From NCBI RefSeq assembly GCF_004010195.1, contig NC_057718.1, forward strand, positions 47,518,272-47,558,498: a stretch of 40,227 nucleotides of DNA. Direction: 5' to 3'. Positions within the stretch are counted from its first letter, which is position 1; each line of letters starts with the position of its first letter. The notes under the pieces were generated by a model. That model was not told where the DNA came from, ran no database searches, and saw only the letters and a program-made list of their open reading frames with translations. The stretch is from Chiloscyllium plagiosum (Eukaryota). This document shows positions 1-40,227 of this stretch, piece by piece. The position numbers and the translations under genes were made by a program.

Positions 1-537
1 TTGGTTAGGTCACATTTGGAGTACTGTGTGCAGTTCTGGTTGCCTCACTTTAGGAAAGATGTGGAAGCTTTGGAGAGGGTGCAGAGAAGATTTACCAGGA
101 TGTTGCCTGGAATGGAGAGGAAGTCGTACGAGGATAGGTTGAGAGTTCTCGGCCTTTTCTCGTTGGAACGGCGAAGGATGAGGGGTGACTTGATAGAGGT
201 TTATAAGATGATCAGAGGAATAGATAGAGTAGACGGTCAGAAACTTTTTCCCCGGGTACAACAGAGTGTTACAAGGGGACATAAATTTAAGGTGAAGGGT
301 GGAAGGTATAGGGGAGATGTCAGGGGTGGGTTCTTTACCCAGAGAGTGGTGGGGGCATGGAATACGCTGCCTGTGGGAGTGGTAGAGTCAGAATCTTTGG
401 TGACCTTTAAGCGGCAATTGGATAGGTACATGGATGGGTACATGGATGGGTGCTTCAGCTAGGACAAATGTTCGGCACAACATCGTGGGCCGAAGGGCCT
501 GTTCTGTGCTGTATTGTTCTATGTTCTATGTTCTATA
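1..537 (+). mobile_element. CR1 LINE 3' end (young)
   Basis: Open ORF2 C-terminus HLEYCVQFW...LERVQRRFTRMLPG...RGDLIEVYK, with (TTCTATG)n tail. Confidence 0.95.
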
Positions 538-2198
538 GATGACAGATGGCTTCATGTGCAAATGACTTACTAATAAAACAGCATACAGCAACTGGTCTAC
601 TCTGAATCAATAGTGACCTCCAGGATTTTGAAGATGGGATATTATGTACGGAAGAGCTATGAATGCCAACGGTAGATGATTTGACTCTCTATTGTTGGAG
701 ATTACTAGTCTACACCGGAATGCTGTCCCAGTTATACTGTACATGGTCATAAACTGCTTCAATAACTTAAAAGTCATAAATGAAACTGAAGACCATGCAA
801 TCAAAGAAAATCTTCAATTCTGACCTCATGATGGACAGAACGGCAATAAATACTTATGGAGCAGAAGAGTTCAGCACCACAACCAGGATATAGTTGAGGA
901 TTCTCTTTTGGTGCTGTAGAAGATGAAAATAGTTGCACGAGAGGACTGCCCAGAGCCACTCCTGCAGTGATATGTTGGGACCAGGATGATTGGCTCCCCT
1001 AATGCTAGAGATTCACCCCTCACTGATTTCCATTAGCTTCGAGTTTGCTACATTCCTCGATGCCATATTCAGACAAATGCTGCCTTGAAGTCAAGAACAG
1101 TCATTTATACCTCACTTTCAGAGTTCAGCTCTTTTGGCCATGTTTGGACCAAGGTGGTAATGAGATTTGGAGCTGAGTGTCATTAAGAAACCAGACATGA
1201 ACATTGATGAGCAAATTATTGCCGAATAAGTGATATAACTATCGGCAGCAACTTCCATCATGATAGCAGAAAAACTGATAGGTCTGCAATTAGTTCTGGA
1301 GAGTAATTTTACATATTGTCAGATAGGTGTCAACATTGTATTTCTATTGAAACAAGTACATTGCAGCACTAGTCATCAGCACTATAGCCAGAATATTTGC
1401 TTTTGCTGTATCCAGTTTGGTCAACTGTTTCTTGCATCAGAAACTCATTTGAAATGACTAAACACTGGCAATTATGATGATAGGGTCAAAAGAAGTAGAT
1501 ACAGATGGGTCATTTGCTGGCCACTTCTGGTGACCTGGCACACAAACATATTCCTTCGAGAAGCAAAATTGGGAAATATTATTTAAACACAAAGTGAAAC
1601 TAGGAGTAAAACATAACAGAACACAGGCTTCTAAAAATGAATCCAAGACTTGGAGGCCTAGGACACCTCTACAAGCACACTTCAGTGTCCCATCTCCACA
1701 ATATTGTCCACCTTTGCTATAAACTCTATCTGCTGGTGTAACAACTCTTATCCATACTTCTGTAACTTGAAAATGTGACTATTTCAGTACTCTACTAGGG
1801 GGGCTTCCATTCTCCACTGAAACATCAATGTGTCTAAAACTCTGCTGAGCATGTCCTATTCCATCTGCCCATCACCCTTTTCCTCACTCATCTACGTTGG
1901 CTCCAAGGATTTTAACATCTCAACCCACTTCAAAATTCTGCTTTTCTATTCATGCTTCCTTTCATTTCATACTTAGCAATATGGCTTCAGCCAATGAGGC
2001 CCAACTTAGATTCTCATACGTTCTCTGGTCTCTTTTCTGACCGATTTTAAAAAAAAATCACATCTTCTAGCTCCCACTTGGCATTCACCTTCCTTGCATT
2101 GCTAATAGAACACCTCAGGTGTTTTAAAAGCTTTACTACACAGCAGCAGTGCACAAACAAGTTGTCATTATCTCAGTTTTATTTGTGCAAGAGAACTT

Positions 2199-2469
2199 GG
2201 GTGGCACAGTGGTTAGTACTGCTGCCTCACAGCGCCAGAGACCTGGGTTCAATTCCTGCCTCAGGCAACCGACTGTGTGGAGTTTGCACATTCTCCGTGT
2301 CTGCGTGGGTTTCTTCCAGGTATTCCGGTTTCCTCCAAACAGTCCAAAGATGTGCAGGTCAGGTGAATTGGCCATGCTAAATTGCCTGTAGTGTTAGGTG
2401 TAGGGGTATGGGTGGGGTTCAGTGTGGACTTGGTGGGCCTAAGGGCCTGTTTCACACTGTAAGTAATCT
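2199..2469 (+). mobile_element. tRNA-derived SINE (HE1/V-SINE-like)
   Basis: A box TGGCACAGTGG, B box GGTTCAATTCC, body gtgtggagtttgcacattctcc. A decayed partial copy lies at about 8550-8690. Confidence 0.88.
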
Positions 2470-3779
2470 TAATGCAGTCATGGAGGTTCAAACTTAAGCA
2501 ATACCCCAAGCAAACATTTCTCTGTCAGAGCTAGGGAATGCTATTCTACGATAAATCAAAACAAAAAAAAACACCCAATCCTGAAGAGTGCAAGTTGTAT
2601 GTGGAACCACAATGTGAGAGAAGATATAAATAAGACTGCAGCATTTCTTTGGACTGCATACTAAGGAAATGGACCAGTGTCAAATCCTAAAAGATTTGAA
2701 ATAGGAATCACTATAGTAAATGGAGGGAAAAAAGCACAGACTGATCATAGTCTATAAAATATGGAATGAACTGGTCAGAATTAATAGAAAGAAGAACCTG
2801 GCACATCCCAGCAACATCAAAATGCATATCTATTCACAAGCTATAAACATCTATTTCCAATACAATGCATCAATGTTTCTCCCTAAAGACAATCCCATAA
2901 TGAAACAAAGTTACAAAAGAAACCCATCACATACTCATTATTTAAAGTCTTTCAAATCATAGAATAAAATGATTAGGAAGAGACCCCCGGCCCATCAAGT
3001 CTTTACCACCAGAGCTACACTACTAGGCTCATAGACTTTTAAAAAAGGCTTGGATGAGCACTTGGAGTGTCTGACATTCAAGGCAATTCAAGTGCTCATC
3101 CAAGTACTTTTAAAATATTCTTTGTTTCCCATCTAAATATCCTCCCAGGGAATGCATTCCAAAACCCCCATCACTCTGGATGAAGTCATTCACTGGGTAC
3201 TCCCTGTCTTTCTCCTTCTTCCAAAGTGCATCACCTTATCAGTGTTAAATTCCATCAGCCCAATTGATTTATAGTTTCCTGTAACTTAAAATCTTCCTCA
3301 CTGTGAATGGCCAATGTTCATATCATTGTAAACTTATTACCACCACCTCCTTCCCAACATCCCCCAACCCCCAAAACTCCCACAGCTAGATTGTGCCTGG
3401 TTTATATGAGCAAAACCCATATAAAATGACAAGATGAATATTGTGAATGTAGACAACTATAACTGGAACTGGGGAAGATGATTTTGCTAAGATAATTGAC
3501 AAATAAATAATACACACCATGATGAATTAATCAACTAATTAGCTTCATTACAAAAGGAGAACGTTGTGTATAAAGATTTAAAATTTGGTGGCTGGACATA
3601 AGTGACAGTTGTACTTATTTGTATTTCAGTTTAAAAAGTTAGCTTTGCTTATTATTGTAGGCCTACAATAAAAAGTTACCATGGTAACAGTTTGTTGCTA
3701 TCTGCAGTGCAGTTTATGTTCATTATAAATTGATAATGAACTATTAATTGAGAAATATTTGAGTGGGTACAAACCATAG

Positions 3780-4349
3780 AAAGTTAAAAATCACAACAGG
3801 CTATCACCAGCTTTTGGAGCACTGCTCCTTCATCAGGTGTTTGTGTCCATTGCTGTCATTTGTATGTCCACAAACACCTAATGAAGGAGAAATGTTCCAA
3901 AAGCTGGTACTTAAACATAGAACGTTACAGGTCCTTTGGTTTCACAGGTTGACGCAACAATCTGAAGCCCATCTATCTATCCTAACTATTCTATTCTTGT
4001 CCATATGCCTGTTCAATGACCATGTAAATACCCTTAAAGTTGACGAGTCTACTACTGTTGCAGGCAGTTCGTTCCACACCCCTATTACTCCGAGAAAAGA
4101 AAATACCTCTGACATCTGTCCTATATCTATCACTCTTCAATTTAAAACTATGTTACCGCATGCTAGCCATTGCCACCAGAGGAAATTGGTTCTCACTGTC
4201 CAACCCCCTAATTCTCTTATATGTCTCAATTAAAATCATCTCTCAAACTTCTTCTCTCTAATGAAAACAGCCTCAAGTCTCTTAGCTTGGACTTTGTGTG
4301 ATTTTTAACTTTGTCCACCCCAGTCCAACACCGGCTCCTCCAAATCATA
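3780..4349 (+). mobile_element. Family B Penelope-type foldback element with decayed hammerhead cores, interrupted by an antisense CR1 3' fragment (about 3915-4288)
   Basis: Inverted arms accagcttttggagcactgctccttcatcaggtg / cacctaatgaaggagaaatgttccaaaagctggt; tail tgtgtgatttttaactttgtccaccccagtccaacaccggc. Flanks caaaccatagaaagtta (3770-3786) / caaatcataaaaagtta (4341-4357). Confidence 0.75.
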
Positions 4350-4493
4350 AAAAGTTACACTTGCAAAGTAATGGAATGACACAGTAATTAATCAGAGACC
4401 TTGCAAAACATTACTAAAACCTCTGAAGAAATACCGATTTAAAGCAGAAAGAAATGTTCGTTAAATAGTTCACTAACGAGGTATTTTATTCAC

Positions 4494-4655
4494 CTCTTCT
4501 CCATTGTATTTGGCCAATTCAGTGTCGGTAAACAGGCGGACAGCTGTCTGCGGAGGTGAACCTTTAAATGTGATTTTTTCTCCAAACAGCACATTTAAAC
4601 CGAGCAGACTAATGAGAACAACACAGGCACAGCGTCTAACTGCAGGAAACGACAT
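4494..4655 (-). CDS. NENF: Neudesin neurotrophic factor (secreted cytochrome b5-like heme/steroid-binding protein), coding exon 1
   Basis: ATG at 4655 gives 54 codons: MSFPAVRRCACVVLISLLGLNVLFG (signal-peptide-like) EKITFKGSPPQTAVRLFTDTELAKYNGEE, resembling human neudesin PPVRLFTEEELARYGGEE. It ends at a phase-0 donor GAG|GTGAAT. No downstream exon was recognised in 1-4493. Confidence 0.9.
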
Positions 4656-4744
4656 ACTCTCGCCTCCCACAAACTTCCTCACGCTGTCAACACAGGAAAC
4701 AACTTCAACACACAGACGCTCCCCGCCCGGTCCCCAGATCTGCG

Positions 4745-5031
4745 CTGTCAATCAACCAACTAGCCAATAGATAACCGGAAGGCTCAACCAATAAACAGCC
4801 GCCAAACAACAACTATAAAAATGCGCAGGTGCATAACAGACAACCAATAGGAACCAGCCCCTCGCCGCAGCAGACCAACAGAAAAAAAACACGCTATAAA
4901 CTACCAATAGAAAACAAGTCCCTCACCACAGACAGCTATTAGGAAAATCAACCTCTTACCGCAGTTAGCCAATGGGAAATCAGCATCATTCGGCAGCCAA
5001 CCAATGGGAAATCGACCCTCAACCGCAGATA
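4745..5031 (-). promoter_or_regulatory. NENF promoter: CCAAT-box array with ETS and NRF1-like sites
   Basis: CCAAT at 4764, 4788, 4844, 4904, 4969 and 5001; CCGGAA at 4775; TGCGCAGGTGCA at 4822. CpG-enriched and immediately upstream of the NENF ATG. Confidence 0.7.
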
Positions 5032-5068
5032 AAATCGACGTTTCGGGCAAAAGCCCTTCATCAGGAAT
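5031..5068 (-). ncRNA. Minimal hammerhead ribozyme motif (intact core, opposite strand)
   Basis: Reverse complement reads auuc-CUGAUGA-A-GGGCUUUUGCCC-GAAA-CG-UC-gauuuu. Confidence 0.7.
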
Positions 5069-5209
5069 ATACCTGGAATATACCTGATGAAGGGCTTTTG
5101 CCCGAAACGTCGATTTTGCTGCTCGTCGGATGCTGCCTGAATTGCTGTGCTCTTCCAGCACCATTGATCCAGAATCTGGTTTCCAGCATCTGCAGTCATT
5201 GTTTTTACC
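5032..5209 (+). mobile_element. Short non-autonomous Penelope-type foldback element (family A) with two hammerhead cores
   Basis: Perfect 35-bp inverted repeat 5031-5065/5083-5117, followed by the family tail ending gtttttacc. Direct repeat cctcaaccgcagata at 5017-5031 and 5208-5222. Confidence 0.85.
5083..5117 (+). ncRNA. Minimal hammerhead ribozyme motif (intact core)
   Basis: CUGAUGA (5084-5090), extra A, stem II GGGC-UUUU-GCCC, GAAA, palindromic ACGU, GUC cleavage triplet ending at 5111. Stem I is very weak. Confidence 0.7.
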
Positions 5210-5379
5210 TCAACCGCAGATAGACAGGAGGATACCAGATCCCCACTGCAAATGCAGGAATTTTGCCTCAATTCTGCTATTTTTCTACTTGTTATGTTTC
5301 TGGTGATGGACCCTTCTTCTTATGGAAAAAGAGCCTTCCTATCCAGTTTACATCCACCTCTGTCTGGTCCCTTGTCAAC

Positions 5380-6960
5380 CTCAGCTGTTGGAAGGAAAGC
5401 AATCTCTGCCTATCCCATCTTTCTCGGCTGAGACCCTCTAGCCCAGGTAGGTCTGGTAAATCTCCACTGCACCCTCTCTCATGCAAAACACATCCTTTGT
5501 TGCATGTGCTAACCAGAACTGCATACAATACTCCTTTGTGTTTAACCAGAGTTTTATGCAGTTAGTGGTGTTTTATACATAACCACTTTACATTTGATAC
5601 GTTCCCCATCATTTTTATTTTCTCTATGGACTGTGAATGACATGCAGAAGTCATCATATTGGCACAGAGATGGGCAGTAATAAAAGCCAATAACCCATAT
5701 ACATTCTCAACCACCTTGTCTACCTGGTAAAAACAATGACTGCAGATGCTGGAAACCAGATTCTGGATCAGTGGTGCTGGAAGAGCACAGCAATTCAGGC
5801 AGCGTCCGACGAGCAGCAAAATCCTTATTTACCTACCCTGCCACCTTCAGGGATCATGAATATGGTTACCAAGATCTGCCTATTCTTTGGTACTTTCCAA
5901 GATCTGACCATTCATGGTGCATCTATTGTTTTGTTAGCCTTCCCAAGTACATTACCTCACAATTATCCTGGTTACATTTCATTTAGCACTGTTCTGCCCA
6001 TCCGACTAGTTTGTTGATATCTTGCTGCAGTTTAAGGCTATCCTGTGTTTACTATCCTGCAAATGCTTGTGCCATCTGCAAACTTCTTGATCAAATCGCC
6101 TACATTTAAATCCATATTATTAATGTATACCACAAACAGCAAGAGCCCCAGCACTAAGCCTTGCAGAACCCCACTAGAAACAGACTTGCAGTCACTCTCT
6201 GCTGCCTGCAATGAATTTTGAATCCAACATGCCACTTTGCTTTGGGTTATATGGGCTCTTTCTTGACCAGTTACTATAATAAATATTATCAAAAGATTAT
6301 CATAATCAACATTCCTGGTATTTGTTCCCAAAGTTTAATCAAATTTGTCAAATATGATATTCCCTTAACAAATCAATGCTGTTAATCTCTGATTAATCCA
6401 TGTCTCTCCAAGTAGATATATTCTGTCCCTGAACATTCTTTCTAATAACTTCCCCACCACTGCAGTTAGATTGAATGGCTTGCAATTTCCCAATCTATCC
6501 CTTGTTCCCTTTTTTTAAACAATGGACAATGTGAGCTGTTCTCTAGTTCTGCGGCACCCCATATGTGGCCAGAGAGGATTTGAAAATTAATGCCACGGCC
6601 CTTGATATCTCCTTCCTTGCTTCCCACATCATCTCATCCAGGCCTTCAGACTTATCAACAGCTAAACCCTGTCCTACCCCCTCTTTCTCTCTCTATGTTA
6701 ATTTATTGTAATATTTCAGTCATCTGCCTGCATCATGTTTCTCCATTGTGAAGACTGCAATTAAAGTATTTACTGAGGACTCTGGCCACATTTTCTGGGT
6801 CCAAACATAGACTACCTCTATAATCCCCAATGGCTCCTACTCTTTTTCTAGTTAATTTCTTGCTATTTATATGTTTAAAAAATCCATGTTTTGTGATTTC
6901 CTTTATTATACTCAAGCGCTTTTTTGCTTTCTTTTAATTTTCTTTTTAAGTTCTTCTGTA
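5380..6960 (-). mobile_element. Degenerate antisense CR1 ORF2 fragments
   Basis: Minus-strand SGVLQGLVLGLLLFVVYINNMD...KFADGT and FFKHINSKKLTRKRVG. Confidence 0.8.
5726..5823 (-). mobile_element. Family A Penelope-type tail, 98 bp, inserted in an old antisense CR1
   Basis: 96/98 identical to the reverse complement of 5112-5209. Imperfect flanking repeat ccttgtctacct (5714-5725) / ccttatttacct (5823-5834). Confidence 0.85.
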
Positions 6961-9225
6961 CCTTTTATGCTCTTGAGGATTAGGCTCACCAGCCACATGA
7001 GGATCCACAGAACCCAAGACCAGTAACATGGAATTTCCAAGGTGAATAATTATATTATCTAGCCTGTGATTACTGATGATATTGAGTTGCATTGAAGGCA
7101 GGACAGAGGAGATTCACGAGATTGATTCCAGAGCTGAAGGACCTGTCTTATAAGGAGAGAAAGAGAGCGAGAGTGAGAGATAGCATTGCTGCGTTGCAAG
7201 CCTCTCCACAAATGAGCAATCTTCAAGTCTGAGGCAAAACAGAAATCAAAAGTCCAGTGGCTGTTGCCAAGAAAACTTCAGCACCAGGCCTCCTTCCAAA
7301 ACTCAGTCTGTTTGTTCTAGCAATTTAGGTAATAAAACAACCCCTTATTTCTCTTTTAAAAGCTTTTTCCCCTACATCTCCTGGCCTTTTGTAAACAGCA
7401 GACAATCCCAGTTTTTTTTATTTCCTCAGTCTAAAATGTCACATGTTTACCATGGAAACAATAGGCTAGAGGGCCTTTTCCCATGCTGTTAAAAATGCTG
7501 ACCCCCACCTGTGAGGTATTAAATAGTAGCTGCACCTCAGCTGTGTATGGGGTAAAATATTATTTAAAATATTATCGAAATCTAGTCTTTAGAGAGGATC
7601 TACTTAAGGTTAGGGAATGTGAATCTTCTATTTGTCTCAGGTTTGAGAAAGACAATGCATGGAGGTCACTACACCTTCCCTAAGCAGAAGTAAATAACAA
7701 ACACGGAGATATTGTTAATATCACCTGCTCCAATCTGAAGGGATCAAACAGAAAATCATTTAGGCTTAGACTGAGACATGTGGAAGATTTCAATAAGAAA
7801 ATCCTTAGTGAGGTGGCAATATCTAACCGAATGTTCCTTACTGAGGTTAAAGTTGTAGAATTTCTCCCTGAAGATCCTGAGTGAACCTGGCCTCCTGCTG
7901 AGAGCCCTTCTCGCCCCCCTTCACCTCTCTCTATTCCAGCAGCATAGCCTGCTGTCTGTTGCCTGTGCTTATCCTCTGATTATGCTGAAATCCAATGGGA
8001 ATGCATACAACTGTGCCCATGAATAGGGCTTAGATGTTTGGATAGAATTCTTGAATTCAAATATCTTTAGCAGCTGTTACAGCACTCCCTACAGACTTTG
8101 GCCATAACAAGATAGCTGGAGAAATCTTTAAACACTACTACCAAAGCTGTAACAGTGAGTAAAGATTTGTCAGCATCTAGTTTGTAAGTATTGAGAACCT
8201 AATTAAAAACTGGCAATGTGTTTTTCTCTTGGGATTGCTAGCAGCTTGGCACCATTTTGATAAATTGATCTTCGTATTCTGCATATTTTTAGCAGAAGTT
8301 CCCTACCTGCTCACTAATGCCGTCAACAAAATAGCAAATAGTGTGACTCACACAGAAAGTTGCTCGAGTGTTGTGGATACCACTTGCAGCCAAAATTGTA
8401 TTTGTAATTCTATAAAAGTGGGCACTAAGGAGCTGAACTTTGCATAAAGAAAATACTGGAGTATAAAGCGCCAAGATTAGATTTTTTTGAGGCCAAAACA
8501 GAGGGTCTCTTCAAAATAAAATTGTTTAATTATATCTTTGCTTCAGGGAGCATAGTTGGTCAGTAATCACCGCCATTGCCTCACAGCACCAGGGATCCAG
8601 GTTTGATTCCACCCTGGGTAACTGCCTGTGAGGAGTTGTAAATTCTCCGTACGTCTGCATGGGATTCCTCCTACTGTCCAAAGATGTGTAAGTTATTATA
8701 CCTTTTAATAATTAATTACCCCTAATTTAAAGCTCAGAAACAAGTTGTTTAACCAAACAGTCAATAGCAATGCCTGAATTCTCCAGTCAAATTTGCTCCC
8801 ACCCTACTTTATCTTACCCTATCTTATCCTTCTATTTCTTTCTCTCTCCTGTGCTTATGTAGGTTCTTCTTAATTGTTTCTGCATAACTGCTTTAACCAC
8901 TCCGTGTTGTTACAAGTTCCACAGTCTAACCACTCCTTGGATGGTTAAAATGTCTTGAATCTCTAATTAATTATTTTTCAAAATTTATGCTTTATTCATA
9001 AAATTACTAAGTACATGACATATATATCAAAATTGGACTTTACATACAATGAAACATGGTTTCTGTCATTATTGTATGTGGTAAATATCCCTAATGAATT
9101 TATTATGAGTCTGTATTTATGGTCATAAGTTTTCAACTTTCACGTAGTGGTAATATATAGGAACGTAGGAACAGGAGAAGGCCATTTAGCCCTTCAAGAG
9201 GCCATTCAATTAAGTTGAATGTCAT

Positions 9226-9366
9226 GATTAGAGTGGTGCTAGAAAAGCACAGCAGGTCAGGCAGCATTTAAGGAGCAGGAAAATCGACATTTCGGGCAAA
9301 AGCCCTTCATTCCACCACTCGCATCTTGACTCTAATCTCCAGCATCTGCAGTACCCACTTTCGCCT
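9226..9366 (+). mobile_element. Family A Penelope-type element (inverted 5' arm plus sense tail)
   Basis: Inverted arm gattagagtggtgctagaaaagc...gacatttcgggcaaaagcccttcat, then tail ccagcatctgcagtacccactttcgcct. Imperfect flanks aattaagttgaatg / aattaaattaaatg. Confidence 0.75.
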
Positions 9367-9480
9367 AATTAAATTAAATGGCTGATCTGTGGCCTAACTC
9401 CACATGCATACCTTTGGTTCAGAAAAAAACAAAAATGTATCTATCTCAGATGTAAAATTAACACTGATCTAGCATTTACA

Positions 9481-9648
9481 GTCATAGAGTAATAGAGATA
9501 TTCAGCATGGAAATAGACTCTTTGGTCAAACTCATCCATGCCAACCAGATATCCTATATAAATCTAGTCCTATTCACATACCCATCCAGATGCCTTTTAA
9601 ATGTTGTAATTGTACCAGCCTCCACCACTTCCTCTAGTAGCTCATTCC
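9481..9648 (-). mobile_element. CR1 3' end fragment (CTATGACT-tail subfamily)
   Basis: gtcatagagtaatagag tail and similarity to 32858-33410. Confidence 0.8.
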
Positions 9649-10384
9649 ATCTCCCCTGTTGTGAGCTCCCCCACATAGGTTTCTCCTGTGAATTTCATTG
9701 CTTATTTTTCTTAGACTAACTCCATGTCCAGAGGTACTTGAAATCAAACAGCAGAGGCAGTAGTTGTGGAGGTTCACTGCTGGGTCAGACAGCAGGTTCC
9801 TCTGTTGATTGACTTCCCACCATGTGGTCACTACCTTTGTCTCCTTTCCTCATTTTTAAGGTGTTGTTTTGATCCCTGGAAATACCTTTAAAAAGGAGCA
9901 GCTCTTACAGTCATAAGTTTTTTCTTCCCTCCATGTTTTGTTGAAGCTCTAAAGTTCTACCACCTTTTGTATACAGAAGTGCTTTCTAACATCTCTCCTG
10001 AACGGTCTGGTCTTATTCTCAGGCTATGACTAGTTTTAGAATTCTCAAAAAGTGGCAATAGTTTATTTTTTATCTATCCTGTCTTTTCTGGTTAATATCT
10101 TCAAGACTTTGATCAGGTCACCCCTTAACCTTATAAATTCTGGAGAGAACAGATTAGTCTCTCCTCATAGCTTAATCCCTGAAGTCCAGGTAGCATTATT
10201 GTAAACCTATGTTATACTTGCTCAAAGGACAATGCATCCATTCTAAAGTGTAGTGCACAGATTCACAGTACTTCAAATGGGCATAATTCTGCACCCTTTA
10301 CTCCAGTCCTCTTGGTATAAAGGCCAACATTCCAATGGCCTCCTTGGTTATTTTCTGCACTTGTTTGTGGTATTTTAAAGATTA

Positions 10385-10643
10385 GATCATAGAATATAGA
10401 ACAATACAGCACAGAACAGGCCCTTCGGCCCACGATGTTGTGCCGAACATTTGTCCTAGCTTAAGCACCCATCCATGTACCTATCCAATTGCCGCTTAAA
10501 GGTCACCAAAGATTCTGACTCTACCACTCCCACTCCCTACCATTCCATGCCCCCACCACTCTCTGGGTAAAGAACCCACCCCTGACATCTCCCCTATACC
10601 TTCCACCCTTCACCTTAAATTTATGTCCCCTTGTAACACTCTG
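10385..10643 (-). mobile_element. CR1 3' end, same subfamily as 1-537, nested in an older antisense CR1 (about 9160-10870)
   Basis: Near-identical reverse complement of about 262-530. Confidence 0.9.
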
Positions 10644-10875
10644 TCCCCTTGATACACCTGAAAGTCCAAGTTTGTTTGGATATACACTGTATCTGTCTAG
10701 AGAGTACCTATCCTTTTACAGTCCAACTGGATAACCTCACATTTGCTTACATTGAAATCCATCTGCCACAGTTTTGCCCATTCACCAGGTCTATCAATAT
10801 TCCTTTGTAATTTTATGTTATCACCTACAGTGTCTACAATGCTGCCTAACTTTGTCATCAGTAAATTTGGATGTA

Positions 10876-11110
10876 TGGTCACTGGGTGAATGTTGGCTCC
10901 CCCTGGTATTGGTCACTGGGTGAGTGTTGGACTCCCCCTGGCATTGGTCACTGGGTGAGTGTTGGACTCCCTCGGCATTGGTCACTGGGTGAATGCTGGA
11001 CTTCCTCGGTATTGGTCACTGGGTGAATGTTGGGCTTCCTCGGTATTGGTCACTGAGTGAATGCTGGCTCCCCTGTTATTGGTCACTGGGTGAGTGTTGG
11101 ACTCCCCCGG
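10876..11110 (+). repeat. Minisatellite, about 7 copies of a 33-35 bp unit (ggYATTGGtcactgggtgaRtgYtggRctYcct), upstream of PACC1
   Basis: Tandem units are directly visible; ATTGG at 10908, 10943, 10977, 11011, 11045 and 11078. Confidence 0.95.
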
Positions 11111-11450
11111 GTTTAATGCCTGCTGAACTGAGCCAGTGAGTTGTGGGCGGTGGGTGGCGAATCGAGCTCCACCCCAGGTGCTCAGTGGTTGGTGCAGACC
11201 TGCCTAAGTGACGGCAGGATCTGTATTGCATTGGGCTCCGGGATCTGGGTGATCGCTGCTGTGCGGTGTTCGGGACTGTGCCCAAAGCCGGGTTACTGGC
11301 ACTTTGAGCCGCCTGATCGTTTCGATGTCTGTGGCGGTGATGAGGAGGGATTGTGCCGGATCGTACCGAGAGGTGAGTGCGTGGAAAGGACCGCACAATC
11401 CGACCAGTATTGCAACCGGCCTCTGTAAACGAGAGCCTTCAGCTTTCATT
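11110..11450 (+). promoter_or_regulatory. PACC1 CpG-rich promoter/first exon region
   Basis: High CpG density against a CpG-poor background, a GC-box-like TGGGCGG near 11143, and it contains exon 1. Confidence 0.6.
11325..11372 (+). CDS. PACC1: Proton-activated chloride channel, coding exon 1
   Basis: Encodes MSVAVMRRDCAGSYRE (second in-frame ATG at 11340), resembling human MIRQERSTSYQE. Consensus donor GAG|GTGAGT, phase 0, in a CpG-rich patch. Confidence 0.8.
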
Positions 11451-12393
11451 GAGTTGAAAATAGTTTCCTAGAGTCTGTAATCGGTCCGAAATAATAGTTG
11501 AAAGGCTCTTGGGTTTATTTGTTGCGCGGATTAGAAACTTTTTTTCTGCACTAGCAATTAAAATAGTTGCTGGTTTAGTAAGACGTTTGGGCTGGGGGAG
11601 TGGGTGGTTGTCTGCGTACAGTGAATGAGTAAACCCCGCAGCTTGTTATTCAGACTGCCCTGATGCTCTGCGGTCTGACCACGACAGTCTCCCCACCCCC
11701 TCCCCCCTGAGAGACACCGACCGAGGGGATGGTAACAACAGCCTCCTCTTCAAGTCGCACAACGCTAAAGATATTCCTAAGAGCTGAAGCAGCGTAAAGA
11801 AGGACTGGACCGAGCAGGTCCATCACCACCTGTAAGGAGATAAGCTGCATTCATTTCGGAGTTGTGAGGATGGAACGATTATCTCTTATCTCCTTCTCAT
11901 CATGGGGGTCACTGTAGTGTACAGCCAGCAGTGCGTCAGCTCATCCTTCCCTCAGTCACAAACAAATCGATTTCATTTTGTACTCCCAAACGCAGCATCC
12001 GTGCGTTTTTACTGTAATAGTATCTCCGACCTGCTAAGTCGATCCTTGTCCTAAATATGCTAAAGTCAGGATTTTGCAGCTCTCCCTTTGTTAACCTGTC
12101 TTATTTGGCATTTCCCATCCTCACTATCATTGAGATGCTGAGTTTTAATCTCCGTAGCTCCTGAAACTGCTTATAGTCGACTCTCCTTCTTATATCGTAT
12201 TTCCAATATAGACCACAATCTCTGGCTGTTTCTATCTCCTTGTAAAATGTTCTGCACCTATTCAAGAAGAAACAAAATTATCAATGAGAAATATAGTGAT
12301 TTGAAAATGGAGTAAGTTTTAAATAGATATTTGAATGCCTTTTCATATGGTTATTAGTCATTATAGAAGTTGCATAGTTTGACTAATACATGA

Positions 12394-12415
12394 CCCCCCC
12401 CCCCCCCCCCCCCCC
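12394..12415 (+). repeat. C22 homopolymer
   Basis: 22 consecutive C in PACC1 intron 1. Confidence 0.95.
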
Positions 12416-12919
12416 GACACGTTTTTATTTTTCACATCTGTCTCGGTATCTCCCAGAAACGGAATTTAGAACATTTTGGAATAAATAGGAAATCCTGTAA
12501 ACAAAAGTATGTTCAGATCAGACTTGTGATTGTGTTCTTGCTAGATGACTCCGAAGGTGGTTATTGTTTTCACTTGCACTTAAGGCAAAGGAAGTCAGGT
12601 TTGTAAACACCCTACAAAAACAAATAAGTCATGTAAAACTTAACAAATCATGGGTTTGGCATCAGTTGAGGAGTGTTGATGAAAATGTACAGTGGGCCTG
12701 TCAGTAAGTGAACAAAAGAGCAGAAAGTGAGGATGTGAACTGGTGTATGAATTGAATTTTGCCCAATCCCTGTCCTAACATCCAGTACTTCAGACAGACG
12801 TGTTCTTGCTGTTGTTTCTCTTTCCACTTCTTTCAGCAATGCAGATCAGATATTTTTAATCGACCTGTTCAGGCGTGTTCTGACAAATTTTTAGAGCAGA
12901 TGAATAGTGAACATAGGCC

Positions 12920-13135
12920 CAAAAACAGAAATTGCTGGAATTGCTCAGCAGATCTGGTAGCATCGGTGGATAGAAAACCGCGTTAACATTTTAGTTTCCT
13001 CAGCGCTGGTTGCTGAACCCAAAACGTTCATTCTGATTTCTCTCCACAGATGCTGCCAGACCTGCTGAGCCTTTCCAGCAATGTCTATTTTTGTTTCTGA
13101 TTTCCAGCATCTGCCGCTCTTGCAGGTTTTATTGT
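12920..13135. mobile_element. Older palindromic relative of family A
   Basis: Inverted arms aattgctggaattgctcagcagatctggtagcatc / gatgctgccagacctgctgagcctttccagcaat, with tail tttccagcatctgc. Further decayed arms at about 16515-16620 and 23625-23720. Confidence 0.65.
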
Positions 13136-13446
13136 ACCTTGGTCTGCTGGCGCAGAGGTGAGAACACTACCACTGTGCCTCATGAGCCCTCCTGCAACGT
13201 AACATAACCTTTGCAAAAAAATTCTAGATTTCCTATATCTATTTGCTCTCAATTCCTGTCCAGAACAACTAATTTCAAAATGAGTTGACATTAGTTGATT
13301 GTTAGTTGGTATTTTCAGTGTGTCCTAGATGCTCTGCTGAAGATTCCACATCCCTGCAGTTCTTGAGTTCTGATCACTGGCTGACCCACCCAACATGATG
13401 AATTTTTGTAAACTGTGTTTTAAAAACCTTTTCTCTTTGTCTGCAG

Positions 13447-13543
13447 CTTTCAGATGTTGGAACAGAGGACAGCACTTGCAATTCTGACCTCAGGAATGAA
13501 ACTGATACTGAGCAAGATGATTTAAATAGAACAGTAATACGAG
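13447..13543 (+). CDS. PACC1: Proton-activated chloride channel, coding exon 2
   Basis: Acceptor ttctctttgtctgcag; 97 bp open frame LSDVGTEDSTCNSDLRNETDTEQDDLNRTVIR plus 1 nt; donor GAG|GTATAA. Phases (0 in, 1 out) join exons 1 and 3 in frame. Acidic and 32 aa long, like the corresponding human segment starting LSEE. Confidence 0.78.
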
Positions 13544-14699
13544 GTATAAACCAGTATTGTGAAAGATACGTCTCTATTCCATCTCTCCCCACAGAAAGGC
13601 AGGGGCCTGAGTTCTGTAGGTCACCTGTGGTGGGCAAGTAAATGGATCTGTAGTGCAGTGTCTCATTGCTAGCCTGCCAATACTTGCTCGAGAATAATTT
13701 TATGGGTGACGAGCGAGGTATCTGGTGGACCAATTTTCCTTGATCCAACTGAGAACCTTAAAGGTGTAATTAATGTCCAACGAAGGTCATCACACCATTG
13801 CCACTTTGATTTAAAGAGCAGTGGGAATCTGTACCAAGCTTGGCAGCTTCAGCCCTGCAAGCTTTTGTTTGGTGACAAAGCATATATCAGCTTTGCTGCT
13901 CCCTTCACCTATTGTAAGTTTGCACCACAGTTTGAACTCTCTTGTTTCCATTGGTGACACCACCAACAGCACCCCCTCAATGGCCCTGCTAATCTGGCCC
14001 TGGTGAGATCCTTGAATGAACTGGGTTTGGGGACAGCACAGGTCTCCTTACTGTTTGGGACCTTCTGCAATTTCAACAGTGGTCACTGATACTGGAGGCC
14101 CAGAACTTCTGGCTTCTAGTCTTGCTCCTGGGAATGGACAGATCTTTTCTCGTACCAATTACAGGGCTGCCGGCAGAAATTAACATAATGAAAACTGACC
14201 GAGTGGACGTCTGCTCATCTCCAAAGCTCACACTGGGGTGCAGGAACCCTTTCTCACGTATAATCCAGCTCCAGTCTCTCTTTTGTATCGTTCCAGAGTT
14301 TGTATGATTGGGAACAGGATAACCTTTAAACTGCTTATGTGCTTATTTTAATTCAGAGTCTAGATCATTCCCCTCCTTGAACCAGCTCCTTGTATCTACA
14401 CAACTAAAGGTGACACACACTGTTCGGACACAGCAGCTGTCGTTAGTTGTGTGAATGTTGAAAGCCAATTGCAGCAACTAGTGTCTGGAAGTCTAATTAA
14501 AATAAGGCCTGTGTAATGGTGGAATTGTCTGTAGTCTGTTTTCTTTAAACAACAAAATCAGCAAAATTGTTTGGATAAATTGTGTTTGCATGTGACTGTT
14601 ATGAAGTTACTTGCTGCCTTGAGTTTTAGATTAGATTTAGATTTATTGTCATGTATATATAAAAAAGTGTTTTTTCGCATGTTATATGCAAAGTGTTGC

Positions 14700-15195
14700 C
14701 ACATTCTGGTGCCGTCTTGAATATAGTGCAAGATTGTACTGCGGTAGCGTTCATCTTTCTCTCTTTTTTTTTCCCTGCTCTGCTGCTCCTCCAGTTGTTG
14801 AGTGTTTGACATTTTTTCGCTTTCATTTTAAAGCTCTGTAATGGTGGTTCGAAATGGGAATGTAATCATGTTCTGCAGTAATATTACTCAGAACTGCTTG
14901 AAAGGTAAGACTTGATTGACTTTAGTAAATAGAATTTTGAATGTGAGCTCATGCTTCCAATGCAATTTTTATCTTTATTTTGTCCTTTTTTGTGTGCTTT
15001 GGATAAATGTTTACATTCTGTGTTCAAAATCTAACCACCATTACGGAGATTTAAAATGAAAGCAAAACACTGTTGAACAGTCAACAACTGGAGAAGCAGC
15101 AGAGAAGGAACAACAAGAAGAGAGAAAGATGAACTCTAATGTGGTAAAATCTTGCATTATGGTCAATGTTTCAAGATGGTGCCAGAGCATGTTTT
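14700..15195. repeat. Imperfect inverted repeat with arms of about 150-175 bp
   Basis: The reverse complement of 14720-14849 aligns to 15033-15160 at roughly 80% by eye. Confidence 0.85.
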
Positions 15196-15219
15196 ACTGT
15201 ACTTTTTATATGCTGAAAA

Positions 15220-15302
15220 ATGTTGCTGGAAAAGCACAGCAGGTCAGGCAGCATCCAAGGAGCAGGAGAATCGACGTTTCAGGCATAAGCCCTTCTTCAG
15301 CC
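15220..15302 (-). mobile_element. Family A Penelope-type arm with hammerhead core (CUGAAGA variant)
   Basis: Minus strand reads CTGAAGA-AGGGCTTATGCCT-GAAA-CGTC-gattctcctgctccttggatgctgcctgacctgctgtgcttttccagca. Confidence 0.75.
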
Positions 15303-16254
15303 CTGAGGTTAATGAGGTTATTTTTATTTAACATACCCATAAGCCTGTATGCCTGCAGCCCCTTTGACCTCACCTTGTATCCTTGAAATGGGAGGGAAGG
15401 GAAAAAAAACACCAGGTCTCTTTCTCATATCCTGTCTTGAAGAATATAAATGGATGCAATCTATGAACTGGTTATTTGGAATGAAACAGCCACACTTCTT
15501 TCTCTCCTTCAGAGCAATGCCTTTCAATTCTTTCTTTATAGCAGCACACAATCTCTCAGCAACATATTTCTAACCTCAGCTGATTGAGCACTCTCCTCAC
15601 CAGTCCCTAAGCTTGCAACATACATAATGTGCAAGTCTCTCAACTCTCTGTTGCTGCATTCTATTGCATTTTCATTACACTCTCCTTTCTTACCTATCTT
15701 CACCAACCTGCACTGAACTCCTTATCTCCTGATGCACTGAATTCAAAATCATCGTTCGTGTCTACTAATCCCTCCACAATGTTGATATGCTTAGCTGTAT
15801 TTGTTCAGCTGTATAAATTACAGCATGCCAGTTATTCTTCTGACATGTCATCCTTTGTATTCTTCCTTCCCTTCACTCTACTTTATGGCAAACCTTCAAC
15901 TGCAGCCTGACATCTGACTCTGAAATAATTACTATAACACCACTACCATGCTACCACCTTTGTTCCCTCAATAAAGAATGTGGTAATCAATTGCATGTCC
16001 TCACCACCATGCTGAAGATGAAAGTCTTAGTGAAGAGATCTTTTGATGTTTCCTTACTGGTCAGCAGCCAGGATCCTTGATTAACTAATTATTGCAAACT
16101 GAACCAATGTGATATAGTTATGGTGTAAAACACAATGAGATGTGAATGATTTCTTACTTTGTAACTATGAAGTTTAAACAGCATAAACGTCTTGTTTTAA
16201 TTCTTTATCAAGGGAAGGAATTTCTGGTTAAGTGAATACTTTTTCCTGTTCTAG

Positions 16255-16464
16255 ATGATGAAGCTGGCTCCACAAGTCTTTCCTCCATCTTTGGTAAAGC
16301 CTGTCTGAAGAACACCTTTTCTGTGATTCTTATCCTTATCTACCTGCTCTTGATGTCTGTGGCAGTATTCCTGGCCTATCAGACCATCACAGATTTCAGG
16401 GAGAAGCTGAAACATCCTGTTATGTCAGTGTCCTTTCAGGAAGTTCTGAAATACGATGCTCCTG
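16255..16464 (+). CDS. PACC1: Proton-activated chloride channel, coding exon 3 (TM1)
   Basis: Acceptor ttttcctgttctag; 210 bp encoding DDEAGSTSLSSIFGKACLKNTFSVILILIYLLLMSVAVFLAYQTITDFREKLKHPVMSVSFQEVLKYDAP(G), near-identical to human KACLKNVFSV...KLKHPVMSVSYKEVDRYDAPG. Donor G|GTGAGA. Confidence 0.96.
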
Positions 16465-16649
16465 GTGAGAATACATTTTATTTTCTTATGAAAATGCTGA
16501 CATAAAATAGTTCAAAAACAAAAACTCTACAGATTCTGGAAACATGGAATAAAAATGAGAAGTATTGGTCAGGTAACATCTGTGGAAGGAAACATGGAGT
16601 TAACTTTTCAGCTCAATAACATATAGTCGGAAATAGAATTCATCACTTA

Positions 16650-16790
16650 AGAGTGCGGTTGTGTAATTGAGAACTTAGCAATTAGCTCGGTTTCAATGAC
16701 ACCATTAGATCCAAATAGATAGTGTTGCCATGGGACCACCTCTAGGCCCAGCCCTTCATTGGTTACCATGAGAAATACATCACCAGTGAA
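16650..16790 (+). mobile_element. Penelope RT fragment
   Basis: QIDSVAMGPPLGPAL resembles the PLE RT motif QxDGVAMGSPLGP. Confidence 0.6.
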
Positions 16791-16979
16791 GTGGTGACAT
16801 TGAAACTGAAGAGGAAATCATAGATGACTTTTGGGTTTGGGGAAAAGGATGTGATTCTGTGACAGTTGATGATTGTGACATAGCTAATACCTGTTCTGTA
16901 TTCTTAGAAATCTTCAGCACTTTTACAAACATCAGATAAATCTTCATACATTTGCCTCAATTATTGAGATAAGAAAATG

Positions 16980-17440
16980 TGTAAAGGGATCTTGATCAAA
17001 TGAATCAATGGACTGAAAATGATAGATGGAATTCAATCTGGATAAATAGGATTTTCAAATTAAAATTTTGGTATAACAAGCAAGGATATGGCTTATACAA
17101 TTAATGGTAGCGCCTTGGGTAGTGTTGTAGAACAGAGGGACCTGGGTACAGGTATATAATTCTTTGAAGTTTGCTTCACATATGAACAGGGTGGTTAAAA
17201 AGACGTTTGGCACACTTGTTCAGTCCTTTGAGTATAGGAGTTGGGAAGACACGTTGAGGTTGTACAGGATATTGATAAGGCCACTTTTAGAATACTGTGT
17301 CTTTGACCAGGATATTACCAGGATTGGAGGGTTTGAGTTATATGAATAGGGTGAGATCTTTTTCACTGGAGCCTAGGAGATTGAGAGGCAACCTTAAAAA
17401 AGTTTATTAAAAAAATGTGGGGTGTAGATGATAGAGATAA
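16980..17440 (+). mobile_element. Degenerate CR1 fragment
   Basis: Encodes FEYRSWEDTLRLYRILIRPLLEYCV. Confidence 0.8.
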
Positions 17441-17454
17441 TAAATTATATAAGC

Positions 17455-18910
17455 AAAAAACTGAAAGAACTGCAGCTGCTAAAAATCAGAAGAACAAACA
17501 AAGGTTGCTCGAAACAACTCAGCAGATCTGTCAGCGTCTGTGGAGAGAAAGCAGCATTAATATTTCAGATCTAGGGACCCTTCTTAAGGGCCATTGGACC
17601 TGAAATCATGTCTCACGAACTTGATTGAGTTTTTTGAAGAGGTAACAAAGAGGATTGATGAGGGCAGAGCAGTAGATGTGATCTACATGGACTTCAGTAA
17701 GACGTTTGACAAGGTTCCCATGGGAAACCAGTTAGCAAAGTTAGATCTCATGGAATACAGAGAGAACTAGCCCATTTTGGTACAGAACTGGCTCGAAGGT
17801 AGAAGACAGAGGGTGGTGGTGGAGGGTTGTTTTTCAGACTGGAGGCCTGTGACCAATGGAGTGCCACAAGGATTGGTGCTGGGTCCACTATTTTACATCA
17901 TTTATGATTTAGATGTGAGCATAAGAGGTACAGTTAGTAAGTTTGCAGATGATACCAAAATTGGAGGTGTGGTGGACAGCGAAGAAGGTTAGCTCAGATT
18001 ATAATGGGCTCTTTGTCAGATGGGTCAGTGGGCTGAGGAGTGGCAGATGGAGTTTAATTTAGATGAATGCGAGGTGCTGCATTTTGGGAAAGCAAATCTT
18101 AGCAGGTCTTATACATGTTAAGGTCCGAGGAGTGTTGCTGAACAAAGAGACCTTGGAGTGCAGGTTCAAAGCTCCTTGAAAGTAGAGTCGCAGGTAGATA
18201 GGATAGTGAAGAAGGTATTTTGTATGCTTTCCTTTATTGGTTAGAATATTGAGTACGAGTTGGGAAGTCATGTTGCAGCTGTACAGTACTGTTCGGCCAC
18301 TTTTCGAATATTGTGTGCAATTCTGGTCTCCGTCCTATTGGAATGATGTTGTGAAACTTGAAAGGGTTCAGAAAAGATTTAGCAGGATGTTATCAGGGTT
18401 AAAGGTCTTGAGCTATAGAGAGAGGTTGAATAGGCTGGGGCTGTTTTCCCTGGAGGCTGAGGGGTGACTTTATAGAGGTTTATTAAAGCATGAGGGGCAT
18501 GGATAGGATAAGGTCTTTTCCCTGGGGTTGGGGAATCCAGAACCAGAGGGCATAGGTTTAGAGTGAGAGGGGAAAGATATAAAAGAGATCTAAGGGGCAA
18601 TGTTTTCATGCAGAGGATGGTACGTGTATGGAATGAGCTGCCAGAGGAAGTGGTAGAAGCAGGTACAATTGCAACATTTAAGAGGCATTTGGATGTGTAT
18701 ATGAATAGGAAGAGTTTGGAGGGATATGGGCCGGGTGCTGGCAAGTGGGACTAGATTATGTTGGGAAATCTGGTCAGAATGGACGAGTTGGACTGAAGGG
18801 TCTGTTTCCAGGCTGTACATCTCTATGACTCTATTACTCTACAACTTTGTTTTCTTTCTACTGATGCTGCCAAACCTGCTGAGTTTTTCCAGCAATTTCT
18901 GCTTTTGTTA
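17455..18910. mobile_element. Older palindromic family A relative split by a CR1 insertion
   Basis: Left part 17455-17605 ends ...ggacctgaaa; right part at about 18840-18910 resumes ...gatgctgccaaacctgctgagtttttccagcaatt. Confidence 0.6.
17606..18833 (+). mobile_element. 5'-truncated CR1 LINE (RT to tail)
   Basis: GVPQGLVLGP and SKFADDTK motifs with frameshifts; tail ctctatgactcta. Confidence 0.95.
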
Positions 18911-19019
18911 ATCAAATTCCATCATGTATTCAACTTTGTGTTTTGAAACAGAACAATCAACAAACTCCATTTCCTCAAAGTATTAGTCAAGTTGGTATCT
19001 TGACAACAGTAAATTGAAG

Positions 19020-19980
19020 ATTGACACTCACTGGTCAGTGTATGTATTGGGATTGCTACAGTCCCACAGCTGACAAAAACAATCTGAATGGTAGTCTCAT
19101 GAATAGAGCCATAGCCATCTGTTCACTGGTAGGAGCTGATGCTGAGTTAGGGCATATTAAAATCATTCTGCACGATAATGGATACCCTGACCAGATTACC
19201 TCACAACCCATGAAAGGGCCTATGGGCACTACCTTTGACCTGGAGTAGGACACACTCTGTCTCACTACCACGGAAAGGGAAGGTGTCTCAAAAATTTGAA
19301 CAGCTGATTCTAGCTGTCTCCTGCTGTTTCCATGCAGCAAATACAGAAGTGGTTTTCTCCACTAATAGGATGCTGTTGTCAAGCCAAAGTGGCATTTTGC
19401 CCATCACGTAGATTAATTATGTGATATATGACTTTCCATGTGGGAGTAGTGTCCGGAGTATATCCCAATGATTGGCAGCCTGTGTCAAACAGCACATCCC
19501 ATTAACTATTTTCAGTGCACAGATGCTAATTGTGCTCAGACAGCCAGTGATTGCAAGTATCACAAAAGTATATCCGTCATTAGATGACATGGTGATATTG
19601 GAAATCAATTATTAAATAATCCAGACTGTGCTAAGAATTAGACAGGAAACCAATTTAAGACCGTCAGCCTGACCCACAGTGTGACATATTTACATGTACT
19701 AGAAACTATATATTAATAAACAGAATCCTGTTTTCTGCTGGCAAAAATAATTTTTACAGACATTGCACATGTTTCCTTTTTAAAGAAACTGCCATACTCT
19801 GCATTCCCATGGCAATACCCTGACCAATCAGAATTTATCTGCCTGGTCTGTGAACTGAAAATTGACATGATCGCCCAACCAATCAAAACACTCTCAGGCT
19901 GATAAAATGCGATCTCTTTTCTCAAGTTTGTTTCTTGTATCGTTGTCCTGATGAGCACATGTTGGAAAGCTTCAGCTTTT
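19020..19980 (+). mobile_element. Degenerate Penelope-like element 3' half (RT C-terminus, GIY-YIG remnant, family D HHR remnant)
   Basis: Encodes TGQCMYWDCYSPT...LMNRAIAICS...ELGHIKIILHDNGYPD and VIYDFPC. Ends with CTGATGA (19948) ... GAAAGCTTC (19965-19973). Confidence 0.7.
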
Positions 19981-20592
19981 ACTCTCCTGTTAGCAGTGTT
20001 TAAATTCTGAATGACTATATGGTATATTTTAAGCAAGGGAGGGCAGGTGTGAGAAGAAAAACAAAACAAAGTTTGTGTTAGGATGGAAGGGGGACAAGAC
20101 TAAGAGGTTTAGTAAGGGGACATGCAAATAAATAAAAGCTGTTTCGAGGGGAGGCGTGAGGGTCAGAATCATGAGCAACCACCTTCTTGAAACCAAAAAT
20201 TCGCATAAAATCTGCAATGAAAAGGGAAATAAACTGGGTCGAGATTGCAATCTAATATTTTTGAACCCTGAGTCCAGAACGCTGTAAAGTACCTAACTGA
20301 GGATGATGTGCTGTTCCTCAAGCTTGGATGGAACTTTATTAGAACTCTAGGACCATGTGTATTGAGAAATTTGCATGAGAACAAAGCAGAGAATTAAAAT
20401 GGTCTACAGAGAAGAAATTTGGGTTCACTCTGCATTTGGTCTTCACAGCATATAACAGGCAGAATTATGACCAATAATTACAGTGTACCAAATTGGAAGA
20501 AGTATGCTAGTGTAGTTTCAGCTCAAATAAATGATCAAGGCCTTGGATGATGAGAAGAGGGGAGGTAAAATGAAAGGTGATGCATGTCCTTT

Positions 20593-22158
20593 TGTTATGG
20601 AACAGGCCAGATCCTCTCAAAACATTTTAAGAACGTAGCCCAGAAATTAACTTTTCTAGTTGTTTTAAGCAGATGTAAGGTGAATATTTTAGGAACGACG
20701 TAGCAAGTCACACCACTCGGCTTTAAACAAAATAGAATTTATTTATATGCGAACAAAAGAAAACCGAATTTAGAATAATATAATTATTTGAAAACCCAAC
20801 TGACACAAAAACACAACTTCACAAAGAGGTGTTCTGATTCCCTGCAACATCCCATAAACACAGCCCCTGGCAAAACAGTAAATTCAAACACAGGTTCTTA
20901 CAGAAGAGAGGTGTCAGAGAGAGAGGATCAGCATGGAGCTGTTTCTTTGGGTCCCCAACTAAAACTAGAAAAAACCCTGAACTGGAAGAACAGGCCACTT
21001 CCCTTTCATTGTACAAGTATTCAAGTTGTAAGTTTGCTCGCTGAGCTGGAAGGTTTGTTTTCAGGAATTTTGTTACCGTACTAGGTAACATAATCAGTGA
21101 GCCTCTGGTGAAGCGTTGGTGTTATGTCCCATTTTCTATTTATGTGGCATGGTCTCTTAAGGTGGGTGATATCATTTCTCAGAGGTTGGTAAATGGGCCC
21201 AAATCAATATGTTTATTGATGGATTTCCGGTTTGAATGCCAGGCCTCCAGGAATGCCCATACGTGTGTCTGTTTAGCCTGTCCTAGGATGGATGCATTGT
21301 CTCAGTTGAAGTAGTGTCCTCCTTCATCTGTATGTAAGGAGACGAGCGATAGTGGGTAATGTCTTTTGATGACTAGTTGGCGTTTATGTATCCTGGTGGC
21401 TAGTTTTCTGTCTGTCTGTCCGATATACTGTTTAATACAGTCCATGCAAGAGTATTTTGTAAATGACATTTGTTTTGCTGGTTGTTTGTATAGGATGTTT
21501 TAGGTTTATCAGCCGCTGTTTAAGTATGTTGGTAGGTTTGTGGGCTACCATAATGTCAAAGGGTAAGAGTAGTCTGGTAATCATTTCAGAGATGTCTTTG
21601 TATGGCACTGTGGCCAGAGTTTCTGGGTGCATTGTGTTTGCTTGTTTGGGTTTGTTGTTTAGGAATTGATGGACTGTGTGTATTGGGTACCCATTCTTGT
21701 TGATTATGCTGTATTGGTATTTTTCTTTTGCTGCTCATAGTTCTTGGGTGCTGCAGTGTATGGTGGTGTTTTAAAATAATGTCCTGAAATATTTTCCCCC
21801 ACCTTAAGAGATCAAGACACACAAATAGAAAGCGGGACATAACACTAGTGCTTCACCGGAGGATCACTGATGATGTTACCTAGCATGGTAATGAAACATC
21901 TGAAAACAAATCTTCCAGCTCAGTGAGCAAACTTAAAACCTGAACCTCAAGCTGAGCCACAAATCTTCTCAAAAATCACATTATACATGAGTTTTTTAAT
22001 AAAGTCTTGAAAGCCTTTTCTGATTGTTGACTTAGGCAGCATCAGTTAGCCATTATTAAAGTAGCCAGTTCAGACATTTTGGCACCCCTGCCTTTAGGGC
22101 CCCTCTCAAGAAAAGACCAAGGAGAGAATAACCTTCTTAAAGGAGCAATATTGTCGCA
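20593..22158 (-). mobile_element. Putative solo LTR (host of the Penelope insertion)
   Basis: TGTTATGG...CA termini; both ends resemble 22234-23275; AATAAA on the minus strand; no clean TSD. Confidence 0.6.
21020..21980 (-). mobile_element. 5'-truncated Penelope-like element with GIY-YIG remnant and inverted pseudo-LTRs (family C HHR)
   Basis: Minus-strand frameshifted SKTNVIYKI..CMDCIKQYIGQTDRKLATRIH. Termini at about 21020-21175 and 21790-21945 are inverted copies; the plus copy has tca-CTGATGA-T-GTTACC-tagcat-GGTAAT-GAAA-CATC-tga at 21864-21903. Confidence 0.88.
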
Positions 22159-22233
22159 TCTTCATTTGTGAAGCTGCTGTGGTCAGGGAGGGTGTGTCAG
22201 GTGTGAATGCAGAATGAAGCAGAGTATGACAGT

Positions 22234-23275
22234 TGTTATGGACTAGGCCAGACCATTCAAAACATTCTTAAGCTGGCAGCCCAGACCATAACTTTGCAAT
22301 TTGTTTTGGTAAGTATATAGTGAAAATTACCTGGAGTAAGTTAGCTAGGTTGATTACCAGGTTTTAAACAGACAACAATTTATTCACAAAATGAAACACA
22401 AAGAACAGAATAAAGAACAACTATAGACCTCAGTCTATCCAAACTAGACTTAATTATGCTGTTCAGAATATGCATAACAGTCCCAATAAGCAAACCCCTT
22501 AAACACAGTAAAAATGGCTTATACCCCAGGCGGGTACCGGAGCGGGCTGTCCTAGAGGTGGTCGAAAGGTGTGTCAGGGCGGACCGAGAACTGGAAGGGG
22601 CATGGGGTGGACCGAGAGCCGGAAGGTGGGTAGGGGCAGGCTGCCTTAGAGTGGTCAGAAGGTGGAAGGGACGGGGGCTTGCTGGGTCTGTATTGTCTGC
22701 ACTTTTGTATGTAACAGTATTGTCTAATATACAAATGTCGTTGTCACTGTCTTGTCCTATGTGGAACTGGGATTTGAGGTTTGTCCTCATTTCCCTGTAA
22801 AATGGTTGAACGGTAGGGTTTGGGGCCTAGCTTTGCTGCTCCTCTCCCTTGTAAAATTGCTGTCTCTTGTGTATAGCTGTAAATGTTTTTGTAAACTGTT
22901 TTATAATTTGTTTAATAAAATAAAAATGGCTTATAGGTCAAAGTTTGAAGGGCAGAAGAAGAGAGAGTCCAGCAGTCTGTTTCCACACAGCTCACAGCTG
23001 AACTCCCAATAGTCCTGGACTGAACTGCTCAGCTAGAGATCTGGCCACGCCTGCTTGGCTTATACAGGTTACTTGTAAAAACACAAAAGCTTTGGCCTAA
23101 AGGCCTCTGTTTATGTATAAACAAAAAGGCCTCTCAACACCTTTTTTTATCTCTGTACCAAATCCAGCCGTTACAGAGCCCAGAGTGTTTTATGACCCCT
23201 CTGGAAAAAAATCAAGGACACAGTATCCTTGAGAAAAGGAACAGCTTTTAGAGAAAAGGGACCAGCTTTGTAGTA
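22234..23275 (-). mobile_element. Putative solo LTR (Gypsy-like), host of a Tx1/L1 fragment
   Basis: Starts TGTTATGGACTAGGCCAGA; flanked by cagt/cggt (4-bp TSD with one mismatch). Confidence 0.6.
22524..22920 (+). mobile_element. 5'-truncated L1/Tx1-like retro-insertion
   Basis: Perfect 15-bp TSD taaaaatggcttata (22509-22523 / 22921-22935); GC-rich ORF end, T-rich 3' UTR, AATAAA and A-rich end. Confidence 0.75.
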
Positions 23276-23299
23276 CGGTGAACAGCCCTCGAACAATGT

Positions 23300-23720
23300 T
23301 GACAGGGAAGTGGAAGATGTGTCTGGTGGTGGCATCAATGAAATGGTGAAGTATGATGTGTTGAAAATGGACTGGTGATGTGGAATGGTTTTTGGTGGGT
23401 GACAGCAGAAATAGGACTTGAATGGTGGAGAGCCCTGTTATTCAGAGCAAAGGAGTTTCTTGGTTGAAGAGAAGTGAGACATGTCAGAAATATTGAGTGA
23501 AAAATTATATCATCAGAATAGATGTGCCAGAGGCGGTGCGAGCTAGGTCTCTTCAAGGTGGACATTCCAGAAAGTGAAGTGGCAGTCAATGAGACATGAA
23601 TGGAGAAACAAAAACTGTGTACTTTCCCAATTCTAATGGATGGTCATTAACATAAAATGTCAGCTCTGTTTCTGTCTTTACAAATGTTGAATGACCTGCT
23701 GAGTAATTCCAGTATTTCCT
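23300..23720 (-). mobile_element. Degenerate Penelope fragment followed by an inverted family A-like tail
   Basis: Minus-strand RLWHIYSDDIIFH resembles PLE RLRRICSDDxxFH; tail gacctgctgagtaattccagtattt on the plus strand. Confidence 0.55.
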
Positions 23721-25949
23721 TGATATTAAAGTAGTACTCGGCTTTTCAAGCAGTATATTGACAGCTCCTGCTATTTATTGCCCTAATCACTGATACTGAA
23801 AGAAATCTGAGTACAATTAAATTGTTTCAACAAGATTACTGTCTATTATTAGTTACTTAATCAGTAGTGTTTCAGAAACTGCATTTTGAGGTTCTAGCAC
23901 CATGACTTTCATTCCGGAAGTTACCTTGCTCAGCACAGGATTAGTACATGCCTTTGACTTGCATCCCAGGCCTCAATTATTTTATTTTCTTGATGATAAT
24001 AATAGTTAAAGAGGAAGTTATAGAATATGGTAGTATTTTATGACCTGAGATTAGCAAAGAAAAAAAAATGTTTTCCTCCATGCCAAATAAGATGATCTTA
24101 AGAAGAGACATTTCTGACTTTACTACACATCGCACACAAAATATTGCTCAGCTTTTAATTTTTTATTGTGTGGGCTAAGTGCACTGCTGACAAGTCTGAC
24201 ATTTATTGCCCATCCCACTGCCTCTGGCAAGGTGGTGTACCTTCATGGACTGCTGTCATCCTTGTGGTGTCGACACACCCATAGAGGGAGAAAGTTCAGG
24301 ATTATGCCTCAGCAGCTATGAAATATCTGTGATTAAAGCTCCAACTCAGGATGGTGAGTAACCTGAAGGAGAATTTTCAGAGAGTAACATTCCCATTTTT
24401 TTTTTCTACTCCTTTTCTTACAGATGGTAGATATTGTAGGTTTTAATGATAGTGTTGATAAATACTTGATAAGATGCTGCAGCGTGACATATGTACTCTG
24501 CTGACACTATGCATCTATGGGGAAGGGAATGAATGTTTTAGGTAGTGAATGGCCTGCAAATCAAGTGGGCTGCTTTGTCCTGGATAACACTGCTTCCTGA
24601 GTGTTGTTGGAGTTGCATTCTCTCAGGCAAATGTACAGTATTCCATCACATTCATGACTTGGGGAACTGTATTGAGGCTGGCACCAGTAATAAGGCCAGA
24701 AGCTAAATGGTCCTAGTGGAAGCTAGACTGAGTTCCACCTAATGCAGGATTAGTTCTGAGTTCAATAGCCAGAGCTGGCAAACCTTTTTGCATCACATTG
24801 CTGACAGTTGAGAGTAAACTGATGGGTAAGTGATTGGCCAAATTGGATTTGTTCTGTTTTTCTTGTGGACAGGGTAGCACAGATGAAAGTGTTGTAGCTA
24901 TACTGGAACAGCTAAGCTAAATGTACAGTTAGCAAGTGCAAGTCTGCCTCTGAGAGATTGTCAGGACCTGTAATACTTCCTTTTTCCAGCCTCTTTAGGT
25001 AGCTTCTTGAACCACTGCAGTCCATGTGCTGTAGGTAGACCCACAATGCCATTAGGGACAGAGTTCCAGGATTTTCACCCAATGACACTGAAGGGACAGC
25101 AGCATATTTCCAGGTCAGGATGGTGAATGGCTTGGAGGGGAACTTGCAGGTGTTTCTGTTCCAAGAAGGCAGCTCACTACAACCTTCTCCAGGAAAATTA
25201 ACAATAAGAAATAAATGCTGTCCTGGCCACGAACAAAAAACATGTAAATTAGCAGAGATTTTTAGACAGCAGTCTGAATTTCACTGCCCAAGTCACTACC
25301 AGAAAATGACAGATACAGAATTACAACAACAGATGCAGAATTAAACCTATTGCACACTCTGGACTGGGCACTGAAAGACACATATTTAATTACCCCTTCA
25401 CATAGAATGTCAAGCCGTAATGGTTGTTGATTGACTCACATTGTCAGAGTCAGTATTCAGTACCGATTAAAAGGGAAACATTCCTGCACTCTCATTCAGT
25501 GTGGGAAGCCAACGATTACAAAATGATACCCACACTCACTAGATTATCAGAAACAAGTGCAGGACTCTTATCCCCTACTACCAAAACATGAAAGAAATAA
25601 TTTTAAAAATATACCAAAAGCAGATTGAGATAATACAAATCACACTTCCATTTAGTACTGGAGACTTTCAGTAGATATTATTCCACATTTAGTCCTGAAT
25701 ACTGACAGTTAATAATTAATTGCATACTCTCATACAATGCCAAGACAGACGATTAGAGAATGAATCATACATTCCTTCACAATAGAAATATGAGCCTTGT
25801 ATCAATTATCTCCCCTACTAATGCAATGTATCGTAGACTGACAGAGTGAATCACAAGATGATATAATTGCAGTTAATTGGAAATATAGATACATCCCTCT
25901 CAGAGAAAGAAGACACCACTGATGATCTGATCAGGTTCTGGGGATTTAT

Positions 25950-27805
25950 CTACCTTTATATGTTTTAAGACCACCAGCACCTCCTTTTGTTATATGATCG
26001 CTTTTCAAAACATTGTTTTTTCCCCCAAGTACCCTGTCTTTCGTGATGTTCTCCACAGTAAACACTGGCATGAAATATTCGTTTAGTAATCTCACAATGA
26101 TTCCACACACAGACTGTCACTTTGATCTTTACGAGGCCTATTTTCTCCCTAGTTGCGCTTTTGCCCTTAATATACATATAGATTCTCTTTGGATTCTCCT
26201 TAACTCTATTTGCCAAAGCTATCTTATGTCTTTTTACCCTCCTGATCTCCCTCTTTCTTTCCCTTCGTGCCCTTACACTCCTCTAGGGATTCATTCAGTC
26301 CCAACTGTCTATACCTGATAGATGCCTCCTTTTTCTTGGCCAAAATCTCAATTTCTTTAGTATTCCAGCATTCCCTTAATGTACCAATCGTGCCCTTCAC
26401 ACTAACAGGAACATACTGTCTCTGGACTTGCGATATCTCATTCTTAAAGAGTTCTCACTTCCCAACTGTCCTTTTACCTGTGAGTAGCCTCCCTCAGAAA
26501 ACCTTTGAAAGTTCCTATCTAATACATCAAAATCGACCTTACTTCAATTTAGAATTTTCACTTTTTGATCAGTCTATTCTTTTCCATAACTATTTTAAAA
26601 CAAATAGAATTATGATTGCTTGCCCCAAAGACCTTCTCTACTCATACTTTCGTAACTTATCCTGTCTTATTGCCTTACAGAAGGTCAGATTTTGCTCCTT
26701 CCCTTGTAGGCACATTCAAATATTGAATAACAAAACTTTCTTGTACACTTTTAACAAATTCTTCCCATCCAAGCCCTAAACACTATGGCAGTCCCAGATT
26801 ATGCGTCTGAATAGTTAAAATCCCACACCATTAAAACCTTATTGTTCTTACAGATGTCTGAGATCTCCTTATATATTTGTTTCTCAATTTCCCATTGACA
26901 GTCGGAGGAGGGGGACACAATAGTACAATCCTAACAAGATTTCTTATTTCTCAGTTCTACCCATATAACTTCACTGGACAATCTCCCAGGAATATCCTCC
27001 TCAAGTGTAGCTATAACGTTATCCCTAATCAAAAATGCCACTCTGCCCCCGCCCCCATTCTCTTGCCTCCCTTTCTATCCTTACTATAGCATCTATACAT
27101 CAAGCTGCAAATCTTGATAATCCCTGAGCTATGTTTCTGTAATAGCTATGATATCCCAGACTCATGTTCCCAACTGTGCCCTATGTTCATCTGCCTTACC
27201 TGTCAGGCCTTTTGCATTAAAGTAAATGCAGCTTACTTTATCAGTCTAACATCATTTTCTGACAAGCTCTTGTCTGCCATGTCTATTTGACTTGCTCCCC
27301 TTATGTGTATCAGCCTCAGCCTCTTCTCTTTTCTCACTATCATTTTGGTTCCCATCCATCTCTGAGAATCCTCCCGAGTAGCATGAACAAATCTTCTCTC
27401 AAGGATATTGGTCACCTTACAACTCAGGTAGAACCTGTCCTCTTATGAGTTTCATTGCTACCTGAAGAGATATTGAGGGTTGAAAAAATGTGAATTTTTG
27501 CCCCTTGCACCAGTTCCTCAGCCACGCACTCATCCACTGTATCCTCCTATTCCTACTCTCACTAGCACGTGGCACTGTTAGCAGTCCAGGTATTACTCCT
27601 CTTGCGGACCTACTTTTTAATCTCCTGCCTAGTTTTCTATGTTCTCCTATATAGAACTTCATCCCTTTCCATACCTATGTTGTTGTTACCAACATGCACA
27701 GTGACCTCCTGCCGGTTCCTGTCCCATTTTAGAATATTCTGCACCTTCTCTGAGACATCCTTGACCCTGGCACCAGGCAGGCAACACTCCATTCTCACTG
27801 ACAGC
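25950..27805 (-). mobile_element. CR1 5' part: ORF1 SGNH-esterase-like domain and ORF2 AP endonuclease, degenerate
   Basis: Minus-strand CCLPGARVKDVSEKVQNIL...VHVGNNNIG (ORF1) and ANRVKENPKRIYMYIKGK (ORF2). Confidence 0.85.
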
Positions 27806-27914
27806 CTTGTGAAATTTGAAACCAAAAATATACCTAGCCTAATGGTGACCATGAAACCATTGTCAATAGTTTAAAAACCTCTTTGTGACTCCAGACTTAT
27901 TGCAATGTAGTTGA

Positions 27915-29414
27915 CTTACAAATATATTAAGGACAAAAGGTTAACTAGGGAGAGAATAGGGCCCCTCCAAGATCAGCAAGGTGGTCTTTGTGTGGAGCCA
28001 CAGAAAATGGGGGAGATACCAAATAAATATTTTGCATCAGTATTTACTGTGGAAAAGGATAAGAAAGATATAGAACTGTAGGGAAATAGATGGTGACATC
28101 TTGCAAACTGTCCAGATTACAGAGGAGGAAGTGCTGGATGTCTTGAAATGGTTAAAAGTGGTTAAATCCCCTGGACCTGATCAGGTGTACCCGAGAACTC
28201 TATGGGAAGCTAGAGAAGTGATTGCTGGGCCGCTTGCTGATATATTTGTATCATCGATAGTCACAGGTGAGGTGCCGGAAGACTGGAGGTTGGCAAACGT
28301 GCCACTGTTTAAGAAGGGTGGTAAAGACAAGCCAGATAGCTAAAGACAGGTGAGCCTAACCTCGGTGGTGGGCAAGTTGTTGGAGGGAATCCTGAGGGAC
28401 AGGATGTACATGTATTTGGAAAGGCAAGGACTGATTCGGGATAATCAACATGACTTTGTGCGTGGGAAATCATGTCTCACAAACTTGATTGAGTTTTTTG
28501 AAGAAGTAACAAAGAAGATTGATGAGGGCAGAGCAGTAGNNNNNNNNNNNNNNNNNNNNNNNNNNNNNNNNNNNNNNNNNNNNNNNNNNNAAGTGGCAGA
28601 TGGAGTTTAATTCAGATAAGGTGCTGCATTTTGGGAAAGCAAGTCTTAGCAGGACTTATATACTTAATGGTAAGGTCCAAGGGAGTATTGCTGAACAAAG
28701 AGACCTTGGAATGCAGGTTCATGGCTCCTTGAAAGTGGAGTCGCAGATAGATAGGATAGTGAAGAAGGCGTTTGGTATGCTTTCCTGTATTGGTCAGAGT
28801 ATTGAGTACAGGAGTTGGGTTGTCATGTTGCGGCTGTGCAGGACATTGGTTAGGCCACTGTTGGAATATTGCATGCAATTCTGGTCTCCTTCCTATCGGA
28901 AAGATGTTGTGAAACTTGAAAGGGTTCAGAAAAGATTTACAACGATGTTGCCAGGGTTGGAGGATCTGAGCTACAGGGAGAGGCTGAACATGCTGGGGCT
29001 GTTTTCCCTGGAGCGTCGGAGGCTGAGGGGTGACCTTATAGAGGTTTACAAAATTTTGAGGGGCATGGATCGGATAAATAGACAAAATCTTTTCCCTGGA
29101 GTCGAGGAGTCCAGAACTAGAGGGCACAGGTTTAGGGTGAGAGGGGAAAGATATAAAAGAGACCTAAGGGACAACTTTTTCATGCAGAGGGTGGTACGTG
29201 TATGGAATGAGCTGTCAGAGGATGTGGTGGAGGCTGGTACAATTGCAACATTTAAGAGGCATTTGGATGGGTATATGAATAGGAAGAGTTTGGAGGGATA
29301 TGGGTCGGGTGCTGGCAGGTGGGACTAGATTGGGTTGGGATATCTGGTTGGCATGGATGGGTTGGACCGAAGGGTCTGTTTCCATGTTGTACATCTCTAT
29401 GACTCTATGACTCT
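27915..29414 (+). mobile_element. 5'-truncated CR1 LINE spanning an assembly gap
   Basis: KSPGPD...VPEDWRLANVP, KSCLTNLIEFFEEV, a 242-aa open C-terminus, and (CTATGACT)n tail. Confidence 0.95.
28540..28590. other. Assembly gap (51 N)
   Basis: Run of N inside a CR1. Confidence 1.
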
Positions 29415-30539
29415 AAACTGCTTCTGTCCACTTAGAGATGAGCAATGTGCTGGCCTAGTTAGTGAATCCCACGTCCCATGAATGAATATAAGAAAAAAAA
29501 TTCATTAAGTAATGAAAGTGAAACAGATCAAGAGAGGGGCAATAAATATAGTGAATTAGTTGCAGGTTCATCTGCAAGACCAGTCTCACATTTGGATGGA
29601 AGATCACCTTAAATGACTGGTGATGAAGTCTCACCTCTGAACAAGCAGAGGCAGATACATTATTCATCCCACACCCCAAAATAAAGTCAGTGGTGAGGGA
29701 AATAATGTACCAAAATAAAAACTGTCTACTATCTTGAACTCTGCAATTTTTCAGCCTAAAATGTTTGATATGATTCCTGGTCAGCACCAAGTTTGTAACA
29801 TCCCAGATGTTTATAGTCAGATTCAGTCAGGTACTAACCCCTGCACGATCACAGCAAACACAATTCTATTATCTCACAAAGTCTCATGAAGGCTCTCTGA
29901 CATATTGCTGGAGATGTGGAATATATAGCCAGCATCATCTTTGCAAATTGTGCCTCCTGGTGGTGCTATTGATGATAAACTCAACTGTCTACAAATTGAC
30001 AGTGTACTGGGCACTTTTTGGCAAAGTGGGAGTTACGATGAGTTTTTGATTGGAAGGTTTTTTTTGCTGCGAGGCCTAGTATGTTTTACCACCATATTTT
30101 ACCAAATTCACCACAGTAACTGCCTTAATGGTGTCCCCCACATCTAATTCTAGCCCCATCTTATCACACAGTGTTCTTAGAACAACTCGCTATTGCCAAG
30201 ATATTCTGGAATGGAATGACATCCCTTGTGCCTGTGCCATCTTTCTGAGCTTGTTGTGTACCCAGACTGTTGGGAGCCTCTGAGAATAGGCTATCTACTC
30301 CCTCTTGACTTGACTGAGGCCTCCGTGGCAAGCCTCCTGCCTTTGTGTCTGTACGGAACAACAAATTTCTATCACATAACTCGCCATAGCTCATGATACT
30401 CAGACTCATTCAAGGTTCTGCCCATGGTCATTATATCTGATGCTAGGTTTTCATTCGGTTTGATAATTGAATTAAATTGTCCTACTGCCATGATGGTATT
30501 TGAGGTCATGTTTTCCACGTATAGTCTCCTGTGTCTTTT

Positions 30540-31670
30540 TCTATTCATTCACAGAATGTGGGTATTACTGGTCGGGCCAGCATTTGATACTGATTTCTAA
30601 TTGCCCTCAAAGATGATGCCCCATTGAACCACAGCAGTCCAGTACACCCAAAGTGTTGGTAGGAAGGGAGTCCCAGGACATTGATTTAGTATCAGTGAAG
30701 AAATGATGATATAATTCCAGGTCAGGATGATGTGTGGCTTGGTCGGGGAGTTGTAAGTGGTGGCCTTCCCGGCATCTATGAGCTTATAGTTCTAAGTTGT
30801 GTAGGTCACGAGTTTAGAAGGTGCTGTTGAAGGAGAGTAAGTGATTACCTGTTGTGCATCTTGAAAAATGCTACGCACTGCTGTTTCTGTGCGTTAGTGG
30901 GAGGAGTGAATGTCTAAGGCATTGGTTGGGGTGCCAGTTGTTTGTTTTGTCCTGGACAGTGTTAAGCTTATTGAGTGTTGTTGGAGTTGCTGCTCATCCA
31001 GCCATGAAGAAAATACTTTTGACCATCTTGTAGATGGGGAGTGAATAGGTGAGTTACGTGTTGGGGAATTCCCAGTTTCTGACCTTCTTTTGTAGTCACA
31101 GTATATGTCTAGCCCAGTTAATTTCTGGTTAATGGTAACCTCCAGGATGTTGATAGTGGGAGTACCATAACTGGAAATACCATTGATAGTCAAGATGATC
31201 ATTGATTGAAATTTGTGTGGTGCGAATGTTATTTTCTACATATCCGCTGAAGTCTGGATGTTGTCCAGATGTTGCTGCACATGGAATGGACTGCTTCAGT
31301 ATCTTTTAATTTGCAAATTTTCCAAATTCTCTGAAGATTGTGCAATCACCAATGAACAAACCCAATTCTGAGCTAATAGAAGGAAAGTCATTGAAGCAGC
31401 CGAAGATTGTTGGGTCTCGGACATAACCTTGAGAAGCCTCTTGCAGAGATGTCCTGGAACTGAGATGATTGACCTCCTCCAACCACAACCATATTCCTTT
31501 GTGCTAGATATGACTCTAACCACTGGAGAGTTTTCTCCCTGATTCCCATTGACTCTAGTTTTGCTAGGATTCTATGATGGCATACTTTGTCAAATGTGGT
31601 CTTGGTTTGACGGGAAGCAACTCTTACCTCACCTCTGGTGTTCAGCATTTTTGTCCATGTTTGGACCAAA
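30540..31670 (-). mobile_element. Degenerate CR1/L2-group LINE
   Basis: Minus-strand FDKVCHHRILAKLESMGIREKTLQWLESYLAQR and PTIFGCFND. Related remnants at about 870-1380 and 24170-25160. Confidence 0.8.
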
Positions 31671-32857
31671 AGGATTGCAAACCCCTAACCTAACTTCTGT
31701 GTTCTTATTCATCAAGTTACTTGCTTTATAACCGAGGGAGCAGACAGGTATTGCTGCTTTGGAGGGGTACCTGCATCATTCATTATTAGTTCAAATAGAT
31801 AAACCTTGTTTACTTTTGTACAGAATTAATACTTTTGTCTCCAACTGTAGTTACAACTGTACCATTAATTTCTCCCATAATTATTTAGCTGTGAAACTTC
31901 ACATTAGGTTCATCACCAAAACTGATTATTTCCCCCATAGCCTCTTCCCTAATTCAGTTGAGATTACTGATTTTAAAATATTTGAGTTTAATACCTTATT
32001 CTCTGACTTTGTCATTGGTTTCAAATATTCACTTTTAATATGTCATTCATCTTTGGAAAATGAGTGTTTTTAAGGTGGTTCGACGTACTTTAAATTTGAT
32101 GAATAATACTCCTTCATTGCATTCCTAACGATGAATGTAAAAACTGGGCTCCTGGGCATTGGTATTCCCGGTGTTACTGAGATTAGCTTTCTAAAATTAC
32201 TCTCAAAGAAGTTGTCTGTTAGATTATTGTAATTTTGTTTTAGTCATATTAATGTCTTAACTGCAGTTATACAGTTTCTGTTCAAGTTCACCCTGTTATA
32301 TCCTACATACTGTCACTGACATCTCACTGTGACAAAAATAACCTTTCAGTGCAGTCTTGCATACATCAATATATTTCAGTCTGAGGCATAAGTGCCTTCT
32401 ATGCAAATATCTTTATTAAAATATTCCATTTTTGGTAGTCTGACCCAACCATATTGCCATCTGTTCTTTATGTGGAGATGAGAAGGCCTGTCTTTATGTA
32501 AATGATAGTAAAATGCCTGTTGGTTCCTGTACAGTGTCTTTGCGGTTTAATTCTCACCTCTGCCATTATTTCTCCTTTTTGTTTTTCACATGTTTTTTTG
32601 TCAAGTTTAAGAAGTAACCCTCAGTGCAGTTCCGAATGACAAGCAACTGATGGGTAGCGAGATGGAATTACTGTAGTGCCTTTTTGTATAATTGGGGTTT
32701 TGATTCGCAAAAGTCAGCATTTTCAGTATTTGCTTTTTCACCTGCAATAAAAGTGAAAGAGTTTTAATTATAGCTGTATCATAAGTTACCAGCAATTGCA
32801 TACCTTTTTCAAAAAATAGGACTATACTTCAGTTTCAGTTTCTGGGCCACTTTCAAA

Positions 32858-33412
32858 TAGAGTCATAGAGACGTACAAGCACGGAAACAGACCCTTCGGT
32901 CCAACTTATCCATACTGACCAGATATCCCAACCCAATCTAGTTACACTTGCCAGCACCCAGCCCATATCCCTCCAAACCCTTCCCATTCTTAAACCTATT
33001 CATATGCCTTTTAAATGTTGCAATTATACTAGCCTCCATCAGTTCCTCTGGCAGCTCATTCCATACACGTACCACCCTCTGCGTGAAAAAGTTACCCCTT
33101 AGGTCTCTTTTATATCTTTCCCCTCTCATCCTAAACTTATGCCCACTAGAACTGGACTCCCCGATCCCAGGGAACAGACTTTGTCTATTTATCCCATCCA
33201 TGCCCCTCATAATTTTGTAAACCTCTATAAGGTCACCCCTCAGCCACCGGCACTCCAGGGAAAACAGCCCCAGCCTGTTCAGCCTCTCCCTATAGCTCAA
33301 ATCCTCCAACCCTGGCAACTTCCTTGTAAATCTTTTCTGAACCCTTTCAAGTTTCATAATCTCTTTCCGATAAGAAGAGGCCAGAATTGCATGCAATATT
33401 TCAACAAATGAC
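32858..33412 (-). mobile_element. CR1 3' end
   Basis: 152-aa ORF2 C-terminus; tail atagagtcatagag; caaatagag at both ends. Confidence 0.95.
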
Positions 33413-33931
33413 CAAATAGAGCAGATGAAAGCTATTCATGAATGCCAAGGGCATATTTTTTGTGTAAATTTCAAGTATTCAAATCCATTTTCAATACATC
33501 CCAACCTAATGAAAAACTGCCCAGCAACTTTGCAAAAGCTACTTGATCCAGAAATGCTGGCAACTCAAAAAGAGTCCTGATTATCGGTCCATGCCATGTA
33601 AAAGTCATTGGTAATATTAGTTTCTTCAGTGGTGAAAATTTTATAAGAGAAGGCTGAAAGGGGTGGGGGCAAATTCAGCAGAAGAATTCAAGGGGAGAAC
33701 TTTAAAGGGTAAATGGAGAGAAACTTCCCATACCAAAGGTGATATAAAGAAAAAACATTTTTTAATGCAGTGTATGGTTAGGATTTGGAAGGAAATGCCA
33801 AAGGGTGTGATGGAGGCAGATTCAGTTATGGCTTTCAGGAAAGTTTAGTTAGTTGTCTGAAGAGAGAAAATCAATGGAAGAAGTACTGAGGAATGGAACC
33901 AGCTGATACTCTCTTGTAGATATCTGCAATC

Positions 33932-34086
33932 TGGATTAGAGTGGTGCTGGAAAAGCACAGCAGTTCAGGCAGCATCCGAAGAGCAGGAAAATCGACATTT
34001 CAGGCAAAAGCCCTTCATCAGGAATACCTCTATTCCACTCTAATCCAGAATCTGGTTTCCAGCATCTGCAGTCATTGTTTTTACCT
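33932..34086 (+). mobile_element. Family A Penelope-type element (inverted arm with CpG-decayed HHR plus sense tail)
   Basis: Perfect 15-bp TSD tagatatctgcaatc at 33917-33931 and 34089-34103. Minus-strand core CTGATGA-AGGGCTTTTGCCT-GAAA-TGTC; tail ends gtttttacc. Confidence 0.88.
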
Positions 34087-34103
34087 CATAGATATCTGCA
34101 ATC

Positions 34104-34330
34104 ATAAAGGCAAAGTTGCCATAGTCCTAGAGGACCATAGGCGTCATGTCTCCTCAGGGAGAGACAACTTGTGATGGTTTAACCGAAGGGTCTCCACTCC
34201 ACATGCGAGGGGAGAGGTTGAGAAGGTGGAACCTTCAAAGTGACCTCAGTCGGTGCAGGAATTGAATACACACTGGTGATGTCATAATACGTTGCAGGAA
34301 AGCCATCCAGCCAACTGAGCTAACTGACCT
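34104..34330 (-). mobile_element. Second tRNA-derived SINE family
   Basis: Minus strand starts ggtcagtTAGCTCAGTTGG (A box) ... taTTCAATTCC (B box) and ends in a short-repeat tail. Confidence 0.65.
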
Positions 34331-34334
34331 ACCT

Positions 34335-36140
34335 CATTCTCTGCTTTGCTCCAGCCTGCCTTGACTATTTGACTTGCTCCTTTTCCCAACTGCACAAGCC
34401 TCAGACTGATCCTTTTCCTCCCAATCTCTATAGGTCACACCTCCCCCATTAAACTGCATTTATTTCAATGCAAAAGGCCTAATAGCAAAGGCAGATGAAC
34501 TTGGGGCATGGTTGGAAACACAGGGTGGGTTATCATAGCTATTAAGGAGATGTGCCACAGGGATAGATGACTGGCAGCTTAACGTTCCAGAGTATAGACT
34601 CTACAGGAAAGTTAGAAAGGGGGGCAAGAGAGGAGGGGTGTGGCATTTTTGATTGGGGATAGCATTACAGCTGTAGTTAGAGATGATATTCAGGGAAGTT
34701 CGTCGAATGAAGTATTGTGGGTGGAATTGAGAAATAAGAAAGGGGCGATCACCGTATTGAGAATGTACTATAGACAACCCCTCCAATAGTCAGGGGGAAA
34801 TTAAGAAGCAAATATATAAGACAATCTCCAATATCTATCTGTAAGACTAATAGGATGGTAATGGTAGTGAATTTTAACTCGTCAAGCATAGACTGAGACT
34901 CCCATAATGTTAAGGGACCAGATAAGGAAGAATTTAAGTGTGTACAAGAAAATCATCTGATTCAGTATGTGGATGAACCTAAACCTTAACCTTCTCTTGG
35001 CAAATAATGTGGGGCAGGTGACTGAGGTGTCACGGGTGGAGCACTTTGGGGCAATTGATCATAATTCTATTAGTTTTAATATAGTTATGGAAAAGGATAG
35101 GTCTGATTAGATTACTTACCGTGTGGAAACAGGCCCTTTGGCCCAACAAGTTCACACCGACTCTCCGAAGAGCAACCCACCCAGACCTATTCCCCTACAT
35201 TTACCCCTTCACTTAACACTACAGGCAATATTAACATGGCCAGTTCACCTAACGTGCACATTTTTGGACTGTGGGAGGAAACCAGAGCACCCGGAGGAAA
35301 CCCACGCAGACACGGGGAGAATGTGCAAACTCCAAACAGACAGTTGCCTGAGGCGGGAATTGAACCCGGGTCTCTGGCGTTGTGAAGTAGCAGTGCTAAC
35401 CACTGTGCCACCATGCCACCCATAAAGTTAATATTCTAAATTGGAGGAAAGCCAATTTTAACAGTATTAGTCATGAACTTTCAAAAGTTGGTTGGGGACG
35501 GATATTCACAGATCAGGGGAATGCTTGAAATTGGAGTTGCAGGTAGATAGGATAGTGAAGAACGTGTTTGGTATGCTTGCTTTTATTCAAAGCATTGAGT
35601 ATAAAGTTGGGAGGTCATATTGTGGCTGTATCGGACCTTGGTTTAGCCACTAAATGGAATACTGCGTGCAATTCTGGTCTCCCTGTTGTAGAAAGAATGT
35701 TGTGAAACTTGAAAAGGTTCAGAAAAACATTACAAGAATGTTGCCAGGGTTGGAGGGCTTGAGCTACAGGGAAAGGCTAAATAGTCTGGGGCTACTTTCC
35801 CTGGAGCATTGGAGGCTGAGAAGTGAGAGGTTTATAAAATCATGAGGGGAATGGGTAGGGTAAATAGACAAGGGTTGGAGGTGAGAGAGGAAAGATTTAA
35901 AAGAAACCTGAGAGGCAACCTTTTCACACAGATGGTGGTGTGTGTATGGAGTGAGCTGCCAGAGGAAGTGATGGAGGCTGGTACAATGACAACATTTAAA
36001 ACGCATCTGGATCGGTATATGAATAGGAAGGGTTTAGAAGGATATGGGCCAAATGCTGGCAAATGAGACTAGATTAATTTAGGCTATCTGGTCGGCTTGG
36101 ATGGAAGGTTCTGTTTCCGTGCTGTACATCTCTGACCTCT
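34335..36140 (+). mobile_element. Internally deleted CR1 (endonuclease N-terminus plus 3' end) with an inverted 5' piece and a nested SINE
   Basis: LNCIYFNAKGL at about 34449 and MEYCVQFWSP at 35654; 34335-34447 is antisense inter-ORF sequence. Confidence 0.85.
35105..35423 (-). mobile_element. tRNA-derived SINE (HE1/V-SINE-like), nested in CR1
   Basis: Reverse complement of the 2199-2469 family; tail taagtaatctaatc. Confidence 0.9.
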
Positions 36141-37700
36141 GGTAAGGACATGAAAGGTGAATGGTCAGCTTGTTTCTGTGCTTTCTGATTAGTACTGAGG
36201 ACTTTTGGGCTTAACTTTTAATTTTAAAAGAACCATGACATTCAAATTTTGCATTTTCATCAAACTATCAGAACACTAGTCTGGTGTCCAGCGTATTGGA
36301 ATAGCACTGTGTGGAGTCTCCAATATTATCTTGGTCACAAAGCCTCTCCATCATAATCAGTGATCCGTGACCTTGTCACGGATGTAACAATTAAAAACAC
36401 TCTGGCCTACCTCGCATCTTCCTCCCCCATAAGCTCTCCAACAACTTTTCTGGGCACATTCTATTCTGTACCAAACCTCACCCCTTCACTAAACAATGGC
36501 CTAGTCAACAAAAGTTTAGCATTCTCATCCTCTGTTTAATTCCCACGACTGTATGCAAATCATACTATAACTACTAATGGTAGCCTCCCTCAGGACAGTA
36601 CTGAAGAGAAAGGAACTGCATCATCACTAATTTGTTACCAACAATGAACATGAGAACCACTCTGCTATTGCTTCACATTGTATTCTTTCTCACTAGCAAA
36701 TGGACTGAGCTCCATGGAAAGATGTAACATTTGTACCGGTAACGAGACTTGTGTGTACTTTGCTGATTGACTCACCGATTTCTTAAGTGCATCCATGACA
36801 TCTGGTGGCAGGAAATAATATTGCATGGCAAATGTGAACCCTGCCAAATGAAATCTTGTGCAAAAGGAGGAGGACATGTGCAGATTTACAGTACGTTTGC
36901 AAATATGCTGTCAGTGAAATTATTAATCGAATGCATCTTCCACTTAATGATATTGGATAAAGTTAATGCTGGTCAGGACCTTGAAGAAAAGTACTCTCCA
37001 AATCCTTTGAAATCTTTTATATTCACCTACAAGGGCTGCTAGAATCTTGGCTTGACATCTCCTTTAAAAGATGGTAACTTGGCAATATCTCATTCCCTTG
37101 GTATAGCACTGTCGTAGCAGCCTCCATTATATTTCCAATAAGAATTGTAATTTGCTTTCTGCAATTCTTGTTAAAATGTGATAATTAAATAAGTCCTTTC
37201 CCCACTGTTCTAACAACCAACTCACCATTGCCATTCCACCTGCCAGAAATACTAGTGTTAGATTTGATTTTATTTGTGAATTGGAGAAAATTTAAGTACT
37301 GTGCATCTGCTATTTGTCATTACTTTGTAATAAAATGTATTTGAAAGTTGAAACCTATTCCACATTTGAAAGGCTGAAAGTGGCAGTTGAAATAAAACAT
37401 CAGCTGTAATCTTATTGAATGTTAGAACCGGCTCAAGAGTTCAAATGACCTGCTCCTATTTCCTATTTGTTACAATAAATTTGATAAAGTAGGAAATGTT
37501 ACATCCCCATCTCCTTGCTAGTTTTCCACACTGATGATGAAATATTAATTTGTGTTTTAGTGTTTAGATTTCAAGCTAGCAGCATATGTGTGTCGGTCTA
37601 TTTTTGCAAAGAGGCTTAAAACTAACTAGACCAGCCTTTCCAGAACCATGATCTAAACCAGTATATGCTTCCTGGAGTGTTATTTTAAGTTTGTTAATAA

Positions 37701-38337
37701 TGTGACGAGTTTACGATTGGAAAAAAAACATAAAGCTGTTAGCTTAGCAGCAGCAAGGATACATGTGTCTTTTTTCCATGGGATTTGAGCAGCTGAAATT
37801 GGGGTCAGCAACAAATATAACCTTTTCACAAAAAGATGTTGTTCAGAGCTGTTGAGAGCTATAGGTTACCACAGTGTAAGGCTTGAATTTTGTGAAAACT
37901 TCCAGCGCAGGTGCATTTGGTTAAAAATCTGCAATGTTTGTTCAAAGTTGAGAACATGTAAAGTCTGAGTTGTGTATCCAAGGAAGAGGCTTCACAGCTC
38001 ACAGGACCACGACTTTACAACAACGTACAGTTTTGATAGGATTTAATTTCTGTAGGTTTTTGAGTAACTGTAAAGTGATGGTGTTGGGGCATAGTCAGGA
38101 TTTTGTTTTGCTATATGTTTGAATATATTTTAAGCTGTGTTATATGTGGATGTTTTGATTTGTATTATTTTATGTTTATTTCTTTTATGTAACAAACTTT
38201 ATTGTTCAAACCAAATCTGCAGACTTGTGTGTTTCGTATTGTAGTGAAAGTCATGTTAAACTAGATAGATATCTGCCATGACAGATTTCATTCTGGGATC
38301 TGGGCTGTCTAGTAGTAACATCAGATGGAATCATAAC
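37701..38337 (+). mobile_element. Possible degenerate solo LTR
   Basis: TGTGACGA...TCATAACA termini form an imperfect inverted repeat; no TSD seen. Confidence 0.35.
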
Positions 38338-38527
38338 ACAGTGTTTACCTTATTATTTGAGAGATTGGTGGGGGGTGGTGGTCAACTTACTTCTGGGCCT
38401 TTACATTTTATGTTCCCCATTAAATTCCCTATGAGTTGGAAGCTGGTGCTGAACTGCATAGAGCATTTGAAATTTTAATCATTCTGGAATGACTAGTGTG
38501 CTGAATGTGTCTCAATCTATTTCACAG

Positions 38528-38682
38528 GAATAGCACTGTATCCTGGTGAGGCTGAACTCTTGAGCTGTAAGCACCATTATCATGATCATGTTGAATTTAT
38601 GGCAAATCCAGGTCAACGAGGAGAAATAGCCTGTACTAAGGAATATGTCAGTTACACAGACCCATACAGAAACAACACACTG
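38528..38682 (+). CDS. PACC1: Proton-activated chloride channel, coding exon 4 (extracellular domain)
   Basis: Acceptor ctatttcacag; 155 bp encoding (G)IALYPGEAELLSCKHHYHDHVEFMANPGQRGEIACTKEYVSYTDPYRNNTL, matching human GIALYPGQAQLLSCKHHY...YTDPFSNQTV. Donor CTG|GTAAAT. Not present in the supplied ORF track. Confidence 0.95.
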
Positions 38683-38999
38683 GTAAATAATAGCTTCCAT
38701 CTTTTGATTTAACTCTTTTGGGGTTACGATTATAGGTTCTCAATTGACCAATATCCATTTGTTGCACTAGAGATGAATCGATGCATTTTATAGAGTGCTC
38801 TTGTTGATTCTTTCTGTGATGATTTAAATATGATATGTATTTTAGCAGCTGGAACATTTATGGTTACTAAATTTTAATTTTCTTATTGTGGGCTACAATT
38901 TCCAGCCAATTTTATGTAGTTGTAAATATCTGAAACTTGTTTTAATGACAATCAAATGGGAAACAAAACATTGGACTAGGATATTTGAAGTGCTGATTG

Positions 39000-39340
39000 G
39001 CATGGCTCATTTGGTGGTGCTTCTATTGACCAGTCTTATCTCAGTGATGGAAGTCCCACTTTTGAGTTGAAGTTGCAGATACAAACCTTGCTCCAGCAAC
39101 TTGAACACACAATCTAGTCTGAAGCTAAAGTGCAGTATGCAGTACTGCGAATGTCACAGAAATCCTAACTTTTGGGCGAGATGTTAAGTCAAAGCCCTGC
39201 AATATTCACCAATAGTTATTCCTCACCAACCATCATTGAACTATATTTTACAAACGCCACCTTTGTGACACCTTACTGTGTGCAAATTGTTTGCCACATT
39301 TCCCAATATTAGAGCAGTGACTAAACTTCAATTACTTTAA
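39000..39340 (+). mobile_element. Ancient Deu-domain SINE (SacSINE1-like), degenerate
   Basis: ttgaacacacaatctagtctga...gtgcagta...gagatgttaa...tgtgtgcaaattg...cagtgact resembles the recalled DeuSINE consensus. A possible antisense remnant lies at about 36850-37130. Confidence 0.55.
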
Positions 39341-39399
39341 CCTGTCTATGCTGACTTCTTGCTGATTTGGGCAGTCACGTTACTGGGACATTAACAATT

Positions 39400-39920
39400 T
39401 GGATTTATATAATGGCTTTAACAAAGTAAAGTATTCCAAGGTACTTCACAGAAGTATTGTCACACACAATGTGACACTGAATTACATGAGCTATTAGTAA
39501 AGGTGACCAAAAGCATGACCAAAGTGGTATATTTTAAGGAACAACTTAAAAAGAGGAGACAGTGGTGGAGAGGTAAATATAGTTCAGTCAGGGAATTCCA
39601 GAGTTGAGGATTAATCACTGCTACCAGTGGTGGTGAGATGAAACCAGTATGTAAAATTGGCCAAAATTGGCCAAATACCAAGAAGGGTTCTGGGATTGGA
39701 GAAGATTACAGAGATAGGATGGGGCAAAGTCATGGAAGGATTGAAAATAAGGATGAATGGGTATTTTTAAAATTCAGGGATTGTCAAACAAGAACGCTTT
39801 GTAGTTTAACTGTCAGGACAGTGGAGAATTTGGGACCAGGTGTCAATTAGATTATGGATTGCAAAAGCAGAGATGAGGGGGTTCAGCAACAGGTGACCCT
39901 GAATCAGGGTCAAGAGTATT
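39400..39920 (-). mobile_element. Degenerate L2-like LINE 3' end
   Basis: Minus-strand PQLWNSL followed by an L2-type 3' UTR. Similar sense remnants at about 1780-2140 and 15550-16010. Confidence 0.5.
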
Positions 39921-39962
39921 AGTGGGTAGTTTTACTCACAAAGCACAAAGTGCTTCATGCAA

Positions 39963-40227
39963 ATAGAGTCATAGAGATGTACAGCATGGAAACAGACCCT
40001 TCGGTCCAACCCATCCATGCCGACCAGATATCCCAACCCAATCTAGTCCCACCTGCCAGCACCCGGCCCATATTCCTCCAAACCCTTCCTATTCATATAC
40101 ACATCCAAATGCCTCTTAAATGTTGCAATTGTACCAGCCTCCACCACATCCTCTGGCAGCTCATTCCATACACGTACCACCCTCTGTGTGAAAAAGTTGC
40201 CCCTTAGGTCTCTTTTATATCTTTCCC
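39963..40227 (-). mobile_element. CR1 3' end (runs off the window)
   Basis: Reverse complement of about 29145-29414. Confidence 0.95.

What the first reader, a model, noticed from the sequence alone, without database searches (positions are those of the whole stretch)
5017..5222. Tiny non-coding foldback retroelement carrying intact hammerhead ribozyme cores on both strands, next to the NENF promoter
Seen: an insert of about 180 bp between 15-bp direct repeats (cctcaaccgcagata), containing a perfect 35-bp inverted repeat. Each arm reads CUGAUGA-A-GGGC(UUUU)GCCC-GAAA-CG-UC with all CpGs intact, and the spacer holds a tandem ggaatatacct. Established: this is the hammerhead core, and Penelope-like elements carry minimal HHRs in which helix III is replaced by a short palindrome, proposed to work as dimers. 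Inference: a young, non-autonomous, ribozyme-bearing element mobilised by PLE machinery, with no tRNA head or poly(A). Stem I is only 1-2 bp, and the full foldback could sequester the cores, so activity is uncertain.
Basis: partly seen in the sequence, partly recalled or inferred. Interest (0 to 1): 0.75.

Follow-up and report, generated by a model that had tools for sequence, protein, structure and literature searches.

The report
Fold-back scar of shark Penelope retrotransposon
This 176-base hairpin upstream of a shark neudesin-like gene is a recent, cut-short, mirror-image insertion of the end piece of an abundant Penelope-type jumping gene; its two ribozyme motifs are a known feature of such elements and are predicted to be locked inactive in the hairpin, so it is ordinary.

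Summary
The sequence description is correct: 15-bp direct repeats, a perfect 35-bp inverted repeat, and a minimal hammerhead core on each strand. It is not a separate non-autonomous element. The right arm is the pseudo-LTR end of a Penelope-like element (PLE). Copies with the same 45-mer (1,346 exact matches) run upstream into GIY-YIG and RT coding sequence with a Neptune/Nematis-type zinc-finger linker. Their 3' ends fall at two sites 35 nt apart, the known PLE tail. Of 89 loci, 21 are compact fold-backs with differing centres, and 14-15 bp is the modal duplication. A related species has the empty site, so the insertion is young. In read-through RNA of either strand both cores are predicted to be fully sequestered. 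Selection on the ribozyme shows between master lineages, not among copies. One lead: 5' junctions are about 2.6-fold enriched at the predicted cut site in this family, but not in a second family. The scan has noted such shark fold-backs many times on other DNA.

The parts
5017..5031 (+). Left target-site duplication (15 nt); present once, diverged, in the empty site of organism B
5032..5069 (-). Short inverted arm: pLTR positions -4 to about +34 (core C3 = +1); holds the minus-strand minimal hammerhead (5064 to 5037) with the family-native helix I strand
5070..5082 (.). Junction filler; with its flanks it forms the tandem 11-mer (5064-5074, 5075-5085). Differs between copies
5083..5207 (+). 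Long arm: 5'-truncated pLTR end of the PLE, 1-2 substitutions from the closest copies over 128 nt
5084..5111 (+). Plus-strand minimal type I hammerhead core; predicted cut after 5111; helix I reduced to 1 bp at this junction
5176..5210 (+). 35-nt PLE tail between the two family 3' ends; its last 3 nt overlap the right duplication
   Evidence: 47 of 95 arms end at +124..127, 46 of 95 at +88..96
5208..5222 (+). Right target-site duplication (15 nt)
5726..5823 (-). Second copy of the same subfamily (98% identical), no hammerhead core, 5' end at the base after the predicted cut site; has its own 5-nt duplication and is absent in organism B
   Evidence: table 8, X12 record 4
4494..4655 (-). First coding exon of the neudesin-like (NENF) gene; the insert is 362 nt upstream of the ATG
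4764..5005 (.). Host promoter-like region with six CCAAT words, partly in ~32-nt repeats; the insert landed in the next repeat unit

Best explanation
This is one recent insertion of a Penelope-like retrotransposon (probably Neptune clade), reduced to its pseudo-LTR end and likely written by two separate copying starts, one from each cut DNA strand. Shown: the arms are pLTR sequence of an RT + GIY-YIG element; the long arm ends at the tailed 3' site; the site is duplicated by 15 nt; the site is empty in a related species. Inferred: the element's endonuclease made staggered nicks about 15 nt apart. One nick primed reverse transcription at the tail end and the cDNA stopped just past the hammerhead. 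The other nick primed internally, about 6 nt 3' of the predicted cut site, through imperfect microhomology, and its cDNA stopped at about the same place. The two cDNA ends were then joined head to head with a slipped, templated filler. The template for both arms must have been uncleaved RNA, since both copy across the cut site. The two hammerheads are passengers of the pLTR and are predicted to be inactive here, because any RNA crossing the locus folds into the 43-bp hairpin.
For: Subfamily copies continue upstream into the 3' UTR, GIY-YIG and RT. L157 carries the same 45-mer and an RT frame (PF00078, E 5e-6); L207 carries it and a GIY-YIG frame (PF01541, E 1e-3). L066 links an arm to a downstream frame with the DKG and YIDD motifs. 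Tandem arms 3.2-4.0 kb apart occur in L051, L053, L055, L062. 3' ends are bimodal, 35 nt apart, matching the two RT start sites and tail in PMC11167929. 21 of 89 loci are compact fold-backs: 14 have one tailed and one tail-less arm, 4 have one short arm like this one, 2 are complex, 1 is cut by N (my classification). In 3 of the 4 short-arm cases the arm starts with 2-4 nt shared with the duplication end. Longest flanking repeat is 13-17 nt in 24 of 95 arms, mode 14-15. Empty site in organism B (X12 and X13 are one sample). Stem II pairing probability rounds to 0.000000 in read-through RNA of either strand.
Against: Both Pfam hits are below the curated cut-offs. No intact full-length copy was seen: the middles of the longest loci read N and the readable frames are broken. 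The clade call rests on one motif, with no tree. Dual priming is inferred from end patterns, not observed; Arkhipova et al. (PMC3846280) explain head-to-head junctions by self-priming on an antisense template. This copy's short arm (to +34) is shorter than the other four seen (+52 to +70). 36 of 95 arms had no detectable duplication (many are N-cut or longer than the flank searched).
Confidence: 0.82

Rival explanations
1. Same PLE origin, but the insert began as a standard tailed/tail-less fold-back and lost about 58 nt of the outer left arm afterwards, or during repair, by hairpin-promoted deletion.
For: Long perfect palindromes are unstable (general knowledge). 14 of 21 compact fold-backs have the full tail-less arm.
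Against: The left duplication is intact and abuts the arm exactly; 4 other short-arm copies show the same geometry, 3 with microhomology at that junction. One other organism A data set also shows arm sequence directly after the duplication (X3 record 8, 19 nt).
Confidence: 0.1
2. A distinct non-autonomous fold-back or retrozyme-like family that is transcribed and re-inserted as a unit by PLE proteins.
For: Short pLTR-only insertions are very common: 32 of 76 uncensored 5' junctions lie between -13 and +9. Non-LTR retrozymes are proposed to derive from pLTRs (bioRxiv 10.64898/2026.07.22.740005).
Against: None of the 29 other best-matching loci shares this short arm and filler. Junction positions form a continuum back into the ORF. 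Retrozymes are head-to-tail tandems, whereas this is head to head. The hairpin would bury the RT start region on the short arm and both cores.
Confidence: 0.05
3. A MITE or fold-back DNA transposon whose inverted repeat resembles a hammerhead by chance.
For: Short, non-coding, with an inverted repeat and a duplication.
Against: The inverted repeats are internal and asymmetric, not terminal. Duplication length varies. The sequence is contiguous with RT and GIY-YIG frames. Helices covary between families.
Confidence: 0.01
4. The insertion has become a regulatory element of the NENF promoter (hairpin, CpG methylation or small-RNA target).
For: It sits 11 nt beyond the last of six CCAAT words and keeps 8 CpGs; it appears in more than one organism A sample.
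Against: With about one pLTR-related fragment per 7 kb, one near a promoter is expected. It is absent in a species about 5% diverged in the flank. No functional data.
Confidence: 0.05

Closest known systems
Endonuclease-positive Penelope-like element insertions with inverted pLTR, tail and TSD (Adineta Pen2a_Av, PMC3846280; general scheme in PMC8557442 Fig. 2 legend)
   Same: Head-to-head inverted pLTR, optional 30-40 nt tail on one end (35 nt here), variable-length duplication, palindromic or microhomology junction, 5' truncation.
   Different: Here the whole ORF is missing, so only the two pLTR ends remain; the inverted arm is unusually short (39 nt); duplications are longer (14-15 nt against 8-10 nt).
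Metazoan PLE minimal hammerheads (min-HHR; Cervera and de la Pena 2014, PMC4209133)
   Same: [quoted passage not shown] That paper also reports dual motifs 100-700 bp apart on opposite strands in Schistosoma.
   Different: Helix II is 4 bp (7-8 bp in Schistosoma). I saw no shark example in the parts read or in the two searchable supplement files (file 1 could not be searched).
Poseidon element of Anolis (PAc; Frangieh 2024, PMC11167929)
   Same: Two internal RT start sites that define the tail; an ATG inside the hammerhead about 25 nt before the cut site; uncleaved RNA as the main template; both DNA strands cut and extended in vitro.
   Different: The shark element has the CX4CX2C linker that Penelope/Poseidon lacks. 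No activity was measured here.
Non-LTR retrozymes (bioRxiv 10.64898/2026.07.22.740005)
   Same: Non-coding, pLTR-derived, type I hammerhead.
   Different: Retrozymes are head-to-tail tandems with same-strand ribozymes; this is a single head-to-head insert with opposite-strand cores.

Membership tests
EN+ Penelope-like element (family of origin) | RT domain followed by a C-terminal GIY-YIG endonuclease, contiguous with the pLTR | tested here: met
   L157 and L207 (same 45-mer as the focal copy): PF00078 E 5e-6, PF01541 E 1e-3, both under curated cut-off; relatives carry PF00078, PF26215, PF01541. The focal copy itself has no ORF.
EN+ Penelope-like element (family of origin) | CCHH motif with two cysteines between GIY and YIG; DKG motif before the RT core | tested here: met
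   Read from translations of L078, L207 and L066 against the description in PMC8557442.
EN+ Penelope-like element (family of origin) | Optional 30-40 nt tail; direct or inverted pLTRs; variable TSD | tested here: met
Neptune clade | CX2-5CxxC zinc-finger-like linker between RT and EN (shared with Nematis, absent in Penelope/Poseidon) | tested here: met
   CX4CX2C in L078 and L207; definition.
Neptune clade | RT groups with Neptune references in a tree | not tested
   No reference set was at hand; Nematis is not formally excluded.
PLE minimal hammerhead | Core CUGANGA / GAAA / NUH, bulged base before helix II, palindromic 15.2-16.2, covariation | tested here: met
   49 hits against 0-3 in shuffles, with several helix II variants; a second family swaps the palindrome (ACGU to AGCU) and helix I together.
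PLE minimal hammerhead | Self-cleavage as dimer or with PLE protein | not testable with these tools
   Folding predicts sequestration at this locus; the indirect junction test was mixed.
Rfam hammerhead families | Match to an Rfam hammerhead covariance model | tested here: not met
   11 matches at E <= 5, all generic hairpin or sRNA models below gathering score, none a hammerhead.
Non-LTR retrozyme | Tandem head-to-tail units with same-strand hammerheads | tested here: not met
Non-autonomous family moving as a unit (SINE or MITE-like) | Many copies with the same two ends and internal structure | tested here: not met

The most novel reading that the evidence does not exclude
The tens of thousands of truncated copies record the ribozyme at work in the germ line: about 2.5% of copies begin exactly at the base after the predicted cut, as the neighbour at 5726-5823 does, which would be a genomic trace of in vivo cleavage by a metazoan PLE minimal hammerhead; and the fold-backs record two-strand priming by a dimeric PLE protein.
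Probability: 0.2. Interest if true: 0.55.

Novelty: new member of a known kind. Interest (0 to 1): 0.16.

Why it matters
The single locus matters little: it is one of very many insertion scars. The family is useful as a data set. PLE integration is still poorly understood and PLE minimal hammerheads have not been shown to cut in vivo in the papers read (PMC11167929 found no RNA-seq reads ending at the site). A young shark family with about 40,000 near-identical ends allows base-level statistics on priming sites, inversion points and possible cleavage-derived 5' ends.

Tried and rejected
Rfam found no hammerhead. Splicing idea: the GU of the cleavage triplet as donor and the AG just past the tail as acceptor would join the ATG inside the core to the long frame; a genome search found 0 precisely spliced copies and 1 microhomology deletion, so there is no support. 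Cleavage footprint: my first junction map was biased by a reference mutated at +27/+28 and was redone (7 of 76 junctions at +28..30, 4 of 76 in +11..27). Genome-wide counts, corrected for flank composition and for false hits read by eye in 30 loci each: about 1,010 at +29 (513 hits, 21 of 30 true), about 390 at +21 (232 hits, 20 of 30 true), at most 388 at +30 (97 hits, not inspected), at most 485 at +25 and neighbours (244 hits, not inspected), of 39,850. In the second family there was no peak: about 130 at the cut site (294 hits, only 4 of 30 true because a sequence variant contaminated the pattern), 115 four bases upstream, 340 two bases downstream. Many +29 junctions share GA with their partner, and the site is next to an ATT, the PAc endonuclease's preferred cut, so the excess is not accepted as shown. 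Core conservation among copies: none (non-CpG core 3 of 480, other non-CpG 7 of 864, Fisher p = 1; CpG 26 of 288; 5 indel copies of 53 dropped); the core test has little power. Expression: no RNA holder listed; 4 reads of one RNA run (2% read) cover 4560 to about 4735 and none cover 4747-5044, too few to judge. PDB and Atlas searches did not name exon 1, exon 4 or the RT piece. The sequence look-up in earlier findings returned nothing.

Full report
Observation. Each strand carries CUGAUGA-A-GGGC(UUUU)GCCC-GAAA-CG-UC. The hairpin is far from chance (z = -10.9). Rfam has no hammerhead hit here, as expected for a motif without helix III. The gene on the minus strand starts at 4655; further exons lie left of the window and one hits cytochrome-b5-like steroid-binding proteins, consistent with neudesin, a name I recall rather than retrieved. 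The closest named proteins of the element's endonuclease region are from a bamboo shark (80% identity).

It is a repeat. Five homologous pieces lie in the window. In 60 evenly chosen 10-kb stretches (580,709 readable nt) there are 80 clusters of related sequence, about one per 7 kb including older subfamilies. A 28-nt degenerate pattern has 39,850 exact matches and the 45-mer of the focal subfamily has 1,346. I examined 89 loci (95 arms), taken from the first 92 of those matches in coordinate order.

It is the end of a Penelope-like element. Number the core C3 as +1. Subfamily arms extend upstream to variable points, many through a C-rich 3' UTR into a GIY-YIG frame, and L157 on into an RT frame. 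Arms that continue downstream enter the 5' end of a long frame with DKG and YIDD motifs (L066). Four loci have same-strand arms 3.2-4.0 kb apart; their middles read N. The endonuclease has the CCHH arrangement and a CX4CX2C linker, which PMC8557442 (passages) assigns to Neptune and Nematis. 3' ends fall in two groups, +124..127 (47 of 95) and +88..96 (46 of 95): a 35-nt tail, like the optional tail in PMC3846280 (passages) and the two RT start sites in PMC11167929 (parts 1-2 of 4). Inverted 5'-truncated copies next to the pLTR are described as frequent in PMC8557442.

The fold-back is made at insertion. Of 89 loci, 21 are compact fold-backs: 14 pair a tailed with a tail-less arm, 4 have one short arm, 2 are complex, 1 is cut by N (classified by me). 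Their centres differ in every case, as do those of the best genome-wide matches to the insert. Six of 89 loci have two head-to-head cores within 400 nt and 2 have both strictly intact, so the focal state is a minority but not unique. The longest flanking repeat is 13-17 nt in 24 of 95 arms; 15 nt is typical. The focal copy belongs to the short-arm class. Its left duplication ends in bases that can pair imperfectly with the RNA at +34..39, and 3 of the 4 other short arms start with 2-4 nt shared with their duplication. I infer priming from both nicked strands, as PAc cuts and extends both strands in vitro, followed by end joining of the two cDNAs with a slipped filler. Arkhipova's self-priming model and later deletion remain possible.

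Age. The long arm differs by 1-2 bases in 128 from its closest copies. A related species has the empty site, with one diverged copy of the duplicated sequence followed directly by the right flank (two runs of one sample), and also lacks the second copy at 5726-5823. Contigs of other organism A runs run 10-23 nt into the element at its junctions, below the tool's bridging threshold but consistent with a filled site.

The ribozyme. The motif matches the min-HHR of Cervera and de la Pena (PMC4209133, parts 1-2 of 4). Several shark families keep the core while helix II, the four-base palindrome and helix I change together, which points to selection in the master lineages. Among inserted copies the core decays like its surroundings, with CpG sites fastest (low power). 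At this locus any RNA crossing both arms is predicted to pair the core completely. The cores are on opposite strands, so the dimer fold cannot form in cis. Both arms copy across the cut site, so their template was uncleaved, in line with PMC11167929.

A lead with mixed support. The neighbouring copy starts at the base after the predicted cut. In the focal family, junctions at that base number about 1,010 of 39,850 against about 390 at a control G eight bases upstream and at most 388 one base downstream. In a second family the cut site showed no excess (about 130 against 115 and 340), although that test was weakened by a contaminating variant. Microhomology and the adjacent ATT can explain the first result, so I give in vivo cleavage as its cause about 0.2. 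The largest cluster of 5' ends (32 of 76 between -13 and +9) is unexplained; an initiator-like word at -3 or RT release after helix II are candidates I did not test.

Literature and novelty. Four searches found the PLE layout, tail and min-HHR described, but no paper on shark PLE hammerheads or on genomic 5' ends at the cut site; subscription journals, Repbase and Dfam were not searchable, one supplement file of PMC4209133 could not be searched, and the supplements of the retrozyme preprint (parts 1-3 of 5 read) are closed, so a prior description may exist. PMC8969392 and PMC12602865 were seen as passages only and added nothing specific. Earlier notes of this scan describe the same kind of shark fold-back many times (620 findings with the search words); I had reached my reading before seeing them and do not count them as support.

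Verdict. A real, young, correctly described feature, but an ordinary insertion scar of a known kind of element. New member of a known kind; interest 0.16.

Noticed in passing
window 5726-5823: The second copy covers almost exactly the part of the pLTR (+29 to +126) that the focal short arm lacks, on the same strand, 516 nt away; two copies of this young subfamily so close is unlikely by chance. It has its own duplication, so it may be a coupled or local second event.
   Followed up: partly
window 3779-3920 and 4297-4347: Pieces of a second hammerhead-bearing family (AGCU palindrome, CAC/GUG helix I), including a decayed fold-back at about 3806-3908; the family also has two 3' ends and inverted copies. 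Its coding part was not examined.
   Followed up: partly
window 9226-9352, 15219-15300, 33930-34088, 12920-13114: Further pLTR fragments; 33930-34088 is a fold-back with the tail on the inverted arm and a duplication of about 15 nt.
   Followed up: partly
L241, L244, L245, L278, L317, L321, L335, L341: Recurrent internal deletions that remove helix II of the hammerhead, in both families; possibly RT jumping across the hairpin.
   Followed up: no
L020, L032, L036, L037, L045-L050: Short partial tandems in which the pLTR runs 40-300 nt into the ORF start and then jumps to a second pLTR.
   Followed up: no
element +112 to +129 (e.g. L031:1501-1530): The tail ends in a pyrimidine tract followed by AG in full-length context, like a splice acceptor; no spliced genomic copy was found.
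   Followed up: partly
window 4764-5005: Six CCAAT words upstream of the neudesin-like gene, partly in ~32-nt repeats, conserved in organism B with an 8-nt insertion at 4769.
   Followed up: no
window 1-462, 18039-18846, 28592-29419, 32857-33406, 35524-36133, 39963-40227: Multi-copy fragments of what looks like a LINE 3' end (CR1-like by recall; not tested).
   Followed up: no
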